Source of the DNA: a virus
Lineage: Duplodnaviria > Caudoviricetes
Virus record (IMG/VR): IMGVR_UViG_3300037467_003067
Location: 96,001 to 160,000 of that record
Direction: 5' to 3' (one strand)
Length of the DNA: 64,000 nt
The translations under genes were made by a program, and so were the position numbers. Shown here piece by piece: positions 1 to 64,000 of this stretch (positions are counted from its first letter, which is position 1; each line of letters begins with the position of its first letter). The notes beneath the pieces are model-generated. The model was not told the DNA's origin and did no database searches. It was given only the letters and a program-made list of their open reading frames with translations.

Positions 1-582
1 TTTGACGAACTCGTTGGAAGGTTCGAGGAGTCGGTTGATCTCCATGATGAGGAAGTTGCGGGTGCGCTCACGCTGAGCGAGAGTCCGAAAGAGCTCTGGG
101 TTAAACTGACTCTTCTGGAGAACAGTCAAGACTTCAAGGGGAGGGTTCTCGTCATTGAGGACATCCCAGACGGCGAAGCATTCTCGGTCCATGATGTTGG
201 CATGTTCAGCGTCGGTGAAGAAACGCCAGTGGATACCATTGGTGAGGATGCCGAGTTTGACGGTCGGTTCTTTGGCAAAGTAGTCGGCGAGTTGTTCAGC
301 GTACTGTCCGAGTTTTTTGCCGACTTCTTTGGCTTCGACGAAGAAGGCGAATCGACTGTTAACGCTGAATGCCCAATCAATGGGCTTTGTGGATCGGTCT
401 TTGCCGAAGTCCACCTTATGTTCAGGCAGGCATTCTCGGGGATCGGTGATGTCGTAGCCGAGAATGTTGAAGAGAGGGCTAATCAGTGATTGTTTGGTAG
501 CCTGTTCGTTCCCTCTGCAGTGTTCGTAAACTTGACGAACACGACGAACATACTCTTCAAGTCGCGTGCGGAGATCGCTCAT
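1..582 (-). CDS. Type I restriction HsdR N-terminal-like (PD-(D/E)xK) nuclease, runs off window edge
   Basis: Not in ORF track. Manual translation: MSDLRTRLEEY...NEQATKQSLISPLFNILGYDITDP...IDWAF...FVEAKE...QLADYF...GILTNGIHWRFFTD, typical HSDR_N motifs. Alternative ATG at 609. Confidence 0.8.
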   Translation of the reverse strand, partial: MSDLRTRLEEYVRRVRQVYEHCRGNEQATKQSLISPLFNILGYDITDPRECLPEHKVDFGKDRSTKPIDWAFSVNSRFAFFVEAKEVGKKLGQYAEQLADYFAKEPTVKLGILTNGIHWRFFTDAEHANIMDRECFAVWDVLNDENPPLEVLTVLQKSQFNPELFRTLAQRERTRNFLIMEINRLLEPSNEFVK

Positions 583-629
583 TGGGAGATACCCTTGGAT
601 TGCTAGCATGAAATCTCTGAGATTCTATC

Positions 630-658
630 ATTTTATCCAAGGGCAATTCATTTGTAAA
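630..658 (-). promoter_or_regulatory. sigma70-like early promoter
   Basis: TTTACA-N17-TAAAAT upstream of the HsdR_N gene. Confidence 0.65.
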
Positions 659-679
659 CCAGATTTTTCGGCTTGGGAA

Positions 680-913
680 TCAGAACCACCAAGGCATAGC
701 ACGGACGTTGGCGATGTCCTCGGATTTGAGGTTCTTGAGGTGTTCTCGTGTCTCGGATGAGAGCTTTTCAAGATAGGCACCGGGCTTGGACAACCTGTGA
801 CCGAATTGGGGATTGTGGAGATCGCCGAGGGTGATTAACATGGGATCATGGGCGACCTCCATCATGACAGATGCAGGCTTGGTTTGCCATTTACGTAAAA
901 CGTCTTGTGACAT
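680..913 (-). CDS. hypothetical protein
   Basis: 77-aa ORF, co-oriented with neighbours. Confidence 0.6.
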   Translation of the reverse strand: MSQDVLRKWQTKPASVMMEVAHDPMLITLGDLHNPQFGHRLSKPGAYLEKLSSETREHLKNLKSEDIANVRAMPWWF

Positions 914-989
914 GGTATATTCCTTCGCCTGGTTTTGATCTAATCTTGGAATTCATTATCGCACAGAATGAGGAATGAGACAAGGGGAA

Positions 990-1268
990 TTAAAAAGCGA
1001 TATCGGCAGGCAATCCTAGAGTCGGCTCATATGTCCCGGAGACACAGTTTTCAGTCTCAGGTCTACGACGATACATAATCTCCAGACTATACTGCGTAAG
1101 CCGCAAAGAAGGGTTGGTGATACCGTACAAAACCTCAATTGGGAGTTGAGTAACTCGCACTGCTGATGTCGCATTTGCCAAGACTTCAATTGGAAATTGG
1201 GTAACTCGCGCCGCTGGCGTCCCGCTTATTAAAACTTCAATTGGAAATTGAGTAACTCGTGTTGCCAT
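990..1268 (-). CDS. small virion-associated protein with RVTQ(F/L)PIEVL repeats
   Basis: Four copies of RVTQFPIEVL-like motif; coupled to the upstream gene (1-nt overlap). Confidence 0.65.
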   Translation of the reverse strand: MATRVTQFPIEVLISGTPAARVTQFPIEVLANATSAVRVTQLPIEVLYGITNPSLRLTQYSLEIMYRRRPETENCVSGTYEPTLGLPADIAF

Positions 1269-2269
1269 TATGCTTGCACCTTGATGCCAAATTCACCATT
1301 ATTGATATCCGACACGGTCCAAGCTGTTGTTGTTGCGGGGCTCTTCTCCAAAATGTCGATCGAGTAGGAATAAGCATTGCCTACTGACGAATCCGCTGAC
1401 TCGTAATCTACACCGCCCGTGCGATAAAATGTCCGCAATGTCCTGGTCCCAGCGTCATCCTTACGTGCTAATGCGAGTCTCTGAATGCCGTATATCTGGG
1501 CAGCAGCACCAGCAAGGTCTTGGAAGCCGTAGCTGTCCTTTTGTCCCGGAGTCGAACTTGACACATACGTCGTGTCGCCATCGATTGCTTGCTCATCCAC
1601 TGCAGCCCAATTCAAGCCTGTATTTGGCGTGAACTCTGTATAATTGCCTGCCGCGTTGGGATAAATACATTGGACTCGGACATCGCCAAGGAAGTCATTG
1701 TTAGCAGATCCATTTGTATCTGCCAAGTAGAGGTCATCAAGCCAATAAGCGTCATTTGAACTTGCCGTAAATTTCAAATCATTGGCATAGGCGTTCGCGG
1801 AAGTTATGGTATTTACGCCAGTCGCACTTAACCAAGTTACACCGTTTACACGAAGTTCATAAGCACCTGTTGTGCTGTGGAATGTGACTTTAAGTTCAAC
1901 ATAATTAGTTGCATTTCGGACAATAGCATTCGTGGTTGTCCCCAAAAGGACACTTTGATTGCCCCTGAAAAGAGAGAATTGTCCGGTTTGATTCATTGCT
2001 AGAGAACATTGATACGTAGTACCATCAAGGAAACTCACGGAGGTTGACCAAGAAGGAGTCCAATCTGTATAGGTGAAGGCAAAGCCTACGATTAGGGTGG
2101 TGGAATTGGCAAATATTTTTTCTAGGTTAGATCCGTTTACACGAACGCCTTGAGTCGAATTTCTTCCAAATGATGAACTGAGTTGGTTGCCAGAGACCTG
2201 GTTCCATTTTTTTGATAAATCAGATATGCTTGCGTAATGATCAAATGATTCCATGAAAAGAAGTGCCAT
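1268..2269 (-). CDS. putative virion structural / tail-associated beta-rich protein
   Basis: MALLFMESFDHY start, Thr/Ser/Asn/Gly-rich, LDDLYLAD...FLGDVRVQ motif; lies among tail-type genes. Confidence 0.6.
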   Translation of the reverse strand: MALLFMESFDHYASISDLSKKWNQVSGNQLSSSFGRNSTQGVRVNGSNLEKIFANSTTLIVGFAFTYTDWTPSWSTSVSFLDGTTYQCSLAMNQTGQFSLFRGNQSVLLGTTTNAIVRNATNYVELKVTFHSTTGAYELRVNGVTWLSATGVNTITSANAYANDLKFTASSNDAYWLDDLYLADTNGSANNDFLGDVRVQCIYPNAAGNYTEFTPNTGLNWAAVDEQAIDGDTTYVSSSTPGQKDSYGFQDLAGAAAQIYGIQRLALARKDDAGTRTLRTFYRTGGVDYESADSSVGNAYSYSIDILEKSPATTTAWTVSDINNGEFGIKVQA

Positions 2270-2313
2270 TATTCCCCCAATTAAAATTGCTCCTTTATCT
2301 AGACTAATTAAAT

Positions 2314-3267
2314 TTAATTGTTCTGGATTAGTAGAAGAAGTTGGACCGAAATGTCCTGCCCAGGAGTGCTGCTTCCAACCTGGTCCACGTCAATAGAAAA
2401 CACATCGCCCTCAACCACGTTCACCGTGTCAAAACTCACCTGAGTTCCATCGGTTGCATCAGCCGCCAATTGTAATCGATTCGCTTGAACCACCGACCAA
2501 ATCGACGTTCCATTTACATTAATGTCTACGATCAATGCCGAACCCGATGGCGCTCCCTTTGCGTGGATAAATGCCTTCGTTATAATCCCGTCTCGCTCGA
2601 TTACAATCTCGTTGGTCTTGTTCGCACCGACTGACGCTGCCGTTCCTTGTGCCAACATAAAACAGATCGATCGTGGGAAAACCTGCCCCGTTACAGTTTC
2701 GCCCTGAGATCCAGGCGATCCCTGAACACCCTGCGGACCAGTTGCCCCGGCTGTACCTTGGAAACCCTGATTACCTTGAGTGCCTGTCCCGGCTGTACCT
2801 TGGAAACCCTGATTACCTTGAGTGCCGGTAATGCCTGCCGTACCCTGGAAACCTTGAGTGCCTTGAGTCCCAGTACCGATCGCGCCTTGAAATCCCTGAG
2901 TTCCTTGAGTACCCTGGAAGCCTTGAACGCCCTGAGTCCCAGCACCAGTAACGCCTTGAGTACCTTGCGGACCAGTTGCCCCTATTGTACCCTGGAAGCC
3001 TTGAACGCCCTGAGTCCCAGCACCGGTAGCACCTTGAAAGCCTTGGCTACCTTGAACGCCTTGAGCAGCCGAGGCTCCTTGAACACCGGGCGTGCCTTGA
3101 GGACCAGTAGGACCAATCAATGCCGTTGGGTTAATAGAAGAAAAACTGAAATTACCTCTGTTGTGAAGGCATTTCTGTTGACAACTACTTTGTTCATCGG
3201 TACATGGTGGAATACGAGTGATTGAACTTACAGCTACACCATTAATCATTCTGATGGGATTTCGCAT
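2314..3267 (-). CDS. collagen-like (G-X-Q repeat) fibre protein
   Basis: Long GTQGVQGFQG triplet tract followed by a C-terminal beta domain; TATAAATA upstream. Confidence 0.8.
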   Translation of the reverse strand: MRNPIRMINGVAVSSITRIPPCTDEQSSCQQKCLHNRGNFSFSSINPTALIGPTGPQGTPGVQGASAAQGVQGSQGFQGATGAGTQGVQGFQGTIGATGPQGTQGVTGAGTQGVQGFQGTQGTQGFQGAIGTGTQGTQGFQGTAGITGTQGNQGFQGTAGTGTQGNQGFQGTAGATGPQGVQGSPGSQGETVTGQVFPRSICFMLAQGTAASVGANKTNEIVIERDGIITKAFIHAKGAPSGSALIVDINVNGTSIWSVVQANRLQLAADATDGTQVSFDTVNVVEGDVFSIDVDQVGSSTPGQDISVQLLLLIQNN

Positions 3268-3275
3268 TACATATC

Positions 3276-3283
3276 TATTTATA
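3276..3283 (-). promoter_or_regulatory. T4-type late promoter TATAAATA
   Basis: Exact TATAAATA 8 nt upstream of the collagen gene ATG. Confidence 0.6.
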
Positions 3284-3362
3284 GATTATTCTTAAATATT
3301 GTCGACCAAGCTAATTTAGAGCCTAGTTTTATTTTTATTAAAATTTATAGCCTATATAAGAT

Positions 3363-4952
3363 ATGAGATTTTTGGAGTGGATAATCTTGACTGAAAACAC
3401 GACTGCTTCCCAATTCCTCAAGCAGCCCCAAAATGCGGAGTATGCCCGCTCGGTCAAGAATACGGTCATTAAGTTTGTATCGACTCGGTTCAACGGCTTC
3501 AACCAAAATAGTCTGAGCCGGGTAGTGAACTGGTTCGTGAAGGAATTGATTGTCCAGGGGATTAGTCTGGATCGCGTGTTAACGGTCTTGCAAAACATGT
3601 GGCAAAACATCGGTGATTATATCAGCGGAAATGTCAACAATAATCAGTTGATGAGTAAGTTGAACCTGGTAGATTATCGCTATCAGACCGCCGTTCAGGA
3701 CAGTGAAGAATGGCACGAGTCGCTAGCACAGAAGCAACGTGGGAAGGGGGCTGAGGGGCGTGTGGTCGTATCGCTGAATAACGTGCCTGGTTTCAAGGGA
3801 TGGAATTGGGTGGCTCTTGACAAGAGCTACTGCGGGCAGGAAGGCGATGCCATGGGGCATTGTGGAAATATCGAAAACAAGGGTAACATCTTGTCGTTGC
3901 GAGACCCTGAAGGCTATCCCCACCTAACGTTCATCAATCATCAGGGCGTCTTGGGTGAGATGAAAGGTCGCGGCAATTCGAAGCCAGTCCCCAGGTATTA
4001 TCCGGCGATCGTGAAGTTATTGTTGAGCAATGAGATCGGAGCAATTCGCGGTGGAGGGTATGCTCCCAAGAACAATTTTGACCTATCTGATCTTCCCGAA
4101 GATATGTACACGATGGTCAAATCACAAAAGCCTTATATCGATAATCCTAATGCATTTGAAAAAAAGCATCATGAAATTATTCAAGGTTTGACCAAAAAGA
4201 CTCGTGGGCAACTTTTGAAAAATTCGAATGTTGAGAATGTTGGACAAACAGTTGCGGACTTGGTCAACAGGAATTATGATTCGCCTCTAATATATGACAC
4301 CGAGACAAAAGACAAATCTCCAGAGCAGGTGTACAAGAATAATATTTGGAAGATGTATACGGAATTATTGAATGCGGTATATTCTCGGGCTCGCACGTCT
4401 CATCCCGAGGAATTATTGGCTTGGATGGACAAGATGGTTGAGTCGTTCGTGTCGGCTATGGTCGAGCGAGATCACAAGACATGGAAGGAGTCACCCCCGC
4501 AGGATAAACAATTTTTCCCGCAACTTAGCAATATCGTGAAGCTTGACGAGATGGTTTATCGACTTTCGCACCAACAGCCCGAGATCATGCGTTCGGCACC
4601 GAAGCGGAGCCGGTTTGGTAATTGGTCATCGTACATTAAGGCATTGCGTCGGTTCCTGGATCATGAAGGGTACGAGTTGCCTGGTTATCGTCCAGGGAAC
4701 CATCAGATCAGCTATGAGTTCAATCAGAAAATGGCTGAAGAAGTAGCTCGTCAAGGCAAGGGCATCGTGGACCTTGTCAATCAGGCTTATGCCGACATGG
4801 ACCCGAGGTTGAGTGCTGGTCCGTTGGCGCGTCACCAATTCACGCGAGAGAACCCCAATGATTTCTTCTATGGCAAAGACCCTTCATTGGGGTTGACCAG
4901 GAATAGTCGAAGACGGTTGGATCGCATGGAGCGAGAATATGGCGATGAATGA
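3363..4952 (+). CDS. putative internal head protein with PcfJ-like domain
   Basis: N-term MRFLEWIILTE; EGDAMGHCGN...ILSLRD..GYPHLTF...EMKGRGNSKP; paralog of 14207-15862. Confidence 0.65.
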   Translation: MRFLEWIILTENTTASQFLKQPQNAEYARSVKNTVIKFVSTRFNGFNQNSLSRVVNWFVKELIVQGISLDRVLTVLQNMWQNIGDYISGNVNNNQLMSKLNLVDYRYQTAVQDSEEWHESLAQKQRGKGAEGRVVVSLNNVPGFKGWNWVALDKSYCGQEGDAMGHCGNIENKGNILSLRDPEGYPHLTFINHQGVLGEMKGRGNSKPVPRYYPAIVKLLLSNEIGAIRGGGYAPKNNFDLSDLPEDMYTMVKSQKPYIDNPNAFEKKHHEIIQGLTKKTRGQLLKNSNVENVGQTVADLVNRNYDSPLIYDTETKDKSPEQVYKNNIWKMYTELLNAVYSRARTSHPEELLAWMDKMVESFVSAMVERDHKTWKESPPQDKQFFPQLSNIVKLDEMVYRLSHQQPEIMRSAPKRSRFGNWSSYIKALRRFLDHEGYELPGYRPGNHQISYEFNQKMAEEVARQGKGIVDLVNQAYADMDPRLSAGPLARHQFTRENPNDFFYGKDPSLGLTRNSRRRLDRMEREYGDE

Positions 4953-4969
4953 GTGGCAACAATCGAAAA

Positions 4970-5257
4970 CTAGGGCGATGACTTGACCAATGCGCCCTCG
5001 CCAGCCCAGCCGGTTCCTGCTTCGCATTCAACCAGACAATTGCGATAAGGAACTTTGCCGATCTCTTGGTATTCATTATCCCAATAGTCGTAGTCGATCA
5101 CGATATCGACCACCTCAATCACTTTGCCAAATCCTCTAAATACACAAGTGGTATCGACTTTTTGGTTGTATGTACCGTTTGCTGGAGCATGACCAAGACA
5201 TAGTCCGGCAGGGGTTTTGGGAAATACGCTATCGCCTACATTGATCTCATTTGCCAT
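4970..5257 (-). CDS. hypothetical protein
   Basis: 95-aa ORF with GGAG SD. Confidence 0.6.
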   Translation of the reverse strand: MANEINVGDSVFPKTPAGLCLGHAPANGTYNQKVDTTCVFRGFGKVIEVVDIVIDYDYWDNEYQEIGKVPYRNCLVECEAGTGWAGEGALVKSSP

Positions 5258-5310
5258 TTGCTAAGCTCCAAAAAGGGGCATCCTTGTCCCTGAGATACTC
5301 TATCGAAGAT

Positions 5311-6102
5311 TCAATCATCACCATCATCATCTTCGTCTTCGTCTTCAGGCTCAGGATCTGCCTTCAAGCCAATCATATCGTCCAGGCGTTTGCGCCTAGC
5401 ATCGGTCAGGTCACAGATTGTGAAGGAGATTTTGTACGTGGCTTCATCGAGCGCATCGGCGAGGATTTTACGACCGATGCTGAGGGTGTCGCCCATCATT
5501 TCATAGATGGTATCGATCGGCTTTTTTTGTTTGAAGTTGATTGGACTGATGGTCTGGACGTGGTATGTTTCACCGGTCTTGGTGACTTGGACGTAGCCCT
5601 GTTTGACACTGGCAAGAAGTTTCTTGTCGGCGATCTCTTGCAAGCCCTCTTTGGTGTATCTTTGCTTGTAGTAAGTGGGCATTTCGGTTTTGCCGTTTTT
5701 GTAGCATAGATGCGGTCGCCCGAGATGCATGAAGAAAGCATTGACGTAGTCGGCACGCGACCAATGACATCGCTCGACCATCTTGTCGATGGCATCATCG
5801 GACTGCTGCTTCAGCCAATCCGTGATATCGAGGCTGACCCATCGAAGAGTGCCGTGCTCATAGTGAAGGTCGACCCGATTGAGCGTGCCGTCGTTGCTGA
5901 ATGTCCATTCGTATTCCCCGCTCCATTCATGATGGTCGCGGGCGAATTGTCCCAAGGTAAGCGAGCCTTTCTGCTGCGTGGCGACGAGCTTGTCTCTGTA
6001 CTTCTTGAGCAACTTCAACGGTTCGTTGATGATCAGCTTGCAGGGAATGTCGTCCGAGAACTGCATGTAATCCATCAACGAACCAAGAACGACCATAGCC
6101 AT
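5311..6102 (-). CDS. hypothetical protein, acidic C-terminus
   Basis: 263-aa ORF downstream of a TTTACA promoter. Confidence 0.7.
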   Translation of the reverse strand: MAMVVLGSLMDYMQFSDDIPCKLIINEPLKLLKKYRDKLVATQQKGSLTLGQFARDHHEWSGEYEWTFSNDGTLNRVDLHYEHGTLRWVSLDITDWLKQQSDDAIDKMVERCHWSRADYVNAFFMHLGRPHLCYKNGKTEMPTYYKQRYTKEGLQEIADKKLLASVKQGYVQVTKTGETYHVQTISPINFKQKKPIDTIYEMMGDTLSIGRKILADALDEATYKISFTICDLTDARRKRLDDMIGLKADPEPEDEDEDDDGDD

Positions 6103-6190
6103 AATAGAAGACTCTTATTGTGAGTTCGTGAACTTCGTTGGGGTTTGATGCCGATTCAGTCAATCTGGAGTCCCAGCATCGACATCAACC

Positions 6191-6219
6191 ACTATAGCAG
6201 CTTTGTTTGCCGTTGTAAA
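6191..6219 (-). promoter_or_regulatory. sigma70-like early promoter
   Basis: TTTACA-N17-TATAGT. Confidence 0.6.
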
Positions 6220-6321
6220 GTCCAAAATTAAAAATTTGTGGTTTCGATTCCAATATATAACTTAAGGTAGGACCATGGTAATAGCAAAGTGGGTATTGGG
6301 ATGAAGGGCAAATCATCAGGA

Positions 6322-7509
6322 ATGGATCATTTCTTAAGCGGATTGAAAACCTGGTTGGAGGCAACCGAATCTTACGTTGCCAAGAAGGTCGACCCCGCAT
6401 TGATGACGTGGGACGAATTCTGGCAATTGGTCAATCCTCAGTACAAGAGTCATTCTTCGGACGCCTATGACTATTCGCTCGAAGATTACGGCATGCAACA
6501 CAAGAAGGAGGATTATCCCACGCTCCTCTTCAGGAGGAAGATTTCTGGCATCACTTTCGAATTCCGCTTGAAGAAAGAGGATCGATATCAGTGGAAATTC
6601 GTCAAGACCGATCAGGATGGCGAACCGGTTCGAATCAACGGCGAACTCCAATATTATACGCCCGAGGAATTAGAACGATTCGGCAAGCAAAGATACGCCT
6701 ACAGCTTTGCGGTATTCGATGGCGATCAGCAGGTTGCCTTGGCGCAAGACGAGTGGGGATGTTTGCTGTTTGCGGTCGCGCGAGAATATCGCGGTTTTGG
6801 TCTGGGACCGATGCTTGCCAAGATAGCATGGGAAGCAGAGCCGGGTAAGGACACAGGAGGATGTACTCCGGGTGGAGCCGCCACGACCAAGAAAGCCTAC
6901 CAAGAATTCGTCCGAGATTATTTGAAAAAGGGTTTTTATTCTTACCTGGTCCGCGAAGGACTCTTGACTGCCGAAAAGGTCAAGGCGATCATTGCGAGCG
7001 CCAAGCTTTCCCCGCCCAAGGAGAATTCCAGGGTTGACCTTGGGACCAATGACCCCAAAGACTTGCTCCTGTATGCCGAGAATGGACACTTCATCCTCTA
7101 CAATCGCAAATTAAAAGATTTGCTGGACCAGGGAGATGAGGAACATTATTACTACTGGTATGAGAAGTGTATCAAGGGAACTTCCTTTGCTGGTGGCGGC
7201 TATGCTACCTCGGACCGACTCTTCCTTCATCAACTCGGCGGCGATACTCCGAACATCAAGAAGTTCATGTTCAATCTGGCACTGAGCTACTGTCGCCAGG
7301 AGAATGTTCCGCTTCATGTTTACAATGACGACATCGGCTTGGTTGATCCGGCGACGATGGAAGTCAATGGCAACTTGGTCACCTTGAAGACGGCTCCGAT
7401 CGATTACAGGGCGTGGGCTTTGCAGGAGAAAACGTTCAGGCGGTCTTTCGATAGGTACCAAGAATTCAAATCAAGATTGTTGGAGCTAGCTGAAGTCAAA
7501 TATAGGTAA
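6322..7509 (+). CDS. GNAT-like acetyltransferase-domain protein with capsid-targeting-like N-terminus
   Basis: AVAREYRGFGLGPML matches GNAT acetyl-CoA motif A; start MDHFLSGLKTWLEATE. Confidence 0.6.
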   Translation: MDHFLSGLKTWLEATESYVAKKVDPALMTWDEFWQLVNPQYKSHSSDAYDYSLEDYGMQHKKEDYPTLLFRRKISGITFEFRLKKEDRYQWKFVKTDQDGEPVRINGELQYYTPEELERFGKQRYAYSFAVFDGDQQVALAQDEWGCLLFAVAREYRGFGLGPMLAKIAWEAEPGKDTGGCTPGGAATTKKAYQEFVRDYLKKGFYSYLVREGLLTAEKVKAIIASAKLSPPKENSRVDLGTNDPKDLLLYAENGHFILYNRKLKDLLDQGDEEHYYYWYEKCIKGTSFAGGGYATSDRLFLHQLGGDTPNIKKFMFNLALSYCRQENVPLHVYNDDIGLVDPATMEVNGNLVTLKTAPIDYRAWALQEKTFRRSFDRYQEFKSRLLELAEVKYR

Positions 7510-7580
7510 GTAACTTGAAATTCTACCAATTTATCATCTAAGTATACTACTATAATTTTAACTCGAAAGGAGTGGTAGGA

Positions 7581-8555
7581 ATGGATGAGAAATTATTAAG
7601 TATTAAAGAAGCAGCTAAGTTGTTGAATGTGTGCGAGAACACGCTAAGGGATTGGGACATTGAAGGCAAGTTGCCTGCGGCTCGGTCCAAAGGTGGTCAT
7701 CGTCGTTATAGTCTGGATCAGGTCCGTGGATATCTTGATAAAAACCCGCCCAAAGAAGAACCTATGACCAAATCGATCTCAGAGACCAAACATCTGGATC
7801 AGATGATCGAAGTTTGGGAAAAATCTGGGATGTTGTCTGATCTGGATAAGGAAGAAAAAGGAGTTATGGCAGTTCTTCTTGAAAACGCAAAGCTTGCCAG
7901 TGGACTCAATACCAATCCGTTGCTTTCGACAAGTCAATTAGTCTGGTTGACACGGGAAAGTTGGATGCGATGTCGATTTCGCAAGATGGTATCAGTCCAA
8001 CCACTCTTGGGACCGTGTGGGCTTGTATTTTTTTATAATAATACTCATAAATCTGCTCCTGGTCACATAGACTCAGATGCGGTAGCCTCTAAAACCTTGA
8101 AATATGATTTTAAATTATTTACCAAGGCAAAATTTGAATCTATCAAGGAAGTCTATGCTGATACCTTAGCCATGGGATTGGAAATACATATTTTCGAACA
8201 TCTTCCCAAACTCAGTTACGGTAAAATTCAGGATGTCCTAGCAATCAATACTTTTGCTGTTAAGTTTTCCGAGATTTATGACTACATCATAGCCCCCGAG
8301 CATTTAATTGAAGATATGGAAAAGTGTCCAGCATTTGAAGGTCTAGATTTATATGGGATTAACTTGTGCCTTGATCCTGAAACTTTCGAGCCACGGGCGG
8401 CTGCAGGGCGATATCCCAAGAATACATTAACGCTTCCTATTTTCGCTCCCTTTATCACAGTCTTCGACACGGGGTGTTGTCATGTGAATGGCACCATGCC
8501 GGTCTTAATGAGAGCGGGATGGCTAGACCAAAAGAAAGAAGATAATCCGAAGTGA
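7581..8555 (+). CDS. MerR/excisionase-type HTH fused to a degenerate T4 gp23-like capsid domain
   Basis: LLSIKEAAKLLNVCENTLRDWD.EGKL...GGHRRYS (HTH); WEKSGML...MAVLLEN...VSVQPLLGPCGLVFF and DPETFEPR....RY (gp23-like). Confidence 0.65.
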   Translation: MDEKLLSIKEAAKLLNVCENTLRDWDIEGKLPAARSKGGHRRYSLDQVRGYLDKNPPKEEPMTKSISETKHLDQMIEVWEKSGMLSDLDKEEKGVMAVLLENAKLASGLNTNPLLSTSQLVWLTRESWMRCRFRKMVSVQPLLGPCGLVFFYNNTHKSAPGHIDSDAVASKTLKYDFKLFTKAKFESIKEVYADTLAMGLEIHIFEHLPKLSYGKIQDVLAINTFAVKFSEIYDYIIAPEHLIEDMEKCPAFEGLDLYGINLCLDPETFEPRAAAGRYPKNTLTLPIFAPFITVFDTGCCHVNGTMPVLMRAGWLDQKKEDNPK

Positions 8556-8616
8556 ATCTTAGTTCAATTTCTAAGCCCCTGTTGATGTTCTTTTAATAGC
8601 AACAGGGGCTTGTGTA

Positions 8617-10191
8617 TTAGTGGATCTCTGATCCAAGGAATCTCTGGATTGGGAATCCAACAGTCCCTTGGGAATCGTCGCAATTGAGTGCGACCATTCT
8701 TTGGGTCTCGGCAACGCCACCCCAGAAATTGTCGTGAGTCGCCTCCATCTCATTCGCACATCCGACCGCATAATTTAAGGCAATTACAGCCTGTTGTGCG
8801 ATCGTGACCTCATTGCTCCCGCTGACGAGTGAATGGACGCAATTGGTGAAGTAGTTGCCCGTGACGATACAGCTTCCGGTCGGCTTCAGGTCCATCCCGC
8901 AATTACACTGGTGGACGGAATTGTTGGTGATCGTTCCCGACATGGTCCTGAAGGCACTGGTGGTGCCTGGAATGAACGAATTCATGCCGAAGCAGTAATT
9001 GCCTGAGACAACCGCTGGACCGCCATTGGTGATGCCAACGGCATTATTCGTACCGCCAGTGTAGACACCATTGGAAACGGTTCCAGCCCCTTCAAAATGA
9101 TTACCGGATACAACGACACGAGCCACGGAAAAGGCATCGATGCCATGCCACATATTCGACAAGGAGAAGTTGTTGCCGGTGATGGTGATTGCCCCAGGAG
9201 TCACTGCCCCCGAGCCGGGACCAACATAAATCATTGCTGTACTCTGTCGCGGTCCTTCCTCGATATCGTCTTGGTGGAAATTGTTGCCGGTAATCGCGAC
9301 GAACGTTGTTCCAGATATGATCTGGATAACTGACTCGTCGAGCTTGGCGCAATTGGTCATGATGTTGTTCGTGATCGATATATGCGAGGTTCGATCTTCA
9401 AGGTGGATGGTGTTGTAAGGATAATCGGAAATGATATTGTCGGAGATCAAGGAATTCTGGACGTTGGCGAAATCGATCGCAAAACCTCCGACGTTGGATG
9501 TCGAGAGTCCATTCCTGAATCGATTCCCTATAACTTGACCACCCACGAATGTGCCATTGGGCGAGTTGAAGTTCACGTCGTCGGCATAGTTGTCATGGAA
9601 CGAACAGCCTCTTACGGTAAATCCGTCGATGGAGGCTGTGCTGTTGTTCGTTATGTAAATACTGAAAGCCAGACCAGAGAATTCACATGAATCCACGACG
9701 ATATTGGAGAGGTTCGTGATGACGCCACCGTCGTTCCCATAGCGAATGCCGTGACAAAGTGCGTTGCCTGCATAGAGCGACATTTGACCGTCGAATACGA
9801 TATTCCTCAGCGTGACATTCTTACAATCATCAATGAGGATGAGATTGGAAAGGATGGCTGAATTGCGTTTGACTTGAAGGTCTTGCAAAACGATATTGTC
9901 ACAGCCGTTAAAGGTGAACAGGCTGCCATATGGAGGCGTCAATGTGTTAGGGTTGTCGTGGTCGAGGAGCAGAGAGGTCTTGCCTGGAACGCCTTGGATG
10001 CGGCAATTCGCTGGCAGAGTGAAACCGTTGCCTGCTGTCTTGACCAAATAGGTCTTGGGACCAAGTTGTAATGTGCCACCATTGGTGGATAATTGAGATA
10101 TGGCATTAGCGAAGGCTTGGGTGTCATCCGTGTTTCCATCACCAACAGCAGCGAAATCGGCATCAAGATTGTAAAATAGAGCTTCTGACAT
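8617..10191 (-). CDS. right-handed beta-helix (pectate-lyase-like) protein, tailspike/depolymerase candidate
   Basis: AVGDGNTDDTQAFANAI N-terminal motif; many I.GN.F repeats. Confidence 0.8.
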   Translation of the reverse strand: MSEALFYNLDADFAAVGDGNTDDTQAFANAISQLSTNGGTLQLGPKTYLVKTAGNGFTLPANCRIQGVPGKTSLLLDHDNPNTLTPPYGSLFTFNGCDNIVLQDLQVKRNSAILSNLILIDDCKNVTLRNIVFDGQMSLYAGNALCHGIRYGNDGGVITNLSNIVVDSCEFSGLAFSIYITNNSTASIDGFTVRGCSFHDNYADDVNFNSPNGTFVGGQVIGNRFRNGLSTSNVGGFAIDFANVQNSLISDNIISDYPYNTIHLEDRTSHISITNNIMTNCAKLDESVIQIISGTTFVAITGNNFHQDDIEEGPRQSTAMIYVGPGSGAVTPGAITITGNNFSLSNMWHGIDAFSVARVVVSGNHFEGAGTVSNGVYTGGTNNAVGITNGGPAVVSGNYCFGMNSFIPGTTSAFRTMSGTITNNSVHQCNCGMDLKPTGSCIVTGNYFTNCVHSLVSGSNEVTIAQQAVIALNYAVGCANEMEATHDNFWGGVAETQRMVALNCDDSQGTVGFPIQRFLGSEIH

Positions 10192-10231
10192 AATACATAT
10201 CTATTAATTCCTTAACATTAAAGTATTTGAT

Positions 10232-10651
10232 ATGAAGACTTTTGAAGAATGGAAATCAGGTAAAAACGAATCCAAAGATGATCACTTCTGGGGATACCAC
10301 CTGATCATTGATATGACCGGATGCAACGATAATGTTGCCAAGAAGGACAAGATCAGGGAGTTCGTCAAGGACTTGGTCAAGAAGATCAAAATGAAGGCTG
10401 TAGGCGAGCCGGTGATTCGCTATCTGCTGCCGGGGAAGCCGAACGCTGGTTACTCCATGATGCAACTTATCGAGACTAGCGATATCACGGCACATTTCAT
10501 GACCAAAACAAGAACCGTCTATTGCGACATCTTCTCCTGCAAGGAGTATGACCCTAAGGTGGCTGAGAAGGTAGTCAAAGAATATTTCGAACCTAAGCAC
10601 ATCAAGACAAAATTTATGATTCGTGACGCTGCCAAGAAAGGTGGCGTCTAA
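10232..10651 (+). CDS. speD: S-adenosylmethionine decarboxylase proenzyme (class 1B)
   Basis: GYHLIIDMTGC...GYSMMQLIETSDITAHF...YCDIFSCKEYD. Confidence 0.8.
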   Translation: MKTFEEWKSGKNESKDDHFWGYHLIIDMTGCNDNVAKKDKIREFVKDLVKKIKMKAVGEPVIRYLLPGKPNAGYSMMQLIETSDITAHFMTKTRTVYCDIFSCKEYDPKVAEKVVKEYFEPKHIKTKFMIRDAAKKGGV

Positions 10652-10661
10652 AGGAGATACT

Positions 10662-11069
10662 TTGGCAAGACCGTTGAAAGTTGACCCGTATTCTTATGAC
10701 ATGGAATTGAGATCGCTGGTCATCGCACTTCTGAAAAAGCGGAAAGGCATCGGGATCGATCTCTTCGGAGTATTACAGATTGATGACCAGGAGAATGGTC
10801 ATGTTCGGGTCCTTGATCAAAGAGACGAGGACCAGAGCATTGAGTATGGCACTGAATACACCTTCAAGGACGTGAAGGAAGGCGTGGATTTCTTCCTAGA
10901 GATCCGCCAAGAGCGGCAACTCGGATATGACTTCGACCGCCAGCGTGACCGCGAGATGGCTAAGAAGGAGATTGAGGAAGATCGCATTGCCCGAATGGAA
11001 AAGGCGCAACGGCGAATCAACCTGATCGAAGATGATGATTTGGAATTCTTAGGTGATGCGAATGCCTAG
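10662..11069 (+). CDS. hypothetical protein
   Basis: TTG start after AAGGAG, in frame with track ORF 10623. Confidence 0.65.
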   Translation: MARPLKVDPYSYDMELRSLVIALLKKRKGIGIDLFGVLQIDDQENGHVRVLDQRDEDQSIEYGTEYTFKDVKEGVDFFLEIRQERQLGYDFDRQRDREMAKKEIEEDRIARMEKAQRRINLIEDDDLEFLGDANA

Positions 11070-11633
11070 CTCGTGGGCATGAGCTTGGATGAGATCGAGG
11101 GGAATCCATGCCTTGATCTCATCTGATTCCTTGGTCAAGTCGGTCCAAGTGTAGGACTGGACGCCCAAGATGCGGTGGACAAGTTCGTTGAACGTGAGCC
11201 ATTCCCAATGGTCGCATTTGTGTTGCTCTTCCGGGGGCGAAGGCATGTTCTCTGCGACATTGATGCCTTCTGGATCGGCGAGCGTCCCCTTCATGAAGAG
11301 CGTGACATATGCCTTGCTCTTCCCTTCCATGTGGTCGTGGCGAAGGAAGACTTGGGGACGTCCCCGACCCATTGTGTGGATCTTGACCTTGAGTCCCTTG
11401 CCCGTCCTCGGGTCAAGGACTTCTTCTTCGGGTTCTCGACTGGCAGCAACTTCCAGGCTATCATCATCGAGATCAACGTGACCGCCTGGAAAGGCGAGGA
11501 AACCGGCACAGTGGGAACCTTTGCGGATGCCGACGAGCATTCGCCCTTGGTGGACGATAATGACGCCGACGCCGACCAAGCATCGCTCGGACTTCTTAGG
11601 AGGAAAGAAATAATCGCGAAGTGTCTTAAACAT
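11049..11633 (-). CDS. Nudix hydrolase (MutT/NUDT-like)
   Basis: VGVGVII...RKGSH..G.LAFPGGHVD...AASREPEEE Nudix box; start moved downstream of the tRNA. Confidence 0.8.
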   Translation of the reverse strand: MFKTLRDYFFPPKKSERCLVGVGVIIVHQGRMLVGIRKGSHCAGFLAFPGGHVDLDDDSLEVAASREPEEEVLDPRTGKGLKVKIHTMGRGRPQVFLRHDHMEGKSKAYVTLFMKGTLADPEGINVAENMPSPPEEQHKCDHWEWLTFNELVHRILGVQSYTWTDLTKESDEIKAWIPLDLIQAHAHELGIRIT

Positions 11634-11668
11634 GAGACCTTCTTGGTCTTGAAAATATATTGTCTTAG

Positions 11669-11744
11669 TAGCACCAGGGGGATTCGAACCCACCACTGTA
11701 CGGATTTTAAGTCCGTTGCCTCCTACCAATTGGGCTATGGTGCC
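11669..11744 (-). tRNA. tRNA-Leu(TAA), short variable loop, no encoded CCA
   Basis: GGCACCA/TGGTGCT acceptor, ACGGA-CT-TAA-AA-TCCGT anticodon arm, GGTTCGAATCC T-loop, discriminator A. Confidence 0.85.
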
Positions 11745-11758
11745 ATTGGATGTCGGTC

Positions 11759-12028
11759 TTAATTAGAAACATCATCCCACAAAAAATATAATTGTATATC
11801 TTCTCTGATCCTGAGGATGAAACGGATATAAAAGAGACCAAATCCGATGTAGCAATAGAAACTGTTGTATCTTTCTTTGCCATCAAACCGCCACCAGCCC
11901 ATAAACCGTGCGAATATCACTCCAAAGAGTACCCCATGATTCCACATGTCTTCTGTGATATCGTGTTGCCAAAACAATCGGATTCGAATTCCTAGCTTGA
12001 TGGGGCATTTCATGGGCTTCCTCAGCAT
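11759..12028 (-). CDS. hypothetical membrane-associated protein
   Basis: Aromatic/hydrophobic; ATG overlaps the upstream TGA (ATGCTGA). Confidence 0.5.
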   Translation of the reverse strand: MLRKPMKCPIKLGIRIRLFWQHDITEDMWNHGVLFGVIFARFMGWWRFDGKERYNSFYCYIGFGLFYIRFILRIREDIQLYFLWDDVSN

Positions 12029-12270
12029 ACCTCCAGGGTTGCCTCGTTTTTGTCGTCGATGACGACCGTCACGTTCTTGAACTTGAGGCTTCCTTTGGTT
12101 GCAGGATTGTTCGGGGTTTCTTTCGTAGACCAAGGGGCATTTGCTGTCACGTGATTGACGTAATAGGTTTCCCCTTTAGCTTTGATCACCCACGGAGGGA
12201 TAGAGGGATCATTGATATGCGCTTTATTGAAGTGGAAGACAGCTTCGCGACACTTTTCAATCTATGTCAT
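12022..12270 (-). pseudogene. phage-like hypothetical ORF with in-frame TAG at codon 3 (or ATT start)
   Basis: ATG ACA TAG ATT GAA...: IEKCREAVFHFNKAHINDPSIPPWVIKAKGETYYVNHVTANAPWSTKETPNNPATKGSLKFKNV...; absent from track. Confidence 0.6.
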
Positions 12271-12312
12271 GTTTTGTTCTCTAAAAAGGAAGTTATACGA
12301 ACACAAGTTCGA

Positions 12313-12386
12313 AGGCTCCGGTAGGATTCGAACCTACGATTTCCTGGGTTGCAGCCAGGTGCCTTAGCCAGCTTGGCCACGGAGCC
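12313..12386 (-). tRNA. tRNA-Cys(GCA)
   Basis: GGCTCCG/CGGAGCC acceptor, CCTGG-CT-GCA-AC-CCAGG, GTAGG-TTCGAAT-CCTAC, U73 discriminator; no CCA. Confidence 0.92.
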
Positions 12387-12406
12387 GAATCACATCCGAC
12401 ACTTTA

Positions 12407-12435
12407 ATGATACCCTGATCAATCGAAGCTGTAAA
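12407..12435 (-). promoter_or_regulatory. sigma70-like promoter for tRNA-Cys unit
   Basis: TTTACA-N17-TATCAT about 20 nt upstream of the tRNA. Confidence 0.65.
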
Positions 12436-12453
12436 CCTCGATCTTGAGGTTTT

Positions 12454-12993
12454 TCACTGTTTTGTTTTCCAGTAGTGATCGACCTTGGCTTGACAACTTG
12501 GACAGAATTTGCCAAACCATCCCCAATGAGCGAAGTTGCCCATGACGCAATCATATTGGATTACATCGCCTTTGCGATATTGATCCGGCAAACGATAGTA
12601 GAAGTGGCAGAGTTCGTGTGCCAGAACTTTTGCTTTCCTCTCCATCGCAGTATACTCAAACCAATCATGGTAATACACATACATTATCTCGCCACCCACA
12701 GGTCGATTAACAACGGCTACGCCTGCTGCTATCTTTGATGGGCGATCAGGGTAAATATAAATGCGTATTTTGTTGAGGTCGGTAGAATAAACCAACTCAG
12801 GTTCAGCGTCATGGCGATGCGAGACCTCCATGAACAACTTCCACCCTTCCGAGAAGGATTTGCGAAAATCCGCTTCGACTTCCTTGTCATAACGTTCCAT
12901 CAGACAATAGTATAGTGTTTCGCTATGGACCGGAGTGGTTAAGCTTAAGAGAAGTGTAAATGCTAAAAAGAATTTAGAAATATGTTTCAGCAT
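12454..12993 (-). CDS. secreted zincin-type metallopeptidase candidate
   Basis: Signal peptide; VLAHELCH (HExxH), LPDQY, CVMG, FCPSC. Confidence 0.65.
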   Translation of the reverse strand: MLKHISKFFLAFTLLLSLTTPVHSETLYYCLMERYDKEVEADFRKSFSEGWKLFMEVSHRHDAEPELVYSTDLNKIRIYIYPDRPSKIAAGVAVVNRPVGGEIMYVYYHDWFEYTAMERKAKVLAHELCHFYYRLPDQYRKGDVIQYDCVMGNFAHWGWFGKFCPSCQAKVDHYWKTKQ

Positions 12994-13018
12994 ACATTAT
13001 CTATGATTAATCCAGTTA

Positions 13019-13046
13019 AATCCCCGTGGGTAATCCCACGGGGATT
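13019..13046. terminator. 12-bp hairpin, likely terminator
   Basis: AATCCCCGTGGG-taat-CCCACGGGGATT. Confidence 0.55.
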
Positions 13047-13059
13047 CAGACACCAAATA

Positions 13060-13329
13060 TCAAATCGCGGCATTGATGCGGTTGGCGATTTCTTCCATGC
13101 CGAGATTCGCCATCTCGGCATACAGGTGATCTTGTGAGATTTGGAGAGTCGTCGCGAGTAGCGACTTCACGTGGTCCTCGTCCCAGCCGTGGTGATCACA
13201 ATCGTAATCAACCAAGTGTTTACAAGTCCCAGCGTCCAAAGGATCAGCCCCCTGAAGCGTGTCCCGAATTGTGCTGAGGATCACGTCATCGTCCTGCGAC
13301 CAATCGTCCTCGTCAAAATCCTTCATCAC
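13060..13329 (-). CDS. hypothetical acidic protein
   Basis: AAGGAGG SD; follows the ATP-grasp gene. Confidence 0.7.
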   Translation of the reverse strand: MMKDFDEDDWSQDDDVILSTIRDTLQGADPLDAGTCKHLVDYDCDHHGWDEDHVKSLLATTLQISQDHLYAEMANLGMEEIANRINAAI

Positions 13330-13340
13330 ACTGCCTCCTT

Positions 13341-14171
13341 TTAGCGGATAGAATATCTCAAACTGCCGTTGATCGCTTTCGCGATTGCTCTGATGTCGCT
13401 TTGGTACAGTCCAGCATAGTTGAACGGTCCAATCTCGACGATAACGAACCCACGACCTGGGACTTCACCCACATCCATGATGTAGACCGGGTAAGGACTC
13501 CAACACGACGCCGCTTCCTCTGCGAAGCATGCTGCCCGGTCGTCGAACCCTTCCATCGGGTCGCAGAATCCATTGCTCATGTACTGACTGCCCGAGGCGA
13601 CCTTCTCGTTCACTATGATGAATCGCCATTCATAGACGATCTTCTGGGGGGCTGAAACGATGATCTCCGTCGCCTCAGGAACGTAGCGACGGAGAGTCAT
13701 GTCGTTGCTCCACGTCCTCAGGTTGGTCTTACGCACCAAAGTCCCGGTGAAGGTCTTTTCGTTGTCATTAGGTCGAATGAATACGACATCATCTTTCCCG
13801 TGCTGGGAGTAGAGGTAATCGACCAATTCAGAATTGTCCAAGGCTCCCAAGGTTGAGAAATAGGGATTCTCTGGAAGGACGAACGGCTTCAATTGCTTGT
13901 AGTAATTTTTGCAACTAAAAATCAGTGGATCGTACCAGGCAAATGGCTGAGGTAGGGACTTTTCCTGCTGCCTGATGTCCAGGAGCGTGTTGATCGAGCC
14001 GTAGTAGACGACCGGTTCCTTCCCCTTGAGGTTACTCAAGAAGGAAAGGTCGGAATCGTCGAATACAATGACCTCACAGCCGAGCTCCTGGAGCAGGTAG
14101 CTGAGACGCTGGGGGCAATTGCGGTCGTTCTGGTATTGGACGGCTTCGATGAGCCAAGTTGGAGTATTCAT
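13341..14171 (-). CDS. ATP-grasp protein (R2K-like clade)
   Basis: VFIRPNDNEKTFTG, EWRFIIV, YIMDVG, IVEIGPFNYAGLY. Confidence 0.75.
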   Translation of the reverse strand: MNTPTWLIEAVQYQNDRNCPQRLSYLLQELGCEVIVFDDSDLSFLSNLKGKEPVVYYGSINTLLDIRQQEKSLPQPFAWYDPLIFSCKNYYKQLKPFVLPENPYFSTLGALDNSELVDYLYSQHGKDDVVFIRPNDNEKTFTGTLVRKTNLRTWSNDMTLRRYVPEATEIIVSAPQKIVYEWRFIIVNEKVASGSQYMSNGFCDPMEGFDDRAACFAEEAASCWSPYPVYIMDVGEVPGRGFVIVEIGPFNYAGLYQSDIRAIAKAINGSLRYSIR

Positions 14172-14181
14172 GATGACCACA

Positions 14182-14210
14182 ATTTTAGCAGATTAAAACT
14201 GACGTGTCAA
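14182..14210 (-). promoter_or_regulatory. sigma70-like promoter
   Basis: TTGACA-N17-TAAAAT. Confidence 0.7.
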
Positions 14211-15862
14211 CCGGAACGTGTATTGCCGTTAATGACATTGAGACAATCGTGAGCTTTTTCGAGGGTCTGTTTGACCATGTACCCAGCGGAGGTGTCATCG
14301 TCATAAGGATCATCGTATACTGATTCGTAATGAGCGATAACTTCTTCGCAGAGTTTGTACACCAACTTGCCAAATCGCTTCATCAATTTGCCGATTTCGC
14401 GGCGACGAGGGTTGTCACGTAAGACAATCGAACTCTCTGCTCCGTAAGGCTTGGGGTCGTGTGTCTTGGTGAAGTAAGAGTAGTTCGTCTTGGCGTATTG
14501 GTATCCCTCCAAGGCACGACTAACAGTCTCAATAATAGTATAAATATATTCCTTGAAGTTATATCCGGATTCTACCTTGATGTTACGATAATCCTTCATC
14601 CTGAGCCAATTATTGTCGACCAACAATTTCAATTGGTCAATATTCCAAGACAATCGATCCGTAATTGACTTGAAATCATCATTGAGTTGGTAGTTAATGA
14701 CTTCATGGTCTGGCAATTCGAACAACTGCACCTCGGCGATTCGTCTTAAGTCGCCGATTTCCTTGGTGTGGCTGATCATGTGCTGCTTTTGTGCTTCGTC
14801 CATGTTGGAAAGGTCGATGATCTCCTTTCTCTTTTGATCCGAGATCGGAGCCGACATCGCCTTCGTTAAGGCATCTTGGTTTTGGAATTCATGGTCGAAT
14901 TTTTGCTTGATCGCCTCTTTGGTTCGACTGTCCAGGTTGGGGCTATAGATCAGATCGACGGCTTTAGTGTCCAAATCGGGTTTGTAATCTCCGATGATTT
15001 CGAAGCAATTCTTAATAGGCAATGGGTCAGGACCGTCGGCGAGTAAGAGTGCGGCAACGTAAGGATGAAGTTCCGGGTTGACCTTTTGATTGGAATATCC
15101 TTTGGCTTCGCCCAGATTATGGTTGTTGATGATGTAAGTGGCTTCTACCTGGTTTTGTGGATTCTTTAGAGAGACGATACGGTCTTCCGGGCGATGTTGA
15201 CCCAGGATATTGCCGCAATGACCGCCAGCATTTCCTTCTTGGTCGCAGTATGCCTTGTCGAGGGCGATCCACTTCCAACCGTCTGGGAACTGAATCAAGA
15301 CTCGTCCTTGCGGTCCTTCGGTCCTGGAAGCATTTTTATCTTTGTTCTGTGCGGTTGTTCGGAACAAGGCGGCGTCTTGTTGTAGGTATCTGAAGCTTAC
15401 AGCAGGCGTGCCTAGACCCATGCCGGTGGGTGGGGTCGCTTTCCCGAGAGCCTTCCAGAAATTGGGGTTGTTCACGTTAGCGTGAAACACATCTTTGACT
15501 TGGTCCCATTCAGCACGGGTGATATAGACCGGCTTCGGCGCGTATTTATGAGCCCCTAGTCTCATGCTGCCCATTTGTCTTGATGGGAGATCCATGGAGG
15601 TTTCGCCCTTATAGCCGCCGATTAGAATGTGCAAGGCAAGCCAGTTGAGAAGAATGTTGAGCTTATCGCCTTTTAGACCTTGTAGCAATTCAGCATCGTT
15701 CTGGGACAATTCTCTTTGTGCCCTGGCTTTTGCTTCTTGCACGTATGGAGCACAGTTAGGGTTTTGCAGGATATCCTTGACGGTCCCATTGGCGGCACGA
15801 CCCGCATTGTACCAGAAGTAATCCTCGTCGCCTTCGAGCCAGAGTTTGAACTGCAACATCAT
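14207..15862 (-). CDS. putative internal head protein with PcfJ-like domain
   Basis: MMLQFKLWLE; WIALDKAYCDQEGNAGGHCGN...IVSLKN...GEAKGYSNQK, paralogous to 3363-4952. Confidence 0.65.
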   Translation of the reverse strand: MMLQFKLWLEGDEDYFWYNAGRAANGTVKDILQNPNCAPYVQEAKARAQRELSQNDAELLQGLKGDKLNILLNWLALHILIGGYKGETSMDLPSRQMGSMRLGAHKYAPKPVYITRAEWDQVKDVFHANVNNPNFWKALGKATPPTGMGLGTPAVSFRYLQQDAALFRTTAQNKDKNASRTEGPQGRVLIQFPDGWKWIALDKAYCDQEGNAGGHCGNILGQHRPEDRIVSLKNPQNQVEATYIINNHNLGEAKGYSNQKVNPELHPYVAALLLADGPDPLPIKNCFEIIGDYKPDLDTKAVDLIYSPNLDSRTKEAIKQKFDHEFQNQDALTKAMSAPISDQKRKEIIDLSNMDEAQKQHMISHTKEIGDLRRIAEVQLFELPDHEVINYQLNDDFKSITDRLSWNIDQLKLLVDNNWLRMKDYRNIKVESGYNFKEYIYTIIETVSRALEGYQYAKTNYSYFTKTHDPKPYGAESSIVLRDNPRRREIGKLMKRFGKLVYKLCEEVIAHYESVYDDPYDDDTSAGYMVKQTLEKAHDCLNVINGNTRSG

Positions 15863-15904
15863 CTTTCCTATTCTTCTAAGAAAGTCTTAATATCTATTTT
15901 CTAT

Positions 15905-16259
15905 GTGAACTTATTTTTGGGGTTTTAGTCCATTAATTTCCGATCCAACCAACAGCCCACTCATTGGAGCAGGTCTTACATCAGGGCAATCGGCTACCCC
16001 TCTCATTCCGAGAGTTTTGATTCTCAAACCTTCTTTGATAATATTAACAGCAGCATTTTGGTCACTCTTTCTTTAAATTTAGCAATTCATTAGCATTATC
16101 GTAATAGTTTTGAGCTTCTTTATTGGCTTTATACGCAATGCTTCTTTGATTGAGGAAGCGATTGTAAAGATATCTCACACAGCCGAAGTGCTTGTTAAGC
16201 AATACTTGTTGCTTGTCACTCGGATTCAGCCTATATTTATAGGAATACAAATGCTTCAT
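15905..16259 (-). mobile_element. tnpB: internally deleted IS200/IS605 tnpB remnant
   Basis: N-term YKYRLNP...QQVLLNKHFGCVRYLYNRFL joined out of frame to C-term DQNAAVNIIKEG (RuvC-III); ends GTTCAC; AT-rich. Confidence 0.8.
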
Positions 16260-16352
16260 TGTGTTTATATATAACGATTGAATCAGATGAATATAATCCA
16301 ATAGTTATATAGAATTAAGCGTAATTACTTCCTAATTAAATTAAGGTTCAAG

Positions 16353-16838
16353 ATGCTGTTTAAAGAGTGGCTTCTCAAAGAAGAAGAGGAAGATGATGAC
16401 ATGGGAATGGATCTCGCCGACCAGATTCAATCGGCAATCGGTTCGGTCGCAATGAATTCCTACCGCCGCACTCGTGTACCGAAGGGATATCCCAGTGAGA
16501 TCATGGGACGATATCTCAATCAGGTGCGAGGCATCCGCGACTGGATTCAGAAAACCCGATTTCCGGTGAACCTGGAGAATTTGGATTTGGCATCCCAAGC
16601 CCTAGCTGACGCGATTCTTGACTTTCGCCGAAACGGTGGTATATTCGAGCCTGCAAGTTACGTCGGCGGGGCTGACCCCCGTTCAGCCGAACATCTGTCG
16701 CAGTTCGCTCAATTCCTGAGGCAGCGAATGAATCAACCAAAAGTCTACGGCAAGCAATGGGGACAGTTTCCCGAGTATTGGGACGCCTTCATGGAAGATT
16801 TTTCGGAAGCGGCAAAAAGATGGAAGGCTGAACAATGA
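16353..16838 (+). CDS. hypothetical, capsid-targeting-like N-terminus
   Basis: MLFKEWLLKEEE. Confidence 0.7.
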   Translation: MLFKEWLLKEEEEDDDMGMDLADQIQSAIGSVAMNSYRRTRVPKGYPSEIMGRYLNQVRGIRDWIQKTRFPVNLENLDLASQALADAILDFRRNGGIFEPASYVGGADPRSAEHLSQFAQFLRQRMNQPKVYGKQWGQFPEYWDAFMEDFSEAAKRWKAEQ

Positions 16839-18565
16839 GAGGGCTACATTTCCAACGCTGGCTTGAGAACCAGGAATATGACCAATTCCGTGGGCTGATC
16901 GATCAGGCTGCCCAAGGCAGAGACTTTGCATTCAAAAGTTGGTTCCCTGAAGGTGAACGTGTATACATTCCGTTCACCCCTCAAGGAGGCGAACAACAAA
17001 ACTACGACAAAGATATCGCCGAAGCCCTGAGTGACATTGGGTATACCATCAAAGATTACCGTGCCGGGCTGGCAGTCAATGCTCAAGGACGAGTCATGCG
17101 GATTGGCAAATTGCTCAACAGTATGTACCAGAAGGATATCGCCGAACTCGATGCCAGCAGAGCGAACATCTCTCCAATTACTTACGAACGAAAGAGAAAA
17201 GAGAATATCGAGTATTGGACCGAATTGTTGAATATGTTCCAGAATTCACCTTATCGGTCGCATTCGGCAACCGGCGACACACAGGCTTACTACGTCGTGA
17301 TCAGCAGCAACATCCACGACATCGGGGCGATGTCCACGGGAAGGTCGTGGGAATCTTGCATGAACCTTCAGAAAGGTGCCCACTCCGACGACGTGTATTG
17401 CGAGGTGAAGAAGGGCGGCTTTGTCGCCTATCTGATCCAAGGCAATGACCGAGACATCAAGCGACCTTTGGCTCGAATCTCGATCAAGCGATTCGAGAAC
17501 AAGGCTGGAGATTCGATTGCGATGCCCGAAGACACGGTCTACGGCAACGACATGTCCGGTTTCCAGGAGACCGTGAGGAAGTGGATCGAGTCCAAGCAAG
17601 GACCGGTCAAGGTTGGTCTGTATAAGAGACGGGGCGGGGAATACTCGGACAGCCTCGGCTCGCATCATATTCAGGGCGACACGACTGCCAAGGGCTTAAT
17701 GAGAATGATTCGTTTCGGTCTCAGCAAGGGGACCTGGAATCCCCGTCGCCGTCCCTATTTCGATGCGGCAATCAAGGAGATCAATTCCGGCAAGCAGCGA
17801 TTCGGTCTCAAATTCTTGCGCAAAGTCGCCGACATTCTCAAGGGACAGTCTCAGGGTTTTCGCAAGGATGAGCTTGTAGATTTTGCGATGGCTCACCCTC
17901 AGGCAGTTGACAAAGAATTGTATGAGATGCTGCCGGAATTCAAGAAGGACAAATTTGATGAGATCGATCCCAAGTTCACGCAGGATCGAATCGTCAAGGC
18001 ATACGAACTTTTGGATGGCGGGTTAACTATCGAGAACCCGGCATTGGAATTGGATAAAGGATTGAATTACGGAAACGTCGGCAAGATTAACGACCTTCTC
18101 CAGCACACTCAGAAGATCAAGCAAATGCCCGAGAGTATGATCCGACAAGTGGTCCAATTCGGCAAAGATTTGCTGGAGAGGTTCGGGGGCGAGATCCAGA
18201 GGAAACCGGCAAGATTACCGGGGGCACGAAGCCCTCTGATTTCGGCACTTGGGTCCGTCATTCATGCTCTTGACATGGCACATGCCGATACGCCAACTGT
18301 TGTCAATTGGTATCATGAGTTGTTGCCTTATTTTGATGACTTGGGTGGAATCAATGGGTCATTTGGACGAGCTTTTGCTCGGCTGGGAATCAACGGGACA
18401 CCGTTCCTGTCATTCTTGCAAAAGAAAAAGCAAGAGTTGGAAGAGAAGGCGGCACGAGGCGAGGGATATCCTGAATTCAATAAAAAGCAAATTGAACAAT
18501 TCAATTATGTGATTGATTCGATTGAGAATGGTTCGGGGAGATCTGACAGGTATACGTACTTCTGA
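16835..18565 (+). CDS. hypothetical, capsid-targeting-like N-terminus
   Basis: MRGLHFQRWLE; internal AMSTGRSWESCMNL...VAYL...PLARI motif; ATGA coupling. Confidence 0.75.
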   Translation: MRGLHFQRWLENQEYDQFRGLIDQAAQGRDFAFKSWFPEGERVYIPFTPQGGEQQNYDKDIAEALSDIGYTIKDYRAGLAVNAQGRVMRIGKLLNSMYQKDIAELDASRANISPITYERKRKENIEYWTELLNMFQNSPYRSHSATGDTQAYYVVISSNIHDIGAMSTGRSWESCMNLQKGAHSDDVYCEVKKGGFVAYLIQGNDRDIKRPLARISIKRFENKAGDSIAMPEDTVYGNDMSGFQETVRKWIESKQGPVKVGLYKRRGGEYSDSLGSHHIQGDTTAKGLMRMIRFGLSKGTWNPRRRPYFDAAIKEINSGKQRFGLKFLRKVADILKGQSQGFRKDELVDFAMAHPQAVDKELYEMLPEFKKDKFDEIDPKFTQDRIVKAYELLDGGLTIENPALELDKGLNYGNVGKINDLLQHTQKIKQMPESMIRQVVQFGKDLLERFGGEIQRKPARLPGARSPLISALGSVIHALDMAHADTPTVVNWYHELLPYFDDLGGINGSFGRAFARLGINGTPFLSFLQKKKQELEEKAARGEGYPEFNKKQIEQFNYVIDSIENGSGRSDRYTYF

Positions 18566-18585
18566 CGTACACCTGTCAGTTAAGA

Positions 18586-18870
18586 TCACTTCTTCTTGTT
18601 AAGAATACGGTCCGCACAACGCTTGATGCCCTCGGGGTTGGGGGCGTTGTGGGCATAAGCCTTGGCGGCTCGGGCTTGCTTGGCATTAGTGACGGGGAAA
18701 CTGCCCTTGGGAGCACCACCGGCTGGACCACAAAACGGACCTTCGCCCGCCGACGAGGTCTCGCGATCCTTGCCAACATTCGATCCGCCCGGCTTCTTGC
18801 GAGCAGCTTCTTCATCCTTCGGCAGACCTTCGCTTTCCTTTGCTTCTAAAAATTCTTTCCAGGTTATCAT
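18586..18870 (-). CDS. small basic protein, capsid-targeting-like N-terminus
   Basis: MITWKEFLEAKE; TAGATA upstream. Confidence 0.65.
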   Translation of the reverse strand: MITWKEFLEAKESEGLPKDEEAARKKPGGSNVGKDRETSSAGEGPFCGPAGGAPKGSFPVTNAKQARAAKAYAHNAPNPEGIKRCADRILNKKK

Positions 18871-18932
18871 ATAATTAAAACTCCAAAAACTAAACCGCAT
18901 CTAAGCGATATCTAGTTTTTGGAGTTCACTTT

Positions 18933-19190
18933 CTAAGTCCGTTTTTCAAGTTGGTCAATTGCTGCTTCCGTTGATATCTTGGGTTTGATGCTGTCCCGGT
19001 ATCTCAACTTTTCCTTTGGCATGACTTTGGGAACGATCCTGGCTGAATATAGCCTGTTATAATCGCACCGTTCATTGATAATGGTTGCCGCCATTCTCGC
19101 CATAGTTTCTTGCTTGTATTTCAACGGTCCTTCGCTGTTACCCATCCAGACCTTGTCAACGGTGTCCCAGCAGCCGTAAACTTTCGCCAT
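18933..19190 (-). CDS. hypothetical protein
   Basis: 85 aa, AAGGA SD. Confidence 0.65.
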   Translation of the reverse strand: MAKVYGCWDTVDKVWMGNSEGPLKYKQETMARMAATIINERCDYNRLYSARIVPKVMPKEKLRYRDSIKPKISTEAAIDQLEKRT

Positions 19191-19207
19191 GGTGTTTGTG
19201 TCCTTGA

Positions 19208-19247
19208 AAAAATACCCAGACCAAGGTAGAAACTACCTTGGTCTGGG
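19208..19247 (-). terminator. intrinsic terminator
   Basis: 15-bp stem CCCAGACCAAGGTAG/CTACCTTGGTCTGGG then T-run on the minus strand. Confidence 0.7.
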
Positions 19248-19253
19248 ATATGG

Positions 19254-19589
19254 TCAACTAAGTCTGCTTCCCGAAGCCACTTCGACTGTGGGCGAACAGA
19301 GGGCAAATCTGCCCTGATCATCCTTTGCCGCCAGGACCATGCCGTGGCTCTGTTCTCCCCGCAAGACCCGAGGCTCCAGATTGGCGACGATGACGATCTG
19401 CTTGCCGATCATGGCAGCAAGGTCTTCGGCGTTGTAGTAGTCACGAATCCCGGCGACGATCTGGCGTTCGTTATCTGGTCCAAGCAAGACCTTGAGCAGT
19501 ACGAGTTTGTCGGCTTTGGGATGCGGAGTTGCCTCTAAGATGGTGACGACTCGCAGATCAATCGCTTGGAATTGCTCGAAAGTGATCAC
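19254..19589 (-). CDS. stand-alone tRNA-binding OB-fold (Trbp111/CsaA/MetRS C-terminal type)
   Basis: IDLRV..ILEATPHPKADKLVLLKV.LG...RQIVAGIR.YY...GKQIVIVANLEPR.LRGEQSHGMVLAA. Confidence 0.88.
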   Translation of the reverse strand: MITFEQFQAIDLRVVTILEATPHPKADKLVLLKVLLGPDNERQIVAGIRDYYNAEDLAAMIGKQIVIVANLEPRVLRGEQSHGMVLAAKDDQGRFALCSPTVEVASGSRLS

Positions 19590-19602
19590 GAAGTCTCCTT
19601 CA

Positions 19603-20709
19603 TTAAATGCTCACGGCTTTCCAGCCCAATGTTTCGCCTGCACGGTACGGGCGAAATTCGTGGATCGAATCAGGAACAGTCCAGGATTCTTTGACTAACC
19701 TAGTTCTCTTTTGACAAGTCAACAAACCATAGAAATTTCGACCATTCCTCGACACGAACTTCTCGAACCGTTCAATCCGGATCTCGTCCAAGCCCTTGAT
19801 TGCCGGTCCTGGATTAAACGCCTCCCAGACCGATTCTAGCAGACACGGAGAATTGAAGACTCCGGCGCACCCTTCATCACATTCTTTCTTGCTGATCTCA
19901 TGAGGAGCGGTGTCTGATCCCAAGAAGAAGCAACCCTCTGCCTTTATTGCCGCTTCCACGAGTGCTTTTTGGTCACGCTTGTACTTAACCACCGGCATGC
20001 AGTAAAGGTGTGGTCGGAGTTTTCCCGCGAGTAGGTTGTCCAGTGAGTTTTGAAGGTGGTGCGGGGTGATGGTTGCGGCGATCCTGCCGGGAGCCCAGCG
20101 ATGCCACTCTCTAACCTTTTCCACAGCTTCCTTGGTCGTGATGTGTTCCAAAACGATGCGGAGTTTGGAAAACGCTTGGAGGTAATAAGGAACCAACTGG
20201 AGAAAGTTGGATTCTCGTTCCAAGATTTCGTTCTGTTCTTCTATGACGTTCTCGATCTCGCCGTGAAAGGAAAGCACCATACCGAGTCTTTCGATCTCTG
20301 CGATGGTTTGTAGAAAAAGGGAATTTTTCCTAGGGCTGTAGAGAAGTCGTACTAAGTCGGCATGAGGGGTGCCGTCGTGGGCATTGGTCGTAACGCCCTC
20401 AGGATAGACCTTGAAGCCCACAGCCCCCGCCTTGTAGACCTCGCGAACGGTCTCGGGCGTGGTCGCAGTCAACATCTTGGCGAGGATATGGGGACGGCAA
20501 TCGCCGAGGTGAGGTTTGATCTGCTCGTCGTAGGTGAGGACGGTCTCGCCGTTCCAGACAGGAGGTGTTGTGTTGGGCATGACTATGGCATCACCACAGA
20601 CCCGACCCGTATAGGGGGCGACCTTGGCTATGGTCTCGCCTTGCCGCAAGTGGGTGTGGGCGTCGAAGGGAGCCTCAATCGTGAAGTCAGTGATGTATTC
20701 GACAGGCAT
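19603..20709 (-). CDS. pyrC: dihydroorotase (E. coli-type)
   Basis: DAHTHLR, MPNT.PP, FKVYPEGVTTN, HGE, VLEHITT, ATITPHHL, CMPVVK, FLGSDTAPH. Confidence 0.9.
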   Translation of the reverse strand: MPVEYITDFTIEAPFDAHTHLRQGETIAKVAPYTGRVCGDAIVMPNTTPPVWNGETVLTYDEQIKPHLGDCRPHILAKMLTATTPETVREVYKAGAVGFKVYPEGVTTNAHDGTPHADLVRLLYSPRKNSLFLQTIAEIERLGMVLSFHGEIENVIEEQNEILERESNFLQLVPYYLQAFSKLRIVLEHITTKEAVEKVREWHRWAPGRIAATITPHHLQNSLDNLLAGKLRPHLYCMPVVKYKRDQKALVEAAIKAEGCFFLGSDTAPHEISKKECDEGCAGVFNSPCLLESVWEAFNPGPAIKGLDEIRIERFEKFVSRNGRNFYGLLTCQKRTRLVKESWTVPDSIHEFRPYRAGETLGWKAVSI

Positions 20710-20726
20710 GGTGATGTCCTTGAAAT

Positions 20727-20766
20727 GAAAAGACCGCCCGCCAAAATACCCTTATTGGCGGGCGGT
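20727..20766 (-). terminator. intrinsic terminator closing the protein+ncRNA unit
   Basis: ACCGCCCGCCAA/TTGGCGGGCGGT 12-bp stem followed by CTTTTCATTTC. Confidence 0.75.
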
Positions 20767-20774
20767 ATAGGTTT

Positions 20775-20946
20775 GTGCTTATTCGCTTGTCCGTGGCTTC
20801 CGTTTAATCCAGTCCTGAGTCTGAGCCAGGCGCTTAACCTTTAAGCTACCCCCGCTAATATGGACCAAATTTTTAAGAGCGGGGGACGAGAATCGAACTC
20901 GTAATCTCCTGGGTTTGAGACTGGAACTCGACCGGACAATAAGCAC
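20775..20946 (-). ncRNA. circularly permuted tRNA-like RNA module 2 (YrlA-like)
   Basis: CCAGG-AGATT-ACGAG-TTCGATT-CTCGT-CCCCCGC [linker] GCGGGGG-TA-GCTT-AAAGGTT-AAGC-G-CCTGG; outer helices TCCAGTC/GACTGGA, TGTCCG/CGGACA, GTGCTTATT/AATAAGCAC. Confidence 0.85.
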
Positions 20947-20961
20947 AGTAAGGAGTCTGTT

Positions 20962-21103
20962 GGCGATAGTCTCAGCCTGATTTTGCCCTTTACGCTCTGC
21001 CGCTGGCGTACCCCGGCGTGGTCTAGTGGGAATGCCGGGGGAAGGATTCGAACCTTCGACCTAAGGGACAATTTAAGTCTAAGTCTAAGCCTAAGACTGC
21101 GCC
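20962..21103 (-). ncRNA. circularly permuted tRNA-like RNA module 1 (YrlA-like)
   Basis: CCCTT-AGGTC-GAAGG-TTCGAAT-CCTTC-CCCCGGC [16-nt linker] GCCGGGG-TA-CGCC-AGCGGCAG-AGCG-TA-AAGGG; outer helix GGCG.AGTCTTAG/CTGAGACT..CGCC. Confidence 0.82.
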
Positions 21104-21137
21104 TCTAACCGCAGGAAAGTTCTGCGGTTAGTTTGAT

Positions 21138-21360
21138 GGGGACGAACCGTTCTTCTGAACTTACGGAAATCTAAGGGAACCTTAGCCCTGTCAGATTCTT
21201 GGACTCACCACAGCCTTATTTCTAAGGTCTTACACGGTGATAACCTAGTCTTTCAACTAGCTTCTCAAGCGTGAATTCCCGTAGAACTTACGGTACTTAA
21301 TCTGAAAGAGTATTTCCCTCTTAAATTTCCGAAGGTTTTTCTTCAACTGTTCGAAACCCC
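21138..21360 (-). ncRNA. multibranch structured RNA domain with GAAA tetraloops
   Basis: Closing GGGG..CGAAC/GTTCG..CCCC; 12-bp CGGAAATTTAAG/CTTAGATTTCCG; TCAGATT/AATCTGA; hairpins CTAGTT-GAAA-GACTAG, CCTTA-GAAA-TAAGG, CCGTA/TACGG; no ORF. Confidence 0.65.
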
Positions 21361-22109
21361 TATTTCACGAGGTCTCCGAAGACGAAGCCGAGGACAGCAT
21401 CACCACACTTCTTCTGCTCGACCTCGATGCTGTTGGCTTCCTCGCGAGCGACCTTGATCGCGTCCTTGAGAGCCCGGACGCGCTTGAGAGCATTGTTTCG
21501 GTCTTGGATGCGGATGGCTCCTGATTTCTTGGTGTTGTTCCAGACCCCGATCGGCTTGTCCACATGCTGAACTTGAACCTGTGCCGGGTGCTTGTCGGTC
21601 GCTTTGGCGAGTTCCAAGACTTCGGCGACCTTGGCAAGTTTCTGGGTCACGTAAGGATCGGTCGTATAGCCGCCTATCTCGGGATCGGGCTTCCAATTCT
21701 CGGAGGGATCGAGCGTCGGGAGCTTGGCAATGAACGTCTCCAGATCGGTGACTTGCTTCTCCAAGAAGAGCAAATTGGTCACCGGAACACCGGAGAGGAC
21801 GACCTTGCCGTCGACCTTGATGTCAGCTTTGGCGATCGTGTTCCCGATGTCTTGAGTGAGGACAACATCCAGCATGGGAGCCAGAGCCGATTTCACTTCG
21901 GAAAGGACATTCGGAATCGTATTCTGGACCCGTTTGATCTCAGGAGGTAGGTGGTTGGCTTGTCCGTCCTCAAACGGCTCGTACCTCCGGTATAAGCCCG
22001 TGAGAGAATCCGGTTTGAGACGAAGGTGTGCGTCCGTAAGGACTTTCTGGGCATTGGTCTTTTGCCCCGAAACCACCGCCACAATCTGGCAAAGCTTTGC
22101 CTTACTCAT
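21360..22109 (-). CDS. conserved hypothetical protein (249 aa), putative partner of the downstream RNA
   Basis: KLCQIVAV..G.K...LPPEIKRVQ...AKADIKVDG...VPVTNLLFLEKQ...LPTLDP...ATDKHPAQV...SGA...AIKVAREEAN; resembles an uncharacterised bacterial/phage family (from recall, not searched). Confidence 0.85.
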   Translation of the reverse strand: MSKAKLCQIVAVVSGQKTNAQKVLTDAHLRLKPDSLTGLYRRYEPFEDGQANHLPPEIKRVQNTIPNVLSEVKSALAPMLDVVLTQDIGNTIAKADIKVDGKVVLSGVPVTNLLFLEKQVTDLETFIAKLPTLDPSENWKPDPEIGGYTTDPYVTQKLAKVAEVLELAKATDKHPAQVQVQHVDKPIGVWNNTKKSGAIRIQDRNNALKRVRALKDAIKVAREEANSIEVEQKKCGDAVLGFVFGDLVK

Positions 22110-22169
22110 GGTCCCCAGAGTCCTCAAATCTTGAATTTGTTGAAAACTGAACTTGATGCTGATGATCTT

Positions 22170-22198
22170 ATTGTATCTGGCTTAGACAACTTTGTAAA
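22170..22198 (-). promoter_or_regulatory. sigma70-like early promoter of the protein+ncRNA unit
   Basis: TTTACA-N17-TACAAT; insulated by an upstream hairpin at about 22213-22250. Confidence 0.72.
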
Positions 22199-22258
22199 CC
22201 AAGTTTTTTGAATTCCTGTCCGGTATTGCGTCACCTCTACCGGACAGGAATAAAAGGG

Positions 22259-22702
22259 TCAGGCTTGGGGAGAAGGAGCCTGATCCTTTGTCTGCTTCTG
22301 TCCTCGTTTCTTGCGAGGCTCGAACAGGTAGGGACACAGGGCGCGGACGATCGGCTCGTGGTATTCGCGAGGAAGCTTGGCATTTCGCACCAGTCGCTTC
22401 GTCGCGTAGCGGATGCCAGTTTTTTCGTCGAACACGTCCGGCGGTTTGCAGCAAGCCCGCGACACGCAGGTCGTCTTCTGCCCCGGAGAAATGGAAAGCT
22501 CGATCCGCACCTCGGGTACGGAAAAGGGAACTGTGACCAGACAGCCGGTCGTGTCTCGGCACCATCGTCCGAAAGCACGAACGCGAGTGTCTACCGATCC
22601 CATTCCGAACAAGATGACCGCCTGAGCGGTTTTCCCATCAGGTAGGGCAATCTTGACGATTTGATTCGCAGGTGGTTTCCACTTCTTGCCATTTTTGCTC
22701 AT
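22259..22702 (-). CDS. hypothetical basic protein
   Basis: 147 aa, GGGAG SD, own promoter and downstream hairpin. Confidence 0.6.
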   Translation of the reverse strand: MSKNGKKWKPPANQIVKIALPDGKTAQAVILFGMGSVDTRVRAFGRWCRDTTGCLVTVPFSVPEVRIELSISPGQKTTCVSRACCKPPDVFDEKTGIRYATKRLVRNAKLPREYHEPIVRALCPYLFEPRKKRGQKQTKDQAPSPQA

Positions 22703-22760
22703 TCGCTTCTCCCTGTGAGTTTTGTTGATGAAATACGATCTTGCGTGCTAATTGGAAGTC

Positions 22761-22789
22761 ATTGTATCTTGACACAAACCAATTGTAAA
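22761..22789 (-). promoter_or_regulatory. sigma70-like early promoter
   Basis: TTTACA-N17-TACAAT. Confidence 0.68.
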
Positions 22790-22852
22790 CTGAAAACTCG
22801 GAAAAATCCAAATTGACTGGCGAAAGCATCCGGGACTGACTCGTTTACTCTC

Positions 22853-24481
22853 ATGGACACAACCGAAGATATCAGCCGATTTTCTCACCCCAAGATGGCA
22901 TACTACCGCTACGTCTACCGCAACAGTCCGAAATGGGATGGCAAGCAATCGCTGGAAAACAAGACCGTCATCGTCTACGGCGAACAGGGTTATGGCGACA
23001 TCATCCAATTCGTCCGCTACATCCCCTCCCTAATGCATCAGAAATGCCGCGTAATCGTCCACTGCCCCCAACCCCTTCACCGGCTCTTCGGAGTTAGCAG
23101 CATCGGTCACGAATGGATCGACCGCGACATCGAGGAATTACCCGACCACGACTTTCACATCCCTTCCATGAGCATGCCATTCAAGGGACTAACTGAAACT
23201 CCATCCCCTTATCTCAAAGTCTCTGAAAAAAGAAACGACATCCAAGGCGAATTCAAAGTGGGGATCGCCTGGGAAGGCAATCCCGAACATTCGAACAACT
23301 TCCTGAGGAGTTGCCACCTCTCCCTCTTCCAGCAAATTCAGGAATTGCCCCATGTGACAATGTACATGCTACAAGAAAAAATCAACATTCCAGAATTCGC
23401 CGATGTCAACGAGAACTTCCAACTCTTCTCCGTGAATAAGACCGATTTCTACGATACCGCAACCCTCATCAATTCCATGGACCTGATCATTTCGGTAGAC
23501 ACCTCAGTCTTACATTTAGCAGGTGCCTTGGGCAAGGAAAATGTCTACGGACTTCTCTCCAATCCCTGCGATGCCCGCTGGGAAGTCAAAAATTGGTATC
23601 CCAATACAACCCTTATCCACGACCAAGACGGCAACTGGACCAATACATTCCGAACCCTGGAAAGGGTTGCTGCTTCCAAGAATACAGCAGTCAAGATACA
23701 TCGCCAATTCAAAACTAAAGAAAACTACGACAGCATCCTCGTCACGGGCGGCATCGGCGACTTCATCGCCCTCGAAAGTCACATGAATAATGACCTCAGG
23801 AAAAGGATCAAGCGGATATATCTTGCTACCCGTGCCGATCAAACAATCGAGCAATTGGCTCGACCGATCTTCAACGAAGCCGATATCGTCAAGATATTTT
23901 CCGACTACACAAAGATGACGTTCTATCAGAAGACCGAGGTCGCCGCCCATCTCAAAGCAATCAAATGCCCTTTCCCATCCGATTGGCGTTCGGTGGAAGA
24001 TTGGAGCATCCTCGTCAAATTCGACGAGATCAACCGAGGCAAGTATCGCTACCACGGCACCAAAATTTTCGATCACATCAATGATTGCTTTGATTGGGAC
24101 AATTATATCGTTGTTTGTCCCATGACCAATACCGAGAGAGATACGGGACGTGACTTCGACCAGAAAGACTGGCAGGATACAATTAATCGCCTAGAAATTA
24201 CCAATAAGACCGGAATTGTCATCGCCGGGGAACGAGTGGAAGTCCCGAATCATCACAAGCTAATCAATCTCTCAGGACAAACTTCCCTGTTCGAATCGAT
24301 CGGCATTCTGAAGAAAGCAACGGGTTACATCGGCATCGATTCGTTCCTGTCAATTTTGGCAGCCCAGAGATTCAATCCCCCGAACATCCTCGTGAAAAGC
24401 ATCAATCCACATCTATACAAGTATTCTAATATTTACTATGCTCCACACGAGGACCGAAGTTTTATCAAGCCGAGGCTGTAA
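22853..24481 (+). CDS. two-domain GT-B/GT9-like glycosyltransferase
   Basis: EQGYGDIIQFVRY, VGIAWEGNP, DLIISVDTSVLHLAGALG; second domain TGGIGDF...INLSGQTSL...IGIDS. Confidence 0.75.
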   Translation: MDTTEDISRFSHPKMAYYRYVYRNSPKWDGKQSLENKTVIVYGEQGYGDIIQFVRYIPSLMHQKCRVIVHCPQPLHRLFGVSSIGHEWIDRDIEELPDHDFHIPSMSMPFKGLTETPSPYLKVSEKRNDIQGEFKVGIAWEGNPEHSNNFLRSCHLSLFQQIQELPHVTMYMLQEKINIPEFADVNENFQLFSVNKTDFYDTATLINSMDLIISVDTSVLHLAGALGKENVYGLLSNPCDARWEVKNWYPNTTLIHDQDGNWTNTFRTLERVAASKNTAVKIHRQFKTKENYDSILVTGGIGDFIALESHMNNDLRKRIKRIYLATRADQTIEQLARPIFNEADIVKIFSDYTKMTFYQKTEVAAHLKAIKCPFPSDWRSVEDWSILVKFDEINRGKYRYHGTKIFDHINDCFDWDNYIVVCPMTNTERDTGRDFDQKDWQDTINRLEITNKTGIVIAGERVEVPNHHKLINLSGQTSLFESIGILKKATGYIGIDSFLSILAAQRFNPPNILVKSINPHLYKYSNIYYAPHEDRSFIKPRL

Positions 24482-25277
24482 CTCTATGACTGGCGGCATG
24501 AGATAGGTGGAAAAGCAATTCTTGAATAACTTGCTGTAACCTTGTTGGATTGGTCTGAATAAGTTGCTGGAAGGCTTGTTGATTATGCTTGAGATTTCGC
24601 ATAAACTGCTGAGCCACAAGCATAGAGTCCGAAGTACCCTTGTCGTCTTTCCCGTAGTTCAATCTTCCCATGCTGGCTCGATCATCCTCTTTCTTGCCAA
24701 TCTGAGAAAAGAATCCTTGTACGGCTCGTTCGATCTGCTGCTGTACATTCGCGTCATAGAAGTGGATGACAATTTGGTCTTTATTCTGATAAAATCCTCC
24801 AAAACTGGTGCCAATCTTAAACCCGATCACATCGGATTGCATATCTGTTTGTACAGTGTCGAGATTCTTGGCAAGTATAGGAAGTGATTGAAGGACGGTC
24901 CATATGTCATTGGGCTGGATTGAAATGTATCTCTTAGAGGTTTGCCCGTTCGTTTTGACGCCCTTGTGATTGCCCTTCCTGTACCACTCGATCCAAGCGC
25001 CATTGCTGTCGGCTGTCCAACCCATGGTTGCCAAAACCTGTGTCAACTTTTGAATAAGTTGCTTATAAGATTGGTTGTATTGTTGATACTGCTGAGGGTT
25101 TTGCATCAAATCCTGGACAACCTTATGCCGTTCCCCGTGATCAGTGAGACTGCCGTAGACGATATTAGTCATGAGTTGTTCAGGAACTTTGCCAGCAAAA
25201 TAATTAGGCAAATTTTGAATAATCAACTGTACATCATTAGCATTTTCTAATAGGTAAAACCAATCTGAAAAATCCAT
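24465..25277 (-). CDS. hypothetical, capsid-targeting-like N-terminus
   Basis: MDFSDWFYLLE; TATATA 8 nt upstream. Confidence 0.7.
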   Translation of the reverse strand: MDFSDWFYLLENANDVQLIIQNLPNYFAGKVPEQLMTNIVYGSLTDHGERHKVVQDLMQNPQQYQQYNQSYKQLIQKLTQVLATMGWTADSNGAWIEWYRKGNHKGVKTNGQTSKRYISIQPNDIWTVLQSLPILAKNLDTVQTDMQSDVIGFKIGTSFGGFYQNKDQIVIHFYDANVQQQIERAVQGFFSQIGKKEDDRASMGRLNYGKDDKGTSDSMLVAQQFMRNLKHNQQAFQQLIQTNPTRLQQVIQELLFHLSHAASHRVTASA

Positions 25278-25406
25278 AATAACATATATAGAAATTTAAT
25301 AGATTAAATCTTTTCCTCCAACAAAATCCATTAAAAAATTAAAGTATAACTGACATCTTCCGATAATACAAGTGTACCAACAAACACTTTACAGACAGGA
25401 AAAACG

Positions 25407-26303
25407 ATGGCTACCAAAGGCGTGAAAGCGAAGAAGATTCAGGCGACCGAAGCTCAAGAAACTCTCGATGCGGTCAAGGGACTCGACCTCAATACCGTGA
25501 TCGGCGAAGTCGGCAATCTCCAGGTCAATATCCAGAATGTCCTGGCAAACCTGAGTTCCTCTTTGACCAGTAAAATCCAACATATGGATACTGTCAACCA
25601 GGCAATTACCCTGAAAGAAGATCGCTTAAAGGAACTGTACGATATCGAAAAGGAAGCGATCACCATCGACGACCTCCGCGCACAGAGGGAAGAAGAAGCC
25701 AAGGAATGGTCTAAAAAGAAGCAAGAGAAGGACGCTCAATGGACCGAGGAACTCGCCGAACGCGAGAAGTTCCGCAAGCGTGAACACGAAGAATATGTTT
25801 ATGCTACCAAGCAAAATCAGAAGCGAATCAAGGATGAGTTCGATGCAGAGGTCGCCCGCACTAAGCGGGAAGAGCATATCCGCCAGGAATTGCTTCAGCG
25901 AGAATGGAATGCTCGGGAAGAGGAGATCGCCAAACAAGAAGACGAGATCACGGGTCTTCGGAACCAAGTTGCCGGATTCGATGGTCGACTCAAGTCCGAA
26001 ATTGGCAAGGCTGAAGCCATCCTCGGAAACACCTTAAAGCGTCAGTATGAGCATGACATCCTGATCATGAAGAAGGACGCCGAGAACGAGCGGAAGATGA
26101 ACGAGGCACATGCGGCAATGCTTCAGCAGACGATCGGTGGTCTCCAAGACCAAATCAAGGATCTCCAGGTCCAGTTGACAGCGGCTCGTGCCGACGCAAG
26201 GGATGTGGCTTCCCAAGCCCTCCAGAGTGCCTCAGGACGACAGGTCGCCGAAGCCCTCCAGAGAGTCGTCGATACCCGCGACAACGCGACCAAAGCCAAA
26301 TAA
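25407..26303 (+). CDS. long coiled-coil protein
   Basis: E/K/R/Q-rich heptads throughout. Confidence 0.75.
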   Translation: MATKGVKAKKIQATEAQETLDAVKGLDLNTVIGEVGNLQVNIQNVLANLSSSLTSKIQHMDTVNQAITLKEDRLKELYDIEKEAITIDDLRAQREEEAKEWSKKKQEKDAQWTEELAEREKFRKREHEEYVYATKQNQKRIKDEFDAEVARTKREEHIRQELLQREWNAREEEIAKQEDEITGLRNQVAGFDGRLKSEIGKAEAILGNTLKRQYEHDILIMKKDAENERKMNEAHAAMLQQTIGGLQDQIKDLQVQLTAARADARDVASQALQSASGRQVAEALQRVVDTRDNATKAK

Positions 26304-26326
26304 ACGCGAAATAGAGGCATCTGCCC

Positions 26327-27763
26327 CTATCTTCCCTTCTTGATCCAGTTCGAGAGAGAAGGTCCCCCCTTCAATCCCCACCGAACGAGCAGGTTCATGT
26401 CCCGTTCGGTGGGGAGTTTGTTATATTTCCCCCGCGCCTGAGTGATCATCCTTTGTGTGTTCGAGATTTCCAAGGTCAAAAGCCGGTCGATGTTCCCAAG
26501 GGTATCATACCGCTTCAGGGACCAAATCGAAGTTCTCCCGCTGACGCAGGAATGGGCATAGGAGGCTACACAGTGGTGCATAGCGTTGCCCTCATTCCTC
26601 AGTTCCTTGGAATTGATCAACTCGGTGATCAGGTAGACCTTCTTGTTCTCTCCCTCGCCTTCCACGTGTTCGAATTCCGGGATGCCCGAAATGTTCCAGG
26701 ATATATCAGGTCCACCCTTCTTGTCCAGGCTTCCCAACCTTCGATGCCACATCTCCACTAGATTTAGAAGGGTCGTCGGATTACGACCTTTCATGGTGAA
26801 ATTGGGTTGCGGCGGGAGCAATCTCGGTCCGGTGGGACTCGGGTTGGGGACGGATCGGGTGTACTTCTGGTCGTATACGTAGTCGATGATGGGTCCGTGA
26901 TGAACCGGGTCGAGCATGGGATGAAGGATTAGCCAACGTATGACCGAAATGCCGAACTCATCGCTCTCGGTGACATTCGATCCCAGGCGTGTGGACAAGA
27001 TCGATCTCACCAAGCGCTCATCGCCCCCCATGTTGATTACTTGTGCCCAGCGGAAAGCGGCAGGAATGCTGAACTCGCCAGGAGCTTGAAGGAAGTAGTG
27101 AGCCATCTTCTTGGTCATGGGGATCGGCAATCCTGAAGCGGTTCGGATGTTTTGACCGATCCCCACATGAATGAACCACCGTTGCTCCTTGATCCCGTTT
27201 CCGGTGGCACCGGCATACCACGCCGTGTTCATGAACGACGGGACATGGTACTTGGCGAACAGGTGCCGGACCAGGGAGTCGAATTGTCGCCAGACATTGT
27301 GACTCTTCGGCTTCCAGTCCTCAAGCGGGCGAAGCCAGCGATTACGATGACTGGCAATTGCGACCAAACCGTTGATGTAGTCTTTGCTTGACTTACCTTC
27401 GAAGATATCGGTATGTTCGTAGCAGTAGAGAAGGAGTTCCTTGAGGACGCTCATGTCGGGGCGGTAATGCGATAACTTGTTCGTGGAATCATAGATGTGG
27501 CACATCCGATCTAGCGGCGTCCTTTGAGACCAAGTTCTGGTCTCGCCCCGGTCGATTGAGTTCAACGTCTCGACCGGGTCCTTGACGCCTTGCTTTGCTT
27601 GTCGCAGGAGGTTCTCGGCGCATTGAGACCGCTCCAAGGCTACCTGTTGCTTCCACGCTTCCTGGCGTTTGCGATTTTCTTTGGCAAGGGTCTTCCTTGC
27701 TTGGGCTTCCTTCTTCAACTTGTTCGAAGAAGGCTTGGGCGATTTATCGTTGTGCCGTGTCAT
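26327..27763 (-). CDS. PcfJ-domain protein
   Basis: ELRNEGNAMHHCVASY...IWSL...LTLEI...QARGKYNK; probably leaderless start. Confidence 0.8.
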   Translation of the reverse strand: MTRHNDKSPKPSSNKLKKEAQARKTLAKENRKRQEAWKQQVALERSQCAENLLRQAKQGVKDPVETLNSIDRGETRTWSQRTPLDRMCHIYDSTNKLSHYRPDMSVLKELLLYCYEHTDIFEGKSSKDYINGLVAIASHRNRWLRPLEDWKPKSHNVWRQFDSLVRHLFAKYHVPSFMNTAWYAGATGNGIKEQRWFIHVGIGQNIRTASGLPIPMTKKMAHYFLQAPGEFSIPAAFRWAQVINMGGDERLVRSILSTRLGSNVTESDEFGISVIRWLILHPMLDPVHHGPIIDYVYDQKYTRSVPNPSPTGPRLLPPQPNFTMKGRNPTTLLNLVEMWHRRLGSLDKKGGPDISWNISGIPEFEHVEGEGENKKVYLITELINSKELRNEGNAMHHCVASYAHSCVSGRTSIWSLKRYDTLGNIDRLLTLEISNTQRMITQARGKYNKLPTERDMNLLVRWGLKGGPSLSNWIKKGR

Positions 27764-27770
27764 GAAACAT

Positions 27771-27799
27771 ATTATATCCAAGTCATTTGGGTTTGTAAA
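27771..27799 (-). promoter_or_regulatory. sigma70-like promoter
   Basis: TTTACA-N17-TATAAT, ATG 7 nt downstream. Confidence 0.7.
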
Positions 27800-27807
27800 G
27801 TCGGACC

Positions 27808-28449
27808 TTAAAAGAAACCTAAAGCCTGGTCAAGTGAATCGAACATTCGGGCATTGGAAGCGTTGTATTCTTCTAATGCCTTGCGGACGCTATCGTTTCC
27901 TTTGTCTTCGATAATTTCCAAGAGGACATCGGAAGTAGTGTATAATTCGTCTTGTCGCGATGCGTATTCTCGGTATTGAACCATAATCGGGGATGTACTG
28001 GAATACCACTTCTTATGGTTCTCTTCCCACGTTTGCGGGCGATCATCGGAGGGAAATGTCAGTAAATCAGCCCCCATGCTCACGATTAAATGATTGGGCG
28101 AATGAACATTGATGTCTAAAGTCTTGATGGCGTCCGAAGGGTCCATAACTTGACAGCAAAGTAAATATGCCATTGCCGATGAGCGGCTGATTCCGGCTTG
28201 GCATATGCAAATGACCTCGTCGAGATTCTTGTCTTTGCCCCATGCCAAGGCTCGCTCGACATGTTCGTATGTCGGATGAATCAATCCCGGTCTTGGAGAG
28301 AAGATATCATGGAACTCCATGTAAAGACAATCTCTTGCCTCGGTCCTAATCCGCTTAACGGTTTCGGTTTCATTGTTTGGACTATTCATCAAGAGGACAT
28401 CATGCCCTAATGCATGATGTTGTGCGAGCTTCTGCTTCATAATCTTCAT
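27808..28449 (-). CDS. protein tyrosine/dual-specificity phosphatase-like
   Basis: CX5R loop CQAGISRSSA; FHDI; PN..IV. Confidence 0.8.
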   Translation of the reverse strand: MKIMKQKLAQHHALGHDVLLMNSPNNETETVKRIRTEARDCLYMEFHDIFSPRPGLIHPTYEHVERALAWGKDKNLDEVICICQAGISRSSAMAYLLCCQVMDPSDAIKTLDINVHSPNHLIVSMGADLLTFPSDDRPQTWEENHKKWYSSTSPIMVQYREYASRQDELYTTSDVLLEIIEDKGNDSVRKALEEYNASNARMFDSLDQALGFF

Positions 28450-28468
28450 CGTTCTGTCCTTTTACCTA

Positions 28469-29107
28469 TTAAATTTCAATCGGACCAAGAGATCTGTGAT
28501 ATTCTAAATAATCAGCAGCGGCTCGAAGCAAGACTGGATCGTCATCAAAGGACCCTAAAGCTCTATTACATCTACTGCATAACAAACTTCGAACGACGCC
28601 TGTATTATGATCATGATCTACAGCTAACCTAGTAAGACGTCCCCGCCACATTGCTGTTTCGGGTTGTTTGCAAATAGCACACACATCCCCTTGTTGTTGG
28701 TTCATTAGGTTATATTCTTCCAATGATATGCCATAATTGCTTTTAAGTGCATAATCTTTTTTAACGTGTTTTCTGTTGTCTCTATATTGTTGATCGCGAT
28801 CTTTAGTTCGTTCTTTATATTCTTTGCTTTTCATTTTAGCCTCTGGTGTGGCACGAAGTTCTCGTCTTCTAGCATTGATTTTTTCTTTATTTGCATTTTT
28901 CCATTCTTTATTTTTCTGATAATGTCGTTCTTTGTTTTCTTTGTAATATTGTTGCCTATATTCTGGGTTGTCATCTACCCATTGTTTATACCTAGTTTTG
29001 GTACAGTTTTTACACTCACTTCTGACTCCACTGGGTCGATCTGAACGAATCCCAAAATTATCTATAGGCAAAATCAAACAGCAACGAGAGCATTGTTTTG
29101 TTTTCAT
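28469..29107 (-). CDS. endonuclease VII-family free-standing homing-type endonuclease
   Basis: YGISLEEY...QQ..CAICK...LAVDHDHNTG.VR.LLC..CNRALG; N-terminal Zn finger; AT-rich. Confidence 0.85.
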   Translation of the reverse strand: MKTKQCSRCCLILPIDNFGIRSDRPSGVRSECKNCTKTRYKQWVDDNPEYRQQYYKENKERHYQKNKEWKNANKEKINARRRELRATPEAKMKSKEYKERTKDRDQQYRDNRKHVKKDYALKSNYGISLEEYNLMNQQQGDVCAICKQPETAMWRGRLTRLAVDHDHNTGVVRSLLCSRCNRALGSFDDDPVLLRAAADYLEYHRSLGPIEI

Positions 29108-29119
29108 AATAAAATTATA

Positions 29120-30364
29120 TCAGATTTCAATTAATCCACAAGTTCTTTCTTTCGGGTCAAATTTATATAAATCCGCTTTGACGTAGAGAATTTGGTGAAG
29201 AGAATGCCAATCCGAGGGATAAAAATTCTTAATTCGGTTCAACTGCATTTTCACAGGAGTGTTGATATACCTAGCTTGCTGTTCTTTGCAATAATAAAAA
29301 AAACTGTTACTATTCCAAAAAGACTTATGTGTGGGATCTTGGAAAGCTCCTCTTTGGTCACTCGAAGGAGTCAGGCTCAAAAGCCACCCTTTAGGAGCTA
29401 AACATCGATAGATTTCCTTCATCACATGGATTTGGTCTTTCATGTGTTCCAGGGCATCGTGGGCGCGAAATACGCCGACGGTCCCATCTTCGATTGGCCA
29501 GGGATCTTCCAGGTCAGCCGTGATGTCCCCGCCGAACTTGTCAATGCTCTCGTAGTTCAGGGGCGAGTCGAAGCCGCCGCAAAGGTCGATCTTCCTCAGC
29601 CCGTTCATATCCGACCACTTCTCGACCATCTGGTAGATGTACTTGTCGTGGAGTCCCAAGGTCATGTTCTGAATGAGTTCGTTCTTTTCACCCTTGCTGG
29701 TATTCATCCCCGTGTAATGATACACATAAAGGCACTTATCGATGTGCTTGACGTTGCCGTGGATGTAGCTACGACAGACGATGTCATGGTCATCACAGAC
29801 CTCCATGGAGGCGTCATGACCACCGATACCGACGTAGAATGATCGTCGCCAGGCACGCACGTGATTAGGGGCATACCAGATCTTGGAGAAGGCAGCGGGG
29901 TCGGGAGCGAATGCCAAGGTTTCGAGAAGGTCTTTTCCTTTCCATTGGAACGGACGATATTTCCAGCCGTAGATATCGCTGTAGGTGTACGGTTGGTCGT
30001 TGAGAATTTCGCAGCAATTGGAATAAACAAAATCGACCTTGTCGTCGGCAAATGTTGCAGTGAGTTCTTCGAGGCAATCGGGAGTTAATTCATCGTCATG
30101 GTCAACTTCGACCAGGACATTGCCGAGAGAATTTTCGCAGGCAAACTTCTTGATCTCGCCGATGTTTTGGGTGAGACCAGTGTAAGGGATGATACGGACC
30201 TTAGAGATTAGGTTACCATAGACTGGTAGGCTGATATCTTCGGGGCGGCAATCGCCATTGGGGACGATAACCCATTCAAAATCTTGATGCGTTTGGTCGA
30301 TGAGGGACTTAGCCAGACGATTAATGAATAGGGGATTATGAGTAGGGGTAAAAATTGATAGCAT
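29120..30364 (-). CDS. GT2 glycosyltransferase fused to SAM-methyltransferase-like domain
   Basis: SIFTPTHN, EVDHDDEL, DDHDI; C-term DLCGG...AHDALEH...MKEIYRCL.P.G...AFQDPTH. Confidence 0.8.
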   Translation of the reverse strand: MLSIFTPTHNPLFINRLAKSLIDQTHQDFEWVIVPNGDCRPEDISLPVYGNLISKVRIIPYTGLTQNIGEIKKFACENSLGNVLVEVDHDDELTPDCLEELTATFADDKVDFVYSNCCEILNDQPYTYSDIYGWKYRPFQWKGKDLLETLAFAPDPAAFSKIWYAPNHVRAWRRSFYVGIGGHDASMEVCDDHDIVCRSYIHGNVKHIDKCLYVYHYTGMNTSKGEKNELIQNMTLGLHDKYIYQMVEKWSDMNGLRKIDLCGGFDSPLNYESIDKFGGDITADLEDPWPIEDGTVGVFRAHDALEHMKDQIHVMKEIYRCLAPKGWLLSLTPSSDQRGAFQDPTHKSFWNSNSFFYYCKEQQARYINTPVKMQLNRIKNFYPSDWHSLHQILYVKADLYKFDPKERTCGLIEI

Positions 30365-30412
30365 GACTTAAAAGAGTGAGTCATGCTATCAATTTTCATG
30401 GCTTAATTCAGA

Positions 30413-31159
30413 TTACTTAACCGTCCAGAGTCCAGCCGAGATTTCCCACCAAAGTTTTTTGTATTGCGGGATTGAGACCAATTCCTTGTCGTCGGACTTG
30501 CTCTTCAAGTATGCCTGGAGGTTCTTCGCCCATGCATTCCAGACCAAGGGGTCGATCCCAGCAGCAATCAATGCTTCCTTGTTGGAATCTTTGGTGGTGA
30601 GCATGATTTGCTTGACTTCGTTCAGGGCTTCATCACCAATCTGAGTTGAAATCTTCTTGAAGCTCGTAGCTAGGGCTTTCGACCCTTTCTTGAGCATTTC
30701 ATCCTGTGGGAGGATGTTGGGGTCTTTCGCCCATGCGGCGACGAGGCTCGAAATGGTCTCAGCATTATTGACATTGACGGCACCAACCTTCAATTCTCGG
30801 GTTGCGGTGAGTACCTTGACAATTTCTTCTCCGTTGACCGAATAGTGGAGCGACAGTTTGGCATCGACCTGAATCTTGGTTGCCTTGACACCTGCACCAA
30901 AGACGACTCGGCGACCATCAATCCAGTGTTTCTTGACCTGACCTTCTTCGGAAACGGTCCACTTGATCTTGGCGGCTGTGATGAATTGGGCGTATTCGTT
31001 TTCCAGCTTGGCTTCCATGACCATCAATTCGCCTGGCTTGGATGGTTCCAGGGGTCCGATGATCGATAAGGTTGGCTGGACCATAGCGGTTGCCTTGACG
31101 ATTTTATCGTCGATAATGACCAAGGTGGGTTCTGTATTTTCCATTTTTTGTTTCTCCAA
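30413..31159 (-). CDS. hypothetical protein
   Basis: 248-aa ORF. Confidence 0.65.
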   Translation of the reverse strand: MEKQKMENTEPTLVIIDDKIVKATAMVQPTLSIIGPLEPSKPGELMVMEAKLENEYAQFITAAKIKWTVSEEGQVKKHWIDGRRVVFGAGVKATKIQVDAKLSLHYSVNGEEIVKVLTATRELKVGAVNVNNAETISSLVAAWAKDPNILPQDEMLKKGSKALATSFKKISTQIGDEALNEVKQIMLTTKDSNKEALIAAGIDPLVWNAWAKNLQAYLKSKSDDKELVSIPQYKKLWWEISAGLWTVK

Positions 31160-31241
31160 AATGCGAGATATCCTTCATTACCAGAGTAATCATTTGTGTT
31201 AAACGTATATAGTGTAGTGCGATTATGGAGGGAACGAATTT

Positions 31242-31661
31242 ATGAAATTGCTTTCTAAAATGTCATTGCCAATGAAGGCACAAACGACCTGGCAGGGGTT
31301 GATCGAAAACAGCCTCTTGGCAACAGCCGCGACGGGTCTGACCTATGTCGCCGAAAATGCGAGTAATGCCAACTTCGGCAACTATTCTCCATTGGTTGTC
31401 GGAATTGCTTCCATTTCTTTGTATTGTGTCAAGAAAATATTGGAAATAAAAAATATGACGAATCCTCTGGAGAATGTAACTCCGGTTGATCCGATGCCAG
31501 CCCCAGAACCCGCTCCCGAGCCTGAGACCCCACCGACACCAGAACCGGTCGTGGTCCCAGAACCAGTTGCCCCGGCTCCCGTTGTTGTTCCACCGACTCC
31601 GGTTGTACGTCCGCAACCGATTGATCCTGAAGAAGGGAGTGACTTTCCTTTGGTCGTCTAA
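31242..31661 (+). CDS. membrane protein with Pro-rich tail (holin-like candidate)
   Basis: Two hydrophobic segments then PEPAPEP tract; GGAGG SD. Confidence 0.55.
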   Translation: MKLLSKMSLPMKAQTTWQGLIENSLLATAATGLTYVAENASNANFGNYSPLVVGIASISLYCVKKILEIKNMTNPLENVTPVDPMPAPEPAPEPETPPTPEPVVVPEPVAPAPVVVPPTPVVRPQPIDPEEGSDFPLVV

Positions 31662-31673
31662 CAAGGAGGGATT

Positions 31674-32111
31674 ATGTTCCAAGCTGATGATTATTTGACT
31701 AATGGTTGGGTTCCGCCTTCGAATCCCAATGATTGGCAGCAAGACATGCTTGTTTTGCACAATCAGCAAAGAAGTAATCGTACAGAGTTGACCATGAATG
31801 ACAAGCTCCAGGCTGCGGCTCAGAAGCATGCGGAATGGATGGCTGCCACGGAGACCTTATCCCACACGGGAGAAAACGGCAGTGACATGACCTCAAGGAT
31901 CAATGCGGAAGGATACGATTGGTCCACGATCGGCGAGAATGTCGCCTACGGATATCCTACCGTCCAGACCGTGGTGAAAGGATGGATGGAATCTTATGGT
32001 CACAGGAAAAATATCATGAACCCCGACTTCGCCGAGGTCGGATTTGGCAAAGGAGTTGCTTCAAATGGAATGATATATTGGTGTGCTGATTTCGGACGCC
32101 CAATGATATGA
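31674..32111 (+). CDS. CAP (SCP/PR-1) domain protein
   Basis: HN..R, LQAAAQKHAEWMA, SHTG, GENVA.G, WMES.GHRKNI. Confidence 0.9.
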   Translation: MFQADDYLTNGWVPPSNPNDWQQDMLVLHNQQRSNRTELTMNDKLQAAAQKHAEWMAATETLSHTGENGSDMTSRINAEGYDWSTIGENVAYGYPTVQTVVKGWMESYGHRKNIMNPDFAEVGFGKGVASNGMIYWCADFGRPMI

Positions 32112-32120
32112 AACAATCAT

Positions 32121-32153
32121 GAAAAAAGCCCGGTAATTTACCGGGCTTTTTTC
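32121..32153. terminator. bidirectional terminator
   Basis: GAAAAAAGCCCGGTAA-T-TTACCGGGCTTTTTTC between convergent genes. Confidence 0.8.
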
Positions 32154-32424
32154 ACTTATTGATCCATCCTGTTTTAGTGGCTTGGTCGACCTCTTCCTGA
32201 GTGACTCTTCGATTCATGAACTCCGAGAGGCTTTCTAGGAAGTGTCTGGCGACATCTGCTTGGATTATACGGTGATATTCCGGACCCATCGCCATGGCTT
32301 CTCGGTAAGAACCTTCGTCGATTCCCCAATCGAAAAGTTTGCCATCCACGAAGATTCCTTTAGAGAATAGGTTTTGGTCGTCGCGATAATACTTGACTTC
32401 AAATGTTACTTGTTCTTTTGCCAT
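32152..32424 (-). CDS. hypothetical protein
   Basis: 90-aa ORF. Confidence 0.65.
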   Translation of the reverse strand: MAKEQVTFEVKYYRDDQNLFSKGIFVDGKLFDWGIDEGSYREAMAMGPEYHRIIQADVARHFLESLSEFMNRRVTQEEVDQATKTGWINK

Positions 32425-32453
32425 GCCTTAATGGAGTATCCGTTCGAGAACTT

Positions 32454-33524
32454 TCAAGCCGCGCACCAGAAAAGACGTTCCTTGGCGCGTGATGCAGCGG
32501 TGTACGCCCATCGTTGATGATCCCAACCCTTACAAATTTGTTCCATGACCAAAACGTCATCGAACTGGTCGCCCTGGCTCTTATGTGCCGTGATGGCGTA
32601 GGCGTAGTCGAAGGGGAGAGGACCGTCCTTGCTGTAATCGGTGAGGACTTTTTCTTGGTCGAATTGCTTCGGATCATATCGGATGCGGGAGTAGAGCATG
32701 TCGTAGGATTCGAAGTCCAGGTAACTCTTCTTCTTTTCCTTGTAGAAATCAACAACTCTTCCTTGCATGCCATTGAACACGCCAGCGAGTCTGTTATTTC
32801 TCAGGCACATGACCTTCTCGTCCTTATGGAGAAGGTTTTTATGTCCTAAAACTTCACGAACCTTGGTGTTGATTTCAATTCGGGTCTTGTTGAAAGCACA
32901 GATATTCTGGTCGACTTGTGCGAGCAATTTAGGGGTGACTTCCCACCTCCTCAACAGTCTTACTTTGTCGCTGGTATTGAATCGGGATGGAAATGCCTTA
33001 GGTGAGCGACCATTGCGTATCCATTCACAGAATCGAGCAATTGGACCAGCATTTCGGTGAATCTTTTCGAGGCGATACATGGGGTCAGCCATGAGATTAA
33101 AATCATTACCTACAGGCGGTAACTGTCCGTGGTCGCCGACATAGATAACGGGTACGCCGAAGGACCTAAGGTCTTCGTCAATTTCCTGAGTGACCATGCT
33201 GGCTTCGTCAACGATGATCCCATCACACATCAGATCATTGGTTAATTGAAAGACAACTGACCCGTCGGGTTGTGTGAATGGCTTGTAGATGAGACTGTGA
33301 ATTGTACTTGCCGGAACGCCTCTGCGTCGGAGGACTTGGGCGGCTTTACCGGTGTAGGCGCACACGGCATAATTTTTCAAGATTTGGAGCAGATAGGAGA
33401 CACAGACCGATTTGCCCGTACCGGCGAATCCGCCCAATGTTTGGGTCGGTAGCGATTTCTTCTTTATACCTTCGACTATGGAGAAAATGACGGATTGCTG
33501 TTCGGCGGTTAAATCAAAAGACAT
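32454..33524 (-). CDS. SF1B RecD/Dda-like DNA helicase
   Basis: GFAGTGKS, AYTGKAA, TIHSLIY, IVDEASMV, VGDHGQLPPV, YAITAHKSQG, YTAASRAK. Confidence 0.9.
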   Translation of the reverse strand: MSFDLTAEQQSVIFSIVEGIKKKSLPTQTLGGFAGTGKSVCVSYLLQILKNYAVCAYTGKAAQVLRRRGVPASTIHSLIYKPFTQPDGSVVFQLTNDLMCDGIIVDEASMVTQEIDEDLRSFGVPVIYVGDHGQLPPVGNDFNLMADPMYRLEKIHRNAGPIARFCEWIRNGRSPKAFPSRFNTSDKVRLLRRWEVTPKLLAQVDQNICAFNKTRIEINTKVREVLGHKNLLHKDEKVMCLRNNRLAGVFNGMQGRVVDFYKEKKKSYLDFESYDMLYSRIRYDPKQFDQEKVLTDYSKDGPLPFDYAYAITAHKSQGDQFDDVLVMEQICKGWDHQRWAYTAASRAKERLFWCAA

Positions 33525-33622
33525 TAGTCTTCCTCATATCATTTGTAGTTTATCTGTATTAGATTAAGTATTTGAACGGATATTGTAACAGGTTTGTTTG
33601 GGTCGATCAAGAGATTTAATAA

Positions 33623-34177
33623 CTAAAGATTCGGTTCCAGGCGATAGAGCATGAAGTCGGGCAGGCAATGGGCGATCGTCCCGAGGAATCTCATAGTTCC
33701 TTCGCGGTCGAAGACGATACGGGTTGCGCCGTGACTGTCGATTTTCATATCACATGGCATGCCGACTTCGTTAAAGTAGCTCCAGATAACATGATTATTT
33801 TCTTGGAAGGCTGTGGTTCTCAAGCCGATCCGCCGATTGGAGTACCAAAATCCCTTGTCGCCGAACCAGACTGCCAGGGCGATATCCCTCAATTGGTCCA
33901 ACACATCCATATCGACTTTTTTCCTGTTATCATTATAAAACTTGGCACTGTATAAGTTCCAGGCGGAATCGCTTTTCGACCGCCACTTCAGAACTTTACC
34001 GCAGGGCGATGTCGGGGTTCTGGCTTCTAGGCTTTCCAATTCCATTCCCTTGTAAAACAACCAATTATGGTCATGGCTCTCGGAGATGCCCAGATAGATC
34101 GGCGATGACCTAGAGATGTAGCCATTTCCCAAAAGTGTTCCGTAAATTATTTGATTTTGGCGATTTGTAATTTCCAT
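33623..34177 (-). CDS. LAGLIDADG_2-fold protein, apparently catalytically degenerate
   Basis: IYGTLLGNG and LAVWFGDKG (canonical LLGDG / W.MDDG). Confidence 0.7.
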   Translation of the reverse strand: MEITNRQNQIIYGTLLGNGYISRSSPIYLGISESHDHNWLFYKGMELESLEARTPTSPCGKVLKWRSKSDSAWNLYSAKFYNDNRKKVDMDVLDQLRDIALAVWFGDKGFWYSNRRIGLRTTAFQENNHVIWSYFNEVGMPCDMKIDSHGATRIVFDREGTMRFLGTIAHCLPDFMLYRLEPNL

Positions 34178-34290
34178 AATAACTGCTGTTTCCTCTCTAT
34201 CTGGTATATATCCAAATCACAAATATAAAAGGTCAAAGTCTATTGTTGAATCCTATATACCATTGTCTTTAACCTTTTGGAGGACTATAA

Positions 34291-34638
34291 ATGGGTGCTA
34301 CTTCTGTCACGGGCGTAGGGCATGGAAGCGCCGAAGGCGCTAATAAGGGTAACGAACACACTTCTCTTGGTGTTGGTCGTTTGATTGGTCCGCGAATTGT
34401 GGCTGCTGGGCGAGCCACCTTGGCTACGAACGTTGCTTCGGTCGAGGTGCCTGTTCCTACCGCCACCGCTACCGATTACATTGTCTTGGCGACTTCGGTC
34501 AATGCCTCGACTGCCAATGCTGTTGCCGTCACGAGCTTCGCCGTCAATGCCACCACCAAGGTCGCCACGATCGGTCTCAAGGGTGCTGGTGCTAGCGACG
34601 TTGTGAATTGGGCGATTGTCAAGACCGGGCTTGCCTAA
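34291..34638 (+). CDS. small Ala/Thr/Val-rich virion protein candidate
   Basis: GGAGGA SD, TATATA upstream, beta-rich. Confidence 0.65.
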   Translation: MGATSVTGVGHGSAEGANKGNEHTSLGVGRLIGPRIVAAGRATLATNVASVEVPVPTATATDYIVLATSVNASTANAVAVTSFAVNATTKVATIGLKGAGASDVVNWAIVKTGLA

Positions 34639-34651
34639 TCGTTAAAATAAT

Positions 34652-34691
34652 CAAAAATCAACGAACAAAATATTTTGTTCGTTGATTTTTG
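34652..34691. repeat. perfect 40-bp palindrome
   Basis: CAAAAATCAACGAACAAAAT|ATTTTGTTCGTTGATTTTTG. Confidence 0.85.
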
Positions 34692-34722
34692 CATTTAATA
34701 CTATATTAAGGCATCTGGATAA

Positions 34723-34820
34723 ATCGCAATATCGGGCGTTGATACACTGAGAGGGGGTGAAAACCTTTTTGCTCGATGCGATACAAAAGCCATTACCTAA
34801 GATTTAGGTAATGGCTTTTT
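34723..34820 (+). ncRNA. candidate small RNA plus terminator
   Basis: ATCGC/GCGAT, ATCGGGC/GCTCGAT, inner GAGGGGGT-GAAA-ACCTTTTT hairpin, then terminator AAAAGCCATTACCTAA/TTAGGTAATGGCTTTTT. Confidence 0.35.
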
Positions 34821-34854
34821 ATTTTTCGAATCATTTTGGTTTTATTTGATTGGA

Positions 34855-35328
34855 TCAAATGGGTGGGCGAGTAGCACGACCATCCTGTGCCAATTTGTTA
34901 AGGTGGCGGATGATGCCACTCAATGACTTAGCGGCAGCACCACCGTTGAGACCGGTGATGACCGGATCTTGCATGGCACGTTGAATGAGCGAGGCGGCTT
35001 TTTCTAGTTTGCGTTCGCCGCTGTTAAAATTACGCCACCAGCCCTGAACACCTCTGCCCATGGGGCTGTTCTTGAACGCAGTTCCGGCTTGCTGACCGGC
35101 GTTCCAGGCACCGGCAACGGCTCCCTTGCCCAAGTTACCCATGCCAGCCATGCCCTGAGTGACGGCGTTTGAGGCGTGACCCATCGCCTGTGCGGCTTGC
35201 TGCGATCCGAGTGCCCAGTTTTCAAAATAATCAACGGGGTCGATATCAAGATCAACGAAAAGTTGCGCGGCTTCCCAGATCATCGGCTCTAGGGTTTGAT
35301 TTTCAACGAATTGTTCGAATGTTTTCAT
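34855..35328 (-). CDS. hypothetical, capsid-targeting-like N-terminus
   Basis: MKTFEQFVE; Gly/Ala-rich amphipathic middle. Confidence 0.7.
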   Translation of the reverse strand: MKTFEQFVENQTLEPMIWEAAQLFVDLDIDPVDYFENWALGSQQAAQAMGHASNAVTQGMAGMGNLGKGAVAGAWNAGQQAGTAFKNSPMGRGVQGWWRNFNSGERKLEKAASLIQRAMQDPVITGLNGGAAAKSLSGIIRHLNKLAQDGRATRPPI

Positions 35329-35417
35329 ATTTTGCACCTTAATTCTATTAACCGAGCGATAAAATATATATGCCAAGACTATCTTAATACATATAATCCT
35401 TTTCAAGGAAAATCAAA

Positions 35418-36680
35418 ATGATTAGTACGGCTCAGCAGCAACTCGCCGATGCCTACCCTTATGCTAACATTGATCCGGAAAGCTGGGAGCGACTTCAGTA
35501 TCCTCAGAGCCTTCTCCAGGTTTCCCTCCCCATAAGACACGACGATGGTACTCTGAAAGTCTATAAAGCCTATCGATGCCAGTATGATTCTACTCTAGGT
35601 CCTACCAAAGGCGGTATTCGGTTTCACCCAAGCGTAAGTCGTGATTTGGTCACGGCACTGGCGTTTTGGATGACCTTTAAATGTGCTTGTGTCAAGATTC
35701 CTTATGGTGGTGCCAAGGGCGGTGTCTGTATCGATGCGACCAAACTCTCGCACCGAGAATTGGAGCGACTCAGCAAGGCATATGTTGAAGCGTATGCTGA
35801 TTACATCGGTCCCGACACAGACATTCCGGCTCCCGACATGTACACTGACGAGCGGGTCATGGGGTGGATGTATCAGCAATATCGCAAGATACATGGCGGG
35901 CATCCTCGCGACGTTGTGACGGGCAAACCAGCCGCCCTCGGCGGCATTGAGGGAAGAAGCTCTGCAACAGGATATGGAGGATTTTATGTGCTACAGTATA
36001 TCCTGGATAATCACGCGGCGGATTTCGGTTTGGGGACTTCCGGCACGACTGGAAAATCAATCGCGATCCAGGGATTTGGCAAGGTAGGTTATTGGCTTGC
36101 CGAGAAATGCTTCAAAGAAGGCATGCGAGTTGTTGCGATCAGCAATGAATTCGGCGCTACCTATGACCCCAATGGACTTGATCCAATCATCTGCAAGACT
36201 TCCATGTATGAGTCGCAAGGCAAGGACTGGGGAACGGGAACTCCGATTTCCAATGAGGAACTCTTGGGTCTCAAGGTGGATGTCCTGGCACCAGCGGCAG
36301 TCGAGAATGTGATCACAAGTAAGGTAGCGTCGAACATTCAGGCTAAATTGGTCTTGGAACTTGCGAATGGACCCACGACATTGGAAGGTGACAAAATCTT
36401 GCGAGATAGAAATATTTCTGTAGTTCCCGACATTCTCGCCAATGCCGGTGGCGTGATCGTTAGTTATTTCGAGTGGCTCCAGAATCGCCATGCCGAAGAA
36501 TGGACTGAAGCCATGGTCGATACCGGACTTCGAGATAAGATTGTCAATGCCACATCGAAGACCATCAAGCGAACTCTCCAGCATAATATTTCCATTCGTA
36601 CGGCAGCTTATGCCTTGGCACTCAAGCGAATTGGCGAGGCAAATGAGAGCCTGGGAACCAAAGACTATTTTGCTCACTGA
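35418..36680 (+). CDS. gdhA: Glu/Leu/Phe/Val (glutamate) dehydrogenase
   Basis: GPTKGGIRFHP, GGAKGG, DIPAPD, VTGKP, ATGYG, QGFGKVG, ELANGPTT, PDILANAGGV.VSYFEW. Confidence 0.92.
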   Translation: MISTAQQQLADAYPYANIDPESWERLQYPQSLLQVSLPIRHDDGTLKVYKAYRCQYDSTLGPTKGGIRFHPSVSRDLVTALAFWMTFKCACVKIPYGGAKGGVCIDATKLSHRELERLSKAYVEAYADYIGPDTDIPAPDMYTDERVMGWMYQQYRKIHGGHPRDVVTGKPAALGGIEGRSSATGYGGFYVLQYILDNHAADFGLGTSGTTGKSIAIQGFGKVGYWLAEKCFKEGMRVVAISNEFGATYDPNGLDPIICKTSMYESQGKDWGTGTPISNEELLGLKVDVLAPAAVENVITSKVASNIQAKLVLELANGPTTLEGDKILRDRNISVVPDILANAGGVIVSYFEWLQNRHAEEWTEAMVDTGLRDKIVNATSKTIKRTLQHNISIRTAAYALALKRIGEANESLGTKDYFAH

Positions 36681-36687
36681 GGTTTAT

Positions 36688-36891
36688 GTGGAAGACTGTT
36701 ATTTCTATACCAAGCAAATTGATAGCAAGACATTTGTTGTTCCCATGTGTTTGGAGTGCGGTGATAAATATCCAAATTTGGGATGGTTCTGGGAAGGGTC
36801 GCAGAGAGGATACGGACCCTTCCTCTTCAAATGTGAAAAGTGCGATAAAATCATTTACGAACATAAAGAAGATCTAGATGAAACGAAGTAA
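36688..36891 (+). CDS. small zinc-ribbon protein
   Basis: GTG start; CLEC and CEKC. Confidence 0.5.
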   Translation: MEDCYFYTKQIDSKTFVVPMCLECGDKYPNLGWFWEGSQRGYGPFLFKCEKCDKIIYEHKEDLDETK

Positions 36892-37681
36892 GATTCGACC
36901 GGTCGTCAAGACACACGGGGGGAAAAAATATCTAAGCCCCTGGCTGATTGACCTGTTTCCACAAGAAGAATACAGCCTATATGTCGAAGCGTTTGCGGGC
37001 GGTGGCAGTGTCCTTCTCAATAAGCAACCCACCGAGCGAGAGGTGTTGAATGACATCGATTCCGATCTCATCGCGATCTGGATGGTCTTGAAGGAACGAT
37101 CATCGGCTTTCATCGAGGAACTCCGAACCTGGAGCTATACTGAAGAGAGCTTCCAGAAAGCCAAGGATATGACCCCTTCGAATCAGATGGAGAAAGCGGT
37201 CAAGGAATATGTACTTCGTCGCATGAGTCGGGGAGGGATGAAGAAGGCATTCGCATGGTCAAAGCGATTGCGTGGTGGCAAGCCTGGTGACGTCAATGCT
37301 TGGGAAACGATGCTTGACCTGTTGCCGACCATTCACCAGAGGCTTCAGAATGTCGAGATCAGGAATGAAAGTTGGGAGAAGGTATTTGAAGATTATTCAT
37401 CCTCGGAGGCGTTCTTTTATCTCGACCCTCCTTATGTCAAAAGCACAAGGCACAAATCGGCGACCAATGTTTATGATCACGAAATGACTGACAAGCAACA
37501 CGAGAAATTGTTGGATGCATGCCTGAACAGTTCAGCTAAAATCATGATCTCCGGATATCAATCTCCTCTTTATACAAGTAAACTAAAAAAGTGGCAATTT
37601 AATTACAAGACAATTGCCAATCACTCCTCGCAGACGGATCGGAAGGCAGTCAAGCTCGAATGTGTGTGGCGGAACTATTAA
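36878..37681 (+). CDS. DNA adenine methyltransferase (D12/Dam class)
   Basis: GGKKYL, YVEAFAGGGSV, NDID, FYLDPPY. Confidence 0.9.
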   Translation: MKRSKIRPVVKTHGGKKYLSPWLIDLFPQEEYSLYVEAFAGGGSVLLNKQPTEREVLNDIDSDLIAIWMVLKERSSAFIEELRTWSYTEESFQKAKDMTPSNQMEKAVKEYVLRRMSRGGMKKAFAWSKRLRGGKPGDVNAWETMLDLLPTIHQRLQNVEIRNESWEKVFEDYSSSEAFFYLDPPYVKSTRHKSATNVYDHEMTDKQHEKLLDACLNSSAKIMISGYQSPLYTSKLKKWQFNYKTIANHSSQTDRKAVKLECVWRNY

Positions 37682-37723
37682 TGTCGCATTGGTTGTGAAA
37701 TACGACTAATCTCTCTAAATAAA

Positions 37724-38056
37724 GTGGTACATTTTATGGAGAATAATCGAATGGCACAGATTAATGACAGCCAACCCACTCATCCCGTCATCACTTTCCA
37801 AGTTGATTTGTCCGCGCTAAATCAATATAGCCATCTTACTCCAGGACAGTATCAGGATAGCCCTGACCGGGGTAGGACCTATACCGAGAATCAAGCAACC
37901 ACTCGTGTTACCTGGTTTCCTGGATTGTTGGTAGGTGAAAACAGAGAACTCAAGCATGGTGACACGTTTATTCTTTATGGAGCCAAGGCTCAATACTACC
38001 GGGCTGAGATTGCCAAGGGAAACTTTCCCGAATTGAAAATCGTTAGCGCGAGCTAA
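37724..38056 (+). CDS. hypothetical protein
   Basis: 110 aa, TAAATA upstream; start uncertain. Confidence 0.6.
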   Translation: MVHFMENNRMAQINDSQPTHPVITFQVDLSALNQYSHLTPGQYQDSPDRGRTYTENQATTRVTWFPGLLVGENRELKHGDTFILYGAKAQYYRAEIAKGNFPELKIVSAS

Positions 38057-38068
38057 AGAAAGGTTGAA

Positions 38069-38422
38069 ATGTTGACTTTTTTGAAACTTTGGGAATTGAT
38101 GCAGTCTCAGGATGATTCGCCGCTTAATTCGAGCGGCGAATCATCGAATGCGATGCATGCGATCCGCGCCGGGATGAACTTGCAAGGTGAAAATTCGAAT
38201 CGGTCTTTCTGGGATGATTTCCTCAAGCTTTGCAACAATACTGAGGGGATGTCTGAATTGCTTGATGTTCGTCCCGACCAAATTGCTAAATGGACCACAA
38301 AGATCAGAAATATGGTTCAGCAAGTCGAGAATGATGATCGCAATGACATCGATAAGAAGCAGGTATTGCCTACTGGCGATGGCTCCTTCGATAACACCAA
38401 TCAACCAGTAAAACCGTTTTGA
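38069..38422 (+). CDS. hypothetical, capsid-targeting-like N-terminus
   Basis: MLTFLKLWE. Confidence 0.65.
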   Translation: MLTFLKLWELMQSQDDSPLNSSGESSNAMHAIRAGMNLQGENSNRSFWDDFLKLCNNTEGMSELLDVRPDQIAKWTTKIRNMVQQVENDDRNDIDKKQVLPTGDGSFDNTNQPVKPF

Positions 38423-39369
38423 CTATGGGACAGATCATCAGAAACCATCAGGTTCGCCATCACTCAACCGGGATTGTCAAGGCTATTGATCGCGCCAGAC
38501 CGAATAGATATCCATCGACGCCTGGCGTTTCGGGAGTCAAAAGAGTTGTGGAGCCACCGAAATATAAACCAGTGGTTGGACCCAATGTATTGTTCACGGG
38601 TGGCATCGGCGACTTTTTCGCCATCGAAAGTTTCATGACTAATGCCCAAAGGAATGCCATTAAGCATGTCTTCTTGGCGACACGCGCTCAAAAAGCAATT
38701 CAATCAATTCTGGAAGCATCGCCGATTTTCCCTAAATTACAAAGGGTCACAGTCCTACATCACGATTGGTCTAAGATATTCTGTGTTGTTTCTTACGAGC
38801 ATCTCAGATCGTTGTCAAAGAGCGAGAAGTGGAATATTGATTTTTCTATCGTTCCAAATGACCTCATCGACAACAGCATCTATTATGTGTTTAATGAGAT
38901 AACTTCCGGCAAACGGGTCTATAACCCTTCGGCGATTTTCGATCATTGTTTTGCCGACATTTCTCGTTTTAATTTACCCGAAACTTATACATTTATCCAG
39001 CCTTATTCTCCCAACGATCGCCAAGGTGGTCGTCGGGATTTCACGGATGAAGACTGGAAGATTACTTTGAAAAAACTGGAGTCTGCCGAGAAGAAGGGGG
39101 TTGTCGTGGTGAATTCAGATGATGAGGTGCCGACGAGTCCCTATCTGATCAATCTATCCAACCAGACCTCGGTTATTGAGGCGATCGAAATTGCCAAAAA
39201 ATGTGACAGCTTTATCGGCGTTGATAGTTGTTTTGCGGGATTGGTGAGCAAGTTCCTTCCAGCATCTAGCATGATCATCAAAACAGTTAATCAGCATTAC
39301 TTGAATTATTTAAAAGTCTATTGCTCACCTCACACCACTTTTGATTTTGTTCACTCCAATATTGTTTAA
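38419..39369 (+). CDS. GT9-like glycosyltransferase
   Basis: TGGIGDFFAIES...LATRA...INLSNQTS...FIGVDS; paralog of the 22853 C-terminal domain. Confidence 0.7.
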   Translation: MTMGQIIRNHQVRHHSTGIVKAIDRARPNRYPSTPGVSGVKRVVEPPKYKPVVGPNVLFTGGIGDFFAIESFMTNAQRNAIKHVFLATRAQKAIQSILEASPIFPKLQRVTVLHHDWSKIFCVVSYEHLRSLSKSEKWNIDFSIVPNDLIDNSIYYVFNEITSGKRVYNPSAIFDHCFADISRFNLPETYTFIQPYSPNDRQGGRRDFTDEDWKITLKKLESAEKKGVVVVNSDDEVPTSPYLINLSNQTSVIEAIEIAKKCDSFIGVDSCFAGLVSKFLPASSMIIKTVNQHYLNYLKVYCSPHTTFDFVHSNIV

Positions 39370-39371
39370 AT

Positions 39372-40283
39372 TTAGAAAAACTTGGCGAGGAATTCGGCAA
39401 TCCTGGGGCAATCGAGCGAAGAGTATTCGAAATCGGCAGGGCAATTGTTACCGTGCGTTCTGAACGACGTGATCAGGGTGTTCTCCCTGTTAACCCCTTC
39501 TTTATACATCGGGTCCAAAGATCGCCAATGATTATCCAGGAACGGCATGGGTAGTACGCATACAGTTGGTCGATGATGATGCCAAGACAACAAGACCAAA
39601 GAAGAATGGCAGCCGATGAATGCGTTACATCGTCGAATCAGGTGATATGTAAAACGAATACCAACTCGATCGATCAGGTTGACTACTGATGGATCGGATG
39701 TATCACATTTCTGAGTTCGTTCGCAGCAGACTCTAGGAGCATTGCTTCCTACGATCACCTTTTTCCCCGGCAGGTTTTTAGCCATATTGGTCAAGCTTTT
39801 CTGGTCAAAAGCGTCCCGATCCGACAATCCTGCAAAAGGCTGGATTACGATAACGGGTTCGGTGGTGTCGAAGATTTTACTGAGGTCATCCTGTTCCTTG
39901 GAGGAAAGATTGAAAACAGGCTCGGCATCGGGGAAGTTATCATGAGGAAGCGTAGAACCTGGTTTCATGTCGGCGGGGATTAGCGTTAGGTCGAAATTCT
40001 CGTATCCTTTGTGCTGGGGTAACTGGACGATCTGGACATGGCGGTTTACCACGGGATGATGCCAGAAGAGGTCTTCGATTCCGTTATTATGAACTTGGGA
40101 ATAAACATGAACCTCTATGTCTGGATTTGCTTCTTTGATGAGCGGAAGTTTACGAAAGAGGGGAGACCGAATGTAATGCATCACGGCATCTCCGAGTCCC
40201 CCGCCCAATATGAAGAAATACTTGTTATTCATTTTAGATTTAATCGACTTATATCTTCTGGTAATATTTTTGACCACGTTCAT
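39372..40283 (-). CDS. GT9-like glycosyltransferase
   Basis: GGGLGDA, VIQPFAG, VNLID, FIGCHSS. Confidence 0.65.
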   Translation of the reverse strand: MNVVKNITRRYKSIKSKMNNKYFFILGGGLGDAVMHYIRSPLFRKLPLIKEANPDIEVHVYSQVHNNGIEDLFWHHPVVNRHVQIVQLPQHKGYENFDLTLIPADMKPGSTLPHDNFPDAEPVFNLSSKEQDDLSKIFDTTEPVIVIQPFAGLSDRDAFDQKSLTNMAKNLPGKKVIVGSNAPRVCCERTQKCDTSDPSVVNLIDRVGIRFTYHLIRRCNAFIGCHSSLVLLSWHHHRPTVCVLPMPFLDNHWRSLDPMYKEGVNRENTLITSFRTHGNNCPADFEYSSLDCPRIAEFLAKFF

Positions 40284-40848
40284 TCATGACGACAAAAGAT
40301 TCCTTCAATCCTTCGGGGTTGAAACGGTTGATCGCTTGTCCGACATCCCAAAAAGTACAATCATCCACGATCATGATTCCACCAGGATTCAGGATATTCC
40401 ATGCACCGAGCATGTCTTTCAAAGCACCTTCGACAGAGTGATTGCCATCAACATGGATCAGATCGTAGGTCTGCTTATTGACCTCTTCGGGGAAACCATT
40501 CTCCACGGTGTTGACCTTGAAAATATTGACGGAACAATCAGGAAAAAACTTGGCAAAGAATGATTTGGCTTTTTCATTTGATCCTGGAATGTAGCCTTCA
40601 TCATCGAGTCCTGTATAGCTGACATCTTTGACGCCATTCAACCCAGCGCCATAGACCAAAGCCATCCCGGAATAGCCGAATCGTACGCCGATTTCTAAAA
40701 TTGACTTAGGCTTGTATTTAAATCCGGCTTTAACATAGTCAGCGTAATAAGTATTGACACCGAAATCGGACTTGAAATTGTCCCATTGGTGAAACCCATG
40801 AGCCGCTTCGGTTTCAGTGATAAATTTCAGATAATTAGAAAAATCCAT
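40249..40848 (-). CDS. class I SAM methyltransferase (Methyltransf_24-like)
   Basis: ILEIGVRFGYS, DLIHVDGNHS, LNPGGIMIVDD; AAGGAG SD. Confidence 0.8.
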   Translation of the reverse strand: MDFSNYLKFITETEAAHGFHQWDNFKSDFGVNTYYADYVKAGFKYKPKSILEIGVRFGYSGMALVYGAGLNGVKDVSYTGLDDEGYIPGSNEKAKSFFAKFFPDCSVNIFKVNTVENGFPEEVNKQTYDLIHVDGNHSVEGALKDMLGAWNILNPGGIMIVDDCTFWDVGQAINRFNPEGLKESFVVMNERGQKYYQKI

Positions 40849-40902
40849 ATTAGTCTCCTTACTTAATATAGAAACTAAGTATCTTTTTATGGTGGAAAAA
40901 TT

Positions 40903-41502
40903 ATGCGTTATACCGGAACTTACATGCCCTGTAGTTGGGCGGCTAAGAAGCGAAGAATTGAGGAGAGATTCTTCGAAAAATATTGTCAAGGCAGAGGGAT
41001 CGACATCGGAGCCGGGTGTGATCCCGTAACCCCGACTGTGGAGACTTGGGACCAGGATCACGGGCAAGGAGATGCGACTTTCATGGAAGGAGTTCAGCCA
41101 GAATCCTATGATTTCGTTTATTCGTCCCACTGCCTGGAACACATCCCTGAAATGGAACTGGCATTGAAGAATTGGTGGAATTTGGTCAAACCGGGCGGTT
41201 ATTTGATCATCGTAGTTCCCCATCGCAATCTCTACGAGCAGAAGCGAACGTTGCCTTCGGCATTCAATGCCGGTCATGTTCGTTTCTTCCTGATTGATCG
41301 CGACGAGTCGCCGGATACTATTGGACTGGTCCCGTTGCTGGGTCGGGTCTTGGAAGATGGGGATTTGATTCATGCCAAGAAGTGCGATTCATTGGTCCAA
41401 GTAGGAGACAAGGTCGAACCTGAGTTCTCGATCGAAGTGGTTATTCGCAAGATCATGCCCAAAGATTTGATCAATTATAGATGGCATGAGCCTAAATCTT
41501 GA
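40903..41502 (+). CDS. class I SAM methyltransferase (Methyltransf_11-like)
   Basis: GIDIGAG, YDFVYSSHCLEH, VKPGGYLII.VP. Confidence 0.85.
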   Translation: MRYTGTYMPCSWAAKKRRIEERFFEKYCQGRGIDIGAGCDPVTPTVETWDQDHGQGDATFMEGVQPESYDFVYSSHCLEHIPEMELALKNWWNLVKPGGYLIIVVPHRNLYEQKRTLPSAFNAGHVRFFLIDRDESPDTIGLVPLLGRVLEDGDLIHAKKCDSLVQVGDKVEPEFSIEVVIRKIMPKDLINYRWHEPKS

Positions 41503-41560
41503 AACAATTTATGGCACGAATATATACATTGTTCGATATAATACCCGAGGAGGTGCGGCA

Positions 41561-42487
41561 ATGATGTTGAAACGAAATCCAAAATGTTCGTTGTTGCCAT
41601 ATGAAAGAACTGATATTCTTTCAATGCAAGACGCAGAACAGAAAGCCGGATGGATGATCACGGCATTCAATTTGCCCAACGCATGGGCATCGACTCAGGG
41701 AGAAGGCGTCAAGGTTGCGGTGCTTGATACGGGGGTCCAGCTAGACCATCCGGACTTGAGAAATAACCTGTTGCCTGGAGTTAACATCGTCAATTCGACT
41801 CTTCCGCCCATTGATGATGCTTCCCATGGCACGCATTGCGCCGGGATCATTGCTGCTGAAAACAATGATATCGGAATGGTCGGTGTTGCCCCTAAGGCGC
41901 AGATCATCCCGATCAAGGTCTTGGATGGGAATGGGAATGGCACGTTAGCGGATGTGGCTAAGGGAATTACGGCGGCTCTGTCGTTGGGCGCGGATATTAT
42001 CACGATGTCGCTGGGATCTCCAACGCCGATGCCACAACTCCACAAGGTCATTCAGGTCGCCAACAGGAAAGGTGTGCCGATTTTCGTGGCTGCTGGAAAT
42101 GCGGGAAGGACACAGGATGTATTCTATCCTTCGGCTTATCCCGAGACCATTTCCGTAGGTGCTATCGACAAGGATTTCCGTCGTGCTAACTTCAGTAACA
42201 CAGGACGTAACCTAGATTTCATGGCACCTGGGGTTGACATATTCTCAACCGTTCCGACCAATTGGTATGCCATGATGTCCGGAACTTCGATGGCAACTCC
42301 GTTCGTTGCCGGGATCGCGGCATTGCTTTTGTCGGCTGCGAGAAAATACAACAAGCCCCTGACCTCCGCTGATGACTATCGGGAAAAACTGCGTGAGCAT
42401 TGCGTCCCGATTCAGGGCGAAGGTGCAGGGGATGAGTTTTTCCAAGGTCTCGGAATCATTTCCGTTAAAGACCTATTTATCAACTAA
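41561..42487 (+). CDS. subtilisin-like S8 serine protease
   Basis: VAVLDTG, HGTHCAG, AAGN, SGTSMATP; GAGGAGGT SD. Confidence 0.92.
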   Translation: MMLKRNPKCSLLPYERTDILSMQDAEQKAGWMITAFNLPNAWASTQGEGVKVAVLDTGVQLDHPDLRNNLLPGVNIVNSTLPPIDDASHGTHCAGIIAAENNDIGMVGVAPKAQIIPIKVLDGNGNGTLADVAKGITAALSLGADIITMSLGSPTPMPQLHKVIQVANRKGVPIFVAAGNAGRTQDVFYPSAYPETISVGAIDKDFRRANFSNTGRNLDFMAPGVDIFSTVPTNWYAMMSGTSMATPFVAGIAALLLSAARKYNKPLTSADDYREKLREHCVPIQGEGAGDEFFQGLGIISVKDLFIN

Positions 42488-42494
42488 AAATTCT

Positions 42495-43061
42495 TCAAGA
42501 ACGTGGCAAGGCATCTTCGATTTGTTTAATCATATCTCGGTACTTTGCCGCGTTCTCGTAATCTTCGGCTCTGATCGCCTCTTCCATTGCCCGGTTTAGC
42601 GAGATCAATCGTTCTTGTGAAGCACGTAGCGAAACGTTCTTCAGAGAGGGCGATTTGCCGTTGTGAACATTGCCAGCCTGGTATTTGTCCAAGAGCGGCT
42701 GAAGTTCGTCTCGGAAGGTGTTGTAGCATTGGTCACATCCGAGTCGACCTGCGTTGCGAATGGCTTGATAGGTCGAGCCGCAACCGGGACACGTCTTGTC
42801 GTTGCTGGCAATTGGTGACTGTTCGACGAAACCGAAGACTTTGTTGATAAAGTCCTCGCCCGAGAGAACAACCGGGACGTAGGACGATAAGGATTTGATC
42901 GCTGCGAGATTGTTGCGTCCCTGAATGAGAAGACAGGCACAGTCACGGCAACAAGAGGTCGTCTGTGCCTTGTTGCCTTGCTGTTCTGTAATGGTGTATG
43001 TAACCGGCTTGCCACATACATTTCCAGTCACGGGACAAATACTCGACTTAGACATCGGCAA
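42495..43061 (-). CDS. mcsA: McsA-like zinc-finger/UVR-domain protein
   Basis: CPGCGSTY...GRLGCDQCYNTF...H.GK.P; C-term EAIRAEDYENAAKYRDMIK (UVR). Confidence 0.75.
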   Translation of the reverse strand: MPMSKSSICPVTGNVCGKPVTYTITEQQGNKAQTTSCCRDCACLLIQGRNNLAAIKSLSSYVPVVLSGEDFINKVFGFVEQSPIASNDKTCPGCGSTYQAIRNAGRLGCDQCYNTFRDELQPLLDKYQAGNVHNGKSPSLKNVSLRASQERLISLNRAMEEAIRAEDYENAAKYRDMIKQIEDALPRS

Positions 43062-43224
43062 TCTCCGATAAAAGATAGGGCTGCCTGAGAAATTAGGCTT
43101 TCCCTGAAAATCTTTTTTGGTAACTGAAATTGAGTCATAAGGATAATTACGCTCAGCCCTAGATCAGTAGACAATATCCTAATTGATTTTAATTTTTCAA
43201 GCAAGGTCAATCCTCGATTTAGAG

Positions 43225-45618
43225 TTAGTTGATGATGACTGTGTAGAATTCTTTTGCCGGGTCGGCGACTACGCCGTGGAGGTTGGTAAACTGAAAAACG
43301 ATGACGGCTCCGATGGTCGCATCATTATTAATCGTAACTCCCGTATTCCAGAACGAAGTTCCGCAATTAAATGTGAAGTGCTGTGGTTCTGTACTAGTTG
43401 TGTAGTCGCCGACAGGAGGATCGCCTTCCACGGCGGTTTGTCCTGGACCCCCCGTGATAACATCCACCGAACCGCTACAGATGGCACTGCTGTATTCGCC
43501 GTCGCGGACGATATTGAAAAAGATCGGGAAAGTGGTTCCGGGAGGAGCATAGACGCCTTTGGATTGATCCGAAGGGTCGATCTGTGTCAAAGCAGGATAT
43601 CCGGACCAGCCAACTTGGTGCCATTCGGGATGGTCAGCAGGCGGGAATGGGATGTCCTCACATGGCATACAAGCATTGGTGTACTCAGCACAACCGCTTA
43701 TCTCTATGCCCTCTACTGGATTTGGTTCGACACAATCCAATGGCGTAAGATTAATGGTCGACGGAACCGTTTCGGGATCGCAACTGGTACTTATCAGTGT
43801 GAAAGTTGTAGGATCGTTGCAGCAATTGAAGCTGTTATCATCGACCTCCCACACCGCATTAGTATCTCCTCGGTGCATGGTGACTCGCCACAGGTTTCCT
43901 ACCGAAATGTATTCCAAAGTAACGTAATTCGGCTCAGATTCAGATTGTAGGCTTGACCAAAGTGTTTCAGCGTATCGTTGTAGGTTGAAAGTGCAGTCAT
44001 TGCAGGTAACTGTACCATCGCAATTCGCAACAGTAAAGGTCGTTGTCCAATTGTAACCGGCACAGTAACAATGTCCTGTAATTGGACCATAGGCAACGCC
44101 TGTCACAGGTGAACCGGAAAATGTATCTGGGGTTAAGGTAATCGAAAAGCCGGTATCGATTTTGCAATTATCTTGGACAATAACAATATTCGTTTCGCCT
44201 GGATTGAGTTCGTCGTCCGGAGTTGTCGGGTTGACAACTTTATTAAAAGTTGTTACTCCTGTGGATTCGTCGTAGACGCCACAAAGGAATCGTCCCGATG
44301 GCCAGACTGCCGTCAACGATGTACATCCACCGGCACAACCGCTCAAGGTCCAATCGCCAGACAATCGGTCACGCTCCAGGGTCCACGATGATATCTGAGT
44401 TTTGCCGCTAAAAAAATCATCCGTAGTACCATGCCACTTACAGTCTTCTTGACTAAATGTCATGGTGGAAGAAGAGTCCAAAAATGAACATTGGCAAGTA
44501 GGATCTTGTACAGTCTGATTAGAAATTCCATTTACGCTGAGATTATAGTATTGCCAAGGAACATTATCTTCCACGCAGCAGAAGCTTGGGCATCTTACGG
44601 GAAGCTCGCCTGCGCCGCCCATGACGATTCCACCGGTCATAGTATAGAAATGATTAGTGACGGTCACTAACGCCGTGCCGCTCACGCTGATCCCACCGGT
44701 CGTGGTATAAAGATAGTTTTGAATGATTCGCTCGGCAGGGCTACTTCCCGAGACGAGGACGCCCCCTGCCATCGCATAAAAGAGAGCATTGCTTGGGGGC
44801 GGGACCGGAGGGATCGGATTGTGAGGATGTCCAGGCAATGAGGGGTATCCCTGAAGCTTGATTGAAAAGCCGTCTAATCGCACGGAATTAGCGCCTACGG
44901 GAACGGTTCGCCTGACCCATACGGGGAATCCATCCGAGGGACGTAAATCCCCAACCAAGAAGGGTTCACTTTCCGTGGGATAAGAGTATACTAGACCTGT
45001 AGGTGGAGTCGTAGGGCTGCTAATGTGGACCGTGGTAGCGTTGACGGGTGACCCGTTTTTGATCTTCTCGACAGTGATAGCTACGCCCATCGTATTCGCA
45101 GCAACAATCAGGGGGGGATAGTATTTAGCATCTGAAAACGTCAGCGAGAATGAGGACTCGGTTGCCGTAGAGGAGGCGATGGTTTCACCGAAGAAATTGT
45201 TGATTCCGACCACGATTTGGGCAGCAACGTCACTGACTGTTCCTCGCCACTCGGCGGCAAAGGTCTGATTTTCGTAACTAAAAGCCACGACCCCCCCCGT
45301 GGGTACAGATGAGAAGCTGATTAGTTGCTGGTCGTTCTGGACAAAGAAGCCCAAATCAACATTTGCGCCACCGTCTGTTTCGCTCACGATGTACAATCGG
45401 GCATCATAAAACACATGATCCAGGCTATCATTGAAGATGTAGAAACACCGCCAATCCGTCCAGCCTGTATCCAGGACAGAATCGTCCAATTTATTGAACA
45501 GGTTATGCAATGTGCCTACGATGGGGTGAACAGATGGATCTCCTCCAAGAGATAGGTCGTGATCCCTGTTGTCGGCTCCTCCCGAGAGTACAGAGGTAAT
45601 ATCAGTAATAGAAAACAA
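43225..45618 (-). CDS. large virion structural protein, Cys-rich C-terminal half
   Basis: SLGG.PS...WRCFYIFN N-terminal domain; Y.M.GG repeats; many Cys. Confidence 0.6.
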   Translation of the reverse strand: MFSITDITSVLSGGADNRDHDLSLGGDPSVHPIVGTLHNLFNKLDDSVLDTGWTDWRCFYIFNDSLDHVFYDARLYIVSETDGGANVDLGFFVQNDQQLISFSSVPTGGVVAFSYENQTFAAEWRGTVSDVAAQIVVGINNFFGETIASSTATESSFSLTFSDAKYYPPLIVAANTMGVAITVEKIKNGSPVNATTVHISSPTTPPTGLVYSYPTESEPFLVGDLRPSDGFPVWVRRTVPVGANSVRLDGFSIKLQGYPSLPGHPHNPIPPVPPPSNALFYAMAGGVLVSGSSPAERIIQNYLYTTTGGISVSGTALVTVTNHFYTMTGGIVMGGAGELPVRCPSFCCVEDNVPWQYYNLSVNGISNQTVQDPTCQCSFLDSSSTMTFSQEDCKWHGTTDDFFSGKTQISSWTLERDRLSGDWTLSGCAGGCTSLTAVWPSGRFLCGVYDESTGVTTFNKVVNPTTPDDELNPGETNIVIVQDNCKIDTGFSITLTPDTFSGSPVTGVAYGPITGHCYCAGYNWTTTFTVANCDGTVTCNDCTFNLQRYAETLWSSLQSESEPNYVTLEYISVGNLWRVTMHRGDTNAVWEVDDNSFNCCNDPTTFTLISTSCDPETVPSTINLTPLDCVEPNPVEGIEISGCAEYTNACMPCEDIPFPPADHPEWHQVGWSGYPALTQIDPSDQSKGVYAPPGTTFPIFFNIVRDGEYSSAICSGSVDVITGGPGQTAVEGDPPVGDYTTSTEPQHFTFNCGTSFWNTGVTINNDATIGAVIVFQFTNLHGVVADPAKEFYTVIIN

Positions 45619-45629
45619 CTTAGCTATCC

Positions 45630-45947
45630 TTAATCATTCAGACGGTCATTCTTGGCATTTTTGGCTAGTATATATCTGACGTTTCTGGTAGTATAGCCTG
45701 TCAGTTGAGCAATGTGCGGTATCGAGTAGCCTGTTTCGGCATATCGCACAACGAGATGTTGATTGGTTTTGAGGCGGCACGGTTCAATATTGTTTCGACG
45801 AAGAATCCGGTAGAACTCGGGTAACGAGCAACCTGCTGCCTGTGCTATCTCAGCAACCTTCATTTGCGGGTTGCTGAGATAGAGATGGATGAGGTCGCCG
45901 TCATTAGAGTAGTGGGTTGTCGAGAAATACTGTTGAAATCCGTCCAT
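45630..45947 (-). CDS. double-HTH DNA-binding protein
   Basis: VAEIAQAAGCSLPEFYRILR and IPHIAQLTGYTTRNVRYIL; start trimmed to avoid overlap with the divergent gene. Confidence 0.65.
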   Translation of the reverse strand: MDGFQQYFSTTHYSNDGDLIHLYLSNPQMKVAEIAQAAGCSLPEFYRILRRNNIEPCRLKTNQHLVVRYAETGYSIPHIAQLTGYTTRNVRYILAKNAKNDRLND

Positions 45948-45986
45948 AACAGTATTTAGGACCGCAGCAGCATTTTTCAGGGAGGA

Positions 45987-46769
45987 ATGATGCGGGAACT
46001 TCATCGAAAGATCGAGTGGATGAATCACGGTGGTCATATCGCTCAAGTCTACTCCACGGGCTTGGAATATGCCTTCTGTACCCTGGATTACAAGCAGCAC
46101 CTCCCTTGGGTTTACTGCAAGGACTTCCTCCACGATGCCGTGTATTCGTTCCTTCACGGCACCAATCTCAGTATCTACGGTTATCAGTACGATCCGAAGA
46201 GCCAGCCCGCGCCCAATCTGAAGCGGATGCGGCTGCTGGTCGCTAACAAGAGCGACAACGATTTCGGTAGTAAAATCGAGAACGTCGTCGATTTCGTCAA
46301 TCAGGTCGAAAAGGACCTGAAGATTCCCTCATTCACTCGGGCATTTAAATGCGTCGATCCACCCGAGGTGTATAAGACTTGCGGTGTGTACATGTTCAGC
46401 GGCAGTCATCATTGGCTTCTCTCGCCGCCAATGATTAGTCTCTTCACCCTGTCAGTGCGGGCTGGTTTTGTTCACACCAAGGGCAATCCCTACAAGCAGA
46501 CCATCGATTCCATCATCGCTGGTCAGATCCCATCCTACCAAACCGCAGATGTCTTGCAACTCAAAACGGCGAAGGTCGGGCTTGAACGCCTGGTCCGGGA
46601 CGGCTATCAGACCGTCTTTGGAAATGACATGAAAGCGAACTATCCGCCAGGCATTGCGATTGGTACAATGCATAACAACTTCGGCATCGTGAGTTTCTCA
46701 AAAGAACTCACAAAAACCCATGTTCCGGCATGGCATGCTGTTTCCTCTGCTGAACCCGTCCAGGCGTAA
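45987..46769 (+). CDS. hypothetical protein of a COOH-NH2 ligase module
   Basis: GGGAGG SD; directly precedes the ligase. Confidence 0.7.
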   Translation: MMRELHRKIEWMNHGGHIAQVYSTGLEYAFCTLDYKQHLPWVYCKDFLHDAVYSFLHGTNLSIYGYQYDPKSQPAPNLKRMRLLVANKSDNDFGSKIENVVDFVNQVEKDLKIPSFTRAFKCVDPPEVYKTCGVYMFSGSHHWLLSPPMISLFTLSVRAGFVHTKGNPYKQTIDSIIAGQIPSYQTADVLQLKTAKVGLERLVRDGYQTVFGNDMKANYPPGIAIGTMHNNFGIVSFSKELTKTHVPAWHAVSSAEPVQA

Positions 46770-46829
46770 AGAGGTAAGGGGTTTTCAGGTCGAAAACCCC
46801 TTTGCCCGTCTCAAGGAAGAGAGGCGTGA

Positions 46830-47780
46830 ATGCATCCGTTTAGCTTTGGCAGTGATCCCGAATTGATGTTAATGACCGAGCAGGGCGAGCTTCGGTCTGC
46901 AATCAAGATCGTCCACGGCAATGTTCATAACCGGATCGAGGCTGAGGGTCACGCCTTCTACCACGATAACGTCAACGTAGAGATGGCGATTCGTCCTGGA
47001 GTTGGTAAGACCGAAGTGGTCGAGAACTTCCGGCAAGCGTTCAAGCTCTGTGCCGATATGGTCGCACCATTCCGGTTGGTCGCCCGTGCCTCTGCCGATT
47101 TCCCGGAATCTGAATTGGATGACCCGGAATCCAAGGTTATCGGGTGCAACGCCGAATTCTGCGCCTATGTTCTCCAAGAGTTGGAGAAACCGGTCGCTGA
47201 ATTCGAGACCTCTACGTTTCGCACGGCAGGTGGTCATATCCACTTGGGAGCGGACGAGGGCGCTTTGTACCATGACCCGATGTCCGTCAAGCTGGACTTC
47301 CTCTTCGTGGTCCGGTGCCTCGACCTCTTCGTTGGCATTCCGGCTCTGTGGATGGACCACGATCCCACCTCTGCTCGTCGCCGGGAGATCTATGGTCTCG
47401 CAGGGAGCCATCGCTATAAGCCCTATGGGGTGGAGTACCGCTCGATATCCAATTTTTGGCTCGCCAGCCCCAAACTGGTTCGGGTGGTTCATGACCTCTG
47501 TGAGTTCACGATCGATTTCGTGGAACAGGGCAAGCACCGGCAGTTCTGGGAACTAGATCAGAAAAAACTCAATTCGGGGGTTGAAGCGAGCAAGTGTATC
47601 CAAGTAGTCAACAACTACCCTCAGGATGCCATCCGTGAGGCAATCAATACGGGTGACAAGCAACAAGGTCGTCAATTGTTGACCTTGGCTGAGTCCTACA
47701 TGCCTCGTGGACTCGTCAAGGATGTCCATGCGTGCTTCGAGCCGGTCCAGTATGACTTTTATAAGGAATGGGTGTTGTGA
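46830..47780 (+). CDS. phiEco32-like COOH-NH2 ligase (type 2)
   Basis: GSDPELM, DNV.VE, GC.A.F.AY, RTAGGHIHLG, RRR..YG.AG..R.KPYGVEYRS.SNFW. Confidence 0.85.
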   Translation: MHPFSFGSDPELMLMTEQGELRSAIKIVHGNVHNRIEAEGHAFYHDNVNVEMAIRPGVGKTEVVENFRQAFKLCADMVAPFRLVARASADFPESELDDPESKVIGCNAEFCAYVLQELEKPVAEFETSTFRTAGGHIHLGADEGALYHDPMSVKLDFLFVVRCLDLFVGIPALWMDHDPTSARRREIYGLAGSHRYKPYGVEYRSISNFWLASPKLVRVVHDLCEFTIDFVEQGKHRQFWELDQKKLNSGVEASKCIQVVNNYPQDAIREAINTGDKQQGRQLLTLAESYMPRGLVKDVHACFEPVQYDFYKEWVL

Positions 47781-48442
47781 GCAATTACAACAATCTTTAC
47801 TGGTACTCCGAACACAAAACGACGCCACTGAAAGGTGGCATCGTTTTGTTGCCGGGACGGCATAATTTCGGGTACAACCTGCTTCGCTCTTACTCCCGGA
47901 ATCTGAACTGTTCGGAGATTGGTCTTTTTTCGATCACTCCTCCCTTGAGCCAAGGATGGTATCCGCCGCCCAATGGTCCGAATGATCAAGTACAGGCAGT
48001 CATGGGACTAGACCGTTCGGCGAAGTTGATCGAGAAGATCATCCAAACGATTCAGGAGCAACATTCCCTGCCTCGGGAAAAGATAGTCGTCGCAGGGTTT
48101 TCAATGGGGGCGGTCGCTGGAGTCCATTGGGCGATCCACACCAATGATCCTGTGGCTGCCTTGGTCTGCCACTCTGGAGCGATCTTGGAACCTTGGAAGG
48201 TTCCTCAAGCTCGGCATTCCATGCCGATCATCCTCAACCACGGACAAGACGACTATTGCTTCGAATGGGAAGAGAGGTATCTCCCCATGAAGCGGGCGTT
48301 GTCAAAGAAGGGTTATGACCTCTGGCTCGTTGAGCGACCTGAGGGCAACCATACCATTCTCAACAGCGATGTCGCATGCCTGCAGGAATTCTTGGAAGAA
48401 AAATTCAAGATGTCGCTGGCATGGAGTGCGTGGGAAAATTGA
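47768..48442 (+). CDS. alpha/beta hydrolase (phospholipase/carboxylesterase)
   Basis: VVAGFSMGA, HSG, NHGQDD, GNH. Confidence 0.8.
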   Translation: MGVVSNYNNLYWYSEHKTTPLKGGIVLLPGRHNFGYNLLRSYSRNLNCSEIGLFSITPPLSQGWYPPPNGPNDQVQAVMGLDRSAKLIEKIIQTIQEQHSLPREKIVVAGFSMGAVAGVHWAIHTNDPVAALVCHSGAILEPWKVPQARHSMPIILNHGQDDYCFEWEERYLPMKRALSKKGYDLWLVERPEGNHTILNSDVACLQEFLEEKFKMSLAWSAWEN

Positions 48443-48518
48443 ACTCAAACTGGGCGCATGACTAATTGGGAAATGCGGATAATGACCATCCGCATTTCTT
48501 ACCTCATTCAGAAGGACC

Positions 48519-49418
48519 ATGGTAATGCGATGTTTTGTAACGGGCGGCACCGGGTTTATCGGCTTTAATCTGGTCAAGAAACTAAAAGAGAATGGTCACG
48601 AAGTAGCCATCTCTACAATCACTACATCTGAAAACCCGGCATTAGCTCCCGTTCTCGGCTCCACACTGAGACTCATCAAGGACGAAGCGTTCTCCTACAA
48701 CGACGTCGTCTTCCATTATGCCGCCAATAACACCACGCAAGACAAGAACGAAAGCGAGATGATGGAGGCGAATTTCCACGCTCCCGTAGATCTTTTCAGG
48801 AAGTTTGCCGATAAGGGATGTCGCCGTTTCATCTACGCTTCCTCTGCAGCGGTCTATGGCAATTCGCCCGCACCGTTCAACGAGTCCTCAACTCCGCTGA
48901 ATCCGCTCACGCCATATGCTAAATCTAAGATAGAATTTGACCAATGGGCGATGGACTTCGCTTCAGATCGGAAAATCAGCGTTGTCGGTCTGAGGCTCGC
49001 CAACGTCTATGGACCAGGCGAGTCCCACAAGAAAAGCCGCGCCAGCATGATCTACACGATGATGTTCCGTGTAGCTCGGGGGGAACGTCCCAATTTGTTC
49101 TGGGATGGCTCTCAGCAGCGAGATTGGGTCTATATCAAAGATGTAGTCCAGGCGAATCTCGCTGCCATGAAATACAAAAATGGCAGTCTTATCGCCAACA
49201 TTGGTTCAGGTCAAAGTTGGTCGTTCAATGATATCTTGAAGAGAGTCAACAAGAACGCCAATGAACGATATCCAGCGTATTTCATCCCCAATCCCTATTT
49301 TGAGACTTACCAAGACCATACCGAATGCGACATTTCGCTGGCGGTTAAGGAATTGGACTACAAACCGGAATACGATCTGGTCGATGGGATAGCAGATTAT
49401 CTCAAGTCATGGTCGTGA
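48519..49418 (+). CDS. NAD-dependent epimerase, ADP-heptose 6-epimerase (HldD/RfaD)-like
   Basis: VTGGTGFIG, YASSAAVYG, PL..YAKSK, GLR..NVYGPGE.HK..RASM, RDWVYIKDV, IPNPY...YQ.HT. Confidence 0.8.
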   Translation: MVMRCFVTGGTGFIGFNLVKKLKENGHEVAISTITTSENPALAPVLGSTLRLIKDEAFSYNDVVFHYAANNTTQDKNESEMMEANFHAPVDLFRKFADKGCRRFIYASSAAVYGNSPAPFNESSTPLNPLTPYAKSKIEFDQWAMDFASDRKISVVGLRLANVYGPGESHKKSRASMIYTMMFRVARGERPNLFWDGSQQRDWVYIKDVVQANLAAMKYKNGSLIANIGSGQSWSFNDILKRVNKNANERYPAYFIPNPYFETYQDHTECDISLAVKELDYKPEYDLVDGIADYLKSWS

Positions 49419-49449
49419 AAAAGCTGGCAGTCTAACTACCAGCTTTTTC
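49417..49449. terminator. bidirectional terminator
   Basis: GAAAAAGCTGG...CCAGCTTTTTC between convergent genes. Confidence 0.7.
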
Positions 49450-49476
49450 AATTTTTAGAACAACCCGGAACTAGGC

Positions 49477-50541
49477 TTAGCGGATTTCTCCGATGCGTCC
49501 GGTAGGAGCATAACCGACTTCGCCTGGTTTCGGAGCGACGGTCTCTTCCTCGCGAGGAGGAGCGTACAACGCATCTTCAACGACGCTGTCATGAACGCCG
49601 TCGCTGTACTTGCCGCCACGGCGACCAATCTGACCTGCCAGGCTCTTGAAGAAGGCAGAGTTCAGGCGATTCGCCGTGGGCATTGGCGCGTTGTGAATCT
49701 CACAGGCGAGGCTGCCGCAAGTGCCGCAAATGCGGTTTTCGTTCTTGACGGTCTTGGCTGGAACCTTGCCGCCAGTCTTCTCGGGGGACTTACCAGGGTC
49801 CTTCTTGCCGCCCTTAACGGTCTTGAACATTTCCTTGCCGGTTTCCTTACCGCCCTTCTTGATTTCACCCTTATCAGAGGTCTTATCGAGCCAAGGGATC
49901 GCCTTCTTGCCGCCGCAGGAAACGCCATCAGTCATGTACTTTTTCATGAATTTGTCCATGATGTTACTGCCGCACATCTTGCAGAACTTGGCATTGCTAT
50001 CCGGTTCGTGATGACCACACTTGGCACAGACGCGGCTCTTGGCGGATCTAGGAGTGCCCATGTCATCGCCAAGTCCACTCATTCCGGCATTATCGAGACC
50101 ATTGTTGTCACCGAGGTCGTCATCGCTGTCGCCCCCGTCCAGATCATCATCGTCACCATCGAAATCATCGTCATCGGAATCATCACCTTCGAGGTCATCA
50201 TCCGAATCATCATCAAGGTCATCGTCATCGTCGTCATCAGAATCGCCACTGCCGAAAGGATTGCCCTTGTTGTCGTCGCCATCAAGGTCATTGTCATCGT
50301 CATCATCAGAATCGCTACCGCCGAAAGGATTGCCCTTGCTGGGCTTCTTGGGCGATTCTTCATCATCCATGTCATCGCCGAGCATATACTTTCTCAGTTT
50401 CAACTTGGTCTCTTCTAAAGACCAATTTGAAGCACCGGTCCCTCCGACGACACCACCTACTACGGTAGGCTGTGCGAGAACCGAGCCGAATGTGTTGACG
50501 AAGTTCTCGTCCAACATCTTCCATTGCTTGTATGTGATCAT
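49477..50541 (-). CDS. Asp-rich low-complexity protein with zinc ribbon and capsid-targeting-like N-terminus
   Basis: MITYKQWKMLDE; KGNPFG..DSDDDDD repeats; CAKC...CKMC; Lys-rich segment. Confidence 0.7.
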   Translation of the reverse strand: MITYKQWKMLDENFVNTFGSVLAQPTVVGGVVGGTGASNWSLEETKLKLRKYMLGDDMDDEESPKKPSKGNPFGGSDSDDDDDNDLDGDDNKGNPFGSGDSDDDDDDDLDDDSDDDLEGDDSDDDDFDGDDDDLDGGDSDDDLGDNNGLDNAGMSGLGDDMGTPRSAKSRVCAKCGHHEPDSNAKFCKMCGSNIMDKFMKKYMTDGVSCGGKKAIPWLDKTSDKGEIKKGGKETGKEMFKTVKGGKKDPGKSPEKTGGKVPAKTVKNENRICGTCGSLACEIHNAPMPTANRLNSAFFKSLAGQIGRRGGKYSDGVHDSVVEDALYAPPREEETVAPKPGEVGYAPTGRIGEIR

Positions 50542-50676
50542 TCTGAATCTCCAAAAGTGTGAGTCGTCAGGGTTATATATTAACAGCAACCTAATTTAAA
50601 ATATTCAAATTAGACTTAAACTTGCCAATTATATATGCATTGAGATTTGATATTCGATCTCATAATTCCTATATAA

Positions 50677-51111
50677 TTGGTAATGCTTAATCAATTCAGA
50701 TTCAATACATCTCGTTTCGCTCCAGGATTTTTACACATCTCCACGGATACAATGGAGTGCGAGGCTTCGTGTACGGCCGAGTTGACCTTAGTAGCGGCTG
50801 CATCTTGCTCGATGGAGTGCGTTGCCCGAGTGGTCGCAATCCCGTCCTACAGTAATATCAATTGCCGAGGAACCTGGAGATGTAGTGACGAATCCTTGTC
50901 GCTATGCGCTTCAAAGGTTCTTGCCAAAAGTGATCCTGTGCCTTGGGCAAATTCGACTTGGGCTTACGTTCCAGCCATCACCGTCTGTAACAACCGACTT
51001 TATGCCCAAGAAATCGGCTCTCAGGGACAATATGTTTCTTCTCTCAGTTACTCTACAACAAAGCCAAAATCCAAGGTAGTAGGCATCAGGAAACCAATTC
51101 GCTTGAAATGA
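50677..51111 (+). CDS. hypothetical (possibly virion) protein
   Basis: TATATA immediately upstream; internal MEC repeat. Confidence 0.5.
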   Translation: MVMLNQFRFNTSRFAPGFLHISTDTMECEASCTAELTLVAAASCSMECVARVVAIPSYSNINCRGTWRCSDESLSLCASKVLAKSDPVPWANSTWAYVPAITVCNNRLYAQEIGSQGQYVSSLSYSTTKPKSKVVGIRKPIRLK

Positions 51112-51133
51112 TTTCCTGATGCTTGCGGGCTTA

Positions 51134-51514
51134 TTATGCACTTTCGGGCGGCAATACGGTTGCATTAGCTAATTTGGGATGATTTAAAGCTGCCTGATAC
51201 AAGATGGTGCCTATTGTGGTATAAGCAGCCATAAAATCTGTATTAGCCATCAACTCTGCGAGCGTCGGAAAGACGATCGGATCAACTGGCGGATCTGCAT
51301 TAGGATTACCGGGTACCAGAGTTTCTCCAGCGAAAATATTAATTTGGTCAATAGGAACTCCTACCCAAGCTGCTTCGGTGGGATTGACATTAAACGTTAC
51401 ACGTCCGGAACCATTTGAAACATCGATCCCAATTCCAGAAATCCATACATAGGCTGCATCGATTGGATTTGATGGATCGTATTTGTTTGGATAATTTGTT
51501 ACTTGCAGTGCGAT
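51134..51514 (-). CDS. tail-fibre-associated hypothetical protein with non-canonical ATC start
   Basis: Not in track. AAAGGGAGGT-gtacc-ATC GCA CTG CAA..., 126-aa open frame ending TAA TAA. Confidence 0.65.
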   Translation of the reverse strand: MALQVTNYPNKYDPSNPIDAAYVWISGIGIDVSNGSGRVTFNVNPTEAAWVGVPIDQINIFAGETLVPGNPNADPPVDPIVFPTLAELMANTDFMAAYTTIGTILYQAALNHPKLANATVLPPESA

Positions 51515-51555
51515 GGTACACCTCCCTTTCTAATAAGTTAAATGTTTTAATTACT

Positions 51556-54500
51556 TTAATTGTTTGCGATGACATACCACTTGCTTGACCCATCGCTGGC
51601 GACCGTGACATATTTGTTTGCTGAGGCCAAGGGATAGGTGCCACTCCCGTCGATTGTGTCTGATACGGCAGCCGTCACTGTAGCTGTGCCTGTGGTGGTG
51701 GATTTGACCGTAAATTGGCGTCCGATTATAACACCAGATGCGGCTGGCAAAGTTACTGCAAAGTCGCCCGAACTGGTATCGGTAAGCACGATTGAATCAT
51801 TTGTCGTTATGGTATATGCCGTGGTCTTAATAGCGCTGATAGCTGTTGCGATGCCGCTAAATGTTGCCACACCTGATGATGTGATTGTTGCCAACGCGGT
51901 CCCCGTGCTGTTTTGCCACTCCTGGAGGTTAGCTGTTTGGCTTGCTGTCCCCTTAATGGTCAAGCCCTTGGTGGTTGTCGCATTGGTGGTGACTTGGAGT
52001 TGACCATCGGGGTTCACCTCATTGATGCTTACTTTTCCGCCAGAGGCGTTGTTCAACAGAATACTTGACCCGTTTATCAGAATCGATTTCGCAAACGATG
52101 AAGTAAAAATCTGTCCTTGATCGCTTGTATCAGCCTTCAGGAAGAATGCTGAACCGCTGGCGGGATTAGCGAACGAAAATGAGATCACCTTATTGTTCGC
52201 TAATTTGATTGCCTCGGAAGTATCGGTAGAGGCTGCCCCAATTCCCAATCTACCAAGCGAGTCAATCGAAGCAAAAACCGTACCCGTGGAATCTTGCCAC
52301 TCCTGGAGGTTGGCTGTCTGGCTTGCGAAACCCTGGACAATCATTCCCTTGGTCGTCGCCGCATTGGGGGCAACCAAGAGTTGGGCACCCGGCGGCGCGT
52401 TGGTCCCAAGACTCAACTGACCATTCACATACAAGGCCGCGTTGAACGTGGAATTGACACCCAGATACATGACCGATGCGTGTTCGGTATAGAGAAAGCC
52501 GAAACTGTTATTCTGACCGAGCTTTGTTGACTTGCCGGTAGTCGTATTCGAAGAAACAATCTGGTTGAAATTCTCTGCCCCGGAAGCGATGCAATTCCCC
52601 GCAAAGCTTGCCCCAGCGGCTGCAAACGCACCGCCCGAAGAGATCGAAGCGAGAGAAACTCCGGTTGAATCTTTGACTTCGAGCAAATTCCCCGTCTGGC
52701 TCGCCGCCCCCTTGACCAGCAAGGCAGTCCCGGCCGCGTCCCGATTGGTAATTTGCAGTTGGGCACCGGGAGACGGCTCATTGATACCGATAAGACCAAA
52801 ATTGTCGATACGCATCCGCTCGGCCAATGTCGCGTGCGGATAATTGGTGTAAAACGCCAAGGCCCCGGTAAGATTGGCACTCGTTGGAGCAATCGCCGCA
52901 ATCTTCGCCTGATAATAGGTCTCATCGCTAGGAGTCGAGGCACCGCTCGTCGGCACAAAGAACCTGAGATCGACACTATTATTATCGGCTTGAGCCTGCG
53001 TGCTACGCAAATCAAAAGCTTTCGCGTGCGTCCCACCCGCAATCGCGATCGACGTACCCGTTCCATTCGGACGCAATTCAATATTCTGATTAGATTGCGT
53101 ATTCATGGTAAGAGGTCCGAATTGAGACGAGGTTACTATCGTTTCATTGTTTCCTAGTACGTTGTAGCCAATCCTCAATAGATCGGGCGTAGCGTTGGCA
53201 CCGAAAGATGCGACATAGCCGGAAGTCACCTTGGTTACGGAGAAAGTGCCGCCCGCCCCGAAGTAACCGAGTACACCCCCTACGCTATCCCTCCACTCCT
53301 GAAGATTAGCGGTTTGTGAGGTAGCACATTGGACGATTGCGGGCACGGTCGTCGCGGTAGCGGCGGTTGCGACAATGCTCCCACCGTAAATATTGAGCCA
53401 CTGATTGGTGGGTGCACCCAATGAGACAGTGTTGTTGTTGTCCGGATAGATAGCTGCCTGATAGAAGGAGATATTTTGAGTGCCGCTACTCACAATAAGC
53501 CCGGCAGCGGCTGGTGCCGACACAATAATATTGTTCGCATCAATCGATATGTAACCAACATTGCCCGGTGCGAGCAATGAGAGGCTTGTAGTCCCATGGA
53601 TACTAAGTTGTCCCCCGCCAGTAATATTGGAAGCACTACCATTCAAGGCAAGGCTGCCCGAAGTCGATGTGGTTCGCCCAATCGACAGAGTGTCAAAGGC
53701 TCCAGCCCCTACCGTGGAATTGAAGAAGAACGAATCGTCGCCGTCTGTCTTCATGCGAAAGGTTATGTCTCCACTCACATCATCATGGTTGAATCCACCA
53801 ATCGGAGTCGTATCTTCCAAATTCCAATTGATTTGAGATGAGTTGAACTGTACGACCACGTCAGACGGCTTACCGACGTCAAAGGTGGTATGTAAGGTGA
53901 TGGGGCGAACCTGACCCTCTTCGGGACGATCGGGGCGAGTGCTCGCACAGATATGCCGCTCACACATCCATGAGCCGCCCTCTTGGTAATTGATTTCCCA
54001 AAAATCGTAATATGTTTTTTCGTCGGGGTTGTACGCCACACCATCCTGACCATGACAGTTATAACCAATTCGGAATGAGCTTGTCTCCGGAGCACCGGGC
54101 GGGGTCTCGGGGTCGCCATTAGGGTGGTGCGACATCGTTGTAAGGAACGGTGCGGCTAGCAAGGGGTCGGCAGAGTAATACCTTTGGAAGAATGTCGTCG
54201 TATTGATGGACGCATCCTGGACGATAACGCCATCCTTATCGATATAGGTCGGGGAGGTACCATCGCTGTATTGCCACTCAGTCATATTGGCGGTAGGTGT
54301 AGCTGCTGCCTGAACAATCAACCCCTTGGTTGTCGTCGAAGTAGCCGTTACTTGAAGTCGACCGTCAACCTGCAGTAGTTTAGTTGAGTCATTCCAGGAC
54401 AACGACGTTGATTGTCCAAGTTGACTTGAAGAGTCAACAAAGAGAACGCTGTTAGGAGTGCCGCCAGAAACCGACCCGCCAACCTTGCCACCTGCTTGAC

Positions 54501-54825
54501 CTTCGATTGTGCCAATAGCAGTGTGGATATCTAATAGATACCCAGCGGTCATGGCGATTTCGACAACATCATCTACAACCAAAGCAATATCAGATGTGCC
54601 TTCTATGACTGCAGCGATAGTCAACGTATTGCCAGTTATGCTGGTTATTTTGAAGATTGCATAAGCATCATCGCTCATTCGGCGACAAGTCACTCGGATC
54701 GGTGCCGAGGGCGAAGGCGTGCCGAAGAGGCTGCCGTTTGCGACGACCAATGTACCGGAGCTAATTTCGTGATTTGCGGTCAAAACCGATCTGACATCGT
54801 TTATTGGTGTTGTAAAAATCGACAT
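51556..54825 (-). CDS. tail fibre protein
   Basis: 1089 aa; five QTANLQEWxxSxG-type repeats; ERMRID..G.IGIN..SP; C-term VTLPAAS...G..F.VK...DTIDG. Confidence 0.8.
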   Translation of the reverse strand: MSIFTTPINDVRSVLTANHEISSGTLVVANGSLFGTPSPSAPIRVTCRRMSDDAYAIFKITSITGNTLTIAAVIEGTSDIALVVDDVVEIAMTAGYLLDIHTAIGTIEGQAGGKVGGSVSGGTPNSVLFVDSSSQLGQSTSLSWNDSTKLLQVDGRLQVTATSTTTKGLIVQAAATPTANMTEWQYSDGTSPTYIDKDGVIVQDASINTTTFFQRYYSADPLLAAPFLTTMSHHPNGDPETPPGAPETSSFRIGYNCHGQDGVAYNPDEKTYYDFWEINYQEGGSWMCERHICASTRPDRPEEGQVRPITLHTTFDVGKPSDVVVQFNSSQINWNLEDTTPIGGFNHDDVSGDITFRMKTDGDDSFFFNSTVGAGAFDTLSIGRTTSTSGSLALNGSASNITGGGQLSIHGTTSLSLLAPGNVGYISIDANNIIVSAPAAAGLIVSSGTQNISFYQAAIYPDNNNTVSLGAPTNQWLNIYGGSIVATAATATTVPAIVQCATSQTANLQEWRDSVGGVLGYFGAGGTFSVTKVTSGYVASFGANATPDLLRIGYNVLGNNETIVTSSQFGPLTMNTQSNQNIELRPNGTGTSIAIAGGTHAKAFDLRSTQAQADNNSVDLRFFVPTSGASTPSDETYYQAKIAAIAPTSANLTGALAFYTNYPHATLAERMRIDNFGLIGINEPSPGAQLQITNRDAAGTALLVKGAASQTGNLLEVKDSTGVSLASISSGGAFAAAGASFAGNCIASGAENFNQIVSSNTTTGKSTKLGQNNSFGFLYTEHASVMYLGVNSTFNAALYVNGQLSLGTNAPPGAQLLVAPNAATTKGMIVQGFASQTANLQEWQDSTGTVFASIDSLGRLGIGAASTDTSEAIKLANNKVISFSFANPASGSAFFLKADTSDQGQIFTSSFAKSILINGSSILLNNASGGKVSINEVNPDGQLQVTTNATTTKGLTIKGTASQTANLQEWQNSTGTALATITSSGVATFSGIATAISAIKTTAYTITTNDSIVLTDTSSGDFAVTLPAASGVIIGRQFTVKSTTTGTATVTAAVSDTIDGSGTYPLASANKYVTVASDGSSKWYVIANN

Positions 54826-55271
54826 TAATTATCCAATCTTATATCTAGGCGACCTATCTCGAAACGAACACGATCGCCAACACTTATTGTTTTTGATGTA
54901 TTCAAAGAACCCCAAAATAAGACGTTGCCGGTGCCTACCGTTAACGAATCCATAATGGCAACATGTGTGATGCTTCCCCAAGTCGATGTGGCAGCAGCGA
55001 ATTCGACAGCAACCGCATTCTCAGTTGTTCCGTTTGTTCCAGAAGAAGGACCACTGATATTGCCATGGGTTCCTGTCCAAAGAGACGCATCCGGTCCCAT
55101 TTCTATCCGCTCATATTCAGGGGCATCAACTTCAATGATCGTTCCGCCCGTGCTTGTGTCGTCAGGAGCGGCTTTGAGCAGGGCAATAGCGATCGTCGAA
55201 GGAGTATAAGAAATCCCACGGAAGATATGATCGATTAGCTTATTTTCCAAATAATTAGACATCGCAGCCAT
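54825..55271 (-). CDS. phage tail/virion structural protein
   Basis: MSNYLENKLIDH...F..AT..WG.ITH..I.D....GNVLF.G.L..SKTI..GD. Confidence 0.75.
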   Translation of the reverse strand: MAAMSNYLENKLIDHIFRGISYTPSTIAIALLKAAPDDTSTGGTIIEVDAPEYERIEMGPDASLWTGTHGNISGPSSGTNGTTENAVAVEFAAATSTWGSITHVAIMDSLTVGTGNVLFWGSLNTSKTISVGDRVRFEIGRLDIRLDN

Positions 55272-55317
55272 GAAACAGTACCTTTCTTAGTGTTTATCTA
55301 TCTACTTAAAATACAAG

Positions 55318-55623
55318 TTATCTATTTAATTTCTCGCGAATAGCCGCCCGGCGCATTCTTTCGATGCTGCGACGTGCCGCATCCATCCCAGCCGGACTCA
55401 AGTTCTGCGTGCTAGGATGACTGATCTCCTGCTTCTGAACTACAGGAACAAGTTGATTTGACTGAACATGAGCCTCGGGGTGAGACTGTGCCGCGACAAT
55501 GGTCGGATTTGGTCTGGGTGTTTGATTCGCCCTCAATTGCTGAATATTCTGAGAAGCAATGGTTTGATTGCGGGGAGAAAAATTATTGACTTTAGGCTTA
55601 TTCTTCGAACATCCACAACCCAT
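55318..55623 (-). CDS. hypothetical protein (MGCGC start)
   Basis: 101 aa, Q/N/P-rich. Confidence 0.6.
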   Translation of the reverse strand: MGCGCSKNKPKVNNFSPRNQTIASQNIQQLRANQTPRPNPTIVAAQSHPEAHVQSNQLVPVVQKQEISHPSTQNLSPAGMDAARRSIERMRRAAIREKLNR

Positions 55624-55688
55624 GTTGCCCCCTATGTTAAATAACCTTTTATATATACTATTTTAATTGCAACTATTTGGAGAAGAAA

Positions 55689-57194
55689 ATGGTTGCTTTA
55701 GATCCAAAGAAAATGCTTAAAGAAGCGGTCCAAAAAGCACAAGATTGTTTCAAAGTCGGAGAACTGGAATACGGTCAGGAAATTCTAGTTCAAGTCCTCC
55801 GGTGTGATCCTGATAACCAAGCCGCAATCCAACTTCTCGGAATCTTCCACCACAAGTGCCGAAGATATAGGGAGGCAATCCCTTTCTTTGAAAAAGCAAT
55901 CAGCCTAGACCCATCAAATCCAGATAATTACAACAATTTGGCTCTGTGTCAAACATCGGTTGGTCATACGGAAATTGCGATTGCCAATCTCGAAAAAGCC
56001 ATTTCCATCAATCCTAATGATGTCAAATACCACAACAATTTAGCACTTCAATACAGACGCCAGAAAAATTATGACAAAGCACTTGAAGCTCTCAATAAGG
56101 CTGTGGAGATTGATCCGAATGATACGCAAGTTTGGTCTAATCTAGGAGGTATATATGGAGAAACCCGAGATTTAGATAAAGCCATCGAATGTTATAAGAC
56201 TGCTTTGAGCCTAGATCCCAATATGGCATCAGCCCACGTCGACCTTGCTTACACGTACCACATGGTAGGTAACTATAAGGAAGCCTGGAAAGAGTACGAG
56301 TATCGTTTCGACTTCTTCGACCACCTTTGGTTTTACAACAATCGGTATAATCCCGCTCTAAGGTGGAAGACTCACGACCTAGATTTGACTAATAAGACTA
56401 TCATTCTTTATTGCGAGCAAGGCTTGGGTGATACGCTCAACTTTGTCCGCTACATCCCCATTCTCAAAGACCGATTTGACTGCAAAGTCATTCTCCATTG
56501 TTCTGATAATCTCCAATCGCTCCTTAGGGCTTCCGAACTCGGGATCAACGAGTTCTTCACGGTCCCGATCGTGATCATGAAGCCCGAGCATATCCCGCCG
56601 CACGACCACCACGCCTCGCTGATGAGTCTGCCCTACTTGCTCGACCTCAACTTCATCCCGAGGAGCCCATACCTCAAACCAACGGTCCAGGAGAAGGTCG
56701 ATCTGGGATACGAAGGTTACAAGAAAATCGGTATCTGCTGGGCGGGTAGCCCGCAACACCCGAACGATTCGATTAGGTCGTGCTATTTGAACATGTTCAG
56801 GGATATCCACGATCTCCCCGGAGTCAAGCTCTACAGCCTCCAGGAGAATTACAGCGCCAGGATATACCCCAACGGCATGACGCCCGTGGACTACACGGAG
56901 AAATCCCACGGCATGAAGATAGTCGACCTCAGAGACCACATGAGTAGTTTCGAGAATACAGCTAATTTGCTCACCGGACTCGATTTGGTCATCACCGTCG
57001 ATACGGCGTTGCTTCATCTTTGCGGGGCGTTGGGAATCCCCACGATTGGGCTGATTTCTTATTTGCCGGATTGGAGATGGGGGACCGAGGGTGAGACCAC
57101 GCCGTGGTACGATAGCGTGACATTGGCGCGGCAGCAGGAATTGGGCGACTGGAAGGGGTTGTTTGAAACCGTTCTGAAGAAGGTGTCTGGATGA
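55689..57194 (+). CDS. TPR-repeat + GT9-like glycosyltransferase
   Basis: About 5 TPRs; EQGLGDTLNFVRY, IGICWAGSP, DLVITVDTALLHLCGALG, DWRWG. Confidence 0.85.
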   Translation: MVALDPKKMLKEAVQKAQDCFKVGELEYGQEILVQVLRCDPDNQAAIQLLGIFHHKCRRYREAIPFFEKAISLDPSNPDNYNNLALCQTSVGHTEIAIANLEKAISINPNDVKYHNNLALQYRRQKNYDKALEALNKAVEIDPNDTQVWSNLGGIYGETRDLDKAIECYKTALSLDPNMASAHVDLAYTYHMVGNYKEAWKEYEYRFDFFDHLWFYNNRYNPALRWKTHDLDLTNKTIILYCEQGLGDTLNFVRYIPILKDRFDCKVILHCSDNLQSLLRASELGINEFFTVPIVIMKPEHIPPHDHHASLMSLPYLLDLNFIPRSPYLKPTVQEKVDLGYEGYKKIGICWAGSPQHPNDSIRSCYLNMFRDIHDLPGVKLYSLQENYSARIYPNGMTPVDYTEKSHGMKIVDLRDHMSSFENTANLLTGLDLVITVDTALLHLCGALGIPTIGLISYLPDWRWGTEGETTPWYDSVTLARQQELGDWKGLFETVLKKVSG

Positions 57195-57994
57195 TCTACT
57201 ACCGAATCAGCGACCAGAGCTATCCCAAAGTCAAACTGCCCGGCGCTACCAAACAAGTGTGCTTTAATAACTTCAAGTATTCTATTGGAAAACATCCATA
57301 TGAAGTTATATTTGATAATTGCAAAAAAGAAACGGTTGAGTCCCTAGTCAATCAAGGGATCAACCGTTTCCACGAGACTCAATTGGGCAACGCTGGATCA
57401 TTCCGATTTGCGATGGACCTGGCGAAGGTAGAGCACAGACCCGAGTACGAGGCAATCTACTTCGTAGAGGACGATTACCTGCATCTTCCCACAGCCACCA
57501 TCGAGTTGATCGAAGAAGGCTTGGAAATAGCCGATTACGTGACGCTCTACGACCATCCCGACAAGTACAGCAAGGATTACGACTTCGGCGAAGTTTCCAA
57601 GGTGATGAGGACTAAGTCCTCATACTGGCGGCACACGATCAGCACGTGTATGACGTTCGCCACCACCGTGAGGAAGTTGGTCGAGGACGAGGATATCTGG
57701 ACCAAGTATCTGGGAGGGCAGCACCCCCATGATCACCTGATCTTCACGGAGTTGCACCAGAAGGGAAGGAAGTTGGCGGTCAGCATTCCGGGGCATGCCT
57801 GCCATTGTGATCCAACATGGGGAGGGATGGAGGCGATTGAGGATTGGGCTGTTGACATGATGTGGAATGAATATTCAAAGGATGCTATCTCTAACCCGCA
57901 GTTCTTTAATTACATAAAACTTATTTTTGAAATGAATACAAGCAAGGTGGATAAGCTGAAAATGATGATCGGCTTGCTCCACGGTCAAAACTGA
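57191..57994 (+). CDS. GT-A-like glycosyltransferase candidate
   Basis: IYFVEDDYLH (DxD-like), YVTLYDHPDKY, STCMTFA. Confidence 0.6.
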   Translation: MIYYRISDQSYPKVKLPGATKQVCFNNFKYSIGKHPYEVIFDNCKKETVESLVNQGINRFHETQLGNAGSFRFAMDLAKVEHRPEYEAIYFVEDDYLHLPTATIELIEEGLEIADYVTLYDHPDKYSKDYDFGEVSKVMRTKSSYWRHTISTCMTFATTVRKLVEDEDIWTKYLGGQHPHDHLIFTELHQKGRKLAVSIPGHACHCDPTWGGMEAIEDWAVDMMWNEYSKDAISNPQFFNYIKLIFEMNTSKVDKLKMMIGLLHGQN

Positions 57995-58016
57995 AACCGT
58001 GGAGCAAGCCGAAAGG

Positions 58017-59627
58017 TTAATTCTTCGCCAGGCTCGCGCCCATCTGAGCCATGTACGCCTCTTGCATCCGTCGAATACGTGGGTCGAAAGTATCACAGCC
58101 CGGCACAGGGGTCAACTCCCGCCACGACCCCCACGCCCTGCCCCTGGTCTCGGAGAAGAGCTCCCAATTGGGCGTGCGATTCTTAACTCCGGGGCGACCG
58201 TCGAAGACGATCTGGAGATTGCCCGAATTGCCATCAATCAGATCTTTGACCGAGATCGGATACACCCGATCTTTCTTTCGGTCGCATCGGACTCCAACCG
58301 GGCAGGGGATGGATCGCTTCCAGAGGTTCTCCGACCCCTTCATGACTTGGGCATATCCCTGCTCGTACAGTCGCGAGCCATAGAGCAGGTCGCCTGCACC
58401 AATGAGACAGGTCTTATATCCTTCTTCGGTGTCGGACCGTACTGCGCGGTGATTGTACTCGCCCATGCCAATGGCAAGGTTGATTGGGCTATACCCAGCG
58501 GAGATCACGGCAGGAAAGAGTTTGCTGAAAAGAATGGTGTCGCTGACACCATCCCCCTGGAGGATACCGCACAGGTTCAATACTCGCAAGCCGCCAGCCT
58601 CGGCGGTCGCCTTCTCGTTGATACCGAAACCTTGTTCATCGAAGATCCTCATCCCTTGGATGACGGTTTCGACCACATCCCCAGAATCAGGACGACCGAC
58701 GAGAAAGCCGCCTTTGACCTTGATGACCTGGGCATACGAAGCGAGTTTCCACATGCCGTCGAGGTAGTTATAGGAATCGGCGACGAAGGCAAGAAACCCG
58801 TCGCCGAATCGCTCGATGGCATTCCGGATCGAATCATCTTCGGTCGGCCAAGTGGTTACCGTACGGTGGGCAGCAGCCATGATCGAGGATGCACCGAATG
58901 GTTCCTCGGCGTTGTAATCCATCTGGGCGAGGAATGCAGCATCGCACGTATCGGTCCCGAGCCAGTTGATCAGGTGAGCGATGCCGGTGATCAAGGTCGA
59001 TGCGCCGCCACGGCGACCGAAGTCATGGAATTTATAAGCGCACATGGCAGCCAGTTCTTCATCGCTCTTGTCGCGATAGACTTTGCGATAGACGTCAATG
59101 TAGGCGTCTTTGCGAATCCGACCACGAGTCGCGACGACCGAGGATGTCCAGAGATAGGGCAGCATAGATGATTCAATCCAGCCCACAAGTTCGCCCATCC
59201 CTGGTTCATCACAAAAAACCTGGACGTGTGGTTCGCCGACATAGTGGGCTTGTCCGTCCGGCAAAGCTGCGATCACAATGGGAGGAATGCCGCCGTATTC
59301 CTTGACCAAACGCAGGAACATCTCTTCCGGGAATGGGTAAGGCTTGGAATACGGCGGTTGTGACGATGCGTGAAAGGTCGAATAGAATTTATTCGACCGA
59401 GTCACGTCCCGCATCGTCACGGCATCGAGGAGGTTGGTTTCGACGTAGGGACGAATCCCCGCCGATAGTAACCTCTGATCGGCACGTTCGTCGCCCCCGT
59501 ATCGCAAGGGTTTTCGAAACACGCCCTGAGAACACTGGAAGTCCAGCATGCCAGGCGGGACCAATTCAAAATGTCCAGCTTGATAAGCGTCCACGTTCAC
59601 CGGCATCGGCGTGCGGTAGGTTCTCAT
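58017..59627 (-). CDS. nicotinamide phosphoribosyltransferase-like (NAMPT/NadV family)
   Basis: DAYQAGH, FHDFGRRG, AHL.N..GTD, SIMAAAH, VADSY, RPDSGD, ILQGDGV, GMG. Confidence 0.8.
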   Translation of the reverse strand: MRTYRTPMPVNVDAYQAGHFELVPPGMLDFQCSQGVFRKPLRYGGDERADQRLLSAGIRPYVETNLLDAVTMRDVTRSNKFYSTFHASSQPPYSKPYPFPEEMFLRLVKEYGGIPPIVIAALPDGQAHYVGEPHVQVFCDEPGMGELVGWIESSMLPYLWTSSVVATRGRIRKDAYIDVYRKVYRDKSDEELAAMCAYKFHDFGRRGGASTLITGIAHLINWLGTDTCDAAFLAQMDYNAEEPFGASSIMAAAHRTVTTWPTEDDSIRNAIERFGDGFLAFVADSYNYLDGMWKLASYAQVIKVKGGFLVGRPDSGDVVETVIQGMRIFDEQGFGINEKATAEAGGLRVLNLCGILQGDGVSDTILFSKLFPAVISAGYSPINLAIGMGEYNHRAVRSDTEEGYKTCLIGAGDLLYGSRLYEQGYAQVMKGSENLWKRSIPCPVGVRCDRKKDRVYPISVKDLIDGNSGNLQIVFDGRPGVKNRTPNWELFSETRGRAWGSWRELTPVPGCDTFDPRIRRMQEAYMAQMGASLAKN

Positions 59628-59661
59628 CTAGACTCTCATCATGAGAAGAAAGGAAGTTCGT

Positions 59662-61068
59662 TCACTTTCGGCGACGGTGCGGAGTGTCGAACTTCCCGTT
59701 GCGGAAGGCTTCCATCGATTGCTCAAATTGTCCGTTGGACGACGATCTACGAGCAATTTCTTCGTCGCTGGGATAGAAGTCATCGTCGATCTTGACGCCG
59801 TGGTCGCGCTGCTGGCGACGGTACATACTCTTGAGATCATTGTAGGCGCTCTGGTCGGTATCGACCAGAGCCGGACCGTAGTCAAGCCAACTCTTCACCT
59901 CGCGGGGATCGTCGGTATCGAACTCCTTCATCAAGGAGAGACACACCTCAACCCAGCTATTGTTGCCACCAATCTCTCTGACGCGATCTTGTAAGACCAA
60001 TCGCATCTCGTCGGTGTTGGGGCGAGGCACGTAGATCTGGTGTCCGAACCGTGATCCCAGCGAACCCTTGTGGACGGTGTTCAGTAAGTTTCGGTCATTG
60101 CATGTAGCAATGCAAAGGAAATTTACCTTCACCTTGTCTTGCTTGAAGTGCGTGAATTTCGAAACTTCGGCACGCTCATCCAACATTGCCAGCCAAACTG
60201 TCAGGATATCGGGCGGCACTTTCTCGATTTCTTCCACGAAGACGAGCGGCGGGCAAGCATCGCGGAACGTGGTGCGGAAGAGACGGATGATCCCTGCCTT
60301 GGTCGCATTCGGCGCGTCAAGCGTGAAATGGGAACCTTTCGGAAACAGCCGCTTGAAACCGCGAAGGATGCGATATTTGGCAGCAGCAGGCGGTCCCCAA
60401 TAAAGAACATGGTTGCGAGAGAGGTCGACCAGCTTGTCTTTCCCGCCTTGTTTCTGAATCTCGGCGCTGCGTTGGAAGGCATCGATAGCACGAAGACCAC
60501 GCCGAATATGGGCTGCACGCCCATAGATGCCGCGAAACGCTTCGTGATCGTTGATCGCGGAATCGCCGCCCGTCAACAACTCCTGAGGTATCTTGAGTTC
60601 ATAGGGTGGGATGATGAGCGACGTGTCCATGTCTTCAATGTGGGAAATATCGTCATCTTCCGAAGCACATTCGGGATTATCGTTCGGCTTTTGCTTCCAC
60701 CGGTTGGCGCGGTCCTTCAGCACGGATTCGATCTCTTCGGCAGTTGGCGCTTCATCCCAAGTATAAGGGTGTTCACGGAACTTCTGGGGATGGTGCAGCA
60801 ATTGGTCTAGAACCACGCGCACCTCCAGTAGCGAAGTTGCTTCCTCAGTGACTTGGCGGATCGTGATGTCAGCACGATATTGCCATCGTTTGGTTGGAAA
60901 TTCCTTGAGGATCGGGTCCACCAATCGCTTCCGAGTGATCTCCCAGCCGCGAGTCTGCTTGTTGAATTGATCGAAGAGGAACCGTAAATGTTTCTTGACC
61001 ATTTCATCAGGAACCCGAGAACTAGTGAACCGCCACAGTGTCGTCTTGATGACTTCCAACTTGTCCAT
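59662..61068 (-). CDS. AAA+ ATPase with atypical Walker A
   Basis: HVLYWGPPAAAKY, LVFVEEIEK, IATCN, SRF; start trimmed to lie downstream of the promoter. Confidence 0.7.
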   Translation of the reverse strand: MDKLEVIKTTLWRFTSSRVPDEMVKKHLRFLFDQFNKQTRGWEITRKRLVDPILKEFPTKRWQYRADITIRQVTEEATSLLEVRVVLDQLLHHPQKFREHPYTWDEAPTAEEIESVLKDRANRWKQKPNDNPECASEDDDISHIEDMDTSLIIPPYELKIPQELLTGGDSAINDHEAFRGIYGRAAHIRRGLRAIDAFQRSAEIQKQGGKDKLVDLSRNHVLYWGPPAAAKYRILRGFKRLFPKGSHFTLDAPNATKAGIIRLFRTTFRDACPPLVFVEEIEKVPPDILTVWLAMLDERAEVSKFTHFKQDKVKVNFLCIATCNDRNLLNTVHKGSLGSRFGHQIYVPRPNTDEMRLVLQDRVREIGGNNSWVEVCLSLMKEFDTDDPREVKSWLDYGPALVDTDQSAYNDLKSMYRRQQRDHGVKIDDDFYPSDEEIARRSSSNGQFEQSMEAFRNGKFDTPHRRRK

Positions 61069-61123
61069 TGGACTTATCCCCTTTAGAGTGGCGGCGGGTT
61101 CGATATCGTCGATGTTCCTTTTT

Positions 61124-61152
61124 ATTGTATCCAAGGTAACTGAAACTGTAAA
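61124..61152 (-). promoter_or_regulatory. sigma70-like early promoter
   Basis: TTTACA-N17-TACAAT; preceded by a 15-bp hairpin 61152-61187. Confidence 0.7.
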
Positions 61153-61221
61153 CACGAAAACCGACTTGTGTTAGTCGGTTTTCGTGTCAAAATCGTCAAA
61201 GTTGGTTTTTAGGTGGTAAAT

Positions 61222-61695
61222 TTAGTCGATCAAGATGTCCACGCCTTCAAGGGGGTCTTCTACCAGAAGGGTATCGGCGGGCTGGGGCGTTGAAACGGGG
61301 ACGATCGCAGTGGCATCGTGAATCGGGCGAACCGACTGATCGGTCTTGGGCTTGAGGTGATGCTCGACGGCTCCCTCATTAGTGATGATCTCGGGTTGAT
61401 CTAAGATAAGTTTGTCAGTCATGCTATCATTCACTCCTTTTCCTGTTGGTGATTCTAACTCCTTGATTACTCGCAATTCGTGAGAACGAACCATCGCCAT
61501 GAAATAATTGTCACCCTCAAACAGCCCCCGAGGTCCAACCGCGCGGCTCCCTTTCGAATCCGGCTTTGGCAAGGTGAGAGTGGCATCCGAATTATTCTGG
61601 TAGACGTAGAGTCCGCTACCCGCGAGATCACGCTTTAGCTTGGCTCTCATAAACTCGCTACGCTCGTAGCGATTCATCTTCTTCTGGTATCGCAT
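61222..61695 (-). CDS. hypothetical protein
   Basis: 157 aa, TAGATA upstream. Confidence 0.7.
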   Translation of the reverse strand: MRYQKKMNRYERSEFMRAKLKRDLAGSGLYVYQNNSDATLTLPKPDSKGSRAVGPRGLFEGDNYFMAMVRSHELRVIKELESPTGKGVNDSMTDKLILDQPEIITNEGAVEHHLKPKTDQSVRPIHDATAIVPVSTPQPADTLLVEDPLEGVDILID

Positions 61696-61920
61696 TTTAA
61701 CCTTTACAAAATCAGCATTATCTATATAATAGTGTGTCTAAATTTAGCTTTGACCTAAGAATTTGTCTTAGGCGAATAATTTTGGGCATTTTTTCATTGC
61801 CTAAAATCGCAAACCCTGGTACAGTAGTACCGATCGATCGCGGGAACCAGAAGAAAACGACCTCTGCTAATTCGACCCGTCCCACACGAATTGAACCCAA
61901 GTGATTACGGAGAATCCAAG

Positions 61921-62307
61921 ATGAACGAGCCCCAAAAATGGTATCGGGCGTACCCTCAAGGCACCAAGCAAGGCGACGAAGAGCAGAAGTTCTTTAAGGC
62001 AATCGCGCGGCATCCCAAGTTCGACTGGCGAAGCGTTGCCTCGCTCTCAGCCGAGACCGGTCTGCCCAAGAAGCGGATCGAGGAGATCATCGCGAAGTAT
62101 TTCAAGGTCGGTATGGTCTTCCAGAACCCCAAGAACGAGGATCAGTGGGGCTATTGGGAAAATCATAAGAATCTCCTTCCCAAAGCCGCCCTGAGTATCT
62201 CCGACAAGGATACGAAGAATCGCCTTGACAAAGTGATCGGCAAGTCAAGCACGGCGACTGCGACCCCGGTCAAAAAGAAAAAGAAAGTCGTTGCCAGTAA
62301 TCCCTAA
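61921..62307 (+). CDS. hypothetical, possible winged-HTH protein
   Basis: WRSVASLSAETGLPKKRIEEII; basic tail; GGAG SD. Confidence 0.65.
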   Translation: MNEPQKWYRAYPQGTKQGDEEQKFFKAIARHPKFDWRSVASLSAETGLPKKRIEEIIAKYFKVGMVFQNPKNEDQWGYWENHKNLLPKAALSISDKDTKNRLDKVIGKSSTATATPVKKKKKVVASNP

Positions 62308-62378
62308 CAAAAATAGACCGGCACAGAACTTATCTCACATTCCGTGCCGGTCTATTCCTATTGCTTGTCCAATCCTCA

Positions 62379-62642
62379 TTAAAGAGGGGTGTTTCCAGCG
62401 TCCTTCTTGACCTTGTCGCCATACTTCTTGGCATTATCGAGATCAAGCTTCCAGGTCGCCTTGCGTCCGGCAAAACCAGCCTCAGGCAACTGATTTCGTC
62501 CGTAGCCAATCGGCAATAGCGGGTTTAAAGCAGTGCGGCGTCCGTTCTCGGATTGCTGTGCCCCGGTATTGGGATCGATGTCTACTAAAACCGAAGCCAG
62601 ATCGTACTGCTTCTCTTCAGCCCATTGTGTAAAAGTCTTCAT
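62379..62642 (-). CDS. small protein, capsid-targeting-like N-terminus
   Basis: MKTFTQWAEE; TATATA upstream. Confidence 0.7.
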   Translation of the reverse strand: MKTFTQWAEEKQYDLASVLVDIDPNTGAQQSENGRRTALNPLLPIGYGRNQLPEAGFAGRKATWKLDLDNAKKYGDKVKKDAGNTPL

Positions 62643-62763
62643 AATTTTACTCTTCCCCTTTATTCGATGCTTAATAGCACAATATTAAAACCGGAACTGT
62701 CTTGAGATTATATAGTTTTGTGCAATCAATTCTTATCAATTTTCCCAAGATAGGGACCAACCA

Positions 62764-63444
62764 ATGCCCGTGAAAGTTCAGCAAGTCAAAGTGTCGGCTG
62801 TCCATAACGACCTCCAAGATGCTTTCAATGACCGATCTTTGGTCATTTGTTCTTTTTGCGGCAAAAGTACGACGATGTCCAGTATATCTAGGGGTCTATG
62901 TGAGAAATTGTCCAAGCCAGACGAGCTTTTTTGTCGGTTCTGCCTGAGGAATAACCTGACCAGCAGGAACAACAAACACACCCTGATCCTCTCGTTCCGC
63001 AGCATCTTGGGCTATTACTACTACGCCTACTATAAGCCCAAGAGACGGCAAATGTACTTCTGCGAGATCAAGGATTTCATCCGGGTTCATCGAGCCGCTG
63101 GTTTGTCCAATCCCGTGTTCAACTACGACCCCGAATCTTTCCTTTGGTTCATCGATTTTGAGAAGGTGGGAACTATGGGAAGAAAGATCCCCATCGAAGA
63201 GGTCCATAAAACAATTGCGAACATCCTCTCTTGTTTCAATCTTTACGAAACCGTCCCCGGATTCCAGATGTACAAGTTCTTTGACAAGTACAAGGAAGCC
63301 ATTGACGTTTTTTATTCCCAGAGATCAAGACCGGAAGGTCACAAAATTCTCTGCCCCACCTTCAAGGCATGCGGCGTCTTCGAGACCAAAGATTTGCCGT
63401 TCGAGAAGACACGAGAATTCACGCCCAAGGATATGGTCGACTAA
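62764..63444 (+). CDS. hypothetical zinc-finger protein
   Basis: CSFC...CRFC; followed by a terminator. Confidence 0.7.
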   Translation: MPVKVQQVKVSAVHNDLQDAFNDRSLVICSFCGKSTTMSSISRGLCEKLSKPDELFCRFCLRNNLTSRNNKHTLILSFRSILGYYYYAYYKPKRRQMYFCEIKDFIRVHRAAGLSNPVFNYDPESFLWFIDFEKVGTMGRKIPIEEVHKTIANILSCFNLYETVPGFQMYKFFDKYKEAIDVFYSQRSRPEGHKILCPTFKACGVFETKDLPFEKTREFTPKDMVD

Positions 63445-63475
63445 AAAAGCCCCGGTTTTAAAGCCGGGGCTTTTC
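63445..63475. terminator. bidirectional terminator
   Basis: AAAAGCCCCGG/CCGGGGCTTTT. Confidence 0.75.
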
Positions 63476-63477
63476 GT

Positions 63478-63717
63478 TTATGCCGATTGAAACAACCGAC
63501 TAGGCATGGGCAAGGGAATCTGTGATCTTTCATAGATCATTCGCTTCCAAGTGAATTGGACACAGCCAGAAATTTGGCAGCCACCACCGTGGCAATCCAA
63601 GACCATTTCTCTCCCATCTCGCATTTCAACGAGATGATCGTGATCAGATCGCAACAACCCACAGTGACAGAGCTCATCGATCACTTGGAGGCGGGAAGAA
63701 GCATTTGATGGCATCAA
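63478..63717 (-). CDS. small Cys/His-rich hypothetical protein
   Basis: CHCG...CHGGGC...C; start uncertain (the strong-SD ATG at 63742 is in another frame). Confidence 0.4.
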   Translation of the reverse strand: MMPSNASSRLQVIDELCHCGLLRSDHDHLVEMRDGREMVLDCHGGGCQISGCVQFTWKRMIYERSQIPLPMPSRLFQSA

Positions 63718-63835
63718 TCTGGACTCCTAAAGCAAGTTGCATGATTTTCCTCCTCAAGGTCGGCGAGTCCTGTGGGGCGTCGTCGTCCCCACAGGACTCA
63801 TCATAACAAAGTCCTTCCGCGTTTACTACGTAAAA

Positions 63836-64000
63836 TCAGCGAAGAGAATGAGCCGTCCAAAAATCACCCGCCAAGTTGCCATCGGTGAGGTAGGCGTAAG
63901 GCATGTAGCAATAGCCACCAAGTCCCCAATTCGCTCCCCACGAATTCCTTACCAGAAACGCCTGCTTGCTGTCATCGTATCCCACCGCACACATCGCATG
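63836..64000 (-). CDS. papain-like C1 cysteine peptidase, C-terminal end (partial)
   Basis: Manual translation HAMCAVGYDD...FLVRNSWGANWGLGGYCYMPY. Confidence 0.88.
   Translation of the reverse strand, partial: HAMCAVGYDDSKQAFLVRNSWGANWGLGGYCYMPYAYLTDGNLAGDFWTAHSLR

What the first reader, a model, noticed from the sequence alone, without database searches (positions are those of the whole stretch)
20727..22200. Candidate new ribonucleoprotein system: conserved unknown protein followed by ~630 nt of structured RNA with tandem permuted tRNA mimics
Seen in sequence: one insulated minus-strand unit made of an upstream hairpin, a TTTACA-N17-TACAAT promoter, a 249-aa ORF, ~630 nt with no credible ORF that folds into three domains, and a GC-rich terminator. 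Two domains are complete tRNA cloverleafs in permuted order. Established: YrlA-class Y RNAs have this T-arm/closed-acceptor/D-arm topology and normally sit beside Ro60/Rsr. No Ro60-like gene is in this window, and the adjacent protein shows no TROVE/vWA features that I can see. Inference: the protein is a non-Ro partner of tRNA-mimic RNAs expressed early in infection, for example as a decoy against tRNA-targeting defence or as a scaffold for host RNA enzymes.
Basis: partly seen in the sequence, partly recalled or inferred. Interest (0 to 1): 0.93.

Follow-up and report, generated by a model that had tools for sequence, protein, structure and literature searches.

The report
DUF7873 gene with twin tRNA-mimic RNA
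A large phage carries an unstudied protein gene followed by a folded RNA with two back-to-front, anticodon-less tRNA look-alikes; the same gene-plus-RNA pair recurs in phages and bacteria independently of Ro60, and I found it in no paper or RNA library, so it is probably an undescribed RNA-protein system built on tRNA mimicry.

Summary
A sigma-70-like promoter precedes a 249-aa ORF (Pfam DUF7873). It is followed by 633 nt of strongly folded, ORF-free RNA with two permuted tRNA-like heads, then an intrinsic terminator.

This is one member of a widespread module, which this scan has already flagged on other DNA (250 notes, at least 147 genomes). I re-tested it independently:
- 129 of 135 DUF7873 loci have strict permuted heads 3' of the gene.
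- A covariance model hits beside the gene in 79 of 80 bacterial loci and nearly all viral ones.
- Among 151 Streptomycetaceae genomes, 95 of 96 with the gene have the RNA adjacent, against 1 of 55 without it.
- No other neighbouring gene is conserved.
- 38 genomes with the module lack Ro60, and Ro60 has its own small Y-like RNA elsewhere.

Head 1 copies tRNA-Leu. The scaffold carries YUNARR hexamer repeats and an AUCGA//UUAAACG loop. DUF7873 folds confidently but matches no known structure.

Specific to this window are an extra 5' domain of about 230 nt plus a hairpin, and hexamers identical to the phage's own tRNA-Leu anticodon loops.

Binding, processing and function are untested. "Complete cloverleafs", "early expression" and "defence decoy" are not supported.

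The parts
22215..22248 (-). Upstream hairpin: 11-bp stem, 12-nt loop. It follows the preceding ORF and insulates the unit.
   Evidence: Read from the sequence; coordinates.
22170..22198 (-). Sigma-70-like promoter, TTTACA-N17-TACAAT.
   Evidence: 10 of 12 matches, the only minus-strand promoter-like site in 20400-22700.
21360..22109 (-). DUF7873 protein gene, 249 aa.
   Evidence: PF25283: E 7e-81, 271.9 bits against a cut-off of 27. More than 1000 homologues. AF2 model: pLDDT 94.3, pTM 0.80.
21132..21359 (-). Extra 5' RNA domain, a multi-branch fold rich in UAAG/UUAG. It is not part of the family core.
   Evidence: Fold z = -5.2 for 21104-21362. Other loci have only a short hairpin here. No relatives with this domain were retrieved, so it is untested by covariation.
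21105..21131 (-). Perfect 10-bp hairpin just 5' of the core. Many family members have a hairpin at this position.
21072..21103 (-). P1 5' strand (GGCG, within 21095-21103) and the 5' hexamer tract CUUAGG-CUUAGA-CUUAGA-CUUAAA (21095-21072).
   Evidence: Family tract: in-phase U.A every 6 nt, 3.45 against 1.30 in shuffles; logo Y-U-N-A-R-R. P1 strands covary: the cognate partner ranks best. CTTAG occurs 6 times in the RNA against 0.6 expected.
20985..21067 (-). Head 1, tRNA-Leu-like. Anticodon-stem strand CCCUU; variable loop; T arm 21057-21041; acceptor 3' strand 21040-21034; A73; 16-nt closing loop; acceptor 5' strand 21017-21011; D arm 21008-20993; AAGGG.
   Evidence: T and acceptor helices covary. 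D arm is Leu-like in 67 of 73 loci. R1 partial hit at 20972-21066, 36.1 bits.
20962..20981 (-). 3' hexamer tract (AUCAGG-CUGAGA-CUA) and P1 3' strand (CGCC).
20774..20950 (-). Head 2 on its basal helix. T arm 20902-20886; acceptor stem 20885-20879 with 20855-20849; 23-nt closing loop; D arm 20846-20831. The conserved internal loop has UCGAG (within 20932-20919) opposite GGAUUAAACGG (20810-20800). Basal strands are 20946-20932 and 20793-20775.
   Evidence: Covariance model R1: 95.4 bits, E 3e-24, full length 1-171. Covariation counts.
20723..20766 (-). Intrinsic terminator: 12-bp GC-rich stem, 10-nt loop, then CUUUUCAUUU.
   Evidence: A terminator sits at the same place in relatives.

Best explanation
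The unit is a member of a widespread, uncatalogued two-part module: the DUF7873 protein gene followed on the same strand by a structured non-coding RNA.

Shown:
- The RNA core (window 21107-20753) holds two anticodon-less, circularly permuted tRNA look-alikes about 140 nt apart on a conserved scaffold.
- The scaffold has YUNARR hexamer repeats on both sides of head 1, and an AUCGA//UUAAACG internal loop in the helix below head 2.
- Head 1 copies tRNA-Leu: Leu-type D arm, A73, G+1, U8.
- Gene and RNA are gained and lost together, and no other gene travels with them.
- The module occurs with or without Ro60.

Inferred:
- In this phage, gene and RNA are made as one transcript from the sigma-70-like promoter to the terminator.
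- DUF7873 binds the non-tRNA scaffold (hexamer tracts and/or the UUAAACG loop).
- The two heads present a tRNA elbow plus a 7-bp acceptor stem to enzymes that read tRNA shape without the anticodon: RNase P, CCA-adding enzyme, T- and D-loop modification enzymes, possibly LeuRS.
- The particle would therefore work like Ro60-YrlA, with the protein on the stem and the tRNA mimic as a tether or gate, but with an unrelated protein.

The cellular target is not known.
For: - Protein: DUF7873 only. High-confidence fold with no known relative.
- Gene implies RNA, pattern scan: strict permuted heads within 1 kb 3' of the gene in 129 of 135 loci, against 23 hits in 1.75 Mb of control sequence.
- Gene implies RNA, covariance model: R1 full-length hits lie next to the gene in 79 of 80 genome loci and in all informative viral loci except one lineage.
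- Distant relatives: 6 of 6 cultured phages at 27-45% protein identity have heads in an unannotated gap of about 450 nt.
- Reciprocal test in 151 Streptomycetaceae: 95 of 96 genomes with the gene have the RNA adjacent; 1 of 55 without the gene has it.
- Only DUF7873 is conserved among 160 neighbourhoods.
- Structure: 39 of 43 and 30 of 31 pairs carry compensatory changes; 90.2% of cells are paired against 60.7% in shuffles.
- Ro-independence: 38 genomes with the module have no TROVE hit. TROVE lies within 2.5 kb of the gene in only 1 of 58. At least 14 genomes have a separate short Y-like hit about 1 kb from TROVE.
- Precedent: a 7-bp-acceptor YrlA is cut by RNase P and receives CCA (PMC4201824, read).
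- tRNA-like detail: NCCA follows the acceptor 3' strand in 31 of 93 copies of head 1.
Against: - There are no transcript, binding or processing data for any member.
- DUF7873 is not a basic protein (median pI 6.3) and shows no recognisable RNA-binding fold.
- One viral lineage has the gene without the RNA within 4 kb (L084/L086).
- One Streptomyces genome has a decayed RNA without the gene.
- One locus has the RNA upstream of the gene (L027).
- The hexamer tracts could be structural rather than protein sites. The duplex test was inconclusive (p 0.21).
- The extra 5' domain of this window has no comparative support.
Confidence: 0.6

Rival explanations
1. It is an ordinary Ro60/Y-RNA system. The RNA would be a YrlA-class Y RNA bound by a Ro60 encoded elsewhere in the unsequenced 41% of the phage, and DUF7873 would be incidental.
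For: - The topology is YrlA-like.
- The weak full-length Rfam YrlA alignment covers head 1 (16.6 bits).
- The 436-kb relative phage encodes a 641-aa TROVE protein with no Y RNA within 3 kb of it.
- TROVE is somewhat commoner in Streptomycetaceae with DUF7873 (58 of 96) than without (22 of 55).
Against: - The YrlA score is far below the gathering score of 69.
- No TROVE in the 298.6-kb record.
- 38 genomes with the module lack TROVE.
- TROVE genes have their own adjacent short Y-like RNA in at least 14 genomes.
- The RNA tracks DUF7873 almost perfectly: 95 of 96 against 1 of 55.
Confidence: 0.06
2. The RNA acts only in cis, as a 3' UTR module of the DUF7873 mRNA. The tRNA-like heads would serve as RNase P/Z processing or stabilising signals (tRNA punctuation), with no function in trans.
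For: - Same strand, gene first, and in this window a single promoter and terminator.
- 7-bp acceptor stems with G+1 make good RNase P sites (PMC4201824).
Against: - About 330 nt of conserved architecture is far more than a processing signal needs: two heads at fixed spacing, hexamer tracts and a UUAAACG loop, all with heavy covariation.
- One locus has the RNA upstream of the gene.
- A promoter is annotated between gene and RNA in phage FBKp24.
Confidence: 0.1
3. The RNA is a sponge or decoy for tRNA-directed enzymes or toxins, and DUF7873 is an enzyme or chaperone that acts on it rather than a stable partner.
For: - Head 1 mimics tRNA-Leu.
- The YUNARR hexamers coincide with anticodon-loop positions 32-37. 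In this window they equal the loops of the phage's own tRNA-Leu(UAG/UAA).
- The module sits in phage tRNA arrays.
- The protein has invariant polar residues: Y43, N90, D122, T171, H174, Q177, S196, N226.
Against: - The commonest hexamer, CUGAAG, has G at the position of A37, unlike a real tRNA-Phe loop.
- The repeats are linear, not stem-loops.
- No hit in PADLOC.
- The module is a single-copy chromosomal gene in most Streptomycetaceae.
Confidence: 0.15
4. The heads are working translation RNAs: permuted tRNA genes matured by circularisation, or a two-piece tmRNA-like tagger.
For: - Weak match to permuted cyanobacterial tmRNA (19.6 bits).
- NCCA after the acceptor 3' strand in a third of head-1 copies.
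- Hexamers read as Leu-Lys/Arg codons.
Against: - No anticodon loop; ARAGORN finds no tRNA or tmRNA.
- The acceptor stem lacks G3:U70.
- The tmRNA score is far below the gathering score of 70.
- Closing loops can be as short as 4 nt, which leaves no room for a processed CCA end.
- No conserved in-frame stop was seen.
Confidence: 0.03

Closest known systems
YrlA-class bacterial and phage Y RNAs with Ro60/Rsr (Rfam RF02553; Chen et al. 2014, PMC4201824; Wang et al. 2018, bioRxiv 10.1101/312249)
   Same: - ncRNA encoded beside its presumed protein partner.
- tRNA-like module in the order T arm, loop-closed acceptor stem, D arm, with the anticodon position replaced by a stem.
- A 7-bp acceptor stem, as in M. 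smegmatis YrlA, which RNase P cuts.
- Present in both bacteria and phages.
   Different: - The partner is DUF7873, not a TROVE/vWA ring.
- Two heads at fixed spacing on one RNA of about 350 nt.
- Hexamer tracts and a UUAAACG loop in place of the Ro-binding helix.
- Rfam score 16.6 against a gathering score of 69.
- Occurs in genomes without Ro60, and alongside Ro60's own Y-like RNA.
Two-piece (circularly permuted) tmRNA (Rfam RF01851 and relatives)
   Same: Permuted order: T arm, 3' acceptor strand, intervening loop, 5' acceptor strand.
   Different: - No alanine identity pair.
- No tag reading frame with a stop.
- Closed short loops.
- 19.6 bits against a gathering score of 70; ARAGORN negative.
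Tandem (dimeric) identical tRNA genes
   Same: The stretch from the T arm of copy 1 to the D arm of copy 2 has exactly the head's order, with NCCA and a spacer in between. Model R1 cross-hits such pairs. This is a plausible evolutionary origin.
   Different: Real tandem tRNAs keep their anticodon arms and full 5' and 3' halves. Here only the junction survives, embedded in a conserved scaffold.

Membership tests
DUF7873 (Pfam PF25283) | Score above the Pfam gathering cut-off over the full profile. | tested here: met
   271.9 bits against 27; profile positions 2-242 of 244. 44-65% identity to 60 homologues.
DUF7873-linked twin tRNA-mimic RNA (uncatalogued; defined here by model R1 and alignment A4) | Lies directly 3' of a DUF7873 gene on the same strand and ends at a terminator. 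| tested here: met
DUF7873-linked twin tRNA-mimic RNA (uncatalogued; defined here by model R1 and alignment A4) | Two permuted heads (5-bp T stem with a UUCRANY loop, a 7-bp loop-closed acceptor stem, a D arm) about 140 nt apart after subtracting loop 1. | tested here: met
   T1 at 21057, T2 at 20902, loop 1 of 16 nt, giving 139. Family median 140.
DUF7873-linked twin tRNA-mimic RNA (uncatalogued; defined here by model R1 and alignment A4) | Hexamer tract with at least 3 in-phase U.A repeats 5' of head 1, and the AUCGA//UUAAACG loop below head 2. | tested here: met
   Four CUUARR repeats at 21095-21072; GGAUUAAACGG at 20810-20800. R1 full-length hit, 95.4 bits.
YrlA / Ro60 Y RNA (RF02553) | Reaches the Rfam gathering score. 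| tested here: not met
   16.6 bits against 69. No YrlA at gathering in the window or in 17 related loci.
YrlA / Ro60 Y RNA (RF02553) | Encoded next to a Ro60/TROVE gene. | tested here: not met
   - No TROVE in the 298.6-kb record, which is 59% complete.
- Across the family, TROVE lies within 2.5 kb in only 1 of 58 genomes that have both.
- 38 genomes with the module have no TROVE.
YrlA / Ro60 Y RNA (RF02553) | tRNA-like domain in the order T arm, closed acceptor stem, D arm. | tested here: met
YrlA / Ro60 Y RNA (RF02553) | Conserved GNCGAAN0-1G motif on the 5' strand of the Ro-binding stem (PMC4201824). | tested here: not met
   The window has GUCGAAG, but at the variable-loop/T-stem junction of head 1. 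It is not conserved in alignment A4.
YrlA / Ro60 Y RNA (RF02553) | Bound by Ro60 in vivo. | not testable with these tools
   Needs immunoprecipitation.
Two-piece tmRNA | G3:U70 alanine identity pair, a tag ORF, and detection by ARAGORN or Rfam. | tested here: not met
   The acceptor stems GCCGGGG/CCCCGGC and GCGGGGG/CCCCCGC have no G:U pair. ARAGORN finds none. cyano_tmRNA scores 19.6 against 70.
Functional permuted tRNA genes (Cyanidioschyzon type) | A complete anticodon stem-loop recoverable after de-permutation. | tested here: not met
   The anticodon-stem strands open into the scaffold helices.

The most novel reading that the evidence does not exclude
The RNA is a disassembled tRNA-Leu. 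[quoted passage not shown] The YUNARR repeats supply multiple copies of the Leu-type anticodon-loop sequence.

After RNase P opens the closing loop, head 1 would be CCA-tailed and perhaps leucylated. DUF7873, a protein of new fold, would use or guard this tethered tRNA-Leu surrogate. That would give phages and actinomycetes a Ro-independent particle that senses, buffers or exploits the tRNA-Leu pathway.
Probability: 0.08. Interest if true: 0.95.

Novelty: new variant of a known kind. Interest (0 to 1): 0.8.

Why it matters
If DUF7873 and this RNA form a particle, it would be a second bacterial and phage ribonucleoprotein class built on tRNA mimicry, independent of Ro60.

- It is widespread: at least 544 hits among species-representative genomes, 465 viral contigs and 75 cultured phage records.
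- Its protein has a fold with no known relative.
- Cultured carriers make it directly testable: Gordonia, Klebsiella, Ralstonia, Vibrio and Rhizobium phages, and most Streptomyces.
- It could explain what tRNA-like heads on Y-type RNAs are for, which is still open for YrlA.
- It would correct genome annotation. The region is left blank, or mis-called as small ORFs or an odd suppressor tRNA.

Tried and rejected
- **Rfam:** at gathering and at E up to 10, only weak cyano_tmRNA and YrlA matches and noise.
- **Literature:** 'DUF7873' appears in no held paper, and no paper on such an RNA was found.
- **Fold and profile searches for the protein:** nothing above noise.
  - Foldseek against PDB: best hit Rogdi, E 3.8e-3, TM 0.25.
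  - VIA wide search: best Z 7.9, to helical designs.
  - BFVD: TM 0.26.
  - Also PDB sequence profile, ESM Atlas, PADLOC and NCBIfam.
- **Near relatives for the 5' domain:** The metagenome scan gave only relatives at 45% identity. The shared motif GAGTCNAAGAATCTGA returned 66 viral hits, about the chance level by my own estimate. The 5' domain therefore has no covariation test.
- **Pairing between the 5' and 3' hexamer tracts:** cognate partners are no better than non-cognate ones (p 0.21). Inconclusive.
- **Hexamers over the gene's RBS or 5' UTR:** no family-wide enrichment (1.32 against 1.29). The window scores 3, which is marginal.
- **Conserved neighbours:** none. The window's tRNA_bind, PyrC-like and 147-aa genes occur in no other locus.
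- **RtcB and class-Ia aaRS in the record:** absent.
- **R1 partial hits of about 106 nt** turned out to be tandem identical tRNA genes.
Full report
**1. What is there**

The window is G000:C1:96001-160000 of a 298.6-kb IMG/VR record. The record is classed as a provirus and estimated 59% complete. The unit lies on the minus strand.

- A hairpin (22248-22215) follows the preceding ORF.
- A sigma-70-like site, TTTACA-N17-TACAAT (22198-22170), is the only such site on that strand in 20400-22700.
- A 249-aa ORF runs from the ATG at 22109 to the stop at 21360.
- After it come 633 nt without a credible ORF, ending in a 12-bp GC-rich terminator (20766-20723).
- The RNA folds far better than shuffles: z = -5.0 for the whole stretch and z = -5.2 for the first 259 nt alone.
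- ARAGORN finds no tRNA here, and no Rfam family reaches its gathering score.
- The only weak Rfam matches are to permuted cyanobacterial tmRNA (19.6 bits against 70) and to YrlA (16.6 bits against 69).

**2. The two heads**

Each head runs 5' to 3' as follows:
- a 5-bp T stem with a UUCGAAU or UUCGAUU loop;
- immediately after it, a 7-nt acceptor 3' strand and a discriminator;
- a closing loop of 16 or 23 nt;
- a perfectly pairing acceptor 5' strand;
- U8 and a D arm;
- a short stem at the anticodon position that opens into the scaffold.

They are therefore three-armed tRNA mimics, not complete cloverleafs.

**3. The protein**

- The ORF is Pfam DUF7873 (E 7e-81).
- It has more than 1000 homologues in actinomycetes, Planctomycetota, myxobacteria, spirochaetes and many viral contigs.
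- It is strongly conserved: 52% mean column identity over 61 sequences. Invariant residues include Y43, N90, D122, W139, T171, H174-P-A-Q177, S196 and N226.
- AlphaFold2 gives a confident model (pLDDT 94.3, pTM 0.80): five long helices packed against a long twisted beta-hairpin sheet.
- No structure or family search gave a convincing relative.
- It is not notably basic (median pI 6.3; the window's copy 8.9).

**4. Gene and RNA belong together**

*Gene implies RNA.*
- A strict pattern scan found at least one permuted head within 1 kb 3' of the stop in 129 of 135 DUF7873 loci, usually two. There were about 230 hits in 0.13 Mb of flank, against 23 in 1.75 Mb elsewhere in the same loci.
- I built a covariance model (R1: 171 positions, 31 pairs) from head 2 plus its basal helix.
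  - It hits full-length beside the gene in 79 of 80 bacterial loci; the eightieth is cut by a contig end.
  - It hits in all informative viral loci except one lineage, L084/L086, which has nothing within 4 kb even with filters off.
  - The window scores 95.4 bits (E 3e-24) at 20774-20950.
- Distant relatives behave the same way. All six cultured phages inspected have permuted heads in an unannotated gap of about 450 nt after the gene. Their proteins are 27-45% identical to the window's. They are Klebsiella vB_KpM_FBKp24, Ralstonia phiRSL1, Vibrio D505, Rhizobium RHph_TM61 and RHph_Y1_11, and Gordonia Phendrix.

*RNA implies gene.*
- In 151 Streptomycetaceae genomes the gene is present in 96.
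- 95 of these have the RNA adjacent. The exception has only a gene fragment.
- Of the 55 genomes without the gene, one has the RNA. There head 1 is decayed and no gene remnant is found.

*Nothing else travels with them.* All-against-all clustering of ORFs from 160 neighbourhoods found only DUF7873 conserved; the next cluster occurs in 23 loci.

**5. The RNA structure is under selection**

- On a 35-sequence alignment, RNAalifold predicts 43 pairs, 39 of them with compensatory changes.
- For the 31 pairs of R1:
  - 90.2% of cells are paired, against 60.7% in shuffles;
  - 30 pairs show double changes;
  - the covariation score is 0.797, against 0.243 in shuffles and at most 0.231 for slid registers.
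- The closing helix of head 1 (P1) also covaries.
- T1-to-T2 spacing, after subtracting loop 1, has a median of 140 nt. The window's is 139.

**6. Conserved single-stranded features**

- 5' of head 1 lies a tract of 3-5 hexamers with U and A fixed every 6 nt. The logo is Y-U-N-A-R-R. In-phase count is 3.45 against 1.30 in shuffles.
- Two or three more hexamers follow the D arm of head 1.
- The helix under head 2 has an internal loop, AUCGA opposite UUAAACG. This loop is lost in the most distant relatives.
- The window has CUUAGG-CUUAGA-CUUAGA-CUUAAA and GGAUUAAACGG.
- Whether the two tracts pair with each other is unresolved (p 0.21).
- The claim in earlier notes that hexamers also cover the gene's RBS does not hold family-wide.

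**7. Identity of the heads**

Head 1:
- Its D arm is closest to tRNA-Leu in 67 of 73 distinct loci, although Leu makes up only 45 of 251 reference tRNAs.
- It especially resembles short (74-77 nt) phage tRNA-Leu genes with the D arm UAGCCCAAYUGGCAGAGGC. One of these lies in this window at 11668-11744.
- It has A73 in 78 of 93 loci, G+1 in 81 of 93 and U8 always. NCCA follows the acceptor 3' strand in 31 of 93.

From established knowledge, A73 and tertiary elements, not the anticodon, are the main LeuRS identity elements in E. coli. This was not tested here.

Head 2 is heterogeneous.

R1 also cross-hits junctions of tandem identical tRNA genes. Together with the NCCA-plus-spacer loops, this suggests the heads arose from dimeric tRNA genes. 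That is inference.

**8. Not a Ro60 system**

- No TROVE in this record, although the record is incomplete.
- The 436-kb relative phage has a TROVE ORF 228 kb from its DUF7873. No Y-like RNA lies beside that ORF, so Ro60 cannot be excluded for this particular lineage.
- Family-wide, the link is to DUF7873.
  - TROVE occurs in 58 of 96 Streptomycetaceae with DUF7873 and in 22 of 55 without.
  - 38 genomes have the module but no TROVE.
  - Only one genome has the two genes within 2.5 kb.
  - At least 14 genomes show a separate short T-arm/acceptor hit about 1 kb from TROVE, the expected place of Ro60's own YrlA.

**9. What is special in this window**

- The RNA is 633 nt rather than about 350.
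- An extra, independently folding 5' domain (21359-21132) and a 10-bp hairpin (21131-21105) precede the core.
- I could not retrieve close relatives to test this domain.
- The relative L124 instead carries an insertion of about 280 nt inside head 1's closing loop.
- The four hexamers equal positions 32-37 of the phage's own tRNA-Leu(UAG) and tRNA-Leu(UAA) anticodon loops.
- The record has 16 tRNAs, eight of them Leu, and a CCA-adding-type enzyme. It has no RtcB and no class-Ia aaRS.

**10. Reading**

Shown: a conserved, self-contained gene-plus-RNA module whose RNA carries two tRNA mimics, independent of Ro60.

Inferred: co-transcription; protein binding to the scaffold; the heads engaging enzymes that read tRNA shape.

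- M. smegmatis YrlA, which also has a 7-bp acceptor stem, is cut by RNase P and CCA-tailed (PMC4201824). The same is a concrete prediction here.
- A role purely in phage counter-defence is not indicated, because most Streptomycetaceae carry one chromosomal copy.
- Function remains unknown.

**11. Prior notes of this scan**

The scan has flagged this module before: 250 notes in at least 147 genomes. My tests were run independently. They agree on the pairing, on Ro-independence, on the hexamer track and on the Leu-like head. They do not support the RBS claim.

Noticed in passing
window 19254-19589 (-): A 111-aa tRNA_bind (PF01588, CsaA/Trbp111-like) protein lies two genes downstream of the RNA on the same strand. 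It is absent from all other DUF7873 loci, so it is not a conserved partner, though it could be a local one.
   Followed up: partly
window 19603-20709 (-): A 368-aa gene directly after the terminator has a dihydroorotase-like metal-binding motif and a weak Amidohydro_1 match (E 0.004).
   Followed up: no
window 11668-11744 (-): A short (77 nt) tRNA-Leu(UAA) without a long variable arm. Its D arm (UAGCCCAAUUGGUAGGAGGC) and ..CAGUG variable loop are nearly the family consensus of mimic head 1. Similar 74-77-nt Leu tRNAs occur in other phage arrays near DUF7873.
   Followed up: partly
G000:C1:215006-221180 (outside the window): The phage tRNA cluster is dominated by class II types: Leu x7, Ser x3 and Tyr, plus Phe and Val. 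With the window's own tRNA-Leu, the record has eight Leu out of 16 tRNAs in all. A PolyA_pol/CCA-adding-type ORF lies at 4.7-5.2 kb.
   Followed up: no
window 21072-21095 (-): The four hexamers CUUAGG/CUUAGA/CUUAGA/CUUAAA equal anticodon-loop positions 32-37 of the phage's own tRNA-Leu(tag) (CTTAGGA, CTTAGAC) and tRNA-Leu(taa) (CTTAAAA, CTTAAAC). Family-wide the logo YUNARR fits an anticodon loop with A35, but the commonest hexamer, CUGAAG, does not fit a real tRNA-Phe loop.
   Followed up: partly
L241 2554-4479 (G005:C1:153053-154978): The 436-kb relative phage encodes a 641-aa TROVE (Ro60-like) protein. No YrlA or R1-like RNA lies within 3 kb of it.
   Followed up: partly
G099:C78:16942-16997, G131:C10:970535-970592 and at least 12 more: Short R1 partial hits (T arm plus closed acceptor stem, 55-60 nt) lie about 1 kb from TROVE genes in Streptomycetaceae. 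They are probably Ro60's own YrlA-type RNAs.
   Followed up: partly
L084 and L086 (gene at 3998-4732); L027 3620-3924; L233 (G046:C11:242848-243012): Exceptions to the rule. One viral lineage has the gene but no RNA within 4 kb. One Planctomycetota locus has the RNA upstream of the gene. One Streptomyces genome has a decayed RNA without the gene.
   Followed up: yes
L235 3515-3594 (Klebsiella phage vB_KpM_FBKp24, MW394391.1 46041-46120): The annotated 'tRNA-OTHER / tRNA-Sup-TTA' overlaps mimic head 2 (T arm at 3567). It is probably a mis-call of the permuted element.
   Followed up: partly
L234 2019-2170 (G021:C11): Two identical tandem tRNA genes score 42 bits with Rfam YrlA and about 48 bits with R1. 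Dimeric tRNAs are a false-positive class for permuted-tRNA models.
   Followed up: yes
window 22853-24481 (+): A divergently placed 542-aa ORF has a glycosyltransferase family 9 (heptosyltransferase) segment (E 7e-9).
   Followed up: no

What the first reader, a model, noticed from the sequence alone, without database searches (positions are those of the whole stretch)
20805..21350. RNA is saturated with U-N-A-R-R repeats that read as Leu anticodon loops
On the minus strand the flanks of the mimics carry CTTAGG-CTTAGA-CTTAGA-CTTAAA (6-nt period), ATCAGG-CTGAGA, CTCAAAC and CTCAGA-CTCAGG. Read as C32-U33-NNN-R37, these are the Leu anticodons UAG, UAA, CAG, GAG and CAA. CCTGG-CTCAGAC-TCAGG can fold as a full anticodon arm, an alternative to the long-range CCTGG/CCAGG helix. 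A rough hand count gives ~30 TNARR in ~630 nt versus ~10 expected at uniform composition. Inference: either multivalent sites for an oligomeric partner protein (TRAP-like logic) or decoy substrates for anticodon nucleases.
Basis: partly seen in the sequence, partly recalled or inferred. Interest (0 to 1): 0.75.

Follow-up and report, generated by a model that had tools for sequence, protein, structure and literature searches.

The report
Six-base repeat tracks, tRNA-mimic RNA
A soil phage RNA that carries two tRNA look-alikes is lined with conserved six-base repeats (Y-U-N-A-R-N); the same repeats sit in front of the neighbouring unknown gene's ribosome-binding site, so they are most likely docking sites for a protein, not imitation leucine anticodons.

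Summary
TNARR occurs 31 times in 20805-21350 against 15 in dinucleotide shuffles (z 4.7). CTYARR occurs 12 times against 2.3. Only about nine copies matter. They form three phased tracks beside the two back-to-front tRNA mimics. The rest lie in stems of a window-specific 5' domain, or in D-arm and cap-loop sequence.

The tracks are conserved. The RNA follows a DUF7873 gene in 158 of 162 loci from phages, Streptomyces and Planctomycetota. At nine aligned hexamer positions, U and A are kept in 89% of cells, while the base between them drifts. The middle bases of different tracks do not pair consistently.

Tandem hexamers also precede the DUF7873 ribosome-binding site in 28 of 68 phage loci, against 10 of 296 control leaders. 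They are absent in 80 bacterial loci. DUF7873 is modelled to self-associate.

Best reading (0.5): the tracks are phased single-strand sites for a protein, probably DUF7873, with translational feedback in phages. The "Leu anticodon" label is automatic for N-A-R. The anticodon-arm hairpin is unique to this window (1 of 113).

This scan has met the DUF7873 RNA and its hexamers before on other DNA. I found no paper or Rfam family describing them. No binding or expression data exist.

The parts
22170..22198 (-). Sigma-70-like promoter (TTTACA, 17-nt spacer, TACAAT) in front of the DUF7873 leader
   Evidence: 10 of 12 consensus positions. This is a consensus match only.
22121..22163 (-). 5' leader of the DUF7873 mRNA. 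It holds three UCAR units in exact 6-nt phase (AUCAG-CAUCAA-GUUCAG), then three more at looser spacing. The last one (UUGAGGA) overlaps the Shine-Dalgarno.
   Evidence: Sequence. Family test: tandem hexamers in 28 of 68 phage leaders against 10 of 296 control leaders.
21360..22109 (-). DUF7873 gene (249 aa from the ATG at 22109). It is the only gene consistently linked to the RNA.
   Evidence: Pfam PF25283, E 7.8e-81. Single copy in the record. Only conserved ORF cluster across 159 loci. AF2 model with pLDDT 90.6 and no clear fold match.
21105..21359 (-). Window-specific accessory 5' domain of the RNA, a multibranch fold. It holds 15 of the TNARR copies, many of them inside predicted helices.
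   Evidence: MFE -90.1 kcal/mol, z -5.2. Absent from compact family members. TNARR positions.
21072..21098 (-). Track C1: AG, then UCUUAGG-CUUAGA-CUUAGA-CUUAAA. These are four phased hexamers 5' of tRNA mimic A.
   Evidence: A3 columns 28-53 keep U and A in 35-42 of 42 sequences at each of four positions.
20986..21067 (-). tRNA mimic A. In order: anticodon-stem 3' strand CCCUU, variable AGGUC, T arm, 7-bp acceptor capped by a 15-nt loop (discriminator A), D arm, anticodon-stem 5' strand AAGGG.
   Evidence: RNAalifold with compensatory changes in the T arm, acceptor and D arm. Weak Rfam hits only: cyano_tmRNA 19.6 bits, YrlA 16.6 bits. A closing 5-bp stem is found in 75% of family members against 37% of shuffles.
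20962..20981 (-). Track C2a: AUCAGG-CUGAGA, then the conserved CUAUCGCC box.
   Evidence: A3 columns 282-300.
20948..20961 (-). C2b position. In most relatives it reads CCAG-N-CUNAG. In this window it is degenerate (AACAGACUCCUUAC) and has no U-N-A.
20933..20938 (-). 5' strand (UGUCCG) of the long-range helix that encloses mimic B, track C3 and the UUAAACG box.
   Evidence: columns 335-340 pair with 525-530, with 5-20 double-sided changes per pair; mean pairing 0.93 and 5.2 pair types.
20826..20912 (-). tRNA mimic B. In order: CCAGG, variable AGAUU, T arm, 7-bp acceptor capped by a 21-23-nt loop, D arm, CCUGG.
   Evidence: A closing stem is found in 80% of family members against 25% of shuffles.
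20813..20825 (-). Track C3: CUCAGA-CUCAGG-A, two phased hexamers directly 3' of mimic B.
   Evidence: A3 columns 487-497. The alternative hairpin with CCUGG is unique to this window.
20799..20810 (-). Conserved GGAUUAAACGGA box.
   Evidence: UUAAACG is nearly invariant in A3 columns 507-513.
20788..20793 (-). 3' strand (CGGACA) of the long-range helix.
20723..20765 (-). Intrinsic terminator: an 11-bp G+C-rich stem, a 10-nt loop and a U tract. It ends the DUF7873-RNA transcription unit.
   Evidence: Sequence. Matched as a terminator-like hairpin of ncr1175. The scan tool missed it because the loop exceeds 8 nt.

Best explanation
The repeats are phased, single-stranded recognition sites with the unit Y-U-N-A-R-N. 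They sit on an RNA of about 590-640 nt, whose conserved core is about 340 nt, co-transcribed behind the DUF7873 gene.

Three or four tracks (four, two to three, and two hexamers) flank the two YrlA-style tRNA mimics. A protein that reads the U and the A of each unit, six bases apart, loads onto these tracks. The most likely candidate is the co-encoded DUF7873 as a dimer or higher oligomer. The result would be a ribonucleoprotein that displays two tRNA-shaped heads.

In the phage lineages the same sites lie just 5' of, or over, the DUF7873 Shine-Dalgarno. Protein not absorbed by the RNA could then repress its own translation, as in CsrA/CsrB or TRAP.

Shown here: the motif, its phase, its conservation, the lack of a consistent pairing partner, its recurrence in the leaders, and the strict gene-RNA linkage.

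Inferred: that a protein binds, that the protein is DUF7873, and that feedback occurs.

What the particle does with its tRNA heads remains open.
For: 1. Enrichment in the window and across 113 homologues: CTNARR 2.9-fold, phased pairs 9.6-fold.
2. At nine aligned hexamer positions in 42 sequences under 80% identical, drawn from phages, Actinomycetota and Planctomycetota, U and A are kept in 336 of 378 cells. The base between them takes C, G or U freely. Y before U and R after A are preferred. In a plain helix the U and A would be free to change together with a partner. They never do, which argues for sequence-specific readout.
3. No register between tracks reaches helix-like pairing: the best is 0.74, against 0.96-1.00 for the real helices. 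The middle bases pair at chance level in 35 of 36 column pairs. A whole-alignment scan finds covarying helices only in the tRNA mimics and the long-range helix.
4. The RNA lies directly behind DUF7873 in 158 of 162 loci, and no other gene is conserved nearby.
5. Tandem hexamers occur in the 60 nt before the DUF7873 start in 28 of 68 phage loci (40 observed, 9.5 expected). In control leaders of the same loci the figure is 10 of 296 (Fisher p 2e-15). This window is one of the 28.
6. The self-association model supports binding but does not show it. The score is 0.55 and the best of 3 controls is 0.00. That mark was reached by 20 of 30 proteins solved as pairs of one chain and by 1 of 23 solved as single chains. 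The runs agree in at least 84% of contacts, and partner pLDDT is at least 79. Three copies and my own alignment were used, unlike the calibration.
Against: - There is no binding, expression or processing datum for this RNA.
- DUF7873 has no recognisable RNA-binding fold.
- The leader hexamers are absent from all 80 bacterial loci (1 observed, 2.3 expected). Feedback, if real, is therefore a phage-lineage add-on.
- Y-U-N-A-R is self-complementary. The C1 and C2 regions have more duplex potential than shuffles (median z -2.0). The first C1 hexamer is complementary at its middle base to the C2b hexamer in 24 of 42 sequences, where 17 are expected. Part of the tracks may therefore pair in some lineages.
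- A symmetric dimer interface does not by itself explain a direct repeat on one strand.
- An earlier check in this scan priced the general claim 'DUF7873 binds this RNA' at only 22 in 100.
Confidence: 0.5

Rival explanations
1. Structural reading. The tracks on either side of tRNA mimic A run antiparallel. They zip into a long imperfect helix built from the self-complementary pentamer: Y-R, U-A, N.N, A-U, R-Y. This would give a Y-RNA-like stem with periodic mismatches. The repeats would then be helix strands or tertiary-contact elements, not protein sites.
For: - C1 x C2 duplex potential has median dG -18.8 kcal/mol and z -2.0, similar to the acceptor-stem control.
- The first C1 hexamer against the C2b hexamer shows five pair types at the middle base (G-C, C-G, U-A, G.U, U.G) in 24 of 42 sequences.
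- An earlier agent reached this reading on another genome (e1-5391694).
Against: - Overall pairing in the best register is 0.70-0.74, against at least 0.93 for every accepted helix.
- For hexamers 2-4 of C1 against C2a, the middle bases pair at chance level.
- In this window the C2b partner has lost its U-N-A, and C1 (all U) has no A- or G-centred partner in that register.
- C1 x C3 and C2 x C3 show no excess (z 0.0 and -0.4).
- Pairing alone would let U-A covary, yet U and A never change.
- The same hexamers recur in the mRNA leader, where no partner strand exists.
Confidence: 0.2
2. The tracks are sites for a factor other than DUF7873. This could be a host single-strand RNA-binding protein or an endoribonuclease that the RNA sequesters or is processed by.
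For: - The motif evidence names no particular protein.
- DUF7873 has no known RNA-binding fold.
- The family spans several phyla, so a universal host factor is conceivable.
Against: - The leader hexamers are specific to the DUF7873 mRNA among neighbouring genes.
- The only gene that always travels with the RNA is DUF7873.
- Triple-hexamer tracks are not enriched elsewhere in the 298-kb record: 4 places, 2 of them in C1, with 6 matches for the control pattern. No wider regulon is therefore visible.
Confidence: 0.15
3. Anticodon-loop mimicry. The hexamers imitate positions 32-37 of tRNA-Leu or tRNA-Phe. They would act as decoy or pseudo-substrate for an anticodon nuclease or an anticodon-loop modification enzyme, either a host defence enzyme or DUF7873 itself.
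For: - The formal match Y32-U33-N34-A35-R36-(R37) holds in the family consensus.
- The tracks adjoin the open ends of anticodon-stem-like helices of real tRNA-shaped bodies.
- In this window C3 can form a perfect 5-bp, 7-nt anticodon arm.
- The element is common in phage tRNA gene clusters.
Against: - The arm is present in 1 of 113 members.
- The distance from stem to first U is not fixed; under tRNA numbering there is no U33 column.
- The units are tandem without stems, so at most one per track could be a loop.
- The Leu-type share (68%) is below what N-A-R alone gives (75%), and Phe-type GAA is common in Streptomyces.
- Most carriers found are bacterial chromosomes, not phages.
- PADLOC gives no hit for DUF7873.
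Confidence: 0.1
4. Chance or composition. The motif was chosen after the fact, and the excess is a by-product of a short tandem repeat plus base composition.
For: The motif was defined after looking at the sequence. Four of the copies are one 24-nt tandem array. Fifteen copies lie in a non-conserved domain.
Against: Dinucleotide shuffles never reach the observed count. The pattern holds in fixed columns in homologues from 45% to over 70% G+C.
Confidence: 0.03

Closest known systems
YrlA-class bacterial and phage Y RNAs with Ro60/Rsr (Rfam RF02553; Chen et al. 2014, PMC4201824; Wang et al. 2018, bioRxiv 10.1101/312249)
   Same: Both have a tRNA mimic with the arm order T arm, loop-capped acceptor stem, D arm, opened at the anticodon end. 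Both are non-coding RNAs genetically linked to one protein gene and occur in bacteria and phages. M. smegmatis YrlA has a 7-bp acceptor that is cut by RNase P and receives CCA (PMC4201824). The modules here also have 7-bp acceptors, and N-CCA follows the acceptor in 31 of 103 (module A) and 13 of 103 (module B) relatives.
   Different: The YrlA model scores 16.6 bits against a 69-bit threshold. No TROVE gene is in the record. The Rsr-binding motif GNCGAAN0-1G is not conserved: 27 of 113, at scattered positions. This RNA has two heads per molecule and a different partner gene (DUF7873). It also has phased Y-U-N-A-R-N tracks, which are not described for Y RNAs.
TRAP (MtrB) and its (G/U)AG repeat sites in trp leader RNAs of Bacillus; HutP and its UAG repeats (own knowledge of the published systems)
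   Same: Both use short triplet-centred motifs (N-A-G) repeated at a fixed spacing of 5-7 nt on single-stranded RNA, read by one subunit each of a homo-oligomer. Some TRAP sites overlap a Shine-Dalgarno to block translation.
   Different: No TrpBP homologue is in the record. Here the invariant bases are U and A with a free base between them. There are two to four units per track, not 9-11. The tracks sit on a stable structured RNA next to tRNA mimics. No ligand control is known.
CsrA/RsmE with sponge RNAs CsrB/RsmZ (own knowledge)
   Same: One small protein, many repeated short sites on a dedicated non-coding RNA, and the same site at the protein's own ribosome-binding site for autoregulation.
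   Different: CsrA sites are GGA in hairpin loops without fixed phase. The protein families are unrelated. Here gene and RNA form one transcription unit, and the RNA carries tRNA mimics.
Type III toxin-antitoxin pairs such as ToxIN (own knowledge)
   Same: A protein gene tightly linked to a repeat-bearing RNA, moving between phages and bacteria with variable neighbourhoods.
   Different: ToxI repeats are 36 nt long, lie upstream of the toxin and are cut by it. No toxicity or nuclease fold is known for DUF7873.

Membership tests
DUF7873-linked double tRNA-mimic RNA (uncatalogued; defined here by the nhmmer profile and alignment A3) | Lies directly 3' of a DUF7873 gene on the same strand | tested here: met
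   PF25283 at E 7.8e-81. The RNA starts at the stop codon. The same arrangement holds in 158 of 162 loci.
DUF7873-linked double tRNA-mimic RNA (uncatalogued; defined here by the nhmmer profile and alignment A3) | Two permuted tRNA-like modules, each with a T arm, a 7-bp capped acceptor and a D arm | tested here: met
   The nhmmer match of the window is 254.6 bits over profile positions 4-338. The helices carry compensatory changes.
DUF7873-linked double tRNA-mimic RNA (uncatalogued; defined here by the nhmmer profile and alignment A3) | Phased Y-U-N-A-R-N tracks 5' of module A, between the modules and 3' of module B | tested here: met
   C1, C2a and C3 are present. C2b is degenerate in this window.
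DUF7873-linked double tRNA-mimic RNA (uncatalogued; defined here by the nhmmer profile and alignment A3) | UUAAACG box and a long-range helix enclosing module B | tested here: met
   GGAUUAAACGGA at 20810-20799. UGUCCG pairs with CGGACA.
YrlA (Rfam RF02553) | Scores at or above the family gathering threshold (69 bits) | tested here: not met
   16.6 bits, E 1.9.
YrlA (Rfam RF02553) | Encoded within about 4 kb of a Ro60/TROVE gene on the same strand (PMC4201824) | tested here: not met
   No TROVE match in the 298-kb record. The record is estimated 59% complete, so a distant copy cannot be excluded.
YrlA (Rfam RF02553) | Conserved GNCGAAN0-1G Rsr-binding motif near the 5' end (PMC4201824) | tested here: not met
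   The motif is present in 27 of 113 family members at scattered positions. The window's single match lies in the variable region and T stem of module A.
YrlA (Rfam RF02553) | tRNA-like domain with the order T arm, acceptor-like stem-loop, D arm | tested here: met
TRAP-type repeat operator | TrpBP (PF02081) oligomer encoded by the genome | tested here: not met
   No match in the record. The host genome is unknown.
TRAP-type repeat operator | 9-11 (G/U)AG triplets separated by 2-3 nt | tested here: not met
   Tracks hold two to four units at a strict 6-nt period. The first triplet base is free, with C common.
tRNA anticodon stem-loop (as mimic) | 7-nt loop Y-U-NNN-R-N closed by a 5-bp stem, conserved among relatives | tested here: not met
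   Only the window forms it (1 of 113). There is no fixed U33 register.
Permuted (two-piece) tmRNA | Detected by ARAGORN or the Rfam tmRNA models | tested here: not met
   ARAGORN finds only tRNA-Leu and tRNA-Cys elsewhere in the window. cyano_tmRNA scores 19.6 bits against a 70-bit threshold, over the T-arm and acceptor piece only.

The most novel reading that the evidence does not exclude
DUF7873 is an enzyme aimed at the anticodon region of tRNAs that carry A35 (Leu or Phe). Its own RNA would hold it in check as a pseudo-substrate, using two tRNA bodies for elbow recognition plus arrays of U-N-A-R anticodon-like units. That would make this a tRNA-mimic analogue of a type III toxin-antitoxin pair, used by phages and bacteria in conflicts. 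Alternatively the RNA could be a phage decoy for host anticodon nucleases.
Probability: 0.08. Interest if true: 0.9.

Novelty: new variant of a known kind. Interest (0 to 1): 0.68.

Why it matters
The DUF7873-RNA pair is widespread. The protein search gave 1469 hits. Neither the pair nor the RNA appears in Rfam 15 or in the papers I could search.

The hexamer tracks are the most conserved single-stranded feature of the RNA outside the tRNA mimics. They therefore offer a concrete entry point to its mechanism. The motif is short, defined and mutable, and it can be tested by gel shift, CLIP and a leader-reporter assay.

If DUF7873 reads these tracks, this would be a Ro60-independent counterpart of the Y RNA particles. 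It would carry built-in translational feedback in phages and display two tRNA-shaped heads whose targets are unknown.

Tried and rejected
- Rfam 15 at gathering thresholds finds nothing in the region, in the window or in 20 related loci. The permissive scan gives only weak partial hits.
- ARAGORN calls no tRNA or tmRNA here.
- Searches for the DUF7873 fold or function gave nothing clear:
  - Foldseek against PDB: no match at E <= 0.001. The top hits are Pur-alpha (E 0.1) and 3kdq.
  - VIA-align wide search: best is 3kdq, Z 8.1 at rmsd 7.7, within the noise band the tool states.
  - Profile against PDB sequences: nothing.
  - ESM Atlas: only unnamed clusters.
  - PHROGs and PADLOC: no informative hit.
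- No RNA holder is listed among the public runs. All 9 holders are soil or rhizosphere DNA assemblies. I therefore did not lay reads.
- A family-wide closing helix between the 5' GAGCGC box and the segment after C2b is not supported (median z -0.06). The window has its own candidate 9-bp helix there.
- An 'anticodon register' of the tracks looked suggestive under a loose stem definition. It vanished under tRNA numbering.
- A wider regulon was sought with YTNARNYTNARNYTNAR in the 298-kb record. Apart from C1, only two other sites appear, and the count is below that of the reversed control pattern.
- A link between encoded CCA in the mimics and in neighbouring tRNA genes was examined in six loci. 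It is too weak to use.
- Paper searches for DUF7873, for permuted tRNA-like phage RNAs and for Streptomyces tRNA-like motifs found no description.
Full report
**Setting.** The window is bases 96001-160000 of a 298.6-kb IMG/VR virus record, classed as a provirus and estimated 59% complete. Near-identical DNA occurs only in soil and rhizosphere metagenomes.

The finding lies on the minus strand, in a 650-nt stretch without a credible ORF. On one side is a DUF7873 gene (22109-21360; PF25283, E 7.8e-81). On the other are an amidohydrolase-like gene and a small tRNA_bind-domain gene. A sigma-70-like promoter precedes DUF7873 (22198-22170). A strong terminator hairpin closes the non-coding stretch (20765-20723). 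No promoter-like site lies between the stop codon and the RNA. The gene and the RNA therefore look like one transcription unit.

**The observation.** TNARR occurs 31 times in 20805-21350, against 15.0 +/- 3.4 in 2000 dinucleotide shuffles (z 4.7). CTYARR occurs 12 times against 2.3. The reverse-complement pattern is not enriched.

The copies are of unequal standing:
- Eight lie in three phased tracks: C1 (21098-21072, four hexamers), C2a (20981-20970, two) and C3 (20825-20813, two).
- Fifteen lie in a 255-nt 5' domain. That domain folds strongly (z -5.2), is absent from compact relatives, and many of its copies sit in predicted stems.
- The rest lie in D-arm, cap-loop, box and terminator sequence.

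**What the RNA is.** The tracks flank two tRNA-shaped modules whose arms come in this order: anticodon-stem 3' strand, variable region, T arm, 7-bp acceptor closed by a loop, D arm, anticodon-stem 5' strand. That is the layout of YrlA-class Y RNAs (PMC4201824).

Rfam gives only weak partial hits: YrlA 16.6 bits and cyano_tmRNA 19.6 bits. ARAGORN calls nothing here.

I collected 160 DUF7873 loci: 80 viral contigs, and 80 bacterial genomes that are mostly Streptomyces and Planctomycetota. A profile built from seven seed sequences finds the RNA directly behind the gene in 158 of 162 loci held. No other gene is conserved in the neighbourhood.

RNAalifold on 42 sequences under 80% identical supports both T arms, both acceptors and both D arms. 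It also supports a long-range helix (UGUCCG with CGGACA in the window) that encloses module B, C3 and a near-invariant UUAAACG box. Thirty-four of the 37 predicted pairs show compensatory changes. The closing anticodon-like stems are found in 75-80% of members, against 25-37% of shuffles.

**The repeats in the family.** In the alignment the tracks occupy fixed columns. C1 reads A, then four units of R-N-Y-U-N-A. U is kept in 40-42 of 42 sequences and A in 37-42 of 42. C2a, C2b and C3 repeat the pattern.

Over nine hexamer positions, U and A are both kept in 336 of 378 cells. The base between them is C, G or U and follows no rule. The flanking Y and R are preferences, not rules.

Across 113 non-redundant members CTNARR is 2.9-fold enriched. 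Phased pairs TNARNNTNAR are 9.6-fold enriched.

**Are the tracks paired?** Y-U-N-A-R is its own reverse complement apart from N, so two tracks always have some duplex potential. I tested this in four ways.
- Every antiparallel register between tracks was scanned. The best gives mean pairing 0.74, against 0.96-1.00 for the accepted helices.
- The middle bases were tested pairwise. They pair at chance level in 35 of 36 column pairs. The exception is the first C1 hexamer with the C2b hexamer: 24 of 42, where 17 are expected.
- A whole-alignment scan finds covarying helices only in the tRNA mimics and the long-range helix.
- Per-sequence duplex energies for C1 against C2 exceed shuffles (median z -2.0). 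C1 against C3 and C2 against C3 do not.

I conclude that the tracks are not a conventional helix. A partial pairing of the outermost C1 hexamer in some lineages cannot be excluded, nor can a protein-stabilised pseudo-duplex. In this window that pairing is unavailable, because C2b has lost its U-N-A. Plain pairing would let the U-A positions covary. Because U and A never change, something must read the sequence itself.

**The leader.** The DUF7873 leader in the window holds three UCAR units in exact 6-nt phase, then three more, the last over the Shine-Dalgarno.

Across the family, tandem hexamers occur in the 60 nt before the start codon in 28 of 68 non-redundant phage loci (40 observed, 9.5 expected). 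The figure for leaders of other long ORFs in the same loci is 10 of 296 (Fisher p 2e-15). They occur in about one of 80 bacterial loci.

Several examples abut the Shine-Dalgarno directly, for example CAGACUUAGAUUUAGAGGAG in L009. The copies have the same sense as those in the RNA, so RNA-RNA pairing between leader and tracks is not an explanation. A shared trans-acting reader is.

**The partner.**
- DUF7873 gives a confident model (pLDDT 90.6) with no convincing structural or sequence relative.
- A three-copy complex prediction supports self-association but does not show it. The score is 0.55 and the best of three controls is 0.00. That mark was reached by 20 of 30 proteins solved as pairs of one chain and by 1 of 23 solved as single chains. 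The runs agree in at least 84% of contacts, and partner pLDDT is at least 79. My own alignment and three copies were used, unlike the calibration.
- The interface uses the same residues on both copies, so it is a symmetric dimer contact.

**The anticodon reading.**
- Six of the eight N-A-R triplets are Leu anticodons, so the label follows from the motif. In the family the triplets are 68% Leu-type, 16% Phe-type and 15% other.
- The hairpin CCUGG-CUCAGAC-UCAGG exists, but in 1 of 113 members. All other hits of that search are the T arms.
- A loose stem definition suggested that the first U after the stem sits at 'position 33'. Under tRNA numbering no such column exists, and the spacer varies from one to five bases.
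- The decoy idea therefore rests only on formal resemblance.

**Mechanism proposed.** With confidence 0.5, the tracks are phased single-strand sites read at U and A by a protein, most likely DUF7873. The protein would assemble beside each tRNA head. In phages the same sites at the ribosome-binding site would give feedback on DUF7873 synthesis.

Rivals and their weights:
- an imperfect hexamer helix: 0.2
- anticodon-loop decoy or pseudo-substrate: 0.1
- chance: 0.03

**Relation to known systems.** The RNA works like a Y RNA in architecture but fails YrlA membership on three counts: model score, Ro60 linkage and the Rsr-binding motif. The repeat logic resembles TRAP operators and CsrB-type sponges, without sharing their proteins or motifs.

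I found no paper on DUF7873 or on this RNA.

This scan has met the family many times on other DNA: 115 notes in at least 64 genomes. Several agents noted the hexamers and their presence at the ribosome-binding site. One agent preferred the helix reading, which I tested here and find weaker.

Noticed in passing
Family loci (for example L131, L049, L061, L015, L054); in the window compare 21033-21040 and 20878-20885: Directly after the 7-bp acceptor 3' strand, N-CCA is encoded in 31 of 103 module A copies and 13 of 103 module B copies, where chance gives about 1.6%. In the shortest forms the cap loop is just N-CCA plus three bases. [quoted passage not shown] The window's modules lack CCA, and so do its two real tRNA genes.
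   Followed up: partly
window 19254-19589 (-) and 19603-20709 (-): A stand-alone tRNA_bind (Trbp111/CsaA-like) protein (PF01588, E 7.8e-25) and an amidohydrolase-like gene lie just downstream of the RNA's terminator on the same strand. They are not conserved next to the RNA in other loci.
   Followed up: partly
window 21105-21359 (-); L002 3739-3935: This phage and the 436-kb phage contig behind L002 carry extra structured domains between the DUF7873 stop codon and track C1 (window z -5.2). They share a block GAGUCNAAGAAUCUGA. Compact members go from stop codon to C1 in 20-60 nt.
   Followed up: partly
window 21096-21104 with 20941-20949 (-): A candidate 9-bp long-range helix, AGGCGCAGU with ACUGUGCUU (two G.U pairs), would close C1, module A and C2 into one domain. 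Its z is -2.6 against shuffles in this window. Similar helices occur in L056, L083 and L044, but it is not a family-wide feature.
   Followed up: partly
L020 3840-3930, L161, L124, L121 (cap loop of module A): The loops that cap the acceptor stems range from 6 to about 90 nt and sometimes hold their own hairpins. They are either dispensable or excised.
   Followed up: no
G000:C1:215245-215261 (outside the window): This is the only other non-trivial run of three phased hexamers in the 298-kb record (CUUAAAUUCAAACUAAG, or its complement). Its context was not examined.
   Followed up: no
window 11668-11744 and 12313-12386 (-): The phage encodes tRNA-Leu(UAA) and tRNA-Cys(GCA) about 9 kb from the mimic RNA. 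Several related phage loci place the DUF7873-RNA unit inside tRNA gene arrays, for example L048, L053 and L081.
   Followed up: no
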